DNA of 64,000 nt from Bigelowiella natans CCMP2755 (lineage: Eukaryota > Protista > Cercozoa): contig ADNK01002368.1 of NCBI GenBank assembly GCA_000320545.1, positions 13,464 through 77,463 of the forward strand, read 5' to 3'. Under the pieces are notes generated by a model, which saw only the letters and a list, made by a program, of their open reading frames with translations, did not search any database and was not told the origin of the DNA. Shown in pieces: positions 1-64,000 of this stretch. Every line of letters starts with the position of its first letter. Positions within the stretch are counted from its first letter, which is position 1. A program made the position numbers and the translations under genes.

Positions 1-736
1 TCTAGCTTCCATTGGTCATCGTCAGCCTTGAGAGCATCAACGCACAGCGACAACTGATGATGGCGGCCAGAGGACAAAAACCCTGCAGCACTGCAAGCAG
101 CTGGACAGGAACGATTTGCCCTGTTCGGAGCCAAGGCTTGTGGGATGTGTCACAGGTGCGCGTTTGGTTGGAGAGCGGGCACAAGCAGACGACACACACA
201 TGAACAAACCAACAAGCCATGCACATCCTCCACAACGGTGGGCGCTGTGCAGACCGCAAGTGCAACGGGCAACGCTAGAACGGGCACCGCCCAGAAACAC
301 ACAGTGCCTCCTCCTAGCTCATTGCAAGAGACTGAAGGCGACGACGACAGCACTGACAGTGCGCGGCGACTAGGAACAAAGGCAACACACCAGGGGGCTT
401 CGATGCAAAAGGAGAAGAATTTGGTGCATCACCGCGCATCGCGCGCCGCATCGGCGAGTTCGGATTTTTTTCGTGTTGGTTGCTGTGATGAGTCCTGGCT
501 GGCTTGACTGGTTCGACTTTCAAGCGAGTGAAGGACCTGAACTCTTTGTTGATTTGACTCTGAGTGGCAGAGCTCTTGAGTCAATGGGAAGGCGCAAGCG
601 GCGCGACTTCAAGAATCACCTCCCCAAGCATGATCACCCCGCGAGGGCTTGGTTGGAGTGGAACATTGAGAAAATGTGTTGGATCTCCCAGGGATCTCAT
701 GGTCATCTCTGACCAAAATCTCCAAATTGCAAAAAC
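1..736. repeat. Decayed GC-rich element (probable TE or repeat remnant) with near-total TpA loss
   Basis: Only 4 TpA in 736 bp, all in CTAG (2, 275, 314, 370). No microsatellites. Many overlapping Tyr-free ORFs. Sharp return to normal TA content at 737. Element family not recognisable. Confidence 0.55.
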
Positions 737-1122
737 TACGACACTTTATTATTATTCGTTGTCGCATGAATAAATTTATCTTGATTTTGAACATGCGGCG
801 CAGGCTGTTTCACCAGTTTTAACGGCAACTACGCTGCAACTAGATCTACGCTGATCGCGCGGTGGGGAAAGATGCAACATGTTGTGTTTGTGCAATGTGA
901 TGATGACATGTATGATGATTGAAAATGGTCTTAGCGTAGGTAGCGGGTGGAAGGTAGTCAGTGGCTAGATCATGGAAGTTTAGAGAGATCATTCTTACCA
1001 GATAATATCCGAAGCATCATTCATTCCTAAGTGAACATTTTAAGTGAAAAGAGCAGCTCTTATTCGTTGAATAACCCAGCTACTCTTACAAACCCTTTAC
1101 CTTTATGTTTCTGGGCATATAG

Positions 1123-3717
1123 ATGAGTAGACGGGCAGGATATGCTGCTTCTAATGGGGGCTATAATTCGAATCAACTCACAGGTATTATTCCAGAATAT
1201 GTAGTAAATGCACATATGCATACATACCAGTTGCTCCCATCAAACGAGATAACTCTCCCTTAATATTCAGACTATGCTGATCAAATGAGAAGGAAAAGGG
1301 AAAACGCAGAGAGAATTCGAGAGCAGGTAATAATGAATGAAAGGCATTAGAACTCTCTCGATCAATAGTGTATTTTTAATAGAGGAAAATGCGTCTGGAA
1401 AGAGAGGCAGCTCAAAGAAATGATGGTAAAATTGATAGGGTTCCGTTTATAATTCCTCCAATGCGTCGTCATTGTCATCACCTAAATCGATTTCTTTCTG
1501 GTTCTGTCTGCATATACTATCGTGAAATAAAAATAATAATAATAGGCACATTTGGGGAGCCACCAGCAATACCCTCTCGACAGAGGTGACTAACCAGAAC
1601 AAATGACCACCGTCTTCGTTACATATTTAGTAATAGTAGTAGTAGTAGTAGTGGTACTAGGTGTAACCCACCCAACCAATCACCCACACTTTTGATGTAT
1701 TGATGAATATAACCTCTTCATATTCTACTACTTCTTCGTGTGATCTTGACAGTCGGCGTCAATCTGCAGTACCTCCTGGGTATGATCAACCGTCATCTGC
1801 TGGCTATTCAAACGGTGGTGTCTCTTCAAGGGTATTAGTAAGATTTTGCACGAATTTGAAATTACCATGATACGCCATTATATGTGGATTCCAGCTCGCG
1901 ATATAAGCGAGTCGGTATAGTTATTATTATTATCTGAGATCATGTATGAATATGTTCACTCCTCATGTTGTGCCGTTACCGTTGTCGTCGTTGTTGGTTA
2001 CTGAAAAAAAGGGAGGAGGAGGTTCAGTAGGTCGATCAAGAAGCCAGAGCCGAGGGAGGGGAGGAGGAGGTTACCCGCCTCAACATTCTCATCACCAGCA
2101 GCAGCAGCAGCAAGGAGGAAGCTACCATGAATATGGAAATAATGACTACTCTAGGGGTGGTGCTAACTACAACCACCACCACCAGAATTATCAGCAGCAT
2201 TACTCTTCATCATCCCACCACCACGATTCCAGCAATAATTCTCGGTAGTAGGTGACCATCACCCAATATTCATTGCATTTCATTCAATATTGCAGAAATG
2301 AATCAATAGTAGCAGCAATTCCCATACTGCAGGTAGTAAATGCAGCACTCTTATCGTTATCTGGTGAACATTAGGGTTCAGTCTGCAGATGTCGGTAGAT
2401 CTTCCTCTTCTTCTTCGACGAGAGAACGCCAGCTTATCAAGAGAGTCCAGGTGATCCAAGCTATAATATTATTTATTATCTCTCAGACGACAAGAAGATT
2501 ACGAAGAAGAAGAAGAAGAAGAAGAACAACAACAACAACAACAACAATACACCTGGACTTGTCTTTAACTGCAGCTGCTGCTGTGTGCGAATGATTTGAT
2601 TTGTTTAGAGCTTGGAGGAGCAACTGAGATTATTGAGGCACCAGCAAAAACTATTCATAGCTTTCATGCAGACAGCAAACAAAAAGTTTATTTTTTTAGA
2701 GAATCAATTCGAAGATTTCAAGAGGTAATGGCGCTTTGGATTATTCACACATCCTCTTTCTTTGTTATTTCCATCTTTTGTAAGTTGATAGATACTGCAG
2801 AAGATGTTTGATTGTAGTAGTTGTTGTAGTAGTAACCCCAATCTTCTTCTTCTTCTTCTTCTTCTTCAGAGAGGGAAAGACCGCTCAGAAAGGAGGATCA
2901 GGAGGGATGCAGCAAAGCACCAGTAGTAGTAGTAGTAGTAGTAGTAAGGGGAACAATTCGTATCATTACTCTAAAAATCAGCATCATCATCATCATGATC
3001 GTCACGGTGGTGGTAGCGGTAGTGGTGGAGCTCACAACAGATCAAATAGGGTAATAATAATATCTGTTTGCCAGGACATAGGAGATGTAGCAATACTTGT
3101 AGTAATAGTAGTAGTTATCGCAGACATTTTTGTTCATTACCACCAGTAACAGCAGAACATATACCTCAAATCAGGATTTAACTTCTTCTTCATCATGTTA
3201 GCTAGAGTCCTCCTTATGGTGAATAGCTGTTCTTCTTATTCTGCACGCACACAACAACCATAGGTTACACCGGGGGGTGTAACCTACTCCTCGTCGTCTC
3301 CGAAAGACAGTGCTGCTGCAGACCACCAAAAAGGAGGAGGATACTACGACGATTATAACAACAGCGGTATGATAAATTCAGAATTGAATAATAGTAATAT
3401 GCTGCTGCTCCTACTCTCGTTTTATGATGAGATAGATAGGGATTCATTTCACCTGATAATATGTGAATATTCATTTGAACGTTCGGTGATGATGATGATA
3501 TATGTGATGATATGTCAGCAGCTGGTGGTGGTGATGTCGACGTCCGCAATGGAGGAGGAGGAAGGGGGAGAGGAGGAGATACTGGTTCAGGATATAGATC
3601 AAGCTCGCACCAGCAGCACCAGCAACAAACATCACAACCTTCATCCGCGAGACGGTAGTTCTAGTATTAGTAATCCAATAATACTACGAGAATATCAGTA
3701 CACAAGTCATTTTTTAA

Positions 3718-3791
<74 letters not shown>

Positions 3792-5034
3792 TATACACAT
3801 GCCCACACTTCGGAGAGTGCATGAGTCCAACTCAGTCAGATATGAAAACACATGTGAAAAAATTTAAAGATGAAAATAACTATTATATATATTGGAGATA
3901 GAACAAGATGTTTCAACATTATCAATGACGACGACGATGAGTCACCATAATGAACATATAATATAGACGTGCGGAAGCCCAGGAATATGCAACAAAATAC
4001 GAACAGCAACAGAAGCAGAAGCAACGGCAGGAGAGAGAAAATAGTAGAAACAATATGATGCAGCAGCAGTATCATCAACAGGTGGTCATATGCAAACACA
4101 TCATTAATTTGTCGTCGATTTTACAACTACTTACTACAAGTATTCATACGAACAAAGTAGTTTAAATCGAGTCTTAAAAGCCCCCACTAGTACATCTTCT
4201 CTCCTCTTCTCATTCCTTCCATAACTGTTTCTTGTCCTATCTGTTTGGATTCGTTGTGTTCGCACTGTAACAAGGCGGGAGGGTACGATGATAGTCAATT
4301 TAATGGACAAGGAAAACACGATGACGGGGTAGGATGCATGGCTTGTAGTAGTCGCCGAATGCACTCGATATATCATCATACATCGCCAATTTATGACTAC
4401 GACTCTCTCTGTAAAGGAAAAGAGATCATACCTGATGACAAAATATACCATCAAAGAGTAGTAGGCAGAAAAGAAGTACATCAAATGTTGATGAAATGTC
4501 TGGATTCTTGGGTCTCATCTTCTGCTTCTTGCTATCATCATAATCATAGTCAATATAATTATACATATGTTGTTTGATTCAATCTTGTTTGTTCTATATC
4601 TTCTTTTCTTTTCTTTTTCACTATTATCATGCTGCTACCTAATAGTTACCGGATGCTTTCGCTGAAGAACCTGTTAACCTTGAGCCTTGCCCCAATTGTG
4701 GTATGTATGATGAAACATTAAGATAATAATGATGATAATGAGGAGTATGGCCCTATCATTAGCTACAAGAATGGCTGTTGCTGTTGATTGATTATGTTCA
4801 TAGTCTATATAAAAACTATCATCATTATTCTCGTCATTTTTCCATTCATTCAGGACGAAAGTTTAAACCGGAAGTGTTAGCCCGTCACATCCAAAAGGGT
4901 GTGTGTAAAAAGAAGAAGCGTCGTGCTTTCAAAGTCAAGAGGGTCGAGGAGAAGGTACTTCATTGCAACACTAACTACCACCGACGACAACAACAACATT
5001 AACAGCAGCAGCAGCAGAAACATTCATAGTGTTA

Positions 5035-5065
<31 letters not shown>

Positions 5066-5675
5066 CCTCCCTGCGGGGCTTTTAATCATCATCGTCATCA
5101 TCATCATAATAAAAAATAATGCTTTTCCTGATGGTTGGGATTATTTCTCCTTCCCCTTAGGTGAAGAAAGACGTAACGTCTGAACAAAATTACGAGGCGG
5201 CCAAAGGTGTGTTTGCAAATGCACAGAGAGTGTAAATGCACGATTTGTTGTTCACTTATTGCACAGTAGAGTATAAATAGTAGGTATAAAAATTAGTAGA
5301 ATCTCCCTCAAATATTTTGTTTCTTTTCTCCCATAAAACGTCTTTAAATTTAATCCTCTCAGCAAAAAAGAAAGCAATGCCAAAATGGAAAAGGTTTGCT
5401 TCTTCAAAAAAATCGATTTGTTGATATAAACTTCATTCAATTCACTGTTTTTCATGTAGTACCTTTATCGTCGTTGTTGTCATCATTAACTATGATACTT
5501 TATGAAGCATTGCCCAACGTACTCATCCTTCCTCTAACAGAGATCGTGAAGCATTGAGAGCCGCTTTGAAGCAGGGAAAGATGATTACCCAAGCTCTTAA
5601 AGAGGTGATTTAGATGGTCACAGATTTGTTTGATCAATCTCCACATCTAATCTCTCTCGCTCTCTCACTCTCTCT

Positions 5676-5711
<36 letters not shown>

Positions 5712-5725
5712 ATATAATCATAACT

Positions 5726-5772
<47 letters not shown>

Positions 5773-6271
5773 CAGGGAAGAGATATCAGGGATGTCCCGG
5801 TCGTTCCATCATCTGCAGCACAAGATGACAGGGTTCCGTGTCCTCACTGGTAGGGTAGATGATGATGATGGTGATTAAGTGTGAAATTCGTAATACAAAT
5901 CTAGTACAATTCTATTATGATCTGGATGATTATGCAAATGATGATGATTCATAGTCATTAATTTTATGTAAGTATTAGAATCCAACACCCAATTTGATTT
6001 TTTAACAACGCCTTGTGCTAAGGGTGTTATTTTGCCTTCCTTAAATTGATGATGAACATCGTTTCAATCGTTCAGTGGCCGCAAATTCAATGAAGACGTT
6101 GCAGCTCGACATATCCCGAGGTGCAAGAATATCAGAGCCAAGCCTAAGAGACTTATAGCAAAAAAACATCAATATGGAGGTAGTACCATTTTCCTTGTGG
6201 AATAATTTTCATCATTCCTCACACATTGCACATTGCAATTAGGTGTTGCAAGAAGGGGCAGCAGAAGATAA
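1123..6271 (+). CDS. Zinc finger C2HC (zf-C2HC_2, ZC2HC1-like) protein with a long low-complexity N-terminus, multi-exon
   Basis: Spliced exons give LEPCPNCG|RKFKPEVLARHIQKGVC...KWKRDREALRAALKQGK...DDRVPCPHC|GRKFNEDVAARHIPRCKNIRAKPKRL, i.e. two C2HC fingers. Stop TAA at 6269-6271. Start (MSRRAGY) is tentative. Confidence 0.8.
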
Positions 6272-7353
6272 TCAATATTATGCAAGTCTTACATTAATCA
6301 TTTCAGATGAGAAAAGTAATAGTTGCATACTGACGATCAGCAATACACAATTTCGAATCCCTTGTTACGGTTAACTTTTGTGTCAGAGTGTGAGTGGGTG
6401 AGTGCATTATGATTATGACAAATTGTCGATCTTATTGTATAACAAAATAAATCGTATACATTTCATGAGGAAGTTTCAATATATTTTGTTCACTTCTCAA
6501 CCATTTCTATGAGGAATCATACCTCCATGGAGTAACTGATATGATCTAATATCCATCATGTTACTTCGTATTTGATGTAGTAACATTCATATTAAACTCA
6601 TAAAATCTAGCTACCATGCTAAAGCTTTCAGTGAATAATACCAACTCAATTGACCAAATATAAAGAGATATGCATGGGCCACTACTGACGAATTGTACAT
6701 ATGACAAATTTACATATGTTGCGAGCATTATACCACCACGAAAGGCATAGCTTGCGGAAGTGAACAAATACAATTTAGGCGCTACACGCATATAATAGAC
6801 ATTGTAGCCGCAGCTTTGCACAACTATACTAATTATTAGGATGTCAATTGAAGAAAAATCATTTCATTATCCGTCTCATATATATGATAAAACATTGTGC
6901 ATTGCGCGCACATACAATTGTTATATTGTAGAATCGAAACTGCTTAAATAATTTCAGCGCTGTAATCGCAGCTTTGCACAGCTACATTAGGATGCATTTC
7001 TGGCGATCTTGTTTATATACGCCCCGTGCAAAGATTCGCTGAATGCCCGTTGAGAATCTGGGAATGCTAATATTAATTGTCGCGCATAGCATGTTGTGTT
7101 TATTGCGGTATGATATATACAACAAATGTCACACCTAGCTAGCTAGTTAGATGCAATCACAACGTGAATTGCTGCGCACGCACACGTCGTCTCACAGCAT
7201 GTCGGGCATCTACATACGTGCGTACATCTAATTTTTCTAGCTATACGTATCGTATAGCTTGCCGCATTGCTTCGGGACATTAGCTTCATGATTGTGAAAC
7301 TTGCTAATGCTGTGATCCTAGCGATTTGGAATGCGCTCCAGGCTCCTTGAGTC

Positions 7354-8491
7354 TCAAAACTCAAGCTTGATCCCACCTTTTTTACCCCCGGATTTCTCGG
7401 CATCTTTCGACAGCTGAGCAAGCTTTTCCTTATAGGCCTGATCCTCCTCCACTGTTGTGTTAACGAGAACATGGAAGAAACATGAATGCATTGCCATGAA
7501 TGCATCGAGATGAATGTAGTAGTGCTAGGGTAGTGGTAGTAGTAGTAGTAGTAGCAGCAGCAGCAGAAGAAGAAAATAGGATACTTGCAGCTCTCCCACC
7601 CCCCGTACCTGTTGGTCCGGTTGTAGCATCAGAGCTGGTTTTCTGTGCTTCTTTCTTTTGATTCTATTTCACACATAAAAAGAAAACAAAGAAAACAACA
7701 CCAAACCCCCATTGCGATGATAAGGACACAGCAAGTTCAAACAGAATAAGTGGTAAAGAACCTCCTCCTCCTTTTTTTTCTTGGCTTCAGCTGCCTTATC
7801 CGCATTTGTCCAGATCTTTAGAGCTTTCTCAGGAGCAGCGGGACGAGGTCTTGAAGCCACGCTGATGGCAATCCCATTCCTACGAACCAAGTTTTTCAGC
7901 GGTTAGATGTCCAACCAAACAATTCACGATGTAATAATCTGGAAACATTATCTTGAGAGAGACTATGTGAAATGATCTTAATACGTCCGTTGTTTTCCAA
8001 GGAATCATTTATGTCGTTACTACTGCTGCTGCTTCTTCTTCTTCTTCTTCTACTACTACTACTAACACTACTACTACTGTAATTTACTCGGTTGCTCTCT
8101 TTCCTCCTCGTTGTGGCCTCTTGAATCGTGCTCTCCTAAATATTGCATAAACAATAAGACAGATGAATAGCTCAGAGAAGGAGGTGGTAATAGGAGAGAT
8201 GATATTGACTCATATGAGTCGAAGGAAATCTTTATTGTTGCTGTTGTCTTATTATTAACTACTGCCAGAAGCAGAAACAATACATATATAATCGTTTGCC
8301 TCTAATACTCTAATGCAAAAGTAGTAGTGCGTGCAGTAGTACTAGCAAATGACAGACAATGGTACAACTACTACTACCCACCCCTTAGCCGTAGATTTTT
8401 TCTCGGAAGGTTTTGATTTGACGGAAGTGGCAAGGTCGCAGAAGATCAAAGTTCCTTCACTTCGGACGCCAAGTGCTTGCTGTAACCTAAT

Positions 8492-8533
<42 letters not shown>

Positions 8534-8619
8534 AGGCTAGAATTTTTGTCCTATCTTTGAAGCAGATGATGACATATTGGACAACGATATTGACAGCAAT
8601 GGAGCTCTTCTAACAGTTA

Positions 8620-8656
<37 letters not shown>

Positions 8657-9889
8657 CCATCATAGTATTACCAGTCACGCACAGCGGCTACTACTTACTA
8701 CTACCTACCTACCTCCACCTTTACCTTTGTCAAACGCGAGACGATAATCTCCCTGATATTCCATGCCATGGCATAATTGCGACAGACGTACCAGAAAGAG
8801 AGAAATAATTATACACAATAATTCGTAAACAGCTGGAGGTTGGCTGATATGTGTATCATCAGCAAGGTGTTCTTTATTTCAAGAGGGGAATAATGGATTT
8901 AGAGGTAGATAATATCACTAAGACGACATAGAGCATCAGCAGCAGCATTATAGGCTAAATTAAGAAATAGTAGTAGTAGTAAGTAGTAAGAGTAGTATTA
9001 GTAGTAGTAGTAGGAGTGGCAGCCGTAGCCGAAGTAGTAACAAGAGGGAGCCGCACTCACACAGCAGCAGCCATAAACAACAGGTTTCAGGTACTACTAC
9101 TACTACCTTCTTCTGTGGAGACGGTCATGATCTCTTTCAAACTGATGGACGAAAACCATCTGATTCTTCTTCTTGTCAAATACCTACAAGATCAAGAAGA
9201 AGAAGAAGAAGAAGCATGTCTCATCATCATCATCATCGATCAAAACAACAAATTGGTAATAATACGTATTGATGATGATAGATCTTCGACATTACTCTAG
9301 TACCTCTGGCTTGGGGATTTTCTGGATCACCAGGGAATCACCGTCGCGAAATTTGCGGAAACTCTTCAGTCCACGATTGAGCTATTTTATTATTTAAAAT
9401 CATCTTCACCGTGATTGTTACTATCTAGCTACCATGATTTGTTATCATTTATTAGTGAGGGTCATCATCATCATCATTTTCAACCAACCACCAAAGAAAA
9501 GCAGTTGTTTGGTTAGAAGTACATACTGCGCAAGTGCTCTGAAAGATGGCTCCTGGGCCTCCCTGCAATAAAGTTAGTAGTAGTAGTAGTAGTAGTAGTA
9601 GTAGCAGCAGTGATGATTGATGAGTGTGTACCAAGGATCTGGTAGTGGTGGAAGTAGTAGTAGTCGTAGAAGTATAAACAGATGTCACAAAAGTACAAGA
9701 ATAATAGCAAAGCCGCAAATCAAGTAGGTAGCCTTATTGCCAATGATTGTCACGTTGTTCCCCACATCATCATTATCATCATAATTATCATTATCATGAT
9801 CATCATCACCTTGAGCTTTTCACGGATACGCATATGCTTGAGCTCGTACCTGGAACCAGGAATAGCAGCAGATATTGTAGGTATAGTTT

Positions 9890-9923
<34 letters not shown>

Positions 9924-10027
9924 TATAGTAGTAAGCGGAAGCACAAAACAAAATGATGCACTGTTGAGAATACACATTATCTAAATATACTGCTCGAAAT
10001 AGCTCTCATTATTCTCTTGAACAACAT

Positions 10028-10079
<52 letters not shown>

Positions 10080-10754
10080 GTATCGACGATGCTGTTTTCC
10101 ATTTTGACGAAATTCCACCGAAAATATTGAGTTTTATCATTTCAGTTCATAATTCAATGATGGGACGTCATGATAACAAAATGCTACGATCGTACTTGTT
10201 TCCTCCTTTTCCATTCGGCTTTGCATCGTTGAGATATCTGCAATTAGGAAGTAAGGTAATAGTTATCTATTTGTAGCAGGCAGCAGTTAATTTTGAGGTG
10301 AATTGATTGATTGATAATAGTCTCTCCTCTCCATCTTGATCTTCATCTTTGTTCCCACCATAGCATCAGCATCATCATCATTAGCATCAACACTATTATC
10401 ACCAACTAACATCTCTACCTGAGCAAATCCTGAAATAGGTCCTGAACCTTCTGGGTTTCTAGCACAGGAACTTTGAACAAGTACGCCATCTTACCGTCAA
10501 CCTAATCAAAATAACAAAAATAACAATTATGAGAATGAGAATACACGACGAGATGATAGATAGATAGATAGATGGATATATTGTAGTACTAGTAGCAATA
10601 GTCATATCGAGCAGCAAACAAGGGGGGGGGATCAAAAAGGAGGAAATGAAATAGTTGCGTCAGCCATGATGCGGTATTCTTAGTTTATCTTCGATGTAAG
10701 CGAGAAAAGGAGGAAGAACCCGCAAGTAGCCGTAGTATTACCATTACTGTGGTG

Positions 10755-10786
<32 letters not shown>

Positions 10787-11014
10787 AATTCTTATTATTA
10801 TTCTCTAGTTATCATTATTACATCGGGGTCGTAATAGTAGAACTTAAGGTTGGACTCCCCTTTCCTCAAAGGCCTCCCCTTCTCCACATACACGTACTGT
10901 GACGACATGAACTTGAGGTCTTCAAGTGTTTGGTCCTCGTCCTAGTCATTAGGAGGAGGAGGAGGAGGATTGCCTCATCATAATATGCCAAACCAAACGA
11001 TAACCCTTCTTCTT

Positions 11015-11045
<31 letters not shown>

Positions 11046-11124
11046 AATTTACAACCGCATCATCCTTGTTTCTCATTTTCCTCATAATCCTCCTTCTCTT
11101 GATGATCATCATCACCAGCCATTA

Positions 11125-11157
<33 letters not shown>

Positions 11158-11246
11158 CTTGAATTGTTCTGCCTTCGCGTTCCTTTTCAGCCTGAAATCA
11201 TCCACATGCTCGAGGCCGAGGATTGGTAACCTGGAAAACATGAAAA

Positions 11247-11291
<45 letters not shown>

Positions 11292-11740
11292 CCAAAATGG
11301 AAGATCATTATCGTACTAGTCGAATTTCTCCGTTGTTGTGTCCTCTCCCTCCTCCTCCTCCTTCTCAGTTCTTCGGTCCCCAAAGGAGAGGGTAAGACTT
11401 TCTAGACATTATGATGTTCAATTGTCCAGGTGCATGTAATAATGGTGGTGGTGATGATGATGATCACGGTAATAAATAACAGTTCTTTGTGTGCTGCTGC
11501 TGCTGCTGCTGCAATGATGCCGTTCTTCTTCTTCATTCGTAGTATAGCACATACATAGCTTGTTTGAGTTGCTTTAGGGTTTTATTCTTTGAAACCGTGA
11601 CGATAGGATTGCTGTTATCGTCCTCTCCTTCCTACTTTGTCATCATCGTCATCACAATCACATAGTAATAGTAGATGTGTCCATAGGTAGTTGTCTGTCA
11701 TATATCCCCTCTTGTTCTTGTTCTTGTTCTCATTCACGGC

Positions 11741-11784
<44 letters not shown>

Positions 11785-14700
11785 GTTTGACCTTCTCAGT
11801 CTTCTTGACGAGATTAAACTCTACGCTGATCTGCCCGACTGTCTTATCATACCTAATGAGATATGTAATGATGACGATGATGATGACGACGACGACAGTA
11901 TAGAGAAGGGCCGAAGAAGAAAGAGAAGGAGAAGGAGAAGGAGAAGGAAAGAGAAAATAAATAAAAGGACAATGTTGCTAGGCTCTTCTTTATATGCCGG
12001 TAGTAGTGGTAGTAGTAGTAGTAGTAGTAGTAGTAGTTGTAGTTGTAGGTCCATTATTACTCTTGGATGAGTTTGGATGGTTCCCCTTCCACGATTCTTT
12101 CAGCGTAGAGCAAACAGCCTGAAAGAAGAGGAAGAAGAAACTCAATGGATACGTGGAAAAGAACAAGCTTCACCAATTTTCACCATCATTTTCCATGCAG
12201 TTGTCGTGTTTATTGTTATCATCGTTGTTGTCGTCCGTCATCATCGATGCTCGAGAAGTACGTTGTCCAGGGAGATAAGGTGGTATTATTATATAGCATC
12301 AAGACACAACTAGTATGTACCAGGGGGAACATTCAGGGTTTGGATGGAGGGTTCCGTGCCACGATCCTTGAGGGTCTTAGCGCTGTCGTTGATGATCTCG
12401 GACTTTGTAGTATCTAGCTTAATCAGCCTCACCGAGGACCTACCACCGTTCTCCACTTTCAGCACCTTCTCACAACAACAACAACAACAACAAGAAGAAG
12501 AAGAAGAGGAGGAAGAAGAAGAGGAACAAAGACAAACCCAACAATTGCATTAATAACATGGCACTGCACATCATTCATTGCGCCACACTTAATACAACAT
12601 TGCCTCTGTTTTTGTTCAGAGATAGGAATATGAAGCCCATCTTAGACGCTAACATTGGATATGGTTCCTCAGCTTTAAACATGGATAATTGATTTTTGGG
12701 CAATAAGCATTTTTCTCATTCCACCATCTCCCTGCTTAAGAGGAAGATGCATGCGAAATCAAATAATTACCTTCTCGATCTCCTTGCACACCTCGTCGAA
12801 TGCAGCTGTTTTGTCAACCTATATATGTAGAAAAATACAGAGAAAAAAGAAGAAGAAGAAGTAGAAGATAATCATCATCATATCGTAATGGATAAACAGC
12901 AAAGAAAACATGTAGTACACTTTGAAGGGATTCATCAATACATAACCATAAGAATATATCCGAATTATATTGTAGCGTCCATCGTCATCGACATTATCAT
13001 TATCATCTCGCAAACACACCATGAGCGTTGAGACTTTAAGGCCCTTTGTGTCGGAATAGTGGAGTTGCTGCAAGATCAGCGGTATGTTTTCCTCGGTAGC
13101 AAAAATGGTGCGCAGTGGAACAGCATTGGGATTGATTACTGGCCAATCTTCCCCTATTGTGTTATATTATTTTTTTTTTTTTTTTTGCTGCAAACAATAC
13201 ATTTTCTTACAATATAGCTAAATTGTAGCCAAAAAAAAGAAAGAGATATTACGATGAATGCGTTCCATCAGTATGCCATATAATCAAAGCTACCTTTGTT
13301 CCTCGTCTCCAGTATCAAGGACATGTTGCGATGAAACTTTAACTCTTCAAGAGTTGCCTTTTTCATGGTAGTAGTAGGTGTGTGTGCTACTGCTGGTACG
13401 TGGCTAGTTGTAATTACTTTTGTGTGTATAACATACATAATTATACTAATATACCTCTTCTTCTTCTTCTTCTTCTTCTTCTTCTTTCTTCTTCTTCTAC
13501 CTTTGGATCGAGATCATCCTGTGCCCATCCCATTGCTGGGTCGTATCGTCGTAAGCGTGTGTCTTGCGGCTCAAACTTGGAGTCAATGGCGGCCTTCTTC
13601 AGAACTGCAGAGAGCACCTCCGCAACGGTAACCCCTTAGAAACAAAAGAATGGGATATTAAACCGACATCTGAAAGGTTGACGGCAGGATGGTTGTTGGT
13701 GGTAATAATTGCAAAATGAGTGTGGTGCAACACCTTTGTCCATGTCCTGTTTGATCTCAGTGTTGTCATAGTAAACTGTCATGCAAATGAGTCTACGAAG
13801 CCGCTCGTATTCGGCACGCTCTTTCTCCCATTCCTCATCCTAGGAGGAGGAAGGTGGGAGACAGGAAAAGAGGTTAGTACGTGGCATACGTTCGTCGTTA
13901 TATATGATATTAGTGTGGAACATAGTGGTCTACCACCCACCTCCGCTTGGACAACTTTAAGCAGCTCATCTGGAATCATCTTGTCGGTTGCATCGTCCTT
14001 TGGAATCTTGGAACGGTCAATGTACATCAACAGATATGCGCTTGTTCCCTGACATATAAGAAGAAAAAGAACAACAACAACGAAAAGAAGAAGAAGAAGA
14101 AGAAGAAGAAGAAGAAAGGGGCATCAGTTAGGATGGTGGTAAGAATAATAACGATGACAGTGCCTCACAAGAAAAATAGTCTCAAAATAGTCTCTCTCCT
14201 CCTCCCCCCCCTTCCCCAAAACCCCAAAACTTCATTTTTGATCATTTACCTTTCCATTGCCGTGTGCCAGCGCAAGGACATCCTCCCCTGAGATGATACA
14301 CGTCGTGGATATATTAACTAGATCAGTAATGCTTTTGTCTGCTTTTGGCAAACAATATTTGGAAGAGGAAGAAAATGTAGAAGAAGAAGAAGAAGAAGGG
14401 AGATCGTGGAGCTACAAAGGAGCTATATCGCTGTCTCCTCTTGTTACTGAAGACAATAATAGCAACACCTTCCTTGGCCTCAAGCGGTGAGACCACTGCG
14501 TCATTGAAACGGTACCTGTATGGCGAATAAAAAATGCACAGAAAAGAATAATTGATGGTTTTGGTGGTGTAAAAGCCTATTGGTTGTGGAGAGAAAAATA
14601 CAGGAAAAAATGGAGTCAAGCAATTTGGCTTTAGTTCAATACCATTACTCTACAAAGATTCCATAAATCCTAACACTATCATCATCGTCATCAACATCTT

Positions 14701-17175
14701 CACACATCCTTCTTCTACATAAAATACTTTCATCATCGTGATTATCAGTATGTTATTATTCTCCTTTCGAACATTTTTTAGAGAACAGGTACCATTTATT
14801 GTCTTTGAAAGACTTTATGTAGGAGTAATAGTGACCACCACGAGCTGTGCCACTGTGTTTTATTGTAGTAAACAAAGTAGATTTGAGTCAATTCCCATTA
14901 AATATGAATCCTCCTGATTTGTCATCGGTTGTGTTTTTGTGAATGTAACAGTACCTGTGCATCATAATCGCAAAGAGATCGTACGGCAGGCCACCCTACG
15001 AGAAGATGACGAGAAGAACCAGAACATGAGGGGGGGGGGGGGGGGGAGAGGAAATGATTAATTCGACCACAAGCCGGTATAACAAAATGATTGGAGTAAT
15101 CTCATCAGTAAAGGACGGGTATGGCTAAATAAGTGGATATATCGTACTACCGTACTACCATTACTACCTCTTTGGTCTCTTCCACATACTTATTCATATC
15201 GATGGTTTCTGCCACAGTAACCTTTTGATTGACCTTGACTCGCTGCATCAACTGCCAATTCATCTTAAATCGACTGAGAGCGATAGTCAATACAGTTGGT
15301 AGTTTTGCCTGTAGTAATGAGTAGAAACCGGTGTTAATGAATGGGAAGGGTGGATTGCTATTGTTATATTAAAAGCCAGCATTTAATAATGTGAAACGAC
15401 CAGGATAATTCTCTTTTCAGCATCGACTTTCTCCTTGGTCTTAGGATGCCTCCATCTGTGACAAGTATAATCATGATGTAAGTATGTATCAACAACTAGA
15501 ATGTGCCAATAAGGGGGGGAGGTTAGTCGTAACTAGTACATAATCGCAATCGATCTATGTACGCTAGAACAGACCTGTTTCCTTCAATGAGCTTTTCAGG
15601 CGCTAGAAACTTCTCAATGCCTTTTTCCACACTGAAATAAAGAACATCTTCTATGTGAATGATAACCATGGTGATTTCAACGTGAGCATATTCGTCTTGC
15701 ATACCAAGATTTTTTCTAAATTAGAATGAAGGGTAATTTAATTGAAGAGAACAGGCGTATTCGGAGGTAAAGGGGTATAAATAGAGAGAAAAAGAGAGAG
15801 TGGGTGAGTGAGAGAGAGGGAGGTAGAAAGAGGGGGAGTGTATGCATCTGTGCAACTGATGGATAATATAATGGCAGTGTAGGGCTGATAGAATTACGAG
15901 TCGACATCCTCTGAGAGAGCCAGCTGCAGTTGGTCAAATTTGCTGTCGATTCTCCTCTCATATCCGTCTAGAAAGTAGAGAAGATTTGCAGTAAGAACCC
16001 TCGGCCACAGAGGAATTGTTGATTGATGCTGTTCAACTCTTTATTTATTTGAGACGACAAATACGTACTAATACCTGTCAGTGCTTTGAGGGAATCGATA
16101 GAAGTGCCCATGTAAAGGGTGTTCGTAAATGAGTTGTTTGGATCAACATGTAGCGTTTTCTCCAGTGCATCAAACAGGACTTTCATGAGTTCCTAACGAT
16201 TTCGAAGATTCATGCACATGAGTCAATTTAGTATCAAGGTGCTGCATTTTGCTGATGTCCTTTACCTGGACGTCGTTCTGCTGAAAAGACTGTGCACGAT
16301 CCCAGTGGAATGAAATGGTAAGGCCCTGGTATGCAAAAGTAGGTAGGTAACCATGATGATGAATGACACATGAGCAAACACAAAACAAGGATAGTTTGGT
16401 GAAATAGAATAATCTGAGTGAAGATTGGAAGGGCACGCGATACAGTCGTTGTTGCGTCTACTTTCATGGAAAAACTTATTTTTTTTAATTTATTTATTTT
16501 TAAGTACTTAATATAATTGTGGCTGTAGTTATATCTTCATTACTATCGTGTAATGGAGACATATTGCCACCGTGCATCATCTTCTCTCTATACCTTGGTA
16601 TTTACAGCTGGTTGTTTGGACTTTGCGAGGCGTGCAAACTGTTGAAATATCATTTAAAATAGTAATAAGATACTAAAAAGAAAAATAAGTAGGTGAAACG
16701 CTCGTTTTCAGAATAACTGTTTGACCAGAAGTTGGAGCTGGTAAGGAATGCAAAACTTTGGGTCGCCATCCCTCTCCTTATCGTATCTTGGTTGTCATAA
16801 TGAATGAAAGTGATGATTGGAAGAATGAGAATAAACATATTGAATAGGACAACCGAAACTCAAAGATCGAAGCTCTGAACTGAGGCGTCATATACAAGGC
16901 CTGAAGCATGCTGTTAAGGTAGCATGTTGCTCCCTGTTTTAAATTAGATATATCAATCGCGATGCATCTTAATGCTTCAATATTTAAATACGTCATAAAA
17001 ACCTGGTTGAACAGCCCCACGAAGCCTGTGTGGCTTTTCCCACAAAATATGAACTGGAAATAGAGTATTAATAACTTTTAACATTCTGACAATGAAAACT
17101 GAGTGCATGGGGTACCTTCCCCCCGCCCCCAATTGGACGTTCCTGTGGTTTTTTCGTTTCTTTCGCTTCACTCAT
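7354..17175 (-). CDS. USP47: Ubiquitin carboxyl-terminal hydrolase, USP47-like, multi-exon
   Basis: Cys box GFVGLFNQ|GATCYLNSMLQALYMTPQFR. His box YDLFAIMMH|SGTARGGHYYSYIKSFKDNK|WYRFND. C-terminal EKALKIW resembles the USP47 tail. Stop after GIKLEF at 7354. Confidence 0.85.
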
Positions 17176-18189
17176 AGCGCTTGAAGTTTATTTGTCTGAA
17201 TTTTATTTGAAGAGTGGACCGACAATAGTTGAGGGCCATGAAATCCTTGAATTCGCTAGCTTGCAAATGCATATTTGTTGAAGCATCAGAGGAAAACATG
17301 TGGGGAGCATGAGGGAGATGCATGAGGAAACATATATTATAGTAATTCAATATACAAAGTAATTGGCTATGTAAGAAATTATTCTTCTCAATTGGTTTCG
17401 CTGAGGTGTGAAGGGGGGGGGGGGCGGGGGATCTAGAGTCTACGTGTAAAAGATTCCACCTTTCTGAGAATCTTCGCCCACCCGCGAAGCTATTCGGTGC
17501 AAGTGTTGTTCAGCAACTCACAATACAATTCCAGGTACTTATTTAGCTACGACATCCACATGAGATAGACGTACAACAAAATAGAACTTTTGTGAGATTT
17601 TTTCTTCGTTTATGTCTGTACAATCCCGAATTCGGAAGTCGCATGGTTTCAAATGATGCCTCTTGCAATCTGATTTGCTGTTGTAACGATCGATCCTCAA
17701 AAATGATCATTGAGTGCTATTATTTAGCGAATTCGAACTTGCGACAAGCTAATGTGCGCTCTCAAAATTGCAAAATGCACATTTCACAGCTGCATCACTA
17801 GAGAAATGCAGGGAACTTTTGTGATTGTAGAGGAATACGGGAGCGACGCGGTCCACGAGCAACTCGTAGTGAAAGTTTGATTAAAATAACATGAATATGA
17901 AGCTAGAGACATCCAATTATATATGTCGCTGCTACAATACAAATCCACGGATTTCTTCTCGGAAATCAGTGTCAAATTCTCGATATGGATTTCCAGTAAT
18001 CACGGGACTTTCCAAAAGAAAATTGATAAAGTATATCATACTTTAGAAGAGACATAGAGATAAAGAACAAATGACTGAATATTAGAGCCTATGATCAGCG
18101 TGGCCCGAAGAATTTGAATCTGCATTTCCAGAGAGATCCTAATCGACGTCGCCCCCCCCTCAGTCCGTGCCTTATTTTCTGATTAAGGC

Positions 18190-20832
18190 ATGATTGTCTA
18201 TTTCGCATATGCTACCGCCGCCCTTGTGCTGGCTTTTGCGGCATACATTATCTTGGTAAGAACACACAAAGTTTCCATTTGTTTCTACCCCATTAAGTGA
18301 CCATGGCCTGAGAGCAAAATAGTTTCTCGATGATCCGTAATTTGAGTGAAAGCTGCGTTTATTTCGTCCGGAAAGTGGTTAGAAGGATTCCGTAGTAAGA
18401 TATATGCAGACACATAACTATTGCAGATAAATCCAAAGTCATCAAATTATTATTCCATTGAGAAGTCCTTTGTGGTCGCCTCCCTTAGAGCGCCTCCAGT
18501 CCGGTGAGGACGAAGGAAGGGAAGTCTCTTGCTCTTCCACCGGTGCGAAAAAATGCATTTACACATAGTTCTATCATTTATTATGAAAATCCAAGATATT
18601 GCGCGATAACTGATATTCTACCTACGAGATATCATGGTGAGAAATGCTTACAATATCAGGTTTTTTCTCCTAGCATTCCACTAATTGGAGGCCTTGTTGA
18701 GTTCATGAAGCACCCGCTTGAGGCTGTACGCAAGGGCTACAAAAAGCATGGAGACATCTTCACTATTTCAATGTTAGGGAAACGCCTAACCTTTCTCGTT
18801 GGGCCGAAAGGTGGAAAATTAACTCTTACAGATATTTGTACATACACACATATGCGCACATGTATGTAGAAAAATAAATATTTGTATACATCGTGTTGAT
18901 TCATCTGAATCACTGTGTATTTTCGCTGTTGCATATACCTGCTTACGTGTCTTGCAGCTGGGGAGGTGTTTTTCTCCGCAACAGATGCCGAGCTGGGTCA
19001 AGAGGAAGTCTACAAATTTATGACAGCGGTCGGTTGCTGTCCTGGGCAGAATTTGTTATATTTTATGTGCGATGCTCTTTATGGTTAATAATTAGTCACA
19101 TATGTGGATCCCTTGCTATCACTGCTTTTGCCTGATAAAGATATATCGTAATAATGTGAGCAGGTTTTTGGAAAAGGCGTTGTCTATGACTGCCCAGCTA
19201 ACATAAGGTGATCATTTCGTTGTAGTATACACCACAACCTTCTATATAATGAACACGAATCTAATAATACAGTCTTTATGGCTCGTTTCTTGCCCTCTTT
19301 GTCATTCCCGTCTTATTAATCTCCTTTTTACGACATGCATCTTCGATTTCGTGTTCTTGATTGTCGCAACTTCAGATCTCAACAATTCAAGTTTCTTGGC
19401 AAGGGCCTCAAAACTGAGCGGTAGGGGGGGAGACTGAAAGAGAGTGGACAACACGAACCTGCATTCAAAGACACACGCATTAACATGTTTATATGCCGAG
19501 GTTGAAGGATGGATTTGTAGTTCATTTGCATTGTAAATTCTGACAAAAGATCATATAGTCGATTCTTGTTTTTGGCCCCCGTCCTTGCTTAGTCTAAAGT
19601 CATACGTGCCATTGATCATGGAGGAATGCAAGAAGTATTTAGATGAAAAGCTAACCGGGGAGGTAATACTAGTATTAGCACCACCTATATTAGCACCACC
19701 TATATATATCATTTCTCGTCGTTAAGGGCAAATGTTTGGCTGCATATATCAGTTCTCTCTTCATTATGACCAAAGTCTTATGCTGTTTGATTCTCATTCT
19801 CCCTTCTCCTCACAATCCCCCCTCTTTCCAGAGCGGAGAGATCGACATTTTGGACACAATGAGCGAGATGCTAATTCTGACGTAATTGAATTGATTGTTG
19901 CCAGCATCCATTCATTGATTTACAATGTTTCGGAGCATTTTACTTACCTACCCGCGGTAGCTACTTTCCCATCTCCTCCTCTCCTCCACCCCATATTTCT
20001 GATGCCTTCTCTCCCTTTCTACGTTCCTTGTTGTAGCTCATCCCGTTGCTTGATGGGAGAAGAAGTGCGGAAAAACCTATTTGGCCAGGTGCTACACCAC
20101 ATGAATCAATTCCCTTCTTATTAAGATCATTGAGACAGCAGCTGTGACCAATCACGCTGATGTGATGATGAAGATGATGACGATGATGATGATGACGATG
20201 ATGCTGGTCCTGATATACTCGCGTCTTTTTGTTGATCTTTAAAAGGTTGCAGCACTGTACCACGACCTCGATCAAGGTAGTCGAAAAGTAGTAACAGTAG
20301 TGAAGAGATTCACCGCCGAGTGTCAAGAAGGAAGAGGAGGAAGAGGATAGCTACTTTCGGGGATGATGGAAGAGAAACGATGTATATATGAGGGCGGGGA
20401 GGAAGGAAAGAGAGCGATAGAGAGAGAGAGAAGGAACAGAAGGACAAAGATGAAGAAAAGGACTAGCACTCGGATCAAACAGCAATCCCTCCTAACGAAT
20501 ATCATGATGCTATGTTGTAAGGCATCACCCCATTGTCTGTCTTCTTCCCAAATCTTCCTACACCTGCACACCGACGACGTGATATTGCTCGAGCCGAGAT
20601 GGTCAAGCTCTTTGGCAAGGTCATAAGTCTACAATCTCGATTATCTTTGCTGCTTTTGACAACCAAACGCATGAAAGAGAGCAAAGAAGAATATTATGAC
20701 TAACACAAACTGCTTTTGTTGTGTAATAAATTCAATCTTAGGTTATTCGTGAAAGACGCAGTAGGAAGGATATCGATACTTCAGATATGCTTGGGTGCTG
20801 TTAAGATAAACACTCCCGTTTGACTCCCTCTT

Positions 20833-20874
<42 letters not shown>

Positions 20875-21083
20875 AATGGCCATGGAAGCACATAAGTACT
20901 TTCTCGAGGGAGATTGGATGATTGGGTAGAGGTGGGAGGAAATGGGAAATATGTTCTCTGTTCAGTATTGATGATAATAAATTCGTCGTCTTTGTTGAAG
21001 GTATCTTTGCACTGTGCGCTACAAGCCAGCTAAGGGTAATAATCATATTGCAAAATAGATTTGAGAACATAGTGTTAATGAGT

Positions 21084-21120
<37 letters not shown>

Positions 21121-21835
21121 ATGTAGAGCAAGTATGAACCACTTATTAAGTTATAAATCGTCGTTATTCAGGCGAGAAGGAGGGCCGTCTCCTCACTGTT
21201 GATGAGATCACGGGGTGAGTAGTAAGTGGTAATGATGGTGGTGGTGATGGTGGTGCGGTATCTAACGATGAATGGAGAAGAATAATGATGATATGTAAAT
21301 CTAATAACGTTTTATGTCACCACATTGGTCGCAATCATCATCATCATCATCATCATCATCAGATTTCTCATCGGCCTGCTTTCGCTGGGCAACACACCTC
21401 TTCAGTAACCTCCACGTGGTCGGTGTTGTAATAACCCAGATAAAGGGTGGGGGGGGGGGGGGTAGTGTACTAATGGGAAGACACGAAAATTGTTAAGACG
21501 ACAACAACGTATGAAACATCGCCAAGCTCCTCACTGTCCATGCTAAAATACTAGCTGTTGTTGCTTCTCCTGTTGGTGCTGTCACTGCTAAAGCATCATC
21601 ATCATCATCATCATCATCATCGTCATCACCACCACCACCATCCTATCCTATCTACCTTCTTATCATACCCTCGACCGACAATCCCCTACCCTCCAGGTCG
21701 ATCTTGTACATGATGCATACCAAATCTAGAGGCTATTATGACAGAATGTGCAAAGAGCTGGCGGATTTCGGCGACAAGAAGAAGGTGAGATTTTTTTTCA
21801 GATATAATATAAATATATATATATATATATATATA

Positions 21836-21875
<40 letters not shown>

Positions 21876-22756
21876 ATGTTAATGTAATAGATATTATGGT
21901 CATCATATTATAAAACGATCGAGTACAAGGACTTTCTTCTTCCCCCGTCCCCCCATTGTTTCTATTGCAGTCTTTCCTCCTCCTCCTCCCCCGCCTCATC
22001 ATCATCCTCCTCTTCCTTGTCCCAATAATCCGTCCTTTATTCGTCGGTCTCTCTGTGGTTCCTCTTTTCTTCTCCTTCTTCTTCTTTACAGGGGGGTACT
22101 GTGGAGGTTGATTACGAGGATACAACGAAGATGAAGTATTCACATTCAAATAGAAATAGTGTGTGTGTGTGTGTGTGGGAGAGAGAGAGAGAGAATGAAG
22201 AGTAAAAAGTAGGGCGGGTTTGGGTCGTCGTTTTACAATCGCCAACAGTAATAACAACAATCATCATCATCATCATGATCATCTCTCTCTACTACCAATC
22301 CAGATTCACAGAAGCTTGCATCCAAGAGGGCCTACGCATGTACCCCCCCCTTATTCTACTTATGCGCATGGCACGGAAGGTAGCAAAGCTGGTATGGTAG
22401 AGGGGGTGTTGATTCAAGAAGGGATTGGAGTTTAGCTTATCGATTTCTTCGAGCTTCTTTTCATATCTCACTACAGCAGTGAACTTAGATAGATTGTAGG
22501 CGACTATTGTCTATCATCATCATTATCATTTTAGAATTATTGGAAGAACGAATTACACACGCACACACACACACACACACATACAGGGGCGTGAATACGG
22601 CAAATACGGGATACCGAAGGGAGACATCGTTGTTACGTCCCCCGCAGCATCTATGCGCCTTAACAACATCTTCAAGGTTCTACTCACCACAAGGGCGGGG
22701 GGCTGATGCAAGAATGATCTACTTGAGGCAGAAAAAACAAATATTATTTCAGGGAG

Positions 22757-22808
<52 letters not shown>

Positions 22809-23265
22809 GGAGATGAATGTTATCTATGTCGAGCCACCAGATCACCATCATCGTCAGTTTTTTAGATCTAATTTTTGCAATGATTTTGTCCTTCCCGCGC
22901 TGTTTGTTTCTGTTCTTTTTCCTCCCCCTCCTCATCTTGCTTCTTCGTTGCATCGTCGTCTTACTACCCAGGGCGCTGATTCTTACAACCCTGAGCGATG
23001 GTTCGCTGCTAAGGTAACAATCAAGTAGAAACGTACGATTCATATTGAGGGGGGGGGGGATTAAGGGAGGATCGAGCACATGCAAAATGATTCATCTCAC
23101 CGCCACTAACATTGAATAATATACTACTACAGGACCTTCCTAGATACTCTTTCATTGGATTTGGTGGTGGTCGCCACGCATGTTTGGGCGGAGCTTTCGC
23201 GTAATCACACACACACACACAATATATAGATATTAAAAAATCTATATTTATCAATTCATTCATTC

Positions 23266-23311
<46 letters not shown>

Positions 23312-23924
23312 TACAAAAGCTGCATGATATGATAGATAAGTAGTGTTTGATTCCTTGAATGTAATGAAATGAAAAGTAAGAGCAGTTATCATCTCGCTCC
23401 ACACACACAGTTGATTCATGCTCTCATCCCCATTCTTGCCCCCTTCCTCAATGCGGCTAATCAGATACCTGCAAATGAAATGCATTTTCACTGTACTCTT
23501 CAACACCTATGACCTCGAAGCTGTTTCCGACAAAATGCCACTGCCCAACTACGCAGCGATGGTAGCAAAATAAGAGAGAGGAGTATGTAGTAGCCTGATC
23601 TTGCAAATACAAGCACGCACGCACTCATGTATTCAGACCGCTATCTATCACGACGACTTCGGGATCATCTTGTGCATCTTTATCATGTTTATTATGCAGT
23701 AGGAAGCAGGAATAATTCGTATCGTATGCTGTACGACTACTACTACTACTACTTTACTACGCATCATCATCAGCATCATCATCATCATGATCATCATCAT
23801 CATCAGGTGGTGGGACCTCACCATGGAAAAGAAACACGTGTGCGCTACCGTCGAAAGAGCCCTCAAGACATCCAAAAGTCTCTTGACCTCAAAATACCCG
23901 AGATCCGGACGGAGAGGTGAAGAC

Positions 23925-23962
<38 letters not shown>

Positions 23963-24312
23963 GACAATGAATGATAGCGAGGAGGGACGTGGGAGGGGGG
24001 GGAGGATAGAAAAACTGGCCACAAGCACTTGGCAGGATAACCACATGTGAAAGAAGACCAAAACAACTCCATCTGACCCACTCTGTTCCCATTGGAATAT
24101 TACCAGCAAAATAAGCAATGATTGTAGTTGTGTTTATCAATATGTTAATACATGTACCGAGCAGCTCAAAACTGCTGCCCCCCGATGACAAGAAGGCAGA
24201 GGAATTCACGTTAGAAGAGGTGGTGTCGACTATATGGACCCTGCCCCGCCCTCATGTCCCTTCTCTTCCTTTCTATCAAGAACGTGGTTCCACCTCCTAC
24301 AGATATGATATA

Positions 24313-24354
<42 letters not shown>

Positions 24355-24463
24355 TTCAGGTGAAAAAGCACAACACGGAGAAGGATCTTTGGGTTGTGGT
24401 AGATGACCTTGTCTTCGATATCAGCGAATATGTTCCGCAGCACCCTGGGTACTTCTTCTTCTT

Positions 24464-24494
<31 letters not shown>

Positions 24495-24498
24495 CCGT

Positions 24499-24568
<70 letters not shown>

Positions 24569-25054
24569 GTAGAAGTGCCACTACCTAGAAAGTAACAATT
24601 AACTTAGTAAGAGAACAATGATGCGTTATATATAAGCTGCTGTGTTCTCGTCCCGTATCTTTCCTTCATTGCGAACTATGGCTACCTGTGTTTGCTGCTT
24701 GTGTACCACTTGGCTTATTATTCATACACACACTCTACCCCTACCCCTCCCCCTCCCCCTCCTACAGAGGACTCAAGATCCTCAACAACGCTGGTGGAGA
24801 CTCAACAAAAGGCTTCAAAGGTGATGATAACGGTGGTAGTGTGGGTAGCGTGTGCGCGCGTGCGTGTGTGCGTGCGTGCGCGCGCGTGTGTGTGTGTGTG
24901 TGTGTCGCGACGATCGTGTGAACAGAATTACTCGCTATTCTTGTTGCTAATGATTTCTTTTGAATCCTTGCCACTCCCAACAGGCCCTCAGCACCCGGCA
25001 CATGTGATGAACACTATTATGGAATTTTACAAGGGAAAACTCAAGAAAGAATAA
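18190..25054 (+). CDS. CYP51: Sterol 14-alpha-demethylase CYP51 fused to a C-terminal cytochrome b5 domain, multi-exon; apparent 1-nt deletion at about 21381
   Basis: N-terminal TM (MIVYFAYATAALVLAFAAYIIL). YKFMTAVFGKGVVYDC, I-helix (F)AGQHTSSVTSTW, EGLRMYPP, NPERW, heme motif FGGGRHACLG. RVRYRRK continues through a phase-compatible intron (23917-24164) into the b5 domain, which ends at TAA 25054. Confidence 0.9.
24165..25054 (+). CDS. Cytochrome b5 heme-binding domain (CB5LP-type), last four exons of the CYP51 fusion
   Basis: Exons 24165-24219, 24360-24448, 24768-24820 and 24984-25054 give FTLEEVKKHNTEKDLWVVVDDLVFDISEYVPQHPGGLKILNNAGGDSTKGFKGPQHPAHVMNTIMEFYKGKLKKE*. Both axial His present (HPGG, GPQH). 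No C-terminal TM. Confidence 0.9.
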
Positions 25055-25949
25055 GCGTATCATCATCATCCAAGAAAAATCTTGGTCGAGATTGCAACCG
25101 TTTGTGGCGCGAGTGCCTAATCATCAGTTGAATCTTGTCATGTGCTGCTTACGGGTCCTATGATATGTCCTCGATCACTGTGCAATGCATGCGCACAATG
25201 TCTACGTCATAAACCTCACGTAGTAGTTCCTGCAAAATATGTGCATATCTTCTGTGGCGCTAATTGTTCGCGATCGAATGACTCTAGGACTAGCAGACGG
25301 CTCGCAATGCATGTGCGGCTAATACGAGCTTGTCGGGCTAAAAAATTAAGGCTTAAATGTATAGCGCCGACCTGCTGAAAATGCATCAGCTTTTTAATTC
25401 TGGCTGCTTGAGCGGTGCGATGCTTAATTTTCATAGTTGTTTAATTGCTGCCTTGCTAGCTTGTGCGCGCTGTAGACGTATACACCGCAAAATTCGAAGT
25501 TAGACACGCCTTGTTAGGACATGTATGTCATCACATACACGCCTTTGCTGGTATAAACCATGATATGTATTTTGAAAAAAATTAAAATTATAAAACCAGT
25601 CTCACATATTTGTTATGCGGCAATTATCGAGACATATGTGTGGCGATAGGGAAAATGCGCCTATTCGATCAGAATGCCGGCAAAATAAATAGCGGATACT
25701 GATTGTGTTTCTCATCGTGTTTCTCTTATGTTCGTGCATATCACATGTAAACATACAGCAAGCCATGGGATAGCATGCTGCAACGTGCACATTGTTGTTT
25801 ATATGCAGCACTTTTTGAATGAGTAACATGGTATCGTATGGCACATCTCAGTCCGTTGTCGCTCATTATACAAATTTTGGTATTGGCAATTTCATCATAT
25901 AATTAATTTTGTGTGTCATTAATCATTATTATCAGGCTACACATCATTC

Positions 25950-26543
25950 TCATCGGTGTTGAAATAGCAAGGCGTGGCACTTCACTATGTTGCTTGCAAG
26001 CTCTTCGGATGGTAGGCGCATATCGCACCGATGAACATGAACGATATGAGGATGGCCAGAGCTTGTCTTGATCTTCTGTTGGAGATGATCGACGAATCCT
26101 GCTGTTGCTGCTGCTGCTGATGATGATAATGACGGCAAGGTTACTGCAGGAGTAGCAATCGTTGTGATATCATCATCATCATCATCAATCCCATATCTCA
26201 TACCGTTGGCATAGTCTCCTTCATTCTCCAAACATATCTCATTTATGCCCCCAGCTTTCGAGTGATTGCTGGCCTTGATTGATGGATGCAAATTTTCGAT
26301 CCGTTCTGCCTCCAGGGTGGAATAGCATGCTTCGAGAAATCTCCGGGCTCTAATTGACAAAAACATTGAAGGGACTTGTCATTCTTATCGATACATCGTC
26401 GTCAGCAGCCTTATGCACTTATTGAATGGTTCAGGATGATAATCTCTGGAAAGTAGGAGCAACTGCTGCTGCAGCAGGACAACTCACCTTGCATGGTCGT
26501 TTTTGTACGGGAAAACAGGATGTTCTAGCCGTCTCGTTACCTG

Positions 26544-26579
<36 letters not shown>

Positions 26580-29331
26580 TGTTGAAAGCGAAAATTGGCC
26601 TCATCGTCTAGTACACACAACATCGCTAGATCGTACCCTTTCGCAGCAGGTTTGGATTGCTGCCTGCCTTGACTCATCAAAGAACTCAAGAACTCTGATG
26701 AAAATTAAGAAACGATAAAATGATGTAGCTGCTTCTGTCGACGTCATGATCATCATCAAATCAGTAGTATGGTACTACATGAGGATATCTGGCTTTACAA
26801 TCCGAACGTATGCTGCGATGCTGCCCTGCCACAGTTGAAGTTGCATGAGTATAGTCAGTAGTAATAGAGATAACAATGATGCATAGAGGTGCTGAGAAGA
26901 TTTTAGTTTTATAGGCAGTGGGAGGTGTAAAAGGATTGCTCCTCGTATTAACAACCGTTTTTAGATTGCATGTATCGAGGTAATAAATGAGATTTTTGCC
27001 GGACGTCCTAGAAACAGAATAGTTAATAGCAATTGTGAGGATGATTAGGAGGATGAGAATGATCATTTTGGTTGTGGTATATTACATAAGCGACGATGAT
27101 GTCGAAGATGGTGTTTCTGCTGCTGCTGTCTTCGTTCTTCCCTCCCCACTCAATCTCTGTGGATGTAGAAGAGAGGGTATGTGATCAGAGAGGTTGCAGC
27201 AGCATATCGATGGTTGTGTGCAATTAGAAAACAGCATTATCATCATCATCATCATCATCATCATTATCCTCATCATCATCGGTTGTCCGCACACCGTTCG
27301 TAAGTATGCCGCAGCTTCCTTTCTAGCCCTGTTCCTACCAACCAATCCTCCTTGACGACATTCGTTCAGCACACGATCACGCTCTATATGCACGAACTTC
27401 CACCACAGAAATCAACAAATATATTGGCACGACAGAAAGATGCAAATTAGCTGCTAGCAAGACAGGTCCTGCAAGAACCAACTTTGATGGATTTCTTGGC
27501 TATATTCTGTAGTCTAATCGTTGCCATAGAAACAGCAGCAGCAGCTGTTTGCTCTGTATAATAACCATCAGCACCTGTATATTCTTCATATACGCTGTTG
27601 TCCTAGAGAGTAGCTTTCCCAGATTCGTCTTTCCAGAGCCTGGAATGCCCCTCGGAACCATCAATATCTGAGAGAGAAAATGTGTTTGTCGTCGTATATA
27701 TCCTAATCGAGATAGAAGATGGAGGAGAGAGAGAGAGGGGACGCTGGAGAACTACTTGCGTAATCATTACAGTATATTCATTCAGCGCGCACCTTCTCCT
27801 TTCTGAGAAGCATTACTAGTGTCAATGCATACCTACATTACAACATAATAAGACTCTTAGCAGCATTTTCAAACCACCACCACCATCAACATTATCATCA
27901 TCATCGTCGTCATCATTGCTGAATGGTATGTAAACCCATTGAATCCCCCCCTTACCATTTTTCCTCAGAAAACGCACTCCTAGGCTAGAATGTGATTTAT
28001 TACTCACTACAATAAAGTCGTCGTATGAGGATTTTGAATAATCGTCTATCCTACTCTGTATTTGGAAATGCGTCTAAGCACTTCATCCGAGCCACGTAGT
28101 AGCCACTGCTGCCGCAGCAGCCCTCATGCTCATCTTCATGTTCGTCATCATCACCGTCATCATCATCCTGCCCCGTTAATCTGTCTAATAAAATACACAT
28201 ACACACATATCTTTTTGAAAATGGATCTTGCATCCATTGATGATAAGTTATTTAGTTTTAAAAAGAGATGTGGAAGACACGATACCAATATCACGTCGGA
28301 GAGACTTCGGGCTACAAGATTCGTATATAATGGCGAAAATCCTGTGCTCGCATGATCTTTGAGTCATTGAAAAATGGAAGAAAACATTAGTAGTGTAGCA
28401 CGGTTGTATGTAGTCGTAGTAGTAAGCAGTAGCACGCTCTTAGATTGTGTTTATACAAGACGTGTAAATAACGCTCACTACCGAATGCGTTTTGTCTTTT
28501 CGGCTCCGAGGCCGTTCCGTCCTGTCAAATCAGCGGATGAGAGAGAGAAAGGGGAAGATGGGGGGGGGGGAGGGGGGGGCACCTGAACCGACGAACAAAA
28601 CATCGTACGATTTGCCTCTCCCTATACATAAGATTAGCTTGTAAGAACTTGGGTAGGGGGAGGGAGGAGAGTAGAGAAGAGAATGTAAATCTGATAATTG
28701 ATGATCATGAGAATCATACTGAATATCACCGCAAGTACCTGCTTTATCTTCGATCGCAAGTTTCTCAGTAAGAGTCTATCCATAGCATTGAAAGCATGAA
28801 ATATCAAAGTAACACAAACTGTAACAATATTTGAGGATTAAGAAGCGTTTGCTGCTTCGCTCAGTCTCTTTAGACTAAAGACAATATTCCAAAATACACG
28901 CACACATACACACACACACACACACACGCACACACACACACACGCACACTCATGCGCATACCTTCACAGCGTCTTCTCGATTCTTTGCCTGAGTCAGCAA
29001 GGCAGCTTCGCATCGGCCATCACTCATTCCATTGAGTGCCTCCTTGGAAGATTCTGGTGAAACCTGACAGCAATGGCTCTTTTTATCCTCTTCAGTGATG
29101 CTTAAGAGCATGTCCTATATAGATAAAAAGAAAAAGCAAAGCATAACATCAAATAATGGAAAGTGGGGGGGGGGGGGGGGGAGGAAGAGACATTGACCTG
29201 TAGAACTAAGGCGTCCGGGGTGATAACATGTGAGGAATTGAAGGAAGAGCTGTGTTTAATAGTATAATGATGATCAAGACGATGAATGATGATGAATGAT
29301 GATGATATAGACGATATGATGTATGTGTTTA

Positions 29332-29372
<41 letters not shown>

Positions 29373-31103
29373 AATGACCTTGCGATTAAGAAGGGTACGA
29401 CAACGTCTCTTCCAAGCACCCACAGTGAGGAGGAGGAGGAGGAGGGGGAACAGCTCACACTAAACAACCATACCAATTGGATGTTGTGAAGAGAACAATC
29501 AATATATCCTTAATTTGCTGACAATTCTCTCCATGGAGAAGAGGGACCAATGCATAGGCAGCACCAATCACACTTTCGATCATTACAATATTGAAAATCG
29601 TGATAAGTTGTGCTATTACGTCGAAACGATGTCTTCGATCCACTTCCTTAGTACCTCATACCTTGATTAGAAACCATCATCGCCGCCCCATTACTATTAA
29701 ACGAGTAGCAGCATGTGTTTGCTGCTGCGTCAGACAAAATAAATCCATACTGATAACAAATGATACTGCTTACACCACAGAACATTTCTTTCGATAACAT
29801 TCAACTGCTTATGAATGCACCGCCACCACCACAAATTCATACTACATCTGATTAGCAACGAGGAGGTTTCCTTGGTGGAAGCTATCACAGTGAGATACGT
29901 ATCTGATCTAGTAGCGACAACAACACACAGGTTTAGGATCTGGAGTAAATAGTTTATCACCATCCATCCAACCAATGAAGTATTCATCATCCATATGAAG
30001 CAATCAGGGTTATGCACACAAATTCCACCCCATACGTGATTTGCCGCCGAGGTCATCAAATGGAGGGGACCGAGAGCAGAATGGCGGGGAGCGTCTTTAC
30101 TTCCAATCTATACAAGGATAAAACAGCACAGCGTCTTACGTGCATCCTCACTATATCAGATAACTAAGAAAACGATGACTTGATAGGAGACGGAGGCTAT
30201 GGCAGGGAAAAACTGAGATTTGAGGTCAGAGCTTAGCGATCGGACTAAAGCAAGGTCATCTGTGAAAGATTTTTTTTTAATTAGGTCAGAGGATGATGAT
30301 GCGATATCAACGCAAAGCAGCGCACAGAACAGTGTTGTTTGTGTGATTATGTCGCATGCGGTATCTCTACCCTAGCAACAGTTACCGTCACGAAGAGAAG
30401 TACAGTTACCAACCATAGATGGTAACGAAGATGTCTTTTCGAGTAGGTAGTGGATCATAATGCGCCCAGAAGAATATTTTCCTTTGGGGAGCTTTCTCTG
30501 TGGAGAACCGCCGCTTTTGGGGGGAGGAAGAAGCCGAATGCAAACCTACGGTGATGTAGCATCCCATCATCATCACCAGGTTACCAGTACCACTTCATCC
30601 ACATGGTGCTGCTCAGTAAAGAAACAATGACTATCTCTATCTTCGTTGCTGCGGTGCTGTTCCGTGCTCTTTTCATAAAATGACGACCTCTTTCCATTTC
30701 AAGGAGTGAGGTTTCTCCAACGTAGCCTGTAATTGGATCATACACTGTGTGCTGTGGTGATGTGAGGTGTCGTTTGGTTTTCGTGAGTGAAGAAAGTGAC
30801 AGCATTGTGAAGGAGAACATTGAGAAGAAGCTCATGAAAGCAGCGTCGGACGGAGGCCACCACAGTATGGACGCCAGGGTCTTCAGGAAGTGCTCTGATA
30901 ACTTCTCCCTCAGAATTACTCACGGAATATCTCCCAAACCATCGACAATTCTGTTTCAACAGACGGGTGCAGAGCAGTGAGCAATGATGGCGGCATATTC
31001 GGGATCAGAGAATGAGTGCTGAACACCTCCTCCACATTGATTGAAGGTGCTGTTTCGACTTCGATTCTGTCGCCATTACGAGGATAATGAAGAAGTTAGA
31101 CAT
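25950..31103 (-). CDS. Multi-exon protein with a C-terminal P-loop kinase (Trl1/polynucleotide-kinase/AAA_33-like); N-terminal part unassigned
   Basis: Exons read ILMVPRGIPGSGKTNLGKLLSR (Walker A at about 27626-27649) | FVHIERDRV... | IYYLDTCNLKT | TCCER|VTRRLEHP. Further GT-AG exon-like blocks run up to about 31.1 kb but were not fully assembled. Start and end are approximate. Confidence 0.55.
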
Positions 31104-31608
31104 TAGGTTTGCTTCTCAAGACGAACCCACTACCCGTATGATCTTGAGAGATTTGCGACGAGATTCTCCAAGAGACGGCCTATTTGAAAGGGGGCGGGGC
31201 GGCACATTAGTTTAGAGCACAGGAATGCACATTGCTGGCGAGCAGTCAATGAATTGTTATCCGCAGCCGTTTTAGAGAAGCCGCAAATGGCGGCTATGAA
31301 GGTCGCGTATCTGGTGTGATGTGGGTTTCGGAAACAGCCATTCCAAGAGTTGTTTGCTGTTTTAAGAAGAATATCTACGATGTTTTGCGCATCAGAACTC
31401 ATCGAATGCTACTCACGTTCAAAAACCATGTCGCAAGTGCAAATTCCCATGTGTTTCACCCAAAATGTTGATTATATTTTTTGGGTTGCAAACCAGTCGC
31501 GTTGTCTCACGATGGGGTAACGAACAGCACGAATGATGGCCACAACAAGCAGCAGCAGCAGCAGCAGTTTCCCCTGATCGGAACAATTGGGAGGGAGGGA
31601 GGGAGTTG

Positions 31609-32556
31609 ATGGGCTGTGCTCCTTCAGTCGTCGTGCCTCCCCCGAAGGATGGTACGCATAAGAGTGAGGAATCCATTCCAAATTCAATACAAGAGTCGGA
31701 GGAGAAGGATAAACAATTTGGGAATAATAAGGGTGAAGAGAAGCAGCCAAACAAAGAACCTGTAGACAAACAGCCCCAACCAGAGCAAGAAGATGGTGGG
31801 GTAATCAACGAAAAGGGTGGAAATGCAGTAAGAAATGATGATACGAAACACTCAAAAGCTAGGCAGAAAAAGAATACGACTGAAGAGAATTTTGTGAAGG
31901 GCAGTATTGTCCGGTATAAAGATCGTGAAAATGTGACAGTGGTAGGCGTCCACCATGACGACCCAACAGAGGTGTATTACACTATCAAAAAGGCTGATGG
32001 CGATGAAGTGAACACGGTTTTCAAATACCTGAAGTGGATAGACAAAGATGACATCGGCAGCAATGCAGCAGTAGATAAGGAGAAGGTGGAAGATGGATCA
32101 GCAGCAAAAGAGCATACGAATTCTAATGATCAGAAGCACAACAGAGGTATGACCACAGAGGCTGCTTCGAAAAATGCTGAAAGCCTCGAAGCAAAGGATA
32201 AGATCAATTCTAGCGGCGAGAATGAGGTAGGATCTAATGGCCAAGCTGGGTTAGATAAAAGCTCAAAAGACCATGACACAGCGACAAGGGATCGAGAAGA
32301 ACAAGCTGGCGACATGAAAGACAAACAAAACAAACTCGATGCTGACAGTCCATCATATCTCTGCTATAGCAGTGATAACCTCCTTCCAGACATCGACCGA
32401 TCAGCTTTTGATGAAGCATTACCTATGCCAAATAACAGTGACCCCAATAGCGCTTATCCATACCCAGAAGCCCATATGGACATAAATTTGGCGAAGAAAG
32501 TTCTTAGACATAGAAATGGCACTGAGAAAATGGTGCATAGGTTAAATAATGGCTAA
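31609..32556 (+). CDS. Hypothetical protein with N-terminal MGC acylation motif and a small beta-rich (SH3/Tudor-like) domain
   Basis: Uninterrupted 315-aa ORF starting MGCAPS. Charged low-complexity flanks surround VKGSIVRYKDRENVTVVGVHHDDPTEVYYTIKKADGDEVNTVFKYL. Confidence 0.7.
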   Translation: MGCAPSVVVPPPKDGTHKSEESIPNSIQESEEKDKQFGNNKGEEKQPNKEPVDKQPQPEQEDGGVINEKGGNAVRNDDTKHSKARQKKNTTEENFVKGSIVRYKDRENVTVVGVHHDDPTEVYYTIKKADGDEVNTVFKYLKWIDKDDIGSNAAVDKEKVEDGSAAKEHTNSNDQKHNRGMTTEAASKNAESLEAKDKINSSGENEVGSNGQAGLDKSSKDHDTATRDREEQAGDMKDKQNKLDADSPSYLCYSSDNLLPDIDRSAFDEALPMPNNSDPNSAYPYPEAHMDINLAKKVLRHRNGTEKMVHRLNNG

Positions 32557-33277
32557 CGAGAGTGTGAGCCAGAGAGAAATTATTGGAAGTTGATATAGCT
32601 TAAAGATGCACTGCCTCGTGCGGTGTGTACTGCAGTGTCATATGCTTGATATATTGACTGTAGCTGTTATGTGATAATATAGATTATATATTGTTCCGTG
32701 ACTACTGCCGGATGGATAATGATAGACTATGTGCAGTACATCTAGCAGATGCTGTGCTTATGCGCGTGTATCGTTCAATCGATCGTAGCTTCGTTCGCTT
32801 ATTCACGTGCGTTCGTGCATATAGGCTAGAACCCGTACACATGTGTGTTTTGAACAATAAGAAAAACAAGTGTGCATAACCCAACAATATAAATTGCGTG
32901 CTCATCAGCAACGCTACAAGTTTGTCACATATCGGCAGCCAGTTATAGCATACAATACTTACTTATTTCTTGCGTATTTATCTGATAACTTGCACACACG
33001 CATTGCGTCCGCAGGATGCATGAAGGCACATGTGACGACATCTCAGCTTAAGCCATCATGATACTAGGCTAAAAACTACTAGTACTATCTAACTCAACTA
33101 CTACTACTAGGCTATTCCACCTTTACGATGCGATTACTTACAGATATCTGGATGTCATTATATCATTCACGGGAAACGAATGAAAAATGTCGCGTCTACA
33201 TGACCATAGCTAGTTGCTAAGCCTGGTGAAATTAAGCCCTGTACGACGTACACATACGTGTGCGTTTATGCACAATG

Positions 33278-34961
33278 CTACTTCATGCCTGCTGTTATCA
33301 AACCGACTTCGCTGCAATTGAAATACCGGGCGCCGAAATAACCTGAGAAATATGGTTTACTTAGAGAGGGCTTCTTGATGATAAACAGGTCTCGACCTGA
33401 GTATGATCTAACTCGTCGTGGGTTTGTTATACTTGATAGTGACAAGAATCAGGAGTAAAAACGGCAAATACGATGTGTCATCGTCATTCGTCGTTGTCGT
33501 AGTACAACGCAGCGAAGGGCTCAAAAGAACACATTTTCACAATCTCTCAACTGTTGAATCCGTGTATCAAAAGAAGTTGGCACATGACTACTGCATACCT
33601 AATCCAGGGATGACGAAAAACTTTTCGTTCAGTCCTTGATCAACCCAAGAACAAACGATCCGCACCTTGACGATCGATGAAGAAGAGGAATAAGAAGGGG
33701 CAGGAAGATATGAGATGAGAAGAGGGGTGGGAAATAGTGCTGTACAAGCACGAATTGAAGCAAAATATTTGACGGTGCTCTCCTGCATATAGTAGCTAAG
33801 GACTAAATGATGATATATCGGTAGTATCAATACCTTTGGAAAGTTCCTACTAATAGAGAGAAGTCCTACGGTATACAGCAGTAGCAAGCGTGCCACCACC
33901 ACCACCAGCAGCAGCAGCAGCAGCAGCAGGAGGAGGAGGAGGAGGAAGAGGAAGAGGAGGAGGAAGAGAAGGAGTGGAAAGTACAGGGGAAATAGTGAGA
34001 AATGGATGGGGGAGGAGGAAGGGAAAAAGTCAATAAGACCCCATGGCCAATGATACTGAATCTACCAGAAGGCATGCTTGAAAGCATGGACAATTCATAT
34101 TTGTGCCATGTTCATCAGAACGAAGAACATCATTCGTTTTTTATGATAATCTTTTGTGATTTTTTGTGGAAGCCCCTCTTCCTTTCTACCCTGAGGTGCG
34201 GCGATGATGCAGCAGAGGATTATTTGCGATTCTTCGACCTGAAAACCATCACATCACGACGATGTTACTTTGTTACTCGTAATTACATTATGATTAAGGT
34301 GGATGATGAAGCTGATAGTAACACAACCCCGTGATCTAGAAGAATTCTGAGAGCCATCTCACACGTGTTTGAAGTTGATATCACAGGGTCCATTAGAAGC
34401 ACTACGAGCCATTAAAAAACACATCATATCGAGAAAGAGGAAGAAGAAGAAGAAGAAGAAGAAGAAGAAGAAGAAGAAACATGAGTCAATGTCCCTACTC
34501 AAGATTATCGAGAGGATAATCGTTTCTCTAGTTTCTCTCTCTCTCTGAGTGTCGGTATACTACATCATGCGCGTGAAAATGTCAAAATCGGGTTCTGCTA
34601 TGACAACCATCAAGGAAAACATTGATGATTTTCCTTTCGCGACATGCAGCGGCAGTGGAAAGTGGAAGGGGGGGGGGGGAGGGGGGGGGCAACACCTGGG
34701 GCTGTGTCGAGATTGCGAGGAAACCGACAGTAATATAGTCGCGGGCCATCTGACTTGTCAATACTCTGTGCTATGATCATTTTCCCGATCTTTACCTGAA
34801 TACGTGTTTGTGAATGTTATTGTTGAAACCGCTAATAGCGCCGAGAATGAACAAGAAGGATAGGTAAAAAGAGCAGCTGTGGTTAATGTTAATGAGGAAC
34901 TGTTTGGGGTGGTGAGTAGATGACATATGTATTCTTCTATTCGTTATGGATGGAGTGTGTA

Positions 34962-35023
<62 letters not shown>

Positions 35024-35406
35024 CTGGAACGATTTCTCTGAGGGAATGTTCAATAGCCTGAATAACAAAAACACACACACGCACGCACACGCGATAAAAT
35101 GAAAATAAAAATCATCATCGCTAACAACATCAACATAAGCAAACAGCAATAAATTTACAAACAATGCACACACACCACACTACACACATGTATATATTCC
35201 TTAATATCTGCATGCGCGTACGAATAAGAATATGAGGAAATGGTGTTGCATTGCTGCACCTGCCCCCCACGAACGATGCTGACACCGAACACGAGCGGAG
35301 GTGTTACAGCTGGAAAATAACAACAAGAAGGAGGAGGAGGAGAAGCCGACACTTCAAAGCTGCGATTTGTGGGTATAATTTAACACTTATAATGTTCCAG
35401 TAAAAG

Positions 35407-35440
<34 letters not shown>

Positions 35441-37138
35441 AGGCTCAACGAGGAGGAGGTCGTCCGTCATCACTTCTAACTCACACTTTCGATTCTTCAC
35501 ATCCGCTTCTCTATTATAGCATGAAAGCAGCATGAATAGATGAAACGATAAGTACTACTCTCTGAGGCCGATTGTTCCTTATCAAGATGAAAGCTCTCAT
35601 CATCCTGAAACAATGACTTTCTAGGGCTCCGAGCTGCTGTGCGTACAAATAATCGACGAGGGTTGGTGCGCAATACGTCATCATTCAGAGAAATAGAATA
35701 ATGATGATAATCATGATGATGTTGATGATAATACACACGAATAATGGTCATCCATCCTTCAAATGTGAATTTTGAATGAGGAAAGTATGTTGCGTGCTGT
35801 TCCATAAGCACGACATGAGTCCGCACATGTCATGTAAAAGGTACTCACAACAGAGAACAGGGCGAGTAGGAGGGTGATGATGACGATGACGTTCTCAAAT
35901 TTTACTACCCTTCCTCGTCGATGACATTCCCTGACACGTTGGAGAGGAGGGGGGGGGGGGGTTGTAGAAGAAGTTGAGCATCATCGGTTATGGATTTACA
36001 TGGTGGATGTTATATATTCGCTACCATTGCTACTCCTAATGCCTCTGCAATGAGCAAACGTCCAACCCTAAAGATGAATATGACGATACCGACGCATAAA
36101 ATGCTTGTAGGAAACAATTGGAACGGAAAAGATCTTTAAAAAAAAATCTCCACACTATTTGGGATGCCATAATCTATTTATATCATCCGTGCGTATTTGA
36201 ATCCCCCCCCCCCCTCTCCCCGCAAACAACTCAACTGTTCGTAACGCTACCTATGAGAAGCGTGCCGGAAAACATGGCATGATGTATTGTTGTCGCGCAA
36301 TACCTACAGAGGCCGATAATCGAGGTAAAAAAAGGGGGGGGGGGGGGGAATAGGATGAAACTAAAGGTGCCTTTTTTCAGTCCCTTTTGTCCACTCGTAT
36401 GAATCATACACGTTGATTGAGTAGTAGCGTGATTATCTTTGAGTGCCTATCCACCCCATCTCTCTCTCTCCCCCCCCTAACGTCTTACCCTTCATCATCA
36501 ACTACCGTGTGCGCTGCTCGTAGCATTGGTGTAGGGGTGAGGATGGTGACGGTCTTAGGAAGAAGCTGAATCAACTTGTCCTTCGATACGTTCAAAAACC
36601 TGCAAAATCCTTCTGAGAAGACGTCGCCACAATCACAACTACCACCACCATCACCACCAGCAGCAGCAGCATCTTCATCACCACAGTGTTATTCTTATTA
36701 CTACTACTACTGCTACCTCATGCGTTTTTTGAACTTATCTCGAGAATTCAGTAGTCCACGCTGCTTTAACACAGCCTTTACATGCTGGACCTATCATCAA
36801 TATGTATATACATAATACACAATGCAAGAAAATCGTTGATGAGACTACATTTCCCTCTGCATTTGTGTCAATGACAGCAAAGGTCTATATGAGAAGTAAG
36901 GAAGGGAAAGACGTGGATGTTCGATTGTTTCACTTCCAAAATTGGTGATGAAACGCCACCAGGACGAAAAAGCAGCAGCAGCAACAGCAGCACTAACAAT
37001 TCCGTTAAATCCGAAGTGTAAGAACAAGACACGACGAGAGAATGAGGTATAATTCTATACTGCTCTTTCGCTTCCCCCCCCCCCCCCCTCTCCTCCATTT
37101 ACTTACCAATAAGTTTATGGCGACGTAGTTATCTCCGC

Positions 37139-37211
<73 letters not shown>

Positions 37212-38319
37212 CAGTATGATCTACACTGGTATTACAGTTGCATCATTAGTAGATCAAAACAAACGAAGAGGTAGAAGCAGAGCAACAGAGAGAAGATAAA
37301 GATAAAGATGATTAAGAAGAAGAGGAAAAAGAAGACACCCTTCTCCAACAAGAGCATTCACACATCCAGCCTCTCTCCCCGCTACTACAAAATATCATGT
37401 TTTTCTAATTATTCGGTTCTTCTATTTCTCGGTACAAGAGGTGCACGCAAGCAAGCAATCATGGTACGTACCCCCTTGGCACTATCAGGTCCGCATATCT
37501 CTGTATTTATTTAAGAGGGGGGGGGTTAAGGGGGAAGGAATTCGGTGTAGGAGAAGACAACGAACGTACGTACACGCGTGTACCCGTCTTTCTGCTTCGA
37601 GTGATCATCGTCACTATCGTCATCATCGTCATCATTATCATCATCATCATCATCATCATCATGCGTAGTCTAAAGCAGCAATGTCATCATAGCCGAGTAG
37701 TACATTGAAAGCAGCAGCAGCAGCAGCAGCAGCAGCATCAAAATGGTAGAAATAGTGTTGCATTTCAAAAGATGGATGATGATGGACCTTCGTTGGGAAG
37801 ATGTAGTCATCGAAGGACGGCTTTACGGTCTTCACGTACCTTTGTTCCAAAATTCACTCTTAATTTTATTCTTCCCCGCAAATCCCACAACGACAACGAT
37901 GAGGACTTTTAACACTTCTAGAAATCAAGAGGCATGATAGACTATATCGATGACCCCCTCCCCCCCGACCCCCCTCCAATCCCTTTAATCTTCGTCGTTA
38001 GTTTTCTTGTCTTTCTTCTTCATGCATAGTGGTGACTATTGTTACTGGGCGAGAATATCATCCAACTTGCGGCCTCTTTCCCTAATATCTCTCTTTATGC
38101 GGCTGAAAGAGAGATGATGAGAAAAGCAAGAATAGCACCACCACCACACACACACACACACACACACATAAGACGATAAGATTTTGGAGGTGGGAAAAAA
38201 GGAGGGGAGGGGGGGAGGAGGAAGAACAAGTACATACCGTGCTAATCGAAGATCGGAGTCGGTGTCCACAAATACCTTTAAGTATTGGGTAGCAGTAGTA
38301 AGAAGTTGTTGTTGTTCAA

Positions 38320-38407
<88 letters not shown>

Positions 38408-39383
38408 CGCCGCAGCACTGCTCCGTCATAATTATCATCATCATTATCATGTGCTTTTACTACTTTGATGTCCATGAGCTCACGTAAGGGTTTGTCGTGG
38501 AGCACGAGGATTCCCTTTTTAAAAAGAGAGCGAGAGAGGGGGAAGGGGAGAGGGGGGGTAAGCAAAAGAAAGAAGAACGAATGGGAAAACCTACATAATT
38601 TGTATCTTTGTTATGGAAGCCACATGAAATTTGTCGTCGTTGGAACAACAACAAGTTTATCGATGATAATAGTAATGATCATAATCATCATCACCATCAC
38701 AATACATCATCCATGATTCCTCACCTCAATGATAACAATATCAGCTCCATACACGGTGTCCTTCTTCTTCTCCCTCGAATTCGTACTGAAGTCGTAGCGC
38801 GGCACATCCACGCTCCGCCCAGATCGTATCGCCGCGATTGTCCTTCATTTGGAAGAATTATCATGACGAAGAAAACCACATTTTAGGATAGGTTACTTCT
38901 GGAAGAGAGGCCAATCGAATGCCGAGGGATGGTCCCAGTTAAACTTGCCGGCTTCCACAATCTGAGGCAACACACGCAACAATAACAACAACAGCAACAT
39001 CAGCAGCAACAACGCCTCATAGCACATTATATTCAGGTAAGCATTACTACAAAGAGAAAAATGATGATAAAGCTAGCATGGTTTAGTATCAGAGAGAGAA
39101 GTAGTACTTTGTGCTCTGCAGGCGTAAGGTTTCGATAGAACCTGTTATCGAGTATGTCAGTGCAATGGAGGGGGGGGGGGGGGGGGGGTGGACAAAGAAA
39201 GGCCATTAACCAGGAAATAGTGTTTGAGCGCGTGGTAATTTATTATGCGGTTATGATGCAGTAATAATAACGATCTATGTGTTTTTAACACAATAGACGT
39301 TGTATGTGGTTACCTATCCATAGATAGTAGCACAACCCACGGGATACCTAGTTAATGTTGGAGAGAGAACGCCAATATATATC

Positions 39384-39433
<50 letters not shown>

Positions 39434-40121
39434 TCTACTTTATAAACTTGGTCGAATAGTAACAGTAGTAACTTCTGGTGATAGTTGCAGCGACGATAAA
39501 ACAATGATGATGATGATGATGATGATGCGAGGATGGTTGAGGTGATGAATGTCGTCATGCTGCACGTATTTATTTCTCATCGGAACGTAACCACTCCCTA
39601 CCTAATTTATCGATGATTTTTCTGCACACAGTTGTCTTGCCGCTTGCAGTACCGCCTAGATGAGGACCACAAGTGGTGATGATTATGACGAGAGCGAGAA
39701 ATGAAGCTAACGATATGATCTGCGAGTAATGGGAAGACAGAAGTCTTTCGGCAGTGGCAGCAGGTAGCAGTAGCACATACCAGTGACCCCGATGACTAGC
39801 GGTTCAACTCGAGTTCCCTTTCAGATGATATCGATGACCATAGCAATGAAGAGATGAATCAATTATGGGAGAGGAGGGGGGGGGGGGGGGGGGGGGATGA
39901 GATTTTCCCTTCTAGTTTGGATTTTAACATTAGTTGAAGGATGCTCAGAAACTGAGGGGAGTCAATATTTGTGCGTGCATGCGTGCGCGCGCGTGTATTC
40001 TCTAAGCTGTGTTCTCGTTGTGTGCTAGTCCTATTCGTTGCTATCATCGAAGATGGGAAAGATTATGGATCACAGAAATTACCTTTGTATTATACCACGG
40101 AGATCGTGCAACCTACAATTG

Positions 40122-40219
<98 letters not shown>

Positions 40220-40851
40220 ATGTAAATTAACGCTGCAACAGGACACGACGATAATCCGTTGGACTACTACACAGTTGATGATACGTCTATGGAAGAAATT
40301 AGTCATCATTTGATTGTGCGGTGAGTGACTGCTGCTGTGCTCGCAACCTTCCAGAGCTGTCTTTTCCTTCGACTATATTGGGGCACTGTGAAGGACATCA
40401 TCAAGTGAAATAGGGACCGGATAGATAAAAGGTCGTATGAAGTCAGAAAGGTCAGTGCACATAGCATACTATTGAAATTATTACGGGGTCCTTTCAGCGG
40501 AGATGCGGTTGGAGTCTCCACTTCCCAATCAGAAACCACGCTGATGATGTAAGAAAAGATGATGCGTTGGTGCATGGAGTCGTCGTGTTGTTATGTAGAA
40601 GAAGTCGTAGTAGTACCTGTCGCTGGTCCTTTCAGATAAGGCCCTTATAAATGGCCTGCTTGCCCTGGTTGCTCCAGCCGCTGCTTTACGAAAGCATCAA
40701 ATTCAAATATCTAAACATGATGTACTTCTTTTTGCAAAAGTAGGTACCAAAGGGCGGCTTTTTGGATTCCCGGTCGCTGAGATTCTCTGACACATAGGCA
40801 CGTATAACGAGCGGTAAAGAGCACGGCTAAGACGGCGGAGTCATACATCAT
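33278..40851 (-). CDS. UCKL1: Uridine-cytidine kinase / uracil phosphoribosyltransferase bifunctional protein (UCKL1/UKL family), multi-exon
   Basis: RSPWYNTKG, VIGVTG|GTASGKTTVC, NWDHPSAFD, VPRYDFST, IIEGILVLH, VFVDTDSDLRLARRIKRDIRERGR, VKPSFDDYI. UPRT part VLLMDPVISTSNT...DHGV and VIPGLG|YFGARYF. Start is tentative. Confidence 0.88.
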
Positions 40852-41701
40852 TCTTGTTAAAACATCTGGTCAGTCTCACCCTCCTCTGGGCTGCAGCCCT
40901 CCCTTCTTTCATCCATATTTGTGTATTCCGGAGAGATAAAGCTCAGCTAGGCCAGGAGGTGTGCGAAGAAAATTCAATGCGGATGTTCCTGGATACCCTG
41001 AGGCTTTGAATAGGCATAAAGGATAATATTACACGAAATATTGCCGATTCAATCTGACAATGTTTCTCAGAAAAACATATATTTCTGTCCCTCTTTTCAC
41101 CAGCACCAAGCTGTCATATTACCGATGAGCAGGATGTATTACGGGGCAAAAAGGCCTTCTATGAAGAATTAAGTCCCTTCCAATTTTCTTCCATATCACG
41201 TATACGACAACGAAAATATCGAATATAAGTCGTAAATCGTGGATGTTTTCCCTTCTGCGACAAAGAATCGCAAACCCCTCTGTTTGCTCTCCATCTGCTA
41301 ACGAAGTCCATCCCTCCGGTCTTCGAACAATCGCCATCTCTACCTCTCTGCATTTTTGCCTGGCAGGAGGAAAAACAGGAATAAGTTCGTTTAAAGGTAA
41401 AACCTTTAGCTTTATCCTATTGTTTATTCCTTCCAAAAGGTGGGAAAACGTAAAGAGGTTGGAACAAAAGGGCCAAAACTTTGTTACCAATCCTCCTCCT
41501 TACCCCTCAAATACACGAAATGAGATTGTTTTTTGGCCAGAGAAGATTTCAGTCTTAAGTTCATTTTTTGCATTTTATTTTCCAAATCTCAAGGGAGGAG
41601 ATTCAACTCCGCCCATTAACTCCTTTCTGTGCAGGTAGCAGGTGTGTTGTCCCCCAGAGGTAGGTCTCCACAGTAGTTTCCGTCGCTAGATTTCTCCAAC
41701 G

Positions 41702-42340
41702 ATGGATCAGCCTTTCTGGGAAAATGAGACTCTGGGAGATGCAATGGGGAGAGGAGGAGGAGCATTGGGCGAAGAGGAAGCTTTTCTTCCAGAAGGGTAC
41801 CAGACAGTGTTAAGTAGCCAGAAAAGGAGAAGTAGTAGTAGTCGTAGTAGGTATACAGACGTCGCATACTCTTTCGCCTTCCCCTCACTACTACTTCTCT
41901 TTGTCTCGCTATCCTTCTGTTCTTGAACATTCGTGTTGCTGCTTTTGTTCTTTGCATCTTCTTCTAAGAATGGATGACGATATCCCTCTCTTCGACGATG
42001 ACGGCCCAGCAATACCCAGCCATGGACGCGGAACAAAGCGACCACGAACCAGCAGCGAAGGCGACTCCGCTAGAATTCCCCTTCCAGTAGCACTTCCCGT
42101 GCCTGTGGACACAAAGGAGTCGAAGCCCTCTAGTACTGTCGCTTCTGGCTCAGGAGCTCCAAAGATTATCGCAAAAACGAAGGGGGGGGGGGCATCAACT
42201 GCGTCGTCCTCTTACACTATTAGCAGTGTCACCAATCAGGGATTCGGCGATATTATGGAGGCAGAAGATGGAGCGTGGAATTTCGACGACCTTGATGGCA
42301 CACACACACACACACACGCCCATATATTTTCCAATTTGGC

Positions 42341-42384
<44 letters not shown>

Positions 42385-42401
42385 ATATAATATAGTCTTT
42401 A

Positions 42402-42440
<39 letters not shown>

Positions 42441-43134
42441 CATTCACAGGAGAGCCTAACCAGCATGTTAAAAAGAGAAAGCAGCAAGAAGAAGATCAAG
42501 AGGTAGTACAGAGCTGCCAATCCGAATCATATCATCGCGACAATCGCAGAGGCAACACACCTGATGATAACAGCATGCAAACAAATGCATTGACCCTTTA
42601 CACGCCACTGTCTCAGACGGGGTATATGAGGGAGATAACAAAGCAGAATCTCGTTAATCTGATGTTGCTGGAATAAATATGATCGTTGAGAGATCTCTTC
42701 CGTGCCATGAAACTTGTATGTGATGTGGTGCAATGTGGTGAGTGCTAGCTGAATTTGTTCTTCCCAAAGGAGAGCGACGAGCCACTTGATTCCGAAGCCA
42801 GGTACCGGATATCCCATTCACCCCCCCTCTCTCTCAAATTTAATTCTCCTCCCTCCTCCCCCCCCTCGCAGCCAAGATGAAGTCCACGAAGGTCGGGGAA
42901 ATATTTGCCTCAGTCGTGGGAAATGAAAACTTCAAGGAGGCCGGGCAGGTGTTGCAGACAGATGTTTTTACAATGGGGTAGTGGGGGAGGGGAGTATAGT
43001 GGGAGTTAGTAGCGATTACACAGCATTAAGCAAACAATGAGCATTCAGCGCTCTCTTAGCAGGAAAGGGTAGCTTCCTCGTCCATCATCATCATCATCAT
43101 CATCACCTGATACAGCCACGACTACTACTCTGTG

Positions 43135-43171
<37 letters not shown>

Positions 43172-43305
43172 ATATAGGTCCGCAAAAACGACTACGTGTA
43201 CCTCAATTGGGATAAGGGCTACGAAGTCTGGGAGGTCATGAACAGGAATGAGAACAAATCGGTAAATAATCAGCATATAGTAATCTAATCGCAAGTCGTT
43301 AGAAG

Positions 43306-43344
<39 letters not shown>

Positions 43345-45352
43345 ATCATCATCGTTTTCCAAACGGGAGTGAGATTAGTGCCTCCCTCTCTCTCTGTTTA
43401 TTTTCCACACATTCAGGGTTGGTAGAGGATGGGATTGCTGGGATACTGCGGAACCTTAGCGACGGATACAAGGTGATAATAATCATGATCATGATCATGA
43501 TGTTCATACAGATATAGGGATGTTGCAACGACTTGTCTGACTAGTGATAGATCAGTTTTGAAATTCAAACACTATCCTCCTCCTCCTCCTCCTCCTCCTC
43601 CTCCTCCTCGTCCTCCTCCTCGTCCTCAATGACATTCTCTTTCCCCGCTCCCTCTCCCCCTTACCCCGAAGTCGATTGAGCAAGAGTGCAAGGTACTGGA
43701 AGGAAACACAAGTTTACTCAACAAAACGATGGTTATCAAGATCACCATACTGGCAAGTCCTATTGAGGTACTCCTAATAACCACATAAAGGGTAGAGGAG
43801 AGGATGGAGAAGAAGAAGAAGAAGAAGTAAAGTAAGGAACCTATTCAAAAAGATATATATATATATATATACATAATATAATATAGTCTTTAACATGTGT
43901 GTGTGTGTGTGTGTGTGTAATATTATGGGCGATGATGATGATGATGTCGTAGGTGCCTTCGATTGACGAGGATATCACGCGAGCGCTAGAGGAAATAAGC
44001 AGATCAGATCTGTGGGTTTCTGTCCGCCAAAAACGTGAGCAACGGTCAGTGAGTGAATGCTTCTTCCAACAAGAAATAATAACAGAGAGAATACCATAGT
44101 GCCGTAGTATTCCTTCTGATTGAGAATGAGCAAAGACAGTTTTACCACACATCTCGGTAAAATCTTTCCCCCCGCCTCCTTTTATTAACGCGGCGCTCTA
44201 CTTTGCGCAATTGATAATAGGAGGAAAAAAGCTATGATGAAGGCGAATAAATCCGGTGAGAAGATAATGCCATGTAGCTCGTCCCAACGCTTAACCTTAA
44301 TTGTTTCTTTACTTCTATTTTCAGAAAACGGTATCAATACTATCAAGCAAGAACATTGGCAAGGAAATGGTACAGAAAATAGTGAAAGGGGGAGAGGGGG
44401 AGAGGAATTTTGTATCGATTTCATATAACAAAGAGATTTGCGACGCGGTGATGATCATCTTTCCCCTCCCTCCCCCCCTCTTTCCGGTAGGTATTAAAGG
44501 GCCAATGGGTTTGGGGATTGACGAGGGAGCTGCTCCATCTATGCCAAACGGCGATTCAGCAGGGAAAGGAGGAGGAGGAGGAGGAGGCGACAATGACTCA
44601 CGTACGTAAAACGACGAGAACACGGAGCCGATAATGATGATGGTGATGATGATAATGATGGTGATGATATGATGATGATAAGCAATCCCCCTTCTCTCTC
44701 ACTCTCCTTCTCTCCCTCCCTCCCACTTTCTCATTACATATTTTGTTGGCCATTGCAGAGATAGTAAAAACGGAGGTTCACATCGATCTGGACAATGACT
44801 TCGATAAGGTACTATTTAAGTAGAGGTCTTTACAGAGAGACGCTAGTGATGATAACATAATCATAATGACGACGATGAAAATAGCTGCTGAGTTGCTGCT
44901 GTACACACATAACCAACGTGTAATCGGAATCATCTACATAGTTTTTCTCATCATACACACAACATCTTGTAAACCAACGTATATCTGTTCCTTCACCTCT
45001 CATCCCTCTCTTCCCCGCTCCTCTTTTTCGTAGCTTTTCAGCAACAGCGACCATGAGAACCTCACTGAGAAAGAGCCATCGTACAGGGTCTCAGCTAAAC
45101 TCTATGGGTACTAGTTGTAGTAGTAGTTGGAGCAGATTGTCTTCCGACCGACATTCTCCGGCTAGCTTCCTCGCCCCCCCCACTTCGCCTTTCCCATCTT
45201 TGCTATCTTCGTCATTGTAATTCTTCGACTTTTTCTTTTTCTAATTAGTTACCAAAAGCAAGGACTGCACTGGATGTGTGAGCAAGAAAGAGAAAGGTGG
45301 ACAAACGTTATACATCTTTTTTTGCCTCCCACCCCTGAAAAATTAACACGCA

Positions 45353-45393
<41 letters not shown>

Positions 45394-46347
45394 TCACACA
45401 GGCCTTTGGATGGATTTGGCTGGGGAGAGATGAAGGAAAAAGGTATTAGCTGCTAATTCGGCCACTCTGCCATGATTATACGTTAATAATCACCACTACT
45501 GTCCTTTCCGCTCTCTTCTTGGTCTCCCCCCCCTTCCAATCTATAAGCTAATTTTGGAGTGTATTCACTTGACATGGCGCATGATTTTTGTTCTGCGACA
45601 TGACTCTCGCAAAAAGGAGAAAAAACATACCGATTTTTTGGCAATGAACATTCCGAATCGTTATTCTCTGATATTGCGCGCTATTGGTGGTAGGGAAAGT
45701 GGTGGGCTGGAAGAATAAATTCACGAAAGAGGAGCGCAAAAAGCAGCCGGATAGATGGTCGATAACCAACATCACTACATTCATTTCAGTGCAATACATA
45801 ACACACACACACTCGAAGTGCGGCCGATATCGAGGCAGCAGCCGTGCTCGTATATTTGCTCACTTGATTGAATCTGTGGTTGTGATGATGTAGGAGGGGA
45901 GGCATACTGGCGGACGAGATGGGTCTTGGAAAGACTATTCAAATTATCTCTCTAGTGGCGGAATCAGCACGAGATAAGTCCGTTATTAACGACCATCACC
46001 ATTTCTACAAAGATGACGATAATCAATCATCAAATCCGCTAATACTATTCCACATGCTCCTCTGGCGCTATTTGTGTGAGTAACAGTCCCCTCCATTGTT
46101 TCGTCCTCGCTGATATAAGCACCATCACCCCCACCCCCCGTGACCACCACTCCTCCGTCCCCCATTAGGCTCAACCAACTCAACATGTCGGGGCCACGCA
46201 CGACCTTGATTATATGCCCTCTATCTGTCATCACCAATTGGGAGGTAAAAGAAGAACAAGAAGAAGAAGAAGAAGAAGAAACCACTATGAGACGACTGCT
46301 GCGATGAAGGAAACAAACACCTCAACAGAAAAACAAAAACATACAGC

Positions 46348-46378
<31 letters not shown>

Positions 46379-47491
46379 GTCATCGTTATCGTCGACGGGG
46401 AGTAAGCATCCATTGTCTTCTTCCGTCTAATCTATCCACCCCCCCCCCATCAGATGCAGGCGAAGAAGCACATTCGATTAGACAACCGTCTTAGCATCCA
46501 TACCTACCACGGTAGCCAGCGTATCAAGGACGAAAGGTCGATTTTATTTATGATTATAAGAGCAGAAGCTAATCGGGAGTATTAGCCTGGATATTTACGA
46601 CAAGTAGAAATATATCTAAGCGGAAAAGATCCATCATATTCCTGCATTATCTCGTGATCTCTTACTTTCTAACCCCCCCCCTCTCCCTCGCCTTCCGCAT
46701 CTAATATCTAGCAAATTGAAAGACTATGACGTCGTGATAACTACCTACGAGATTGTGCGGCAAGAATGGAAGATGGGGTCGTCGAAGACCAAGGGGGGGA
46801 GCAGCAGCGGGGATAAGAGCGAAGTAGTAGTTTCTGAGGAGATGAAGAGAAAACAGCAACGTGCTCTCATCAGCTGGCAGCAGGCGTGCGACGTGGCGAC
46901 ACGCAATGGGAGAAATCCTCCTGAGAAACCGAAGATCCTAAGAGATATGAGCGGTGCTGGTAGCGGTGGGAAGAAGCAGCGGGGGAAGAAAAGCAAGAGC
47001 TCTTCCGGCAAAAAATCCAAGGTTCTGGGGGGGGAGGGGTGGACGGTGTGTTTAAATGCGTCTTACAGATTAGCTTTAATATGATCTTCTCCTCTTCTTC
47101 TTCTTCCTACCTCTCGTAATGCCACTACAACCAATATGATCTATCTTTCTATCGACGTTTCTCTCACTTCTCTTCCTTCCCCCCCCCCCTCCCTCTCAAT
47201 ACCACCATGCAGTCCGAGAACGGGACTTTATTCAGGATGAAGTTTCTTCGCGTGGTCCTCCTCCCCCCCATCTCCTACTACTTCTTCTTTCTCACAATGA
47301 TATATTCTCCACCGATGATGACTGAAAACTCAATGACGACGACGACGAGGACAGTACTATTTCTAAGATGAGGACACAATACTAACACAACTGTTGGGTT
47401 GTTCGTTCACCCCGCAACAGAGCCGTTCTGTCGTATCGTGTCTCATCACGTTGCTAGCTAATAGTTAGTAATCACGGCCAATAACCTTTGC

Positions 47492-47525
<34 letters not shown>

Positions 47526-49286
47526 TGTGTGCGTCTTCTTCTCCGCTTTGATGTCTCCTATATAGGTACTCGATGAAGCTCATACGATACGTCATAGGAA
47601 TACGCTAATGTCGCAGGCATGTGTCGCTCTAAAGGTGTGTATAATTAATAATTAATAGGAAGAAGAAGATACCATGATGGCACTGCTACCACCTCTTCGA
47701 CCTTGCATGAATAATAATGCGTTGTAAACGTACCTAGCGAGCGAGTGCGTCTCTTAGCAAGCTTCCACCCCCCCCCCCCCCCCCCCCTTTTTCATCATCT
47801 AGGCTGAAAGGCGCTGGTGCATTACAGGAACGCCCTTTCAAAACACGGTGACAATTCATTCTTGCGATTCGAAGAATGAGGGGGGACGACGACGATGATG
47901 ATGATGATGATGATGACGCAGCGCTTATAGAGAAAAATATCACTGAACGTCGCGCTAGAAGTATCTCAGCGTGATTAGCGCATCAGTACAGAAATCGTCA
48001 ACGGTGTTTCTCTTTCGATTATGATGAATGTTATTGCTATGATCTCGCTGATGATGACGATGATGATGGTTGTGTTCAGATCGATGATGCGTTTGCATTG
48101 CTGTCATTCATTCGCGTGGACCCCTTCGGAAACTATCCATTTTGGTTATAATAGCACAGATCATATTCTCCTCCCTCCGTCATAAAATGCAACACTTTAA
48201 TCAAAAGCTAAGACTTTACGTGCAACCATATAACAACGACGACGACGAGAATAGTGATCAATTTTATACCGAATCTGTATCATTCGTGGATGATCCTTTC
48301 ATGATGCACCATCACTCGCAGGTCCGAGTATGTTTCCGGCCCACTGAAGAATCAGGTATGTGTGCGCCAAAGAGAAAGGGGGGGAGGGGGGGGGGGGGCG
48401 ACTAGAAGATGTTAATAACCGTCGTTGCTGTTGGTAGAACAACCGTGAGGAAGGAATGGAGCGCCTGCAGAAGATAATGACAGCAATTTGCCTCAGAAGG
48501 TAAGTTGGAGATGTCATTTATTTATGCTGCTGCTTTATATATATATGTGGTGTTGTTGCATGCTCTATTGCCACTCACACACACTCTCATTAATGCATCA
48601 CTTCTCATTTCTCCTCAATAGGAAAAAATCGGATAAGATAAAGGGCCGTAACATCCTCCCACTGCCGCCGAAGAAGGACATCATTCAGAAAATAAAGCTC
48701 TCTGATTATGAACAAAAGGTGAGCGCATTGCGTGATGTGTGTGCGTGTGGGTGCGTGTGGGTGCGTGTGGGTGCGTGTGTCGGACGATGATGATGATGAT
48801 GATGATGATGATAACATCTACGGTGGTGGTTGTATATCAGATCTACGATGCCTTAGCAAAGTCCGGAAAGAAGAAATTCAGGTAGTAAGGGCAATGCTGC
48901 ATATGGAGGGAAAATGCATGTGTGCGGTGTCGTCGTCCCACTGCGCTTTCATTCACACATCACTCACTTTGCTTTCCTCCTCCTCCTCCTCCTCCTCATA
49001 TTCGTGAATGGCAAGATCCATGATGCGGTCGGATATCTTGCGCAAAGAGCAGTACGCATACGTGCTGCAGATGTTGCTCCGTATGCGGCAGGCTTGCGAC
49101 GACATCAACCTAGTTCCTTCCAAGTACCACAACGGGTACGGTTTTCTTTCATCGTGTAGTTAGTTACAGCAGTATATAATGTTGGTGCTGTTTGTTGGTA
49201 CTACTACTTCTTTACCACAGATTTATCTCTACTGAGCATCTCAATTGGAGTGAGCAGGTAGGAAAAGAGCCGTAGTTGTGTGTGCT

Positions 49287-49327
<41 letters not shown>

Positions 49328-49789
49328 ATACCATGGAACTAAGTCGCCAACTTTTCTTGCTACGTATAAGCATCTCCTTCTGGTTCTTCATTATTGTCGT
49401 GTCCTCCTGCCGTCGTTTCCTTTGTCATCCGAACGATTTTGCTTTGCCGCAGATTCTATCAATGTGGGAAAATGGCGCGGGCGACGAGTGCACGATCTGC
49501 TACGGTTCCTCCAACAAACAATTATCTTGTCTGCCGCTGCAACTGCTGAATCTCGTACGCATTGAATAATCCCCTCCTCTTGCTTTTCCTCCTGAAGGCA
49601 AACCCGAGGACCCTTGCATCGCATCAGGATGCGGACACATCTACTGCAAGTCTTGTATGGAAGAGGCCATTGAAAAAGCTGAGAAGGAAGAGGAGGAGGG
49701 GGGTAGTGGCATGGGTCTCATGTGTGCGGAATGTGATCAGGTAGAAGCAGAAATTGTAATAGTAAACAGTGGTGGTGGAGGTAGTAGTG

Positions 49790-49820
<31 letters not shown>

Positions 49821-50355
49821 AACCATTGTCTACAAATTCATCGTCGAGCCATCTCATCATCATAATCGTTACATCGTGACTTGCTGCAGCCGATTCAAAA
49901 GAATGAGATCCTGACCAAAGAGCAGATGGACGAGTTGAAGAAGCAGGAGAGCGAGCGGGAGAAGAAGCGCATGGAGAATGCGAAGAATTCAAACTTTAGA
50001 TCTTCGAAGGTATTGCTTGTGTTTATAGTGTGTGCGTGTGTCTGTTTAGTGTTACCGTAATCATCTCATCATCTGATGAGCTCATCATCATCATCATCAT
50101 CATCATCATCACCACAACCATTTAGATGAAAACGCTTCTAAAGGCACTACAGAAGATCGGTGAAATGGACAGGACATTCAAGGTGTGATGATGATGATGA
50201 TTGTACTCCTAGTAGTAGTTGTTGTTGTTGTAGTAGGGATGATAGTTCTGGTGGTGGTGGTGGTGGTGGTGGTGGTAAGGTGTCCCACGAGAAGCTAAAT
50301 TGTGAGACAAAAATAGAGCTTGAATACTAAGATGTGTATAGTGTGTAGTAAGTAT

Positions 50356-50435
<80 letters not shown>

Positions 50436-50856
50436 TGATTTGTGTACTACTACATACATACATACAGGCAGTTATCTTCTCGCAGTTCACTTCCATGCTC
50501 GACATCGTGAAAACGGTTGCTTGCATGCTTGTCAGAATATGCACACTTGAGATAATAATAATAACCTGGGATGATGGTGATGATGGGGATGAAGAGGATA
50601 ACATTGATATTGATGATGATTGTGGTGGTGGTGGTGGTGATCATAAATTTATTTTCCATCATCCACCTCTTTCCTCTCCCATCAGAACCTCAATCGCGAA
50701 GGTTATAAGTGCGTGCGGATCGATGGGTGAGGAGACTCAACACCACAGCAACAGCAAAACATCATAAGATACCACCAGCACTGCAATCATCCTCATTGGA
50801 GTTTTACAATTAACATATTAATCAAGATACTTACCCTGTCCTCCTCTTTAATATTC

Positions 50857-50889
<33 letters not shown>

Positions 50890-51898
50890 CTATTACCAAC
50901 AACAACAACAATAACAACATCAACAATACCAGGCGAATGTCGAATCAAAGTCGTAAAAAGGCTATTACGGATTTTGCACAGGATCCTAGAGTCAAGGTGG
51001 TAGAAACTCATCAAGTGGAAGTGCGTGTGTGTGTGTGTGTGTGTCGATATGCTATGTGTTTTCCATGGCAGGTCATGTTGTATGTGGCTACTACAGCTGT
51101 ATTAACACAAAGAAATGATGATTTCACTAATTACATCAGATCTTCCTGATCTCCCTCAAAGCTGGTGGGATGGGACTTAACCTGACACAAGCAAATACGG
51201 TGTTTCTTCTGGATCCTTGGTAATGATACTCATAATTATAAAGATACTGATAATAAACAAACACCATCATCATCATCATCATCATCATCATATGACTTCC
51301 ATGCAGAGGTTGATGATAACATCGATTCATACCCAGGTGGAATCCTGCGGCTGAAGACCAGGCGGTGGCACGTATTCACCGTTGTGGCCAGAAGAAAGTA
51401 GCGTTGCTAGATTCGATTCCTCTTTTAAGTTGTAGTAAACAGTAGTACACAAAGCGAAAAAATAGTGACAATATATGTCGAAAATACTACCTCGTGAGAT
51501 GATCTACAGCAATGCTTGTTCTTCTGTGGGAGACCGTATTTTGTAGTAGAGATGATGAATTTGGAAATGAGATATTCGGCGGTGGGAGGGGGGTGGGGGG
51601 GGGGCGTAGTGTTTTTGTGGTGCTAAAAGAGGGAGAAGAAGGTTTAGAGAATATTAGTCTTCCATTTAATTTACCGTTGTTTACTGTCGTCATCTTGTCA
51701 TCTTGTCACTGTTTTCACTATCCAACAGCCGGTAAACATATTTCGCTTCATCACTCAAAACACGGTGGAGGAGAAAATACTCGATCTGCAAAAGGCGAAG
51801 CAAGAGATGATGACCACAGCGCTGACTCGGTATAAACGACGCACAAAGAAGCAAATGAAAGCGGACCGGATCAAGAGAATCAAAACCCTTTTCAAGTA

Positions 51899-51899
<1 letters not shown>
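41702..51899 (+). CDS. RAD5: RAD5/HLTF-like SNF2 helicase (HIRAN-like, SNF2_N, C3HC4 RING, HELICc), multi-exon; apparent 1-nt deletion at about 43250
   Basis: [75 protein letters not shown]...CGHIYCKSC...[52 protein letters not shown]. Stop TAG at 51897-51899. Confidence 0.9.
50356..50434. repeat. Self-complementary compound microsatellite (AC)n(AT)n(GT)n in a RAD5 intron
   Basis: Read directly; about 80-bp near-perfect palindrome. Representative of the many intronic di- and trinucleotide repeats in the window. Confidence 0.9.
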
Positions 51900-51931
<32 letters not shown>

Positions 51932-53686
51932 GTTCTCCATCGCGTTGGCTCTATGACGAGGTGTTTGCCAAGCAGCAGCATCACTGAGAATTAACATGTA
52001 GACAAGGAAGGAAAAAAAGAAGAACAAGAAGATGAAGGAAACATTATTCAGGAACTATGCCGTCTCAGTCTTCAATGAATATGATATATTTTATTATTGT
52101 GGCTGGTCATCACACTAATCATCGCCCAATACCGGTGATGGAGTAATGAGAGAATAACGCAATAACAGTTGGCATTGCTAGATTGCCTAGCTAGCTAGCT
52201 CCAAAATCAAGAGAGACATTGCAGATCGACTGCATCAAACATGCAGTTTGTCGATATATCTAGACATCCTAATCTGATGACCATTCACGCGCTGCTACGC
52301 TAGTACGTACGCTCGCCTAATTGTTACACAGAGATATGCACAGCAAGGGAGCGCGCCAATAAAGATGCTTATGTGTGCACATACGCACACCCAGCTAGCT
52401 AGCTAGCTAGCCAGAGGATGCTCAACAGTATGCTCGCGCATGCTAGCATGGCGCGGAGCCGAGCTCGTCGCATCCAGCCATAGCACAGCATATTGTACCA
52501 TAGCTAGATGGACTGTGTCGATCTATAGTTTATCGATCAGCAGTAATAAGCTGCAATTATTATTTCACATGCATACACGGCGCACGCATACGACATACAT
52601 GCACAAATGTTTATTACAGATACACCTCGTTACTACTGCTTTAATTAATTGATTGGCATATACGCTTACTTACGCACGCATCAATAATGCTCGGGATAGA
52701 TTTGCTAATTGTACGATGATGATGAGTGAATATTCAATCAGATCGGGAATTTTAAATTAACTCACCTTCGCACACATGCACTACCCTACCCTGCATGCAC
52801 TTTCAACACGCATCGCCGGGTTGGGTGGGGTGGTATGGGTTGGGATAGGTTGGGACAGGGTGGGGTGTTGAAATTGGGCCATGTGTGGTTGTTTCGAAGC
52901 GCGTTCTCTGCGAACATTACGGCGTGGCGTGCGTTGAGGAAATCTGCCCACGATGGATGGAGAGGGTGGTGTGAAGCGACAGGCAGGTGATAAATGACAA
53001 CTATTCTATACAACTGCCAAGGAATCCTGAGAGCTAGCTGCAGCTTTGTTCTGGTACTTTTGACATCATTCTCAGGCACAAGGCCGTGAGACCAGCAGAT
53101 CGCTCGAGAAGGTGGAGGAGACGTGTACCACGTATTTATTTCTATCGTCGGCAAGGTAAATACATGATGGTGGTCACACCTCTCGCTGATTTCCCCCTCG
53201 ACTCGCCAGCATTAAATGTTCGTAACCATTTGTGATCACGGCCATAAATGAAACTACACTTATATCTTAATATACATATAATACATATATACAATTAGAT
53301 ATAAACGTGTTCGTCTCTGTATAAGCGAGAAAGGAAAATCAAGTGGCTCTGAGGAAAGGACTGCTGAATAGAATCACTTCAGCAGAATTTAATAAAAAAT
53401 AAGAGGGTGGAGGGTAAGGGGAAGAATGGGTTTTGTATATGGATGGGGAAACCAAGGGTCTATCGAACAACCAGCAGTTTCATGATAGTGAAGATGATTG
53501 CTGATGATTGCTGCAAAGCATCTAGTTACAAGATCTTTTGAGTAGTAGTTACATGCTGCTATGGAGAGGGGGTGAGAGGAGGAGTTGACAGTCATTATCA
53601 TCATATTCTTAGTCATCAATGGTGTGCTTTGGCCCTGCTGCTGGCCGATGTGTCTCTCGGAAAGGAGGAGAAGCAGCAGCAGCCCG

Positions 53687-56600
53687 TCACCGTCGCGTCG
53701 GCGAGGCCAAAGGCTGGTTGGAAAGAATGGAGGGCGGTAGCGCAGGGGCTGAGTAATACATCGGGGGCGTGTGCCCAACGATATCATGATCGCCCATAAT
53801 GGACGCTCGCCCCAGCCTGCCATCGTTCAGCCCCCCCTCTAGCTTCGGACTGCTCCCGAAGTCCCTCTCCCCCTTCGTCTTGTCGAAGGTGAATACGGGG
53901 GGCTGCTTGCCGCTGCCTTCGCCGTTCTTCGCCGCCGAGTTCTTCATCGTACTGAGGTTGGGCGGCGTGAGCGGGATCATGCCGTCCATTGATACCGCCC
54001 CGCCGGACGTGGGCGTCAGGCCCGCCGTTGTCGTCTTTTTCCGGTGAGGGCTCGGCATCGGCTTGATGAACTTGCCCCCCCCCCTATTGTTCTTGGCTAC
54101 CGCGGCTGACGAGACACCGGTCGTCTTATTTGCAATGATGTGTACACCGTGGCCCGCCGTCGTCATGCCGACAGCAGCAGCAGCAGTTGTGGCCTTCCTA
54201 CTAATGATGTTATTGTTGTTGACAGATGATTGGGCTGCAGAAGACATTGCGCGTAAGCTCGCCGTTGTCGTGCTGTGGCCATAGCCCCCAGCCGCTGGTG
54301 CCATTCGGAGCATGTGGCTGCTGCCTGCCACGCCCTGCTGCGAGAGAGAGGGTGTTGTGACCCCGATCTCGCTCCTGGAATTTGAGGAGGAGGAGGAGGA
54401 GGAGGAAGAGCCCAGTGACTGCATCGTCGAAGCCGACGCTGCTGCACTACTGCTGCCCCCTCTCATGGTTAGCGATTGCTGCAGGGGAGGAACGGCCACT
54501 TTGAGGTTGGATCTCAGCCGTCCTTTCGCCGGCGAAGACTGCACCAGGTTGATCCGTTGTCGCGCAACAGCTGCCGCAGCTGCGACGGCGGCGGCGCTAG
54601 TGGAGGCCATTGGGCTTTCTCCGTCAGTGCGGAACATGGCCGAGGGGGTGAAGCCATTCAGCCCCCTCTGCTTCGAACGAGCAACGGAGTTCGGGGAAGG
54701 CTGATGCAGTCGCAAGGCGTCATTTGTTCCTCCTCCTCCTACTCCTCCATGTTTCCACACGTTCTTTCCAACTATGTGAAGACTACTCGACTGGGTGCTG
54801 CTGCTGCTGCTGCCTTGATGGGGGAGGGGCTTCCTTCCGAGCGCTGGGTTGACCGCGCCCCGCGAGGAGGAGGGTGTCCCCCAAGAGGGCGACAACGGGG
54901 CAGGAAAATTAAAGGCCGTCCGAGGGGATGGTCGTCGCGACGCCGGTGAGAACAGGCAGCTATTTGTTAGGTCGGTTGCTGCCTGGGGAGTCGTTCCGTG
55001 GGCAGCCAGGATTTGCTCTCCCATGGGTGTTCCTGCGGCAGTGTGCGGCGTATCCACCTTGTTGACCTGGAAGTCGAAGACGGACGTTTGTGTGACAGGC
55101 ATGTTGCCGATCCTGTCGGGCTTCACCCGTACGCCGAGATTCGCTATCGAGCGAGCAGCGATGGACTCGTCTGTGATGCCGAGCTCCATAGCCCCGTCAA
55201 TCTCAATCCTCTGATCAACAAAACAGTAACGTGTCTGTCACAATTTTATGCTAGAACTTGGAGCATTTTGGAAACGAGGGCATCAGCACACAACGTACGT
55301 TGGTCGAGGAGATGAGATCGTCGCCACTGTCGGCCTGCAGTAAGTTCCCGTAGCCTTGATGTCCGTTGCTCTTTTTGGTGCGTTTGCCAACACTGCCCTT
55401 GCGGTCACCACTCGGTCGCGAGGTTCTCCCGCGCTTCTGTCCCTTAGAAAATCTCTTCCTAGGACGCGGTTTCGAAGGGATAGGGACAATGCTGTCGACC
55501 ACACCAAAAGAGTAAAATTGAGGATATCGTCCCCCATACTATATACATCCCCGACTACATCCCCGACTACACGTACCTGGGGTTTCTCTTCACAATATCT
55601 AAGCAGTATTGGTACAAAGGCTCCTTTGCGCCGTCAGGTTGGTGGCCCTTCCTTCTCTTACCGCCCTACAGTAAAAAGGAAATAACTCAAAATTGAGGCG
55701 TCATCCTTGGCTTACTTCATCTTCGGATTAACCTTTCCATTTGATGTTTCGCTAGGTGCTTCAGGATCCTACAAAGTTCAGCCAGTACATCAGTACATCG
55801 CCATTTCAGACACCAAAAAAGAACATTTCTCGTTAGTATAGAACGATATCAAAAATCTCAAAAATATTTTCGTCATATATGCGGATGGTAACCTTGCCGT
55901 TCCGCATTTGCTGCCATTGACGCGAAACACGTCGCATGGTTGAGTTCCATCGATTCTGCGAAATTGAGGAAATAAAGCATTCCGAATTAAAGACCACTTG
56001 CAAGTACGAAGCCTTCGTGTCTCTACCTTAATTGCATTATCCGTCCGGCCGGGTAAGAGTTTAGCTATTTCTGACCATCGTGTCCCTACTCGTCTGTGTA
56101 GAAACACAATGTCGGTGAGTCAATAGATTTCTCCTTTTAACTGCCAAAACTTGGTTACTTATGGGCATTGATGAGAATTGTATCTTCTTCAGCTCCCCAG
56201 GCATCTTTCTTAATTTCGGGATTTAGATGGTTGTGCCATCTTTCACGACACTGACGACGTTAGTAAGATAAGTAAGTTATGAGCAACTCAGCAACATGTT
56301 AACTCATCGAGATCGAGCGACTAAGCTAGGGAACCTGTTTTCCTGTTCTGCCCGGTCCTATTGCCTGGCCAATAAGCGCCCATTTCTTCACTCCATACTT
56401 GTGCACCAGTTCAACCACCATCCTAGAATACCATACAGCAGCATAAATGGTCCTCATGAGTATTGCGCTATTTAGATGGGATCGAATATGTGATGATATA
56501 AGGATGTTTTAATCTTTGCTATGAATATGCATCAAAGAATATCAGTTTCCACTTCACACATTAACCGCACGAAGGAATCCATTGCTCCAATGCTTGCAAA

Positions 56601-56758
56601 GGCCCGCTACACACCCGCACGCCCCCATCTCCCCAAAAACCAATCGTTGAAAGCGATGGCATTACTAACCGATCCTCCTCATCAGTCCAAGGCCTACGGT
56701 CATCGTGTTCCTCCTTCTGTTTCGGGGGGGGTTGGGCGGCTTGAGCGGCCGGGATCAT
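53687..56758 (-). CDS. R2R3-MYB transcription factor with a long disordered C-terminus
   Basis: RRPWTDEEDR|MVVELVHKYGVKKWALIGQAIGPGRTGKQ|CRERWHNHLNPEIKKDAWGAEEDTILINAH|RVGTRWSEIAKLLPGRTDNAIK|NRWNSTMRR. Final exon is the 500-aa S/A/G/P-rich ORF 53687-55189. Confidence 0.9.
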
Positions 56759-58047
56759 CAGTGGATGCAAAGGGGGGCGTGGGAAGAAAGGAGATGACTA
56801 GTGTCTACAACTGAGACACACTACTTTCAGATACTTCTCCTTGCTCTACGACAAAAGAACTTAAAAATGAAGAACATCCTGCATTTCATAGAGCCTAGTC
56901 TATAGAAATGTATGTCGTCACCATCAGGATGTTGGTTGATTTATCCAAAAATTAGCCCTCTCTCGGCGATTTCTCACTTTTATCTAACAAGGGGAATATA
57001 CTGTCAAGTATGCACTCCATTTTGAATTATTCTATAAATTTCTCTTACCTTTTCCCATTAAATTGACTCTTAAATATACGATTTCAGCCTCAAGTATATG
57101 TCATCCATTTTACAGAGTATGTCTTATGTTTACTGGAAACTGATAAAAAATATACTACATTAAGGAAAATAGTGCTTTCAGTTTGGACGATGGCTAGGCT
57201 GGCTATTGGGCTGGTACGAAATTGAGCCTTAAAATCAGATGTATCAGATATTAATTTGGTGCAACATTGATAGAAAAAAGGTACATGATGGCAATTTTTT
57301 TCACATTTTATTTGCATTCTTTTTTCATTTAAGGAATTTTTGCAGTTGATATATAAAATCGAAAGACAAATTGTCTCCTTAATGAGTCTGATTATTTTCC
57401 AGTCTGTTGGAGGAGAACCTCCACAGATCTTCAGAACAAAGCAAGATACATATCATTACAAGTTCGGTCATTTCTGGATAAATTGTAACTTTCATTCACA
57501 AAGATTGCACATATGTTCTACATTTTACCAGAAGTGGTGTTTTCGTTGCAAAAATTGCCGACTTTTAAAAGTTTCCCTATTTGCGAGAAATTATTGGCAG
57601 ATGTTTTGAGGTCTCTCTTACATCATCTCCAAATATGGTAAATATACGAAAAATAAATCATGGAAACATATCTTATCATTCTTTTTTGTAAATGGATCAG
57701 TTGGCTAGCAGAACCCACTGCTTGTACAACAGATTTTTTAATCCAAAAGTGTTGATATATAGCCTAATTATTTCGTCTAAATCATGTCTAACCTGCTCCT
57801 GGATGTCATAAATTAAGCCTGTTTTCACCTGGAATTTTCAATTGCGATATGCTCCGAACTGTGATTGAATTTCTGCAAAATTTCCTTGCGTTTCTGTCCG
57901 TTTCTTATGGGTTCTGAATTTCTAAAAACCTGCGATTTGCATCCAAACCGTTGACGCCGATGCATGAGCAGGCTCCATTCCGGAGTTTGAAGCCCGAAAG
58001 AGAGCACTCACCTGCAAAATGCTCGCTGCGTTTCCCCAGAAACGGCT

Positions 58048-59608
58048 ATGTCTTCCTTCGTTTCAAATTTCCTTCAAATTCCCCAAAAAACAAAACAAAA
58101 TGATATCGCTGTAAGGAATCATAGGTCTTTACGAGTATTTACTCTTTAAAAGTGGAAATGATAGCACCAGATCCGGCATATCAATTTGCCATGAAGTACG
58201 TTGGTTTCAAAAGCCCGGACGGCACAGCACATGAACGATCAAGGGATACTAGAACACAGAAAGTCCTGTTGAGGAAGGGGAGAATGTGTTCTGTGATTTC
58301 GTTCTATAAATCCCAAAAACACGATTCAGGGATCTGAAAGCTAGATTTGAATGGACCCCTTTCACATAAATAGTTCTCTTCTCGCCCCGTTTAATACAAC
58401 AGTGCTTTCCACTTTTGCTAGCTCGCGCGTCAGCTATATTTTGCCATTAAAATTATGCTACTGCTACTGCTACTGCTGCTGCTGTGTTTCTACTGTTGAG
58501 TGTCGAATGCGAGAAATTTGTTTGGCAAGGCGAATGATCAGAAGAATCAGGAGGCGAACTTCTATCTAAGCCAAAAGCAGCGACTAGCAATTTATGTTGG
58601 TCTATTATCCGTCAAATAAATAGAGAGGGTGCACTTCACTGAATAGAAATCGGCCAAAATCGAAGGGGTCGGGTTTCGTTTGCAAAGCATGTCCGGCCCT
58701 ATGTTCTGTCCCCGGTCGTTCTGATGTGTTCATCAAAGGTTCTTTTTTTAACAATGATTAATGTTGATGCGATTCTAGCAAGTCTCACATGTCTGCGAAG
58801 AACATCTAAATTTCTCCGTAGATGAGCTCCGGCCGAGGGATAATAACTAAACCCCAAGGGAGGTGAATTTTTCACGATCCTGGAACATTGATCCCTTCCT
58901 CAATTGTTCTCAAACTTCCAAAATCTGAATGGACCTTGCCACATACGCACACCAACCTTCTCCTCTGTAGTATTCTATTACCAGGGAATGGTTTTCCGGA
59001 GCAAATCGACGTCGGGAAGGTTGTTTTCTCATAAGAGATCCGACACGGTTGGGGCACGGGGAGTCTTGCCAACTTGATGACGTGCTTAGACACTCTCGTT
59101 GCCATGGGCGCGAGAAAAGCACAGTATACAGTTATAATGGATGCGCAGCAACTGCACAATGGAGCCAGATGGCTATTTAATCACGTGTTGCAGGTAGCTG
59201 TCAGGAAGCATATCGCTCCGGTTTGATTTCGAAACAGGGATAGACAATGCATGCAAGTAAAAACGAATAAATAAAAGAAGTTGTAGTAGTCAACGCATTC
59301 ATGCACTTGTCAATAGCGGACTGGTAGCGAGTGTTTGTTTTGTATGTGGTACACACAAGATTCAACATGTTTGAACAAAAGTGTCATTTTCTTTGGATGA
59401 ACAAATATCAAAACGGCTGTGAATGCCAAGACTCTGACAAATATAATAACAGATGCGCGAGGCGCACAAGACGTCGCATCCAGCTGTCGATTTTCCGAAG
59501 GGCTCATGTCGGACATTTGGCTATCGCCAAGACTTTTTCACAACAGATTTTGAGCTAAGGAAGAATGAGAAGTGTGGATGTGCATGTGCTATAGATTGCC
59601 TGCATTGA
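58048..59608 (+). CDS. Possible small multi-exon gene of unknown function
   Basis: Several short AG...GT-bounded blocks in + orientation (about 58150, 58820, 59035, 59195, 59455). Sits divergent from MYB. No recognisable domain and no full splice path resolved. Confidence 0.3.
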
Positions 59609-60700
59609 CAATCGCGCAAAGACCAAACATGAGACAGCGTGTGATTATGCGTTTGTGTGCGCGCGCGCGCGCGCGATGCACTCATTGTAGCATTTGTGTG
59701 CTTACATCTTGTGCCGCCATGACTAGTACACTAGATGACTCTGTCTAGCTGTTGTGTGGCCGCAGTCATTCGCAGGATTTGTCAGCATGCGTGCTAGCGC
59801 GTACGCACACTCTAGCACTGCTAGACTGCTTAGCTTATGCGCGAGCGACGTCACAACGTGTCCATGCTGCCGCACCGCCGTGCTAGCGTGGCGTTGCCAA
59901 CGCGATTGCTTGTACTCACAGCAAGCCAGTAGCGTTCACTGCACATGTTGCCACACACATTGAAACATCATTAGCTCCTGCACATCCCAATGGCTAGCTA
60001 GCCGCCTAATTTGTGCATTGCACCGATAATAGACACAGCAATACACTATATATATAATATATATTGTGTATCATACCGACTTCATCATGACCATGTGCGT
60101 TGGCAGCATGCGACTCGTATACTCGTGGCAAGAGCGGCGATGATGCACGCAATCAGTTTCATCTAGTCACAGAGACTTCTAGACTTAACAAGCTAGCTAG
60201 CAAAGTCTCCATGCTAGCATGCGCGCACACAACGCTAGAACGCACAGAGCTAGAGAGACTTGAGTCTCCATGAGGCCATCAAAGCTGAACCACACCGCAC
60301 GCACAACCGCACGCAGTTGTTGTGCGTGGACATCTAGACATGCTAGCATGTGCATCATGGACTGAGCACTTCATCAGCACTCACGTGCTGTCTGGACGGA
60401 ACTTGTTGCGCATGTGCGACGCTTGCGGTTTGCTTTGTTGCTTGTGATGTTGAGATTCCGAGACATTGCCGCATGAAGATCATTATGCCTGACAAGCTAG
60501 CTGTGTGAAATGTGCGCATACACAGTAGCACAGAGCTAGCACATCATGTTCTTCACGCGGTACAAACTGGTGCTGGGTAAACAAAACATTGCATTGGCTA
60601 CTAGGCATCTAGCTAGCTAGGCATGCATGCGTGCATCGCAAATGTCATCGCTGAAATGTGCCCTCCTTTCGTGTACTCGCCCATCTAGCCATGAACATGA
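59600..60700. other. Convergent intergenic spacer with CTAG enrichment, TpA depletion and purine-pyrimidine alternation
   Basis: In 60122-60483, 9 of 10 TpA lie in CTAG. GCATGC, GCTAGC and (GC)n are abundant. Confidence 0.75.
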
Positions 60701-61060
60701 ACTTAGTTGTGATCGCTTACACCATCCACGAACAAAAACGATTTGCATCATTAGCAAATAAAAAAGATTTTAGATTAAGTGAAATTGCACTCTTATTTTC
60801 ATAACCAACAAGACAAACACATAAAACGTGGGGTGTGTCGCTTTTTCTTGTAATTTGTTGCTAGAATCTTGCAGATACACTCATTATATACCTAGATTAC
60901 GATATGTACAGATTGACTAACATGATACACCGATGAAAATACTGCCGGACCAGTACTAAATCATGTGGCTGTTTACATTTACTAACACAGAAACAATGAT
61001 GCTTTGGAACAGTTAATAGATACCATGTCTATGAATATTATATAAACGAACATTTCGCCT

Positions 61061-62286
61061 TCAATATGAGATCTGTTGCGACCCTAAACGTCTGTTTGAT
61101 GATTTAGACGATAAATTTCCTCGGTTCTTCTTGTCCCCCGCCGGAAGACAAACAGCTGTATGTTGCCTACAATTTTCGTTAGCAAAATTATGAGTTGCTG
61201 AAATTTGAGTTAGATTTGGCTGAATGTGAATATTACCGTAAGTTGCTTTTCCTACTGAACTGCTTATCGCAACGTGGGCATGCGTAAGGTTTGTTTCCCG
61301 TGTGAGTTTGGTAGTGCATCAACATGTTATTGCGGCGAGCAAATGCCTTTGGACATGCAGGGCATTTATGAGGCCGATACCCTGTATGGATAAATTCATG
61401 TGATATTAGGTTGCTCTTGTCACTGAAACGCTTGCCGCATGTCTGGCACTTGTGGGGTTTCTCCCCTGTGTGGGTCCGACGATGAGTTATCAGATTACTT
61501 TTTTGGGTGAAACGCTTCTCACACTGATCACATGCGAAAGGCCTTTCACCAGTGTGGATCCTTAAATGTGTGCCGAGGCTACTCTTGTGTGCAAATGATC
61601 GATCACAAATGCTGCAAGGGTATCTATACGACATTGGTTTCTTCTTTGAGTAATTTTTCCCAGATAATGACATTGCTGCCGCTTGGAGTGCAGTTTTGAC
61701 GAAGAACTGGTCTGAAAAGAGTGGCTTGTCGCTGACAATTAATGGCGTAGCCACTGCAAGCTGGGGTAAAGATTCCGAACTGTTCGAGAACGCTGCGAAA
61801 ATACAACCTCAGATGCTGTCAGAATGTAACAGATGTTGTCAGGAAATGCAAGTACCAGCTGGCAGAGAAACAGGTGGCGGCAAGGGAGCTGGCGATCTTG
61901 AGGACTCGAACATGAAGATGATGAAGCTGACAATGAAGTTGATGGTGCTTCTGATGAGAGTCCACCATATTTCAGATCTGAAGCTGATGTATATCCAACT
62001 TCGGCCTTTGAACTGAAATTCTGTAAATATGGAGGAACAGCAAAAATACTTTTAAGCACGAACACCCGATCCCATAAATTGCTGAATCTAGGGAAATCAT
62101 CTTTGAAACTAATTTTTTTTTACGTGATTTTGAGGCATAAGATCTCTGCCATTTGGAATATTATATTCTCTGCCATTTGGAATACTGTATTCTCTGCCAT
62201 TTGGAACACTGTATTCAAGCACATTGCGTTTCGTATTTTCAGTGGCTGCATAAGGGAGCTGCGCTTCTTCTCTGGACCGTTTAGTT
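61061..62286 (-). CDS. Tandem C2H2 zinc-finger protein (four C2H2 plus a terminal C2HC finger); further 5' exons likely toward 63-63.8 kb
   Basis: Fingers are joined by TGERP/TGEKP/TGYRP/TGNKP linkers. The last finger is completed across an intron (SNLR|QHTAVC). Stop TGA at 61061-61063. Confidence 0.88.
62143..62214. repeat. 3 x 24-bp tandem repeat, probably coding ([24 protein letters not shown] on the minus strand)
   Basis: Unit tctctgccatttggaa(t/c)a(t/c)t(a/g)tat occurs three times inside an AG...GT-bounded exon. Confidence 0.85.
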
Positions 62287-64000
62287 CTAAGTAATAAGGA
62301 AATTTTACGAACTGAATCACTCCCGTTTATGATTCGTGTACCCTTGGATATTTGCTTTATATGAAGGTCCAAATAGCAAATACTCTAATCTCTCAATGCT
62401 GAGAATATTTTCGTTCAGGATATCCACTTCTGAATCCTGAAGAATAAATCCCCACATTAAGCTAGCCAAAATAAATGAACAATATTTTTCAACAGGCATC
62501 ATTCAAGATTATCCTTCGTATTAAAATCAATTCAATTTCTCAATGAGAATCTATGTAGACCTGCATTTTCTTCGAGAACGTAATCCTTTGATTTCCAATA
62601 TTTCCCTTCCCTAAAACAAGTCATAATACAAGCCATAAACATTTAATAAACTATTAACTTTATAAAAGTACCAATAAAGTGTATGATAAGATATCATCTG
62701 ACAATTATACACAATAGTAGCTCTAATGCCAATCGCAATCATTTCAGGTTCTTCAATCGCACTCACATATCTCGGTGCTGAATGTCGGGTTGTTCACCTG
62801 CTGTGGATTCAGGTTCTACAACCCTTACGTTTCTGAAGGAATCAATCCCTCAACGTCACGACTGGAGGCTCCAGCTAAGAAATACGGGACGTAAGTTAAT
62901 GGGTTCGGATGTTTTCGGAATGGATTGTGTGCATTGATTTTTGCTAAGTAAAGTCTGTAGGAGAGGAATGACGTTTTCGGTTATACATTTTTACCTGGAG
63001 ACCTTTTGCAGGATCATTTATGGACACGTGCGGTAGATAGGTGTGACGATTTGTTGCTCTTCTGTACGCTGCGAGCCGTTATTGTTGATTGATGGGGGGG
63101 AAGCAAGCTAAATGCTGTGAGGGGTCGTCAGATCTGTCCCTCAACCCAAACAAGTCGTATATTTCGGGCAAGTAATTCCCTTCATTTTTAGCAAAGATGA
63201 TAATTATTATTAGACGCAGATCAATATTATATGCCAATCAATACCGATTTTTTAGAAAATGAAAAAATTACGATCTGAATCCCGAAGAATTTCCCCGACG
63301 AGAAAAACTTCTGTCATGTTGAAGAGAACGGATCTTCGTTTTATTTATACGACAACAATTATACCTTGTCGCATTTGCATTTAGAGCATTATTCACATTC
63401 GTGTTATGGAACACAAGAACGATTTATGCCTTGGGCAAAAAAAGTTCAGCTACATCAAGTGACAACAGGTTGCGGGAATCTCATGCCAATGATAATATTT
63501 CGGGACAGGGCGCTTTCCCCATATTTCAACGATAGAAAGCCTAAAATGATGCGAAAACCCCAGAGTCAAATGCTTTTTCCTTCTCGGCGCCTACAGAACT
63601 AACTCTGAGAAAATATTTGTTCGGCTCCTCCAGCAGTCCCATGCATGTTGTGCAGAGAAGAACCAACAAATAATCCATAACGCAACCGAGCTCGGAAGAT
63701 AGCGCTCGTGGCAATCCAGGTAAGAATTCACCCGGAAAACATCTTGAAGCAGGATTCCGTCTCTGCCGAATTTGTGGCTCGCGCCGATCTGTCAAACGGA
63801 GAATCGGGTGCCGGTGGGAGGGGGGCGCGATGGGGGGGCAGAGGGGATGAGAGGGAGGTGGAAGGGTGGACGGGAGGGGAGTGAATATTTTAAGCCATCC
63901 TCTCAGTATTAAATTGAGCTTACCACGATTTTAGCTTCCTCTTCTTAAATTCTGGTTTACGATGGGGTAGGTTGGGTATGTTCCGGTCGTCGCCCGAAAG

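What the first reader, a model, noticed from the sequence alone, without database searches (positions are those of the whole stretch)
23807..25054. Natural CYP51-cytochrome b5 fusion (CB5LP-type redox partner tethered to sterol 14-demethylase)
Seen: CYP51 does not stop after the usual VRYRRK end. It runs through a linker (SPQDIQKSLDLKIPEIRTE), a donor AG|GTGAAG at 23917 and an acceptor CAG|C at 24164 that match in phase 2, then SSKLLPPDDKKAEEFTLEE and a complete b5 domain. There is no room for a separate promoter. Known: eukaryotic CYP51 is normally stand-alone, and the classic fusion is the Methylococcus CYP51-ferredoxin. The HPGG...AGxDSTxGFxGPQH signature matches the plant cytochrome b5-like protein (CB5LP) subfamily. 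I recall that subfamily being reported as the CYP51 electron carrier in Arabidopsis; this needs verifying. Inference: a Rosetta-stone fusion showing this partnership exists outside plants.
Basis: partly seen in the sequence, partly recalled or inferred. Interest (0 to 1): 0.85.

Follow-up and report, generated by a model that had tools for sequence, protein, structure and literature searches.

The report
Natural CYP51–cytochrome b5 fusion enzyme
In the alga Bigelowiella natans and its relatives, the sterol-making enzyme CYP51 is made as one protein with a small haem protein (cytochrome b5 of the plant CB5LP type) attached to its tail, which independently supports a CYP51–CB5LP electron-transfer partnership reported for plants in 2025.

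Summary
Confirmed. The window is Bigelowiella natans, a chlorarachniophyte alga. The gene at 18142-25237 (+) has 27 exons. Four further exons encode a complete cytochrome b5 domain.

An intron-less 2,037-nt transcript contig matches all 27 exons and carries one 600-aa ORF (P450 at 43-474, b5 at 527-597). Fused transcripts of 595-602 aa also exist in four more protein clusters. Two are named (Norrisiella sphaerica, Lotharella globosa).

The b5 domain is CB5LP-type. It is 57-58% identical to rice and maize CB5LP, has the GPQH motif, and has no C-terminal anchor. CB5LP was shown in 2025 to be the electron carrier of Arabidopsis CYP51 and was called plant-specific. I found no second CYP51 and no free CB5LP in this genome.

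The most likely reading is a sterol 14-demethylase with its redox partner tethered, still dependent on a separate flavin reductase. The electron-transfer role is inferred, not shown.

I found no paper describing this fusion, although the sequences sit in public databases with automatic names only.

The parts
18142..25237 (+). Whole transcribed gene: 27 exons, 26 GT-AG introns of 117-319 nt; CDS 18190-25054
   Evidence: Transcript contig L002 aligned to the window
18142..18255 (+). Exon 1: 5' UTR (48 nt), ATG at 18190, N-terminal membrane anchor MIVYFAYATAALVLAFAAYIIL
   Evidence: helix 2-22 in the model
18489..18542 (+). Exon 2 (SASSPVRTKEGKSLALPP), missed in my first hand-built model
18660..18810 (+). 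Exon 3, CYP51 N-terminal region (the query)
18958..19028 (+). Exon 4 (CYP51)
19164..19207 (+). Exon 5 (CYP51)
19376..19420 (+). Exon 6 (CYP51)
19593..19662 (+). Exon 7 (CYP51)
19832..19881 (+). Exon 8 (CYP51)
20037..20088 (+). Exon 9 (CYP51)
20246..20276 (+). Exon 10 (CYP51)
20522..20619 (+). Exon 11 (CYP51)
20742..20794 (+). Exon 12 (CYP51)
21001..21035 (+). Exon 13 (YLCTVRYKPAK)
21172..21214 (+). Exon 14 (CYP51)
21363..21418 (+). Exon 15: helix I with the AGQHTSS motif. The window differs from the transcript here: G instead of C at 21374, and three T instead of four at 21380-21382, which breaks the frame in the assembly
21697..21784 (+). Exon 16 (CYP51)
22092..22135 (+). Exon 17 (CYP51)
22304..22379 (+). 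Exon 18 (CYP51)
22587..22676 (+). Exon 19 (CYP51)
22972..23013 (+). Exon 20 (CYP51)
23133..23200 (+). Exon 21: haem-thiolate loop FGGGRHACLG (Cys437 of the 600-aa protein)
23465..23561 (+). Exon 22 (CYP51)
23807..23916 (+). Exon 23: end of the CYP51 fold (…VRYRRK, residue 492) and first half of the linker (SPQDIQKSLDLKIPEIRTE)
23917..24164 (+). Junction intron, 248 nt, GTGAAG…GAGCAG, phase 2, holds a (CTG)n run. If retained it contains in-frame TGA 23918-20 and ATG 24118
   Evidence: removed in L002
24165..24219 (+). Exon 24: second half of the linker (SSKLLPPDDKKAEEFTLEE)
24360..24448 (+). Exon 25: b5 core with first haem ligand (QHPGG, His558)
   Evidence: PF00173 at 35 bits for this exon alone
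24768..24820 (+). Exon 26: b5 (GLKILNNAGGDSTKGFK)
24984..25237 (+). Exon 27: GPQH with second haem ligand (His581), C-terminus …GKLKKE, TAA at 25052-25054, 3' UTR of about 183 nt; the transcript contig ends in a run of A at 25237

Best explanation
This is the only CYP51 (sterol 14-alpha-demethylase) gene detected in Bigelowiella natans. It encodes one 600-aa (67.5 kDa) protein with four parts: an N-terminal ER membrane anchor, the CYP51 P450 domain, a poorly conserved linker of about 34 residues, and a C-terminal cytochrome b5 domain of the CB5LP type. Shown: the gene structure, the spliced single-ORF mRNA, conservation of the architecture in five protein clusters (three named as chlorarachniophyte species), intact haem ligands in both domains (Cys437; His558 and His581), and CB5LP-type sequence. 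Inferred: the tethered b5 domain is reduced by a separate flavoprotein (NADPH-P450 reductase and/or NADH-b5 reductase). It then docks on the P450 domain of the same or a neighbouring molecule and delivers electrons for the three oxidation steps that remove the 14-alpha-methyl group. In plants the free, N-anchored CB5LP does this job. The fusion most likely arose when a CB5LP gene lost its own N-terminal anchor and was joined by splicing to the last CYP51 exon, so that CYP51's anchor now holds both domains.
For: Transcript evidence:
- Contig L002 (2,037 nt, ORF 49-1851 = P0001, PF00067 + PF00173) matches 27 window exons at 100%, apart from two positions in exon 15, including the 23916|24165 joint.
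- Three further MMETSP transcripts of 600 aa, marked 'type:complete', fall in the same cluster. The JGI model Bigna1/79359 identifies the organism.

Conservation:
- Fused ORFs of 595-602 aa occur in four more clusters, including Norrisiella sphaerica and Lotharella globosa.
- Identity to B. natans is 78-82% in the P450 domain, 71-82% in b5, and only 21-54% in the linker. That is the pattern of two folded domains joined by a flexible tether.

Domain identity:
- The CYP51 domain scores 430 bits against PDB 6q2c, and all top PDB hits are CYP51.
- For the b5 domain, a profile search returns N-anchored proteins of about 120 aa named 'cytochrome B5-like protein' (rice, maize, Selaginella, green and red algae). 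88 of 120 have an N-terminal TM, none a C-terminal one, and 121 of 125 carry GPQH.
- An HMM built only from Archaeplastida CB5LPs scores the fused domains at 105-114 bits, against 32-75 bits for other B. natans b5 domains.

Genome context:
- I detected no second CYP51 and no free CB5LP.
- Candidate reductases are present.

Functional precedent:
- CB5LP is required for Arabidopsis CYP51A2 activity and is reduced by CBR1, ATR1 and ATR2 (PMC13155568).
- Bacterial CYP51-ferredoxin fusions have the same N-to-C order and a 20-30-residue linker (PMC7947880).
Against: There are no protein-level or enzymatic data. The complex prediction gave no verdict. I could not get read-level RNA data, so minor isoforms are not excluded, such as intron retention giving CYP51 alone or an internal start giving b5 alone. 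The window's assembly carries a frame-breaking 1-nt deletion in exon 15. If that were real in this strain, this copy would be non-functional. The transcript from apparently the same strain is intact, so a sequencing or assembly error is more likely. The search for a free CB5LP works exon by exon and could miss a gene split into short exons.
Confidence: 0.8

Rival explanations
1. The fused mRNA exists, but the working proteins are separate. CYP51 alone could come from retention of intron 23917-24164 (stop at TGA 23918-20) or from cleavage in the linker. A free b5 could start at ATG 24118, whose short hydrophobic N-terminus (MIVVVFINMLIHV) would stand in for the CB5LP anchor.
For: The in-frame TGA and the in-frame ATG 24118 ORF that runs into exon 24 are both real. 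The linker is poorly conserved. No read-level data were available to count isoforms.
Against: Every transcript-derived ORF on record is fused and complete: four for B. natans and four further clusters. A search restricted to short proteins found no near-identical free b5 from B. natans. The frame and linker length are kept across genera. The 13-residue hydrophobic stretch is too short for a membrane helix.
Confidence: 0.07
2. The fusion protein is real, but the b5 domain does not carry electrons to the P450. It could act as an allosteric or structural effector, or serve another acceptor such as a sterol C4-methyl oxidase or a desaturase.
For: From my own background knowledge, not checked here: some b5 effects on mammalian P450s do not need electron transfer. 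From the paper: bacterial CB5LP-like proteins are redox-active yet do not stimulate Arabidopsis CYP51 (PMC13155568). So membership of the family does not by itself prove a CYP51 partnership.
Against: Both axial histidines are invariant in all five fusions. In Arabidopsis, a haem-less CB5LP mutant fails to support CYP51A2 or rescue the mutant plant. A covalent tether to CYP51 is the simplest sign that CYP51 is the client.
Confidence: 0.12
3. The fusion is an artefact: a chimeric transcript assembly or a gene-model read-through joining two neighbouring genes.
For: Neighbouring genes are sometimes merged by assemblers, and the JGI genome model is itself imperfect.
Against: Independent assemblies from several B. 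natans transcriptomes and four further clusters give the same architecture. The joint uses a canonical GT-AG intron of typical length. The ORF is continuous, and there is no stop between the domains in any species.
Confidence: 0.01

Closest known systems
Arabidopsis CB5LP (At1g60660) with CYP51A2 (Zhao et al., Sci Adv 2025, PMC13155568)
   Same: The same two components are present: an obtusifoliol-type CYP51 and a CB5LP-type b5 (GPQH motif, b5 domain at the C-terminal end of the polypeptide, no tail anchor). The b5 domain is 57-58% identical to rice and maize CB5LP.
   Different: In plants they are two separate ER proteins, and CB5LP has its own N-terminal anchor. Here they form one chain and the b5 has no anchor of its own. 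The organism is a rhizarian alga, whereas the paper calls CB5LP plant-exclusive.
Methylococcus capsulatus CYP51-ferredoxin fusion (CYP51fx; PDB 6mcw; PMC7947880)
   Same: CYP51 lies at the N-terminus, a small one-electron carrier at the C-terminus, and a linker of a few tens of residues joins them. A separate reductase is still needed.
   Different: The carrier there is a bacterial iron-sulfur ferredoxin and the protein is soluble. Here the carrier is a haem b5 domain and the protein is an ER-anchored eukaryotic enzyme.
Self-sufficient P450s such as P450 BM3 (CYP102A1)
   Same: The redox partner is fused to the C-terminus of the P450.
   Different: BM3 carries a complete FMN/FAD reductase and needs no other protein. 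This fusion has no flavin domain.
b5-fused oxidoreductases (front-end desaturases, nitrate reductase, sulfite oxidase, flavocytochrome b2)
   Same: A b5 domain is built into its client enzyme. B. natans itself has b5-desaturase and b5-sulfite-oxidase-type genes.
   Different: Those b5 domains are not CB5LP-type (no GPQH, 32-75 bits against the CB5LP HMM), and the client is not a P450.

Membership tests
CYP51 (sterol 14-alpha-demethylase) | P450 fold with the haem-thiolate loop FxxGxxxCxG | tested here: met
   PF00067 at 204.5 bits over residues 43-474. FGGGRHACLG at 430-439, invariant in the alignment.
CYP51 (sterol 14-alpha-demethylase) | Closest relatives are CYP51s; helix I motif AGQHTS | tested here: met
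   All top PDB hits are CYP51, the best being 6q2c at 430 bits. AGQHTSS lies at 296-302 of the transcript product. In the window's assembly this exon is frame-shifted.
CYP51 (sterol 14-alpha-demethylase) | Catalyses 14-alpha-demethylation of a sterol substrate | not testable with these tools
   This needs an enzyme assay.
CB5LP (cytochrome b5-like protein, reversed topology) | Cytochrome b5 fold with two axial histidines | tested here: met
   PF00173 at 66.5 bits over residues 527-597. His558 (QHPGG) and His581 (GPQH) are invariant in the fusions.
CB5LP (cytochrome b5-like protein, reversed topology) | Sequence belongs with CB5LP rather than tail-anchored or other b5 domains | tested here: met
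   Profile hits are plant 'cytochrome B5-like protein' entries. An HMM from Archaeplastida CB5LPs scores the fusions at 105-114 bits against 32-75 bits for other B. natans b5 domains. Identity to rice CB5LP is 57%, against 39% to those other domains. GPQH replaces the GHS of canonical b5. No tail-anchored plant CB5 sequences were available for the tree, and the exact branch position is unresolved.
CB5LP (cytochrome b5-like protein, reversed topology) | b5 domain lies C-terminal to the anchor; no C-terminal tail anchor | tested here: met
   The protein ends 19 residues after His581 with the charged tail …GKLKKE. The only hydrophobic anchor is at residues 2-22.
CB5LP (cytochrome b5-like protein, reversed topology) | Free-standing protein of about 120 aa with its own N-terminal TM helix | tested here: not met
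   The domain is part of a 600-aa chain, and CYP51 takes the place of the TM segment. It is therefore a CB5LP-type domain, not a CB5LP protein in the strict sense.
CB5LP (cytochrome b5-like protein, reversed topology) | Transfers electrons from CBR or CPR to CYP51 | not testable with these tools
   The complex prediction gave no verdict. Biochemistry is needed.
Redox-partner-fused P450s (CYP51fx type) | P450 at the N-terminus, one-electron carrier at the C-terminus, flexible linker | tested here: met
   Domain limits are 43-474 and 527-597. The linker is 21-54% conserved while the domains are 71-82% conserved. CYP51fx has a 20-30-residue linker.
Self-sufficient P450s (BM3 type) | Flavin reductase domain in the same chain | tested here: not met
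   Only PF00067 and PF00173 are found. A diflavin reductase candidate lies elsewhere in the genome, on contig C1596.

The most novel reading that the evidence does not exclude
CB5LP-type b5 may not be a plant invention. It could be an old, widespread eukaryotic partner of CYP51 that opisthokonts lost. N-anchored CB5LP-like proteins turn up in the oomycete Aphanomyces, in the apusomonad Thecamonas and in many unnamed marine eukaryote transcripts, and in chlorarachniophytes the partnership became a single gene. On this reading the fused enzyme could run largely or wholly through b5, for example on NADH via b5 reductase, which would be a second general route of electron supply to an ER P450.
Probability: 0.3. 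Interest if true: 0.8.

Novelty: new variant of a known kind. Interest (0 to 1): 0.7.

Why it matters
Gene fusions are among the strongest sequence-only signs that two proteins work together.

- **Independent support.** This fusion supports, from an unrelated lineage, the 2025 claim that CB5LP is the dedicated electron carrier of CYP51.
- **Wider family range.** It shows that the CB5LP family reaches beyond the 'plant-specific' range stated in that paper.
- **A new kind of fusion.** As far as I could find in the paper library, it is the first natural P450 fused to a cytochrome b5.
- **A ready experimental system.** It offers a 1:1 tethered system for studying how b5 feeds a P450, by structure, kinetics, and comparison of NADH and NADPH routes.
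- **An annotation fix.** The public genome-derived model for this gene lacks 19 residues of the catalytic helix I because of an assembly indel. The transcript-derived protein should be used instead.

Tried and rejected
- **Complex prediction.** Complex prediction with the CYP51 domain, two haems and the b5 domain gave no verdict (score 0.00). It counts neither for nor against binding.
- **Single-piece b5 search.** Searching with the cut-out b5 piece returned one hit only. The alignment-based search was needed.
- **First exon model.** My hand-built model was wrong in three places: exon 2 was missed, exon 13 misplaced, and exon 15 ended at the wrong donor. The transcript corrected all three.
- **b5 tree.** The tree (74 columns, 131 rows) shows the five fused domains as one clade (SH-aLRT 96). 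It does not resolve their sister group, and the outgroups did not stay together. I therefore make no claim about a green-algal or host origin.
- **Naming CYP51 relatives.** The cluster look-up of the nearest free CYP51s gave mostly unnamed Logan proteins, so I built no CYP51 tree. The Atlas look-alikes are plant obtusifoliol demethylases, which is a lead only.
- **AlphaFold model.** Mean pLDDT is 80.5 and pTM 0.77. It confirms the two folds and a short helix at 494-501 followed by coil, but the tool returns no inter-domain contacts, so I draw no docking conclusion.
- **Spliced model handling.** I sent no self-joined spliced model to any search tool. Full-length searches used the database protein P0001, and exons were sent by reference. 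Joining was done only inside local scripts to compare with L002.

Full report
**What is in the sequence**

The region 18142-25237 on the + strand is one multi-exon eukaryotic gene. Reading the DNA and translating candidate exons gave a CYP51 that begins with a membrane anchor at ATG 18190. Its last CYP51 exon (23807-23916) runs past the usual …VRYRRK end into SPQDIQKSLDLKIPEIRTE.

That exon ends in phase 2 at a GTGAAG donor (23917). An acceptor at 24164 restores the frame into SSKLLPPDDKKAEEFTLEE. Three more exons (24360-24448, 24768-24820, 24984-25054) encode a b5 domain with QHPGG and GPQH, and the CDS ends at TAA 25052-54.

**Transcript evidence**

- I searched with the longest exon, by reference, against 1.8 billion representative proteins. 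This returned a 100%-identical 600-aa protein, P0001.
- Its cluster holds three more 600-aa MMETSP transcripts marked 'type:complete' and the JGI model Bigna1/79359 (EukProt: Bigelowiella natans), which names the organism.
- P0001 is encoded on a 2,037-nt contig, L002 (JGI/IMG sample 3300017184), as a single uninterrupted ORF at 49-1851, with PF00067 and PF00173.
- L002 aligns to the window as 27 blocks from 18142 to 25237, at 100% identity apart from two positions in exon 15. One joint is 23916|24165, and the contig ends in a run of A.
- All 26 introns are GT-AG and 117-319 nt long (median 168.5). The junction intron of 248 nt is unremarkable.

The fused mRNA is therefore real.

**An assembly problem in exon 15**

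The spliced window sequence differs from L002 at only two places, both in exon 15. There is G for C at 21374, and one T fewer at 21380-82. This shifts the frame inside helix I: the window reads FLIGLLSLG…, while the transcript reads FLIALLFAGQHTSS.

The JGI model (P0115, 581 aa) skips exactly these 19 residues. The rest of the transcript is identical to the window. I therefore read this as an assembly or sequencing error rather than a broken gene, but genomic reads would be needed to prove it.

**Conservation of the fusion**

I searched with the C-terminal 105 residues of P0001, with candidate lengths taken from the whole protein. This found four further clusters of 595-602 aa, all PF00067 + PF00173 and all from MMETSP transcripts. 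Two are named: Norrisiella sphaerica and Lotharella globosa. [quoted passage not shown]

| Region | Identity to B. natans |
|---|---|
| P450 domain | 78-82% |
| b5 domain | 71-82% |
| Linker | 21-54% |

The frame is kept, and the haem ligands Cys437, His558 and His581 are conserved. This is the pattern of two folded, selected domains on a flexible tether.

**What kind of b5 domain it is**

- A profile of the fused domains plus one free homologue returned 466 short proteins. The best named ones are plant 'cytochrome B5-like protein' entries (rice, maize, Selaginella and others), green algae (Pyramimonas, Raphidocelis) and a red alga (Galdieria). Aphanomyces (oomycetes) and Thecamonas also appear.
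- Of 120 such proteins, 88 have an N-terminal hydrophobic helix and none has a C-terminal one. 121 of 125 carry GPQH.
- An HMM trained only on 20 Archaeplastida CB5LPs scores the fused domains at 105-114 bits. Other b5 domains of B. natans (desaturase, fumarate-reductase-like, sulfite-oxidase-like) score 32-75 bits. Identity is 57-58% to rice and maize CB5LP, against 39% to those other domains.
- Canonical b5 structures in the PDB align with GHS where this family has GPQH.
- In the tree, the five fused domains form one clade (SH-aLRT 96), but their position within the family is unresolved.

The domain is CB5LP-type. It is not a free CB5LP, because its own anchor is replaced by CYP51.

**Context in the genome**

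- The CYP51 domain finds only this locus at high identity. The other P450 hits are 23-38% identical.
- The CB5LP profile finds no second locus with the family's C-terminal exon.
- A diflavin-reductase candidate (contig C1596) and b5-reductase-type FAD domains (C610, C2461) exist.

The fused gene therefore appears to be the organism's only sterol 14-demethylase, and it still needs a separate reductase.

**What is known**

Zhao et al. (Sci Adv 2025, PMC13155568) showed the following for Arabidopsis CB5LP:

- It is an ER protein with an N-terminal anchor.
- It is essential for sterol 14-demethylation and lies close to CYP51A2.
- It is needed for CYP51A2 activity in yeast microsomes, and a haem-less mutant is inactive.
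- It is reduced by CBR1 (NADH) and by ATR1/ATR2 (NADPH).

They call it exclusive to plants, but they surveyed only plants, red algae, fungi, animals and bacteria.

Bacterial CYP51-ferredoxin fusions have the P450 first, a 20-30-residue linker, and the carrier last (PMC7947880).

Seven full-text searches on CYP51, P450, b5 fusions, Bigelowiella and chlorarachniophytes found no description of a natural CYP51-b5 or P450-b5 fusion. The library is incomplete, so this is absence of evidence only.

**Mechanism**

Shown: one mRNA, one ORF, both domains intact and conserved, and CB5LP-type sequence.

Inferred:
- The N-terminal helix anchors the protein in the ER with both domains in the cytosol.
- A flavoprotein reduces the b5 haem.
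- The linker of about 34 residues lets the b5 domain reach the P450 of the same or a neighbouring chain, where it delivers electrons for the three successive oxidations.

The AlphaFold model confirms the two folds, a short helix at 494-501, and coil up to the b5 domain (mean pLDDT 80.5, pTM 0.77). It gives no usable information on docking. The complex test gave no verdict.

**Origin**

Chlorarachniophytes are rhizarians with a green-algal plastid. The Atlas look-alikes of the whole protein are plant obtusifoliol demethylases, and the best solved relative is an entry titled obtusifoliol 14-alpha-demethylase (6q2c). Transfer of both genes from the green endosymbiont is plausible but untested here. 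CB5LP-like proteins in Aphanomyces and Thecamonas show that the family is wider than Archaeplastida in any case.

**Verdict**

This is a new variant of a known kind: a P450 fused to its redox partner, but with a partner (a CB5LP-type cytochrome b5) that I could not find described in fused form. The sequences are public but carry only automatic names.

**Limits**

- No read-level RNA data and no protein or enzyme data were available.
- The search for other lineages with this fusion was limited by the word-based index.
- I sent no self-joined spliced sequence to any search tool. The database protein P0001 and exon references were used instead.

Noticed in passing
window 21374 and 21380-21382: Compared with the transcript, the assembly has G for C and one T fewer inside exon 15, which breaks the frame in CYP51 helix I. 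The public JGI model (P0115, 581 aa) skips the 19 residues FLIALLFAGQHTSSVTSTW as a result.
   Followed up: partly
window 24118-24164 (inside the junction intron): An ATG opens a frame (MIVVVFINMLIHVPS…) that runs in phase straight into exon 24. The short hydrophobic start recalls the N-terminal anchor of free CB5LPs. It could be a decayed relic of the ancestral CB5LP first exon, an alternative start, or chance. No free b5 of this sequence is on record.
   Followed up: partly
proteins P0134, P0189, P0198, P0208 (Aphanomyces), P0124 (Thecamonas trahens), P0123: N-anchored CB5LP-like proteins occur outside Archaeplastida, contrary to the 'plant-specific' label. P0123 and P0124 carry two CB5LP-like domains in tandem behind one N-terminal helix.
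   Followed up: partly
own genome, e.g. G000:C1871:58895-60232, C1880:64875-66332, C2863:109548-109766, C3331:14270-14485: Several other P450 and b5-domain genes of this genome lie in long uninterrupted open frames (387-722 aa), whereas this CYP51-b5 gene is cut into 27 exons of 31-151 coding bases.
   Followed up: no
window 20150-24930 (introns of the 3' two-thirds of the gene): Introns here are packed with simple repeats: (CAT)n, (CA)n, (GA)n, (TA)n, (CTG)n and (TAC)n. Introns in the first 2 kb of the gene have almost none.
   Followed up: no
window 16778-17020 (-): This open frame has a ubiquitin-specific-protease-like motif (…GATCYLNSMLQALYMTPQFR…). A neighbouring gene on the opposite strand, upstream of the CYP51 start, is likely.
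   Followed up: no
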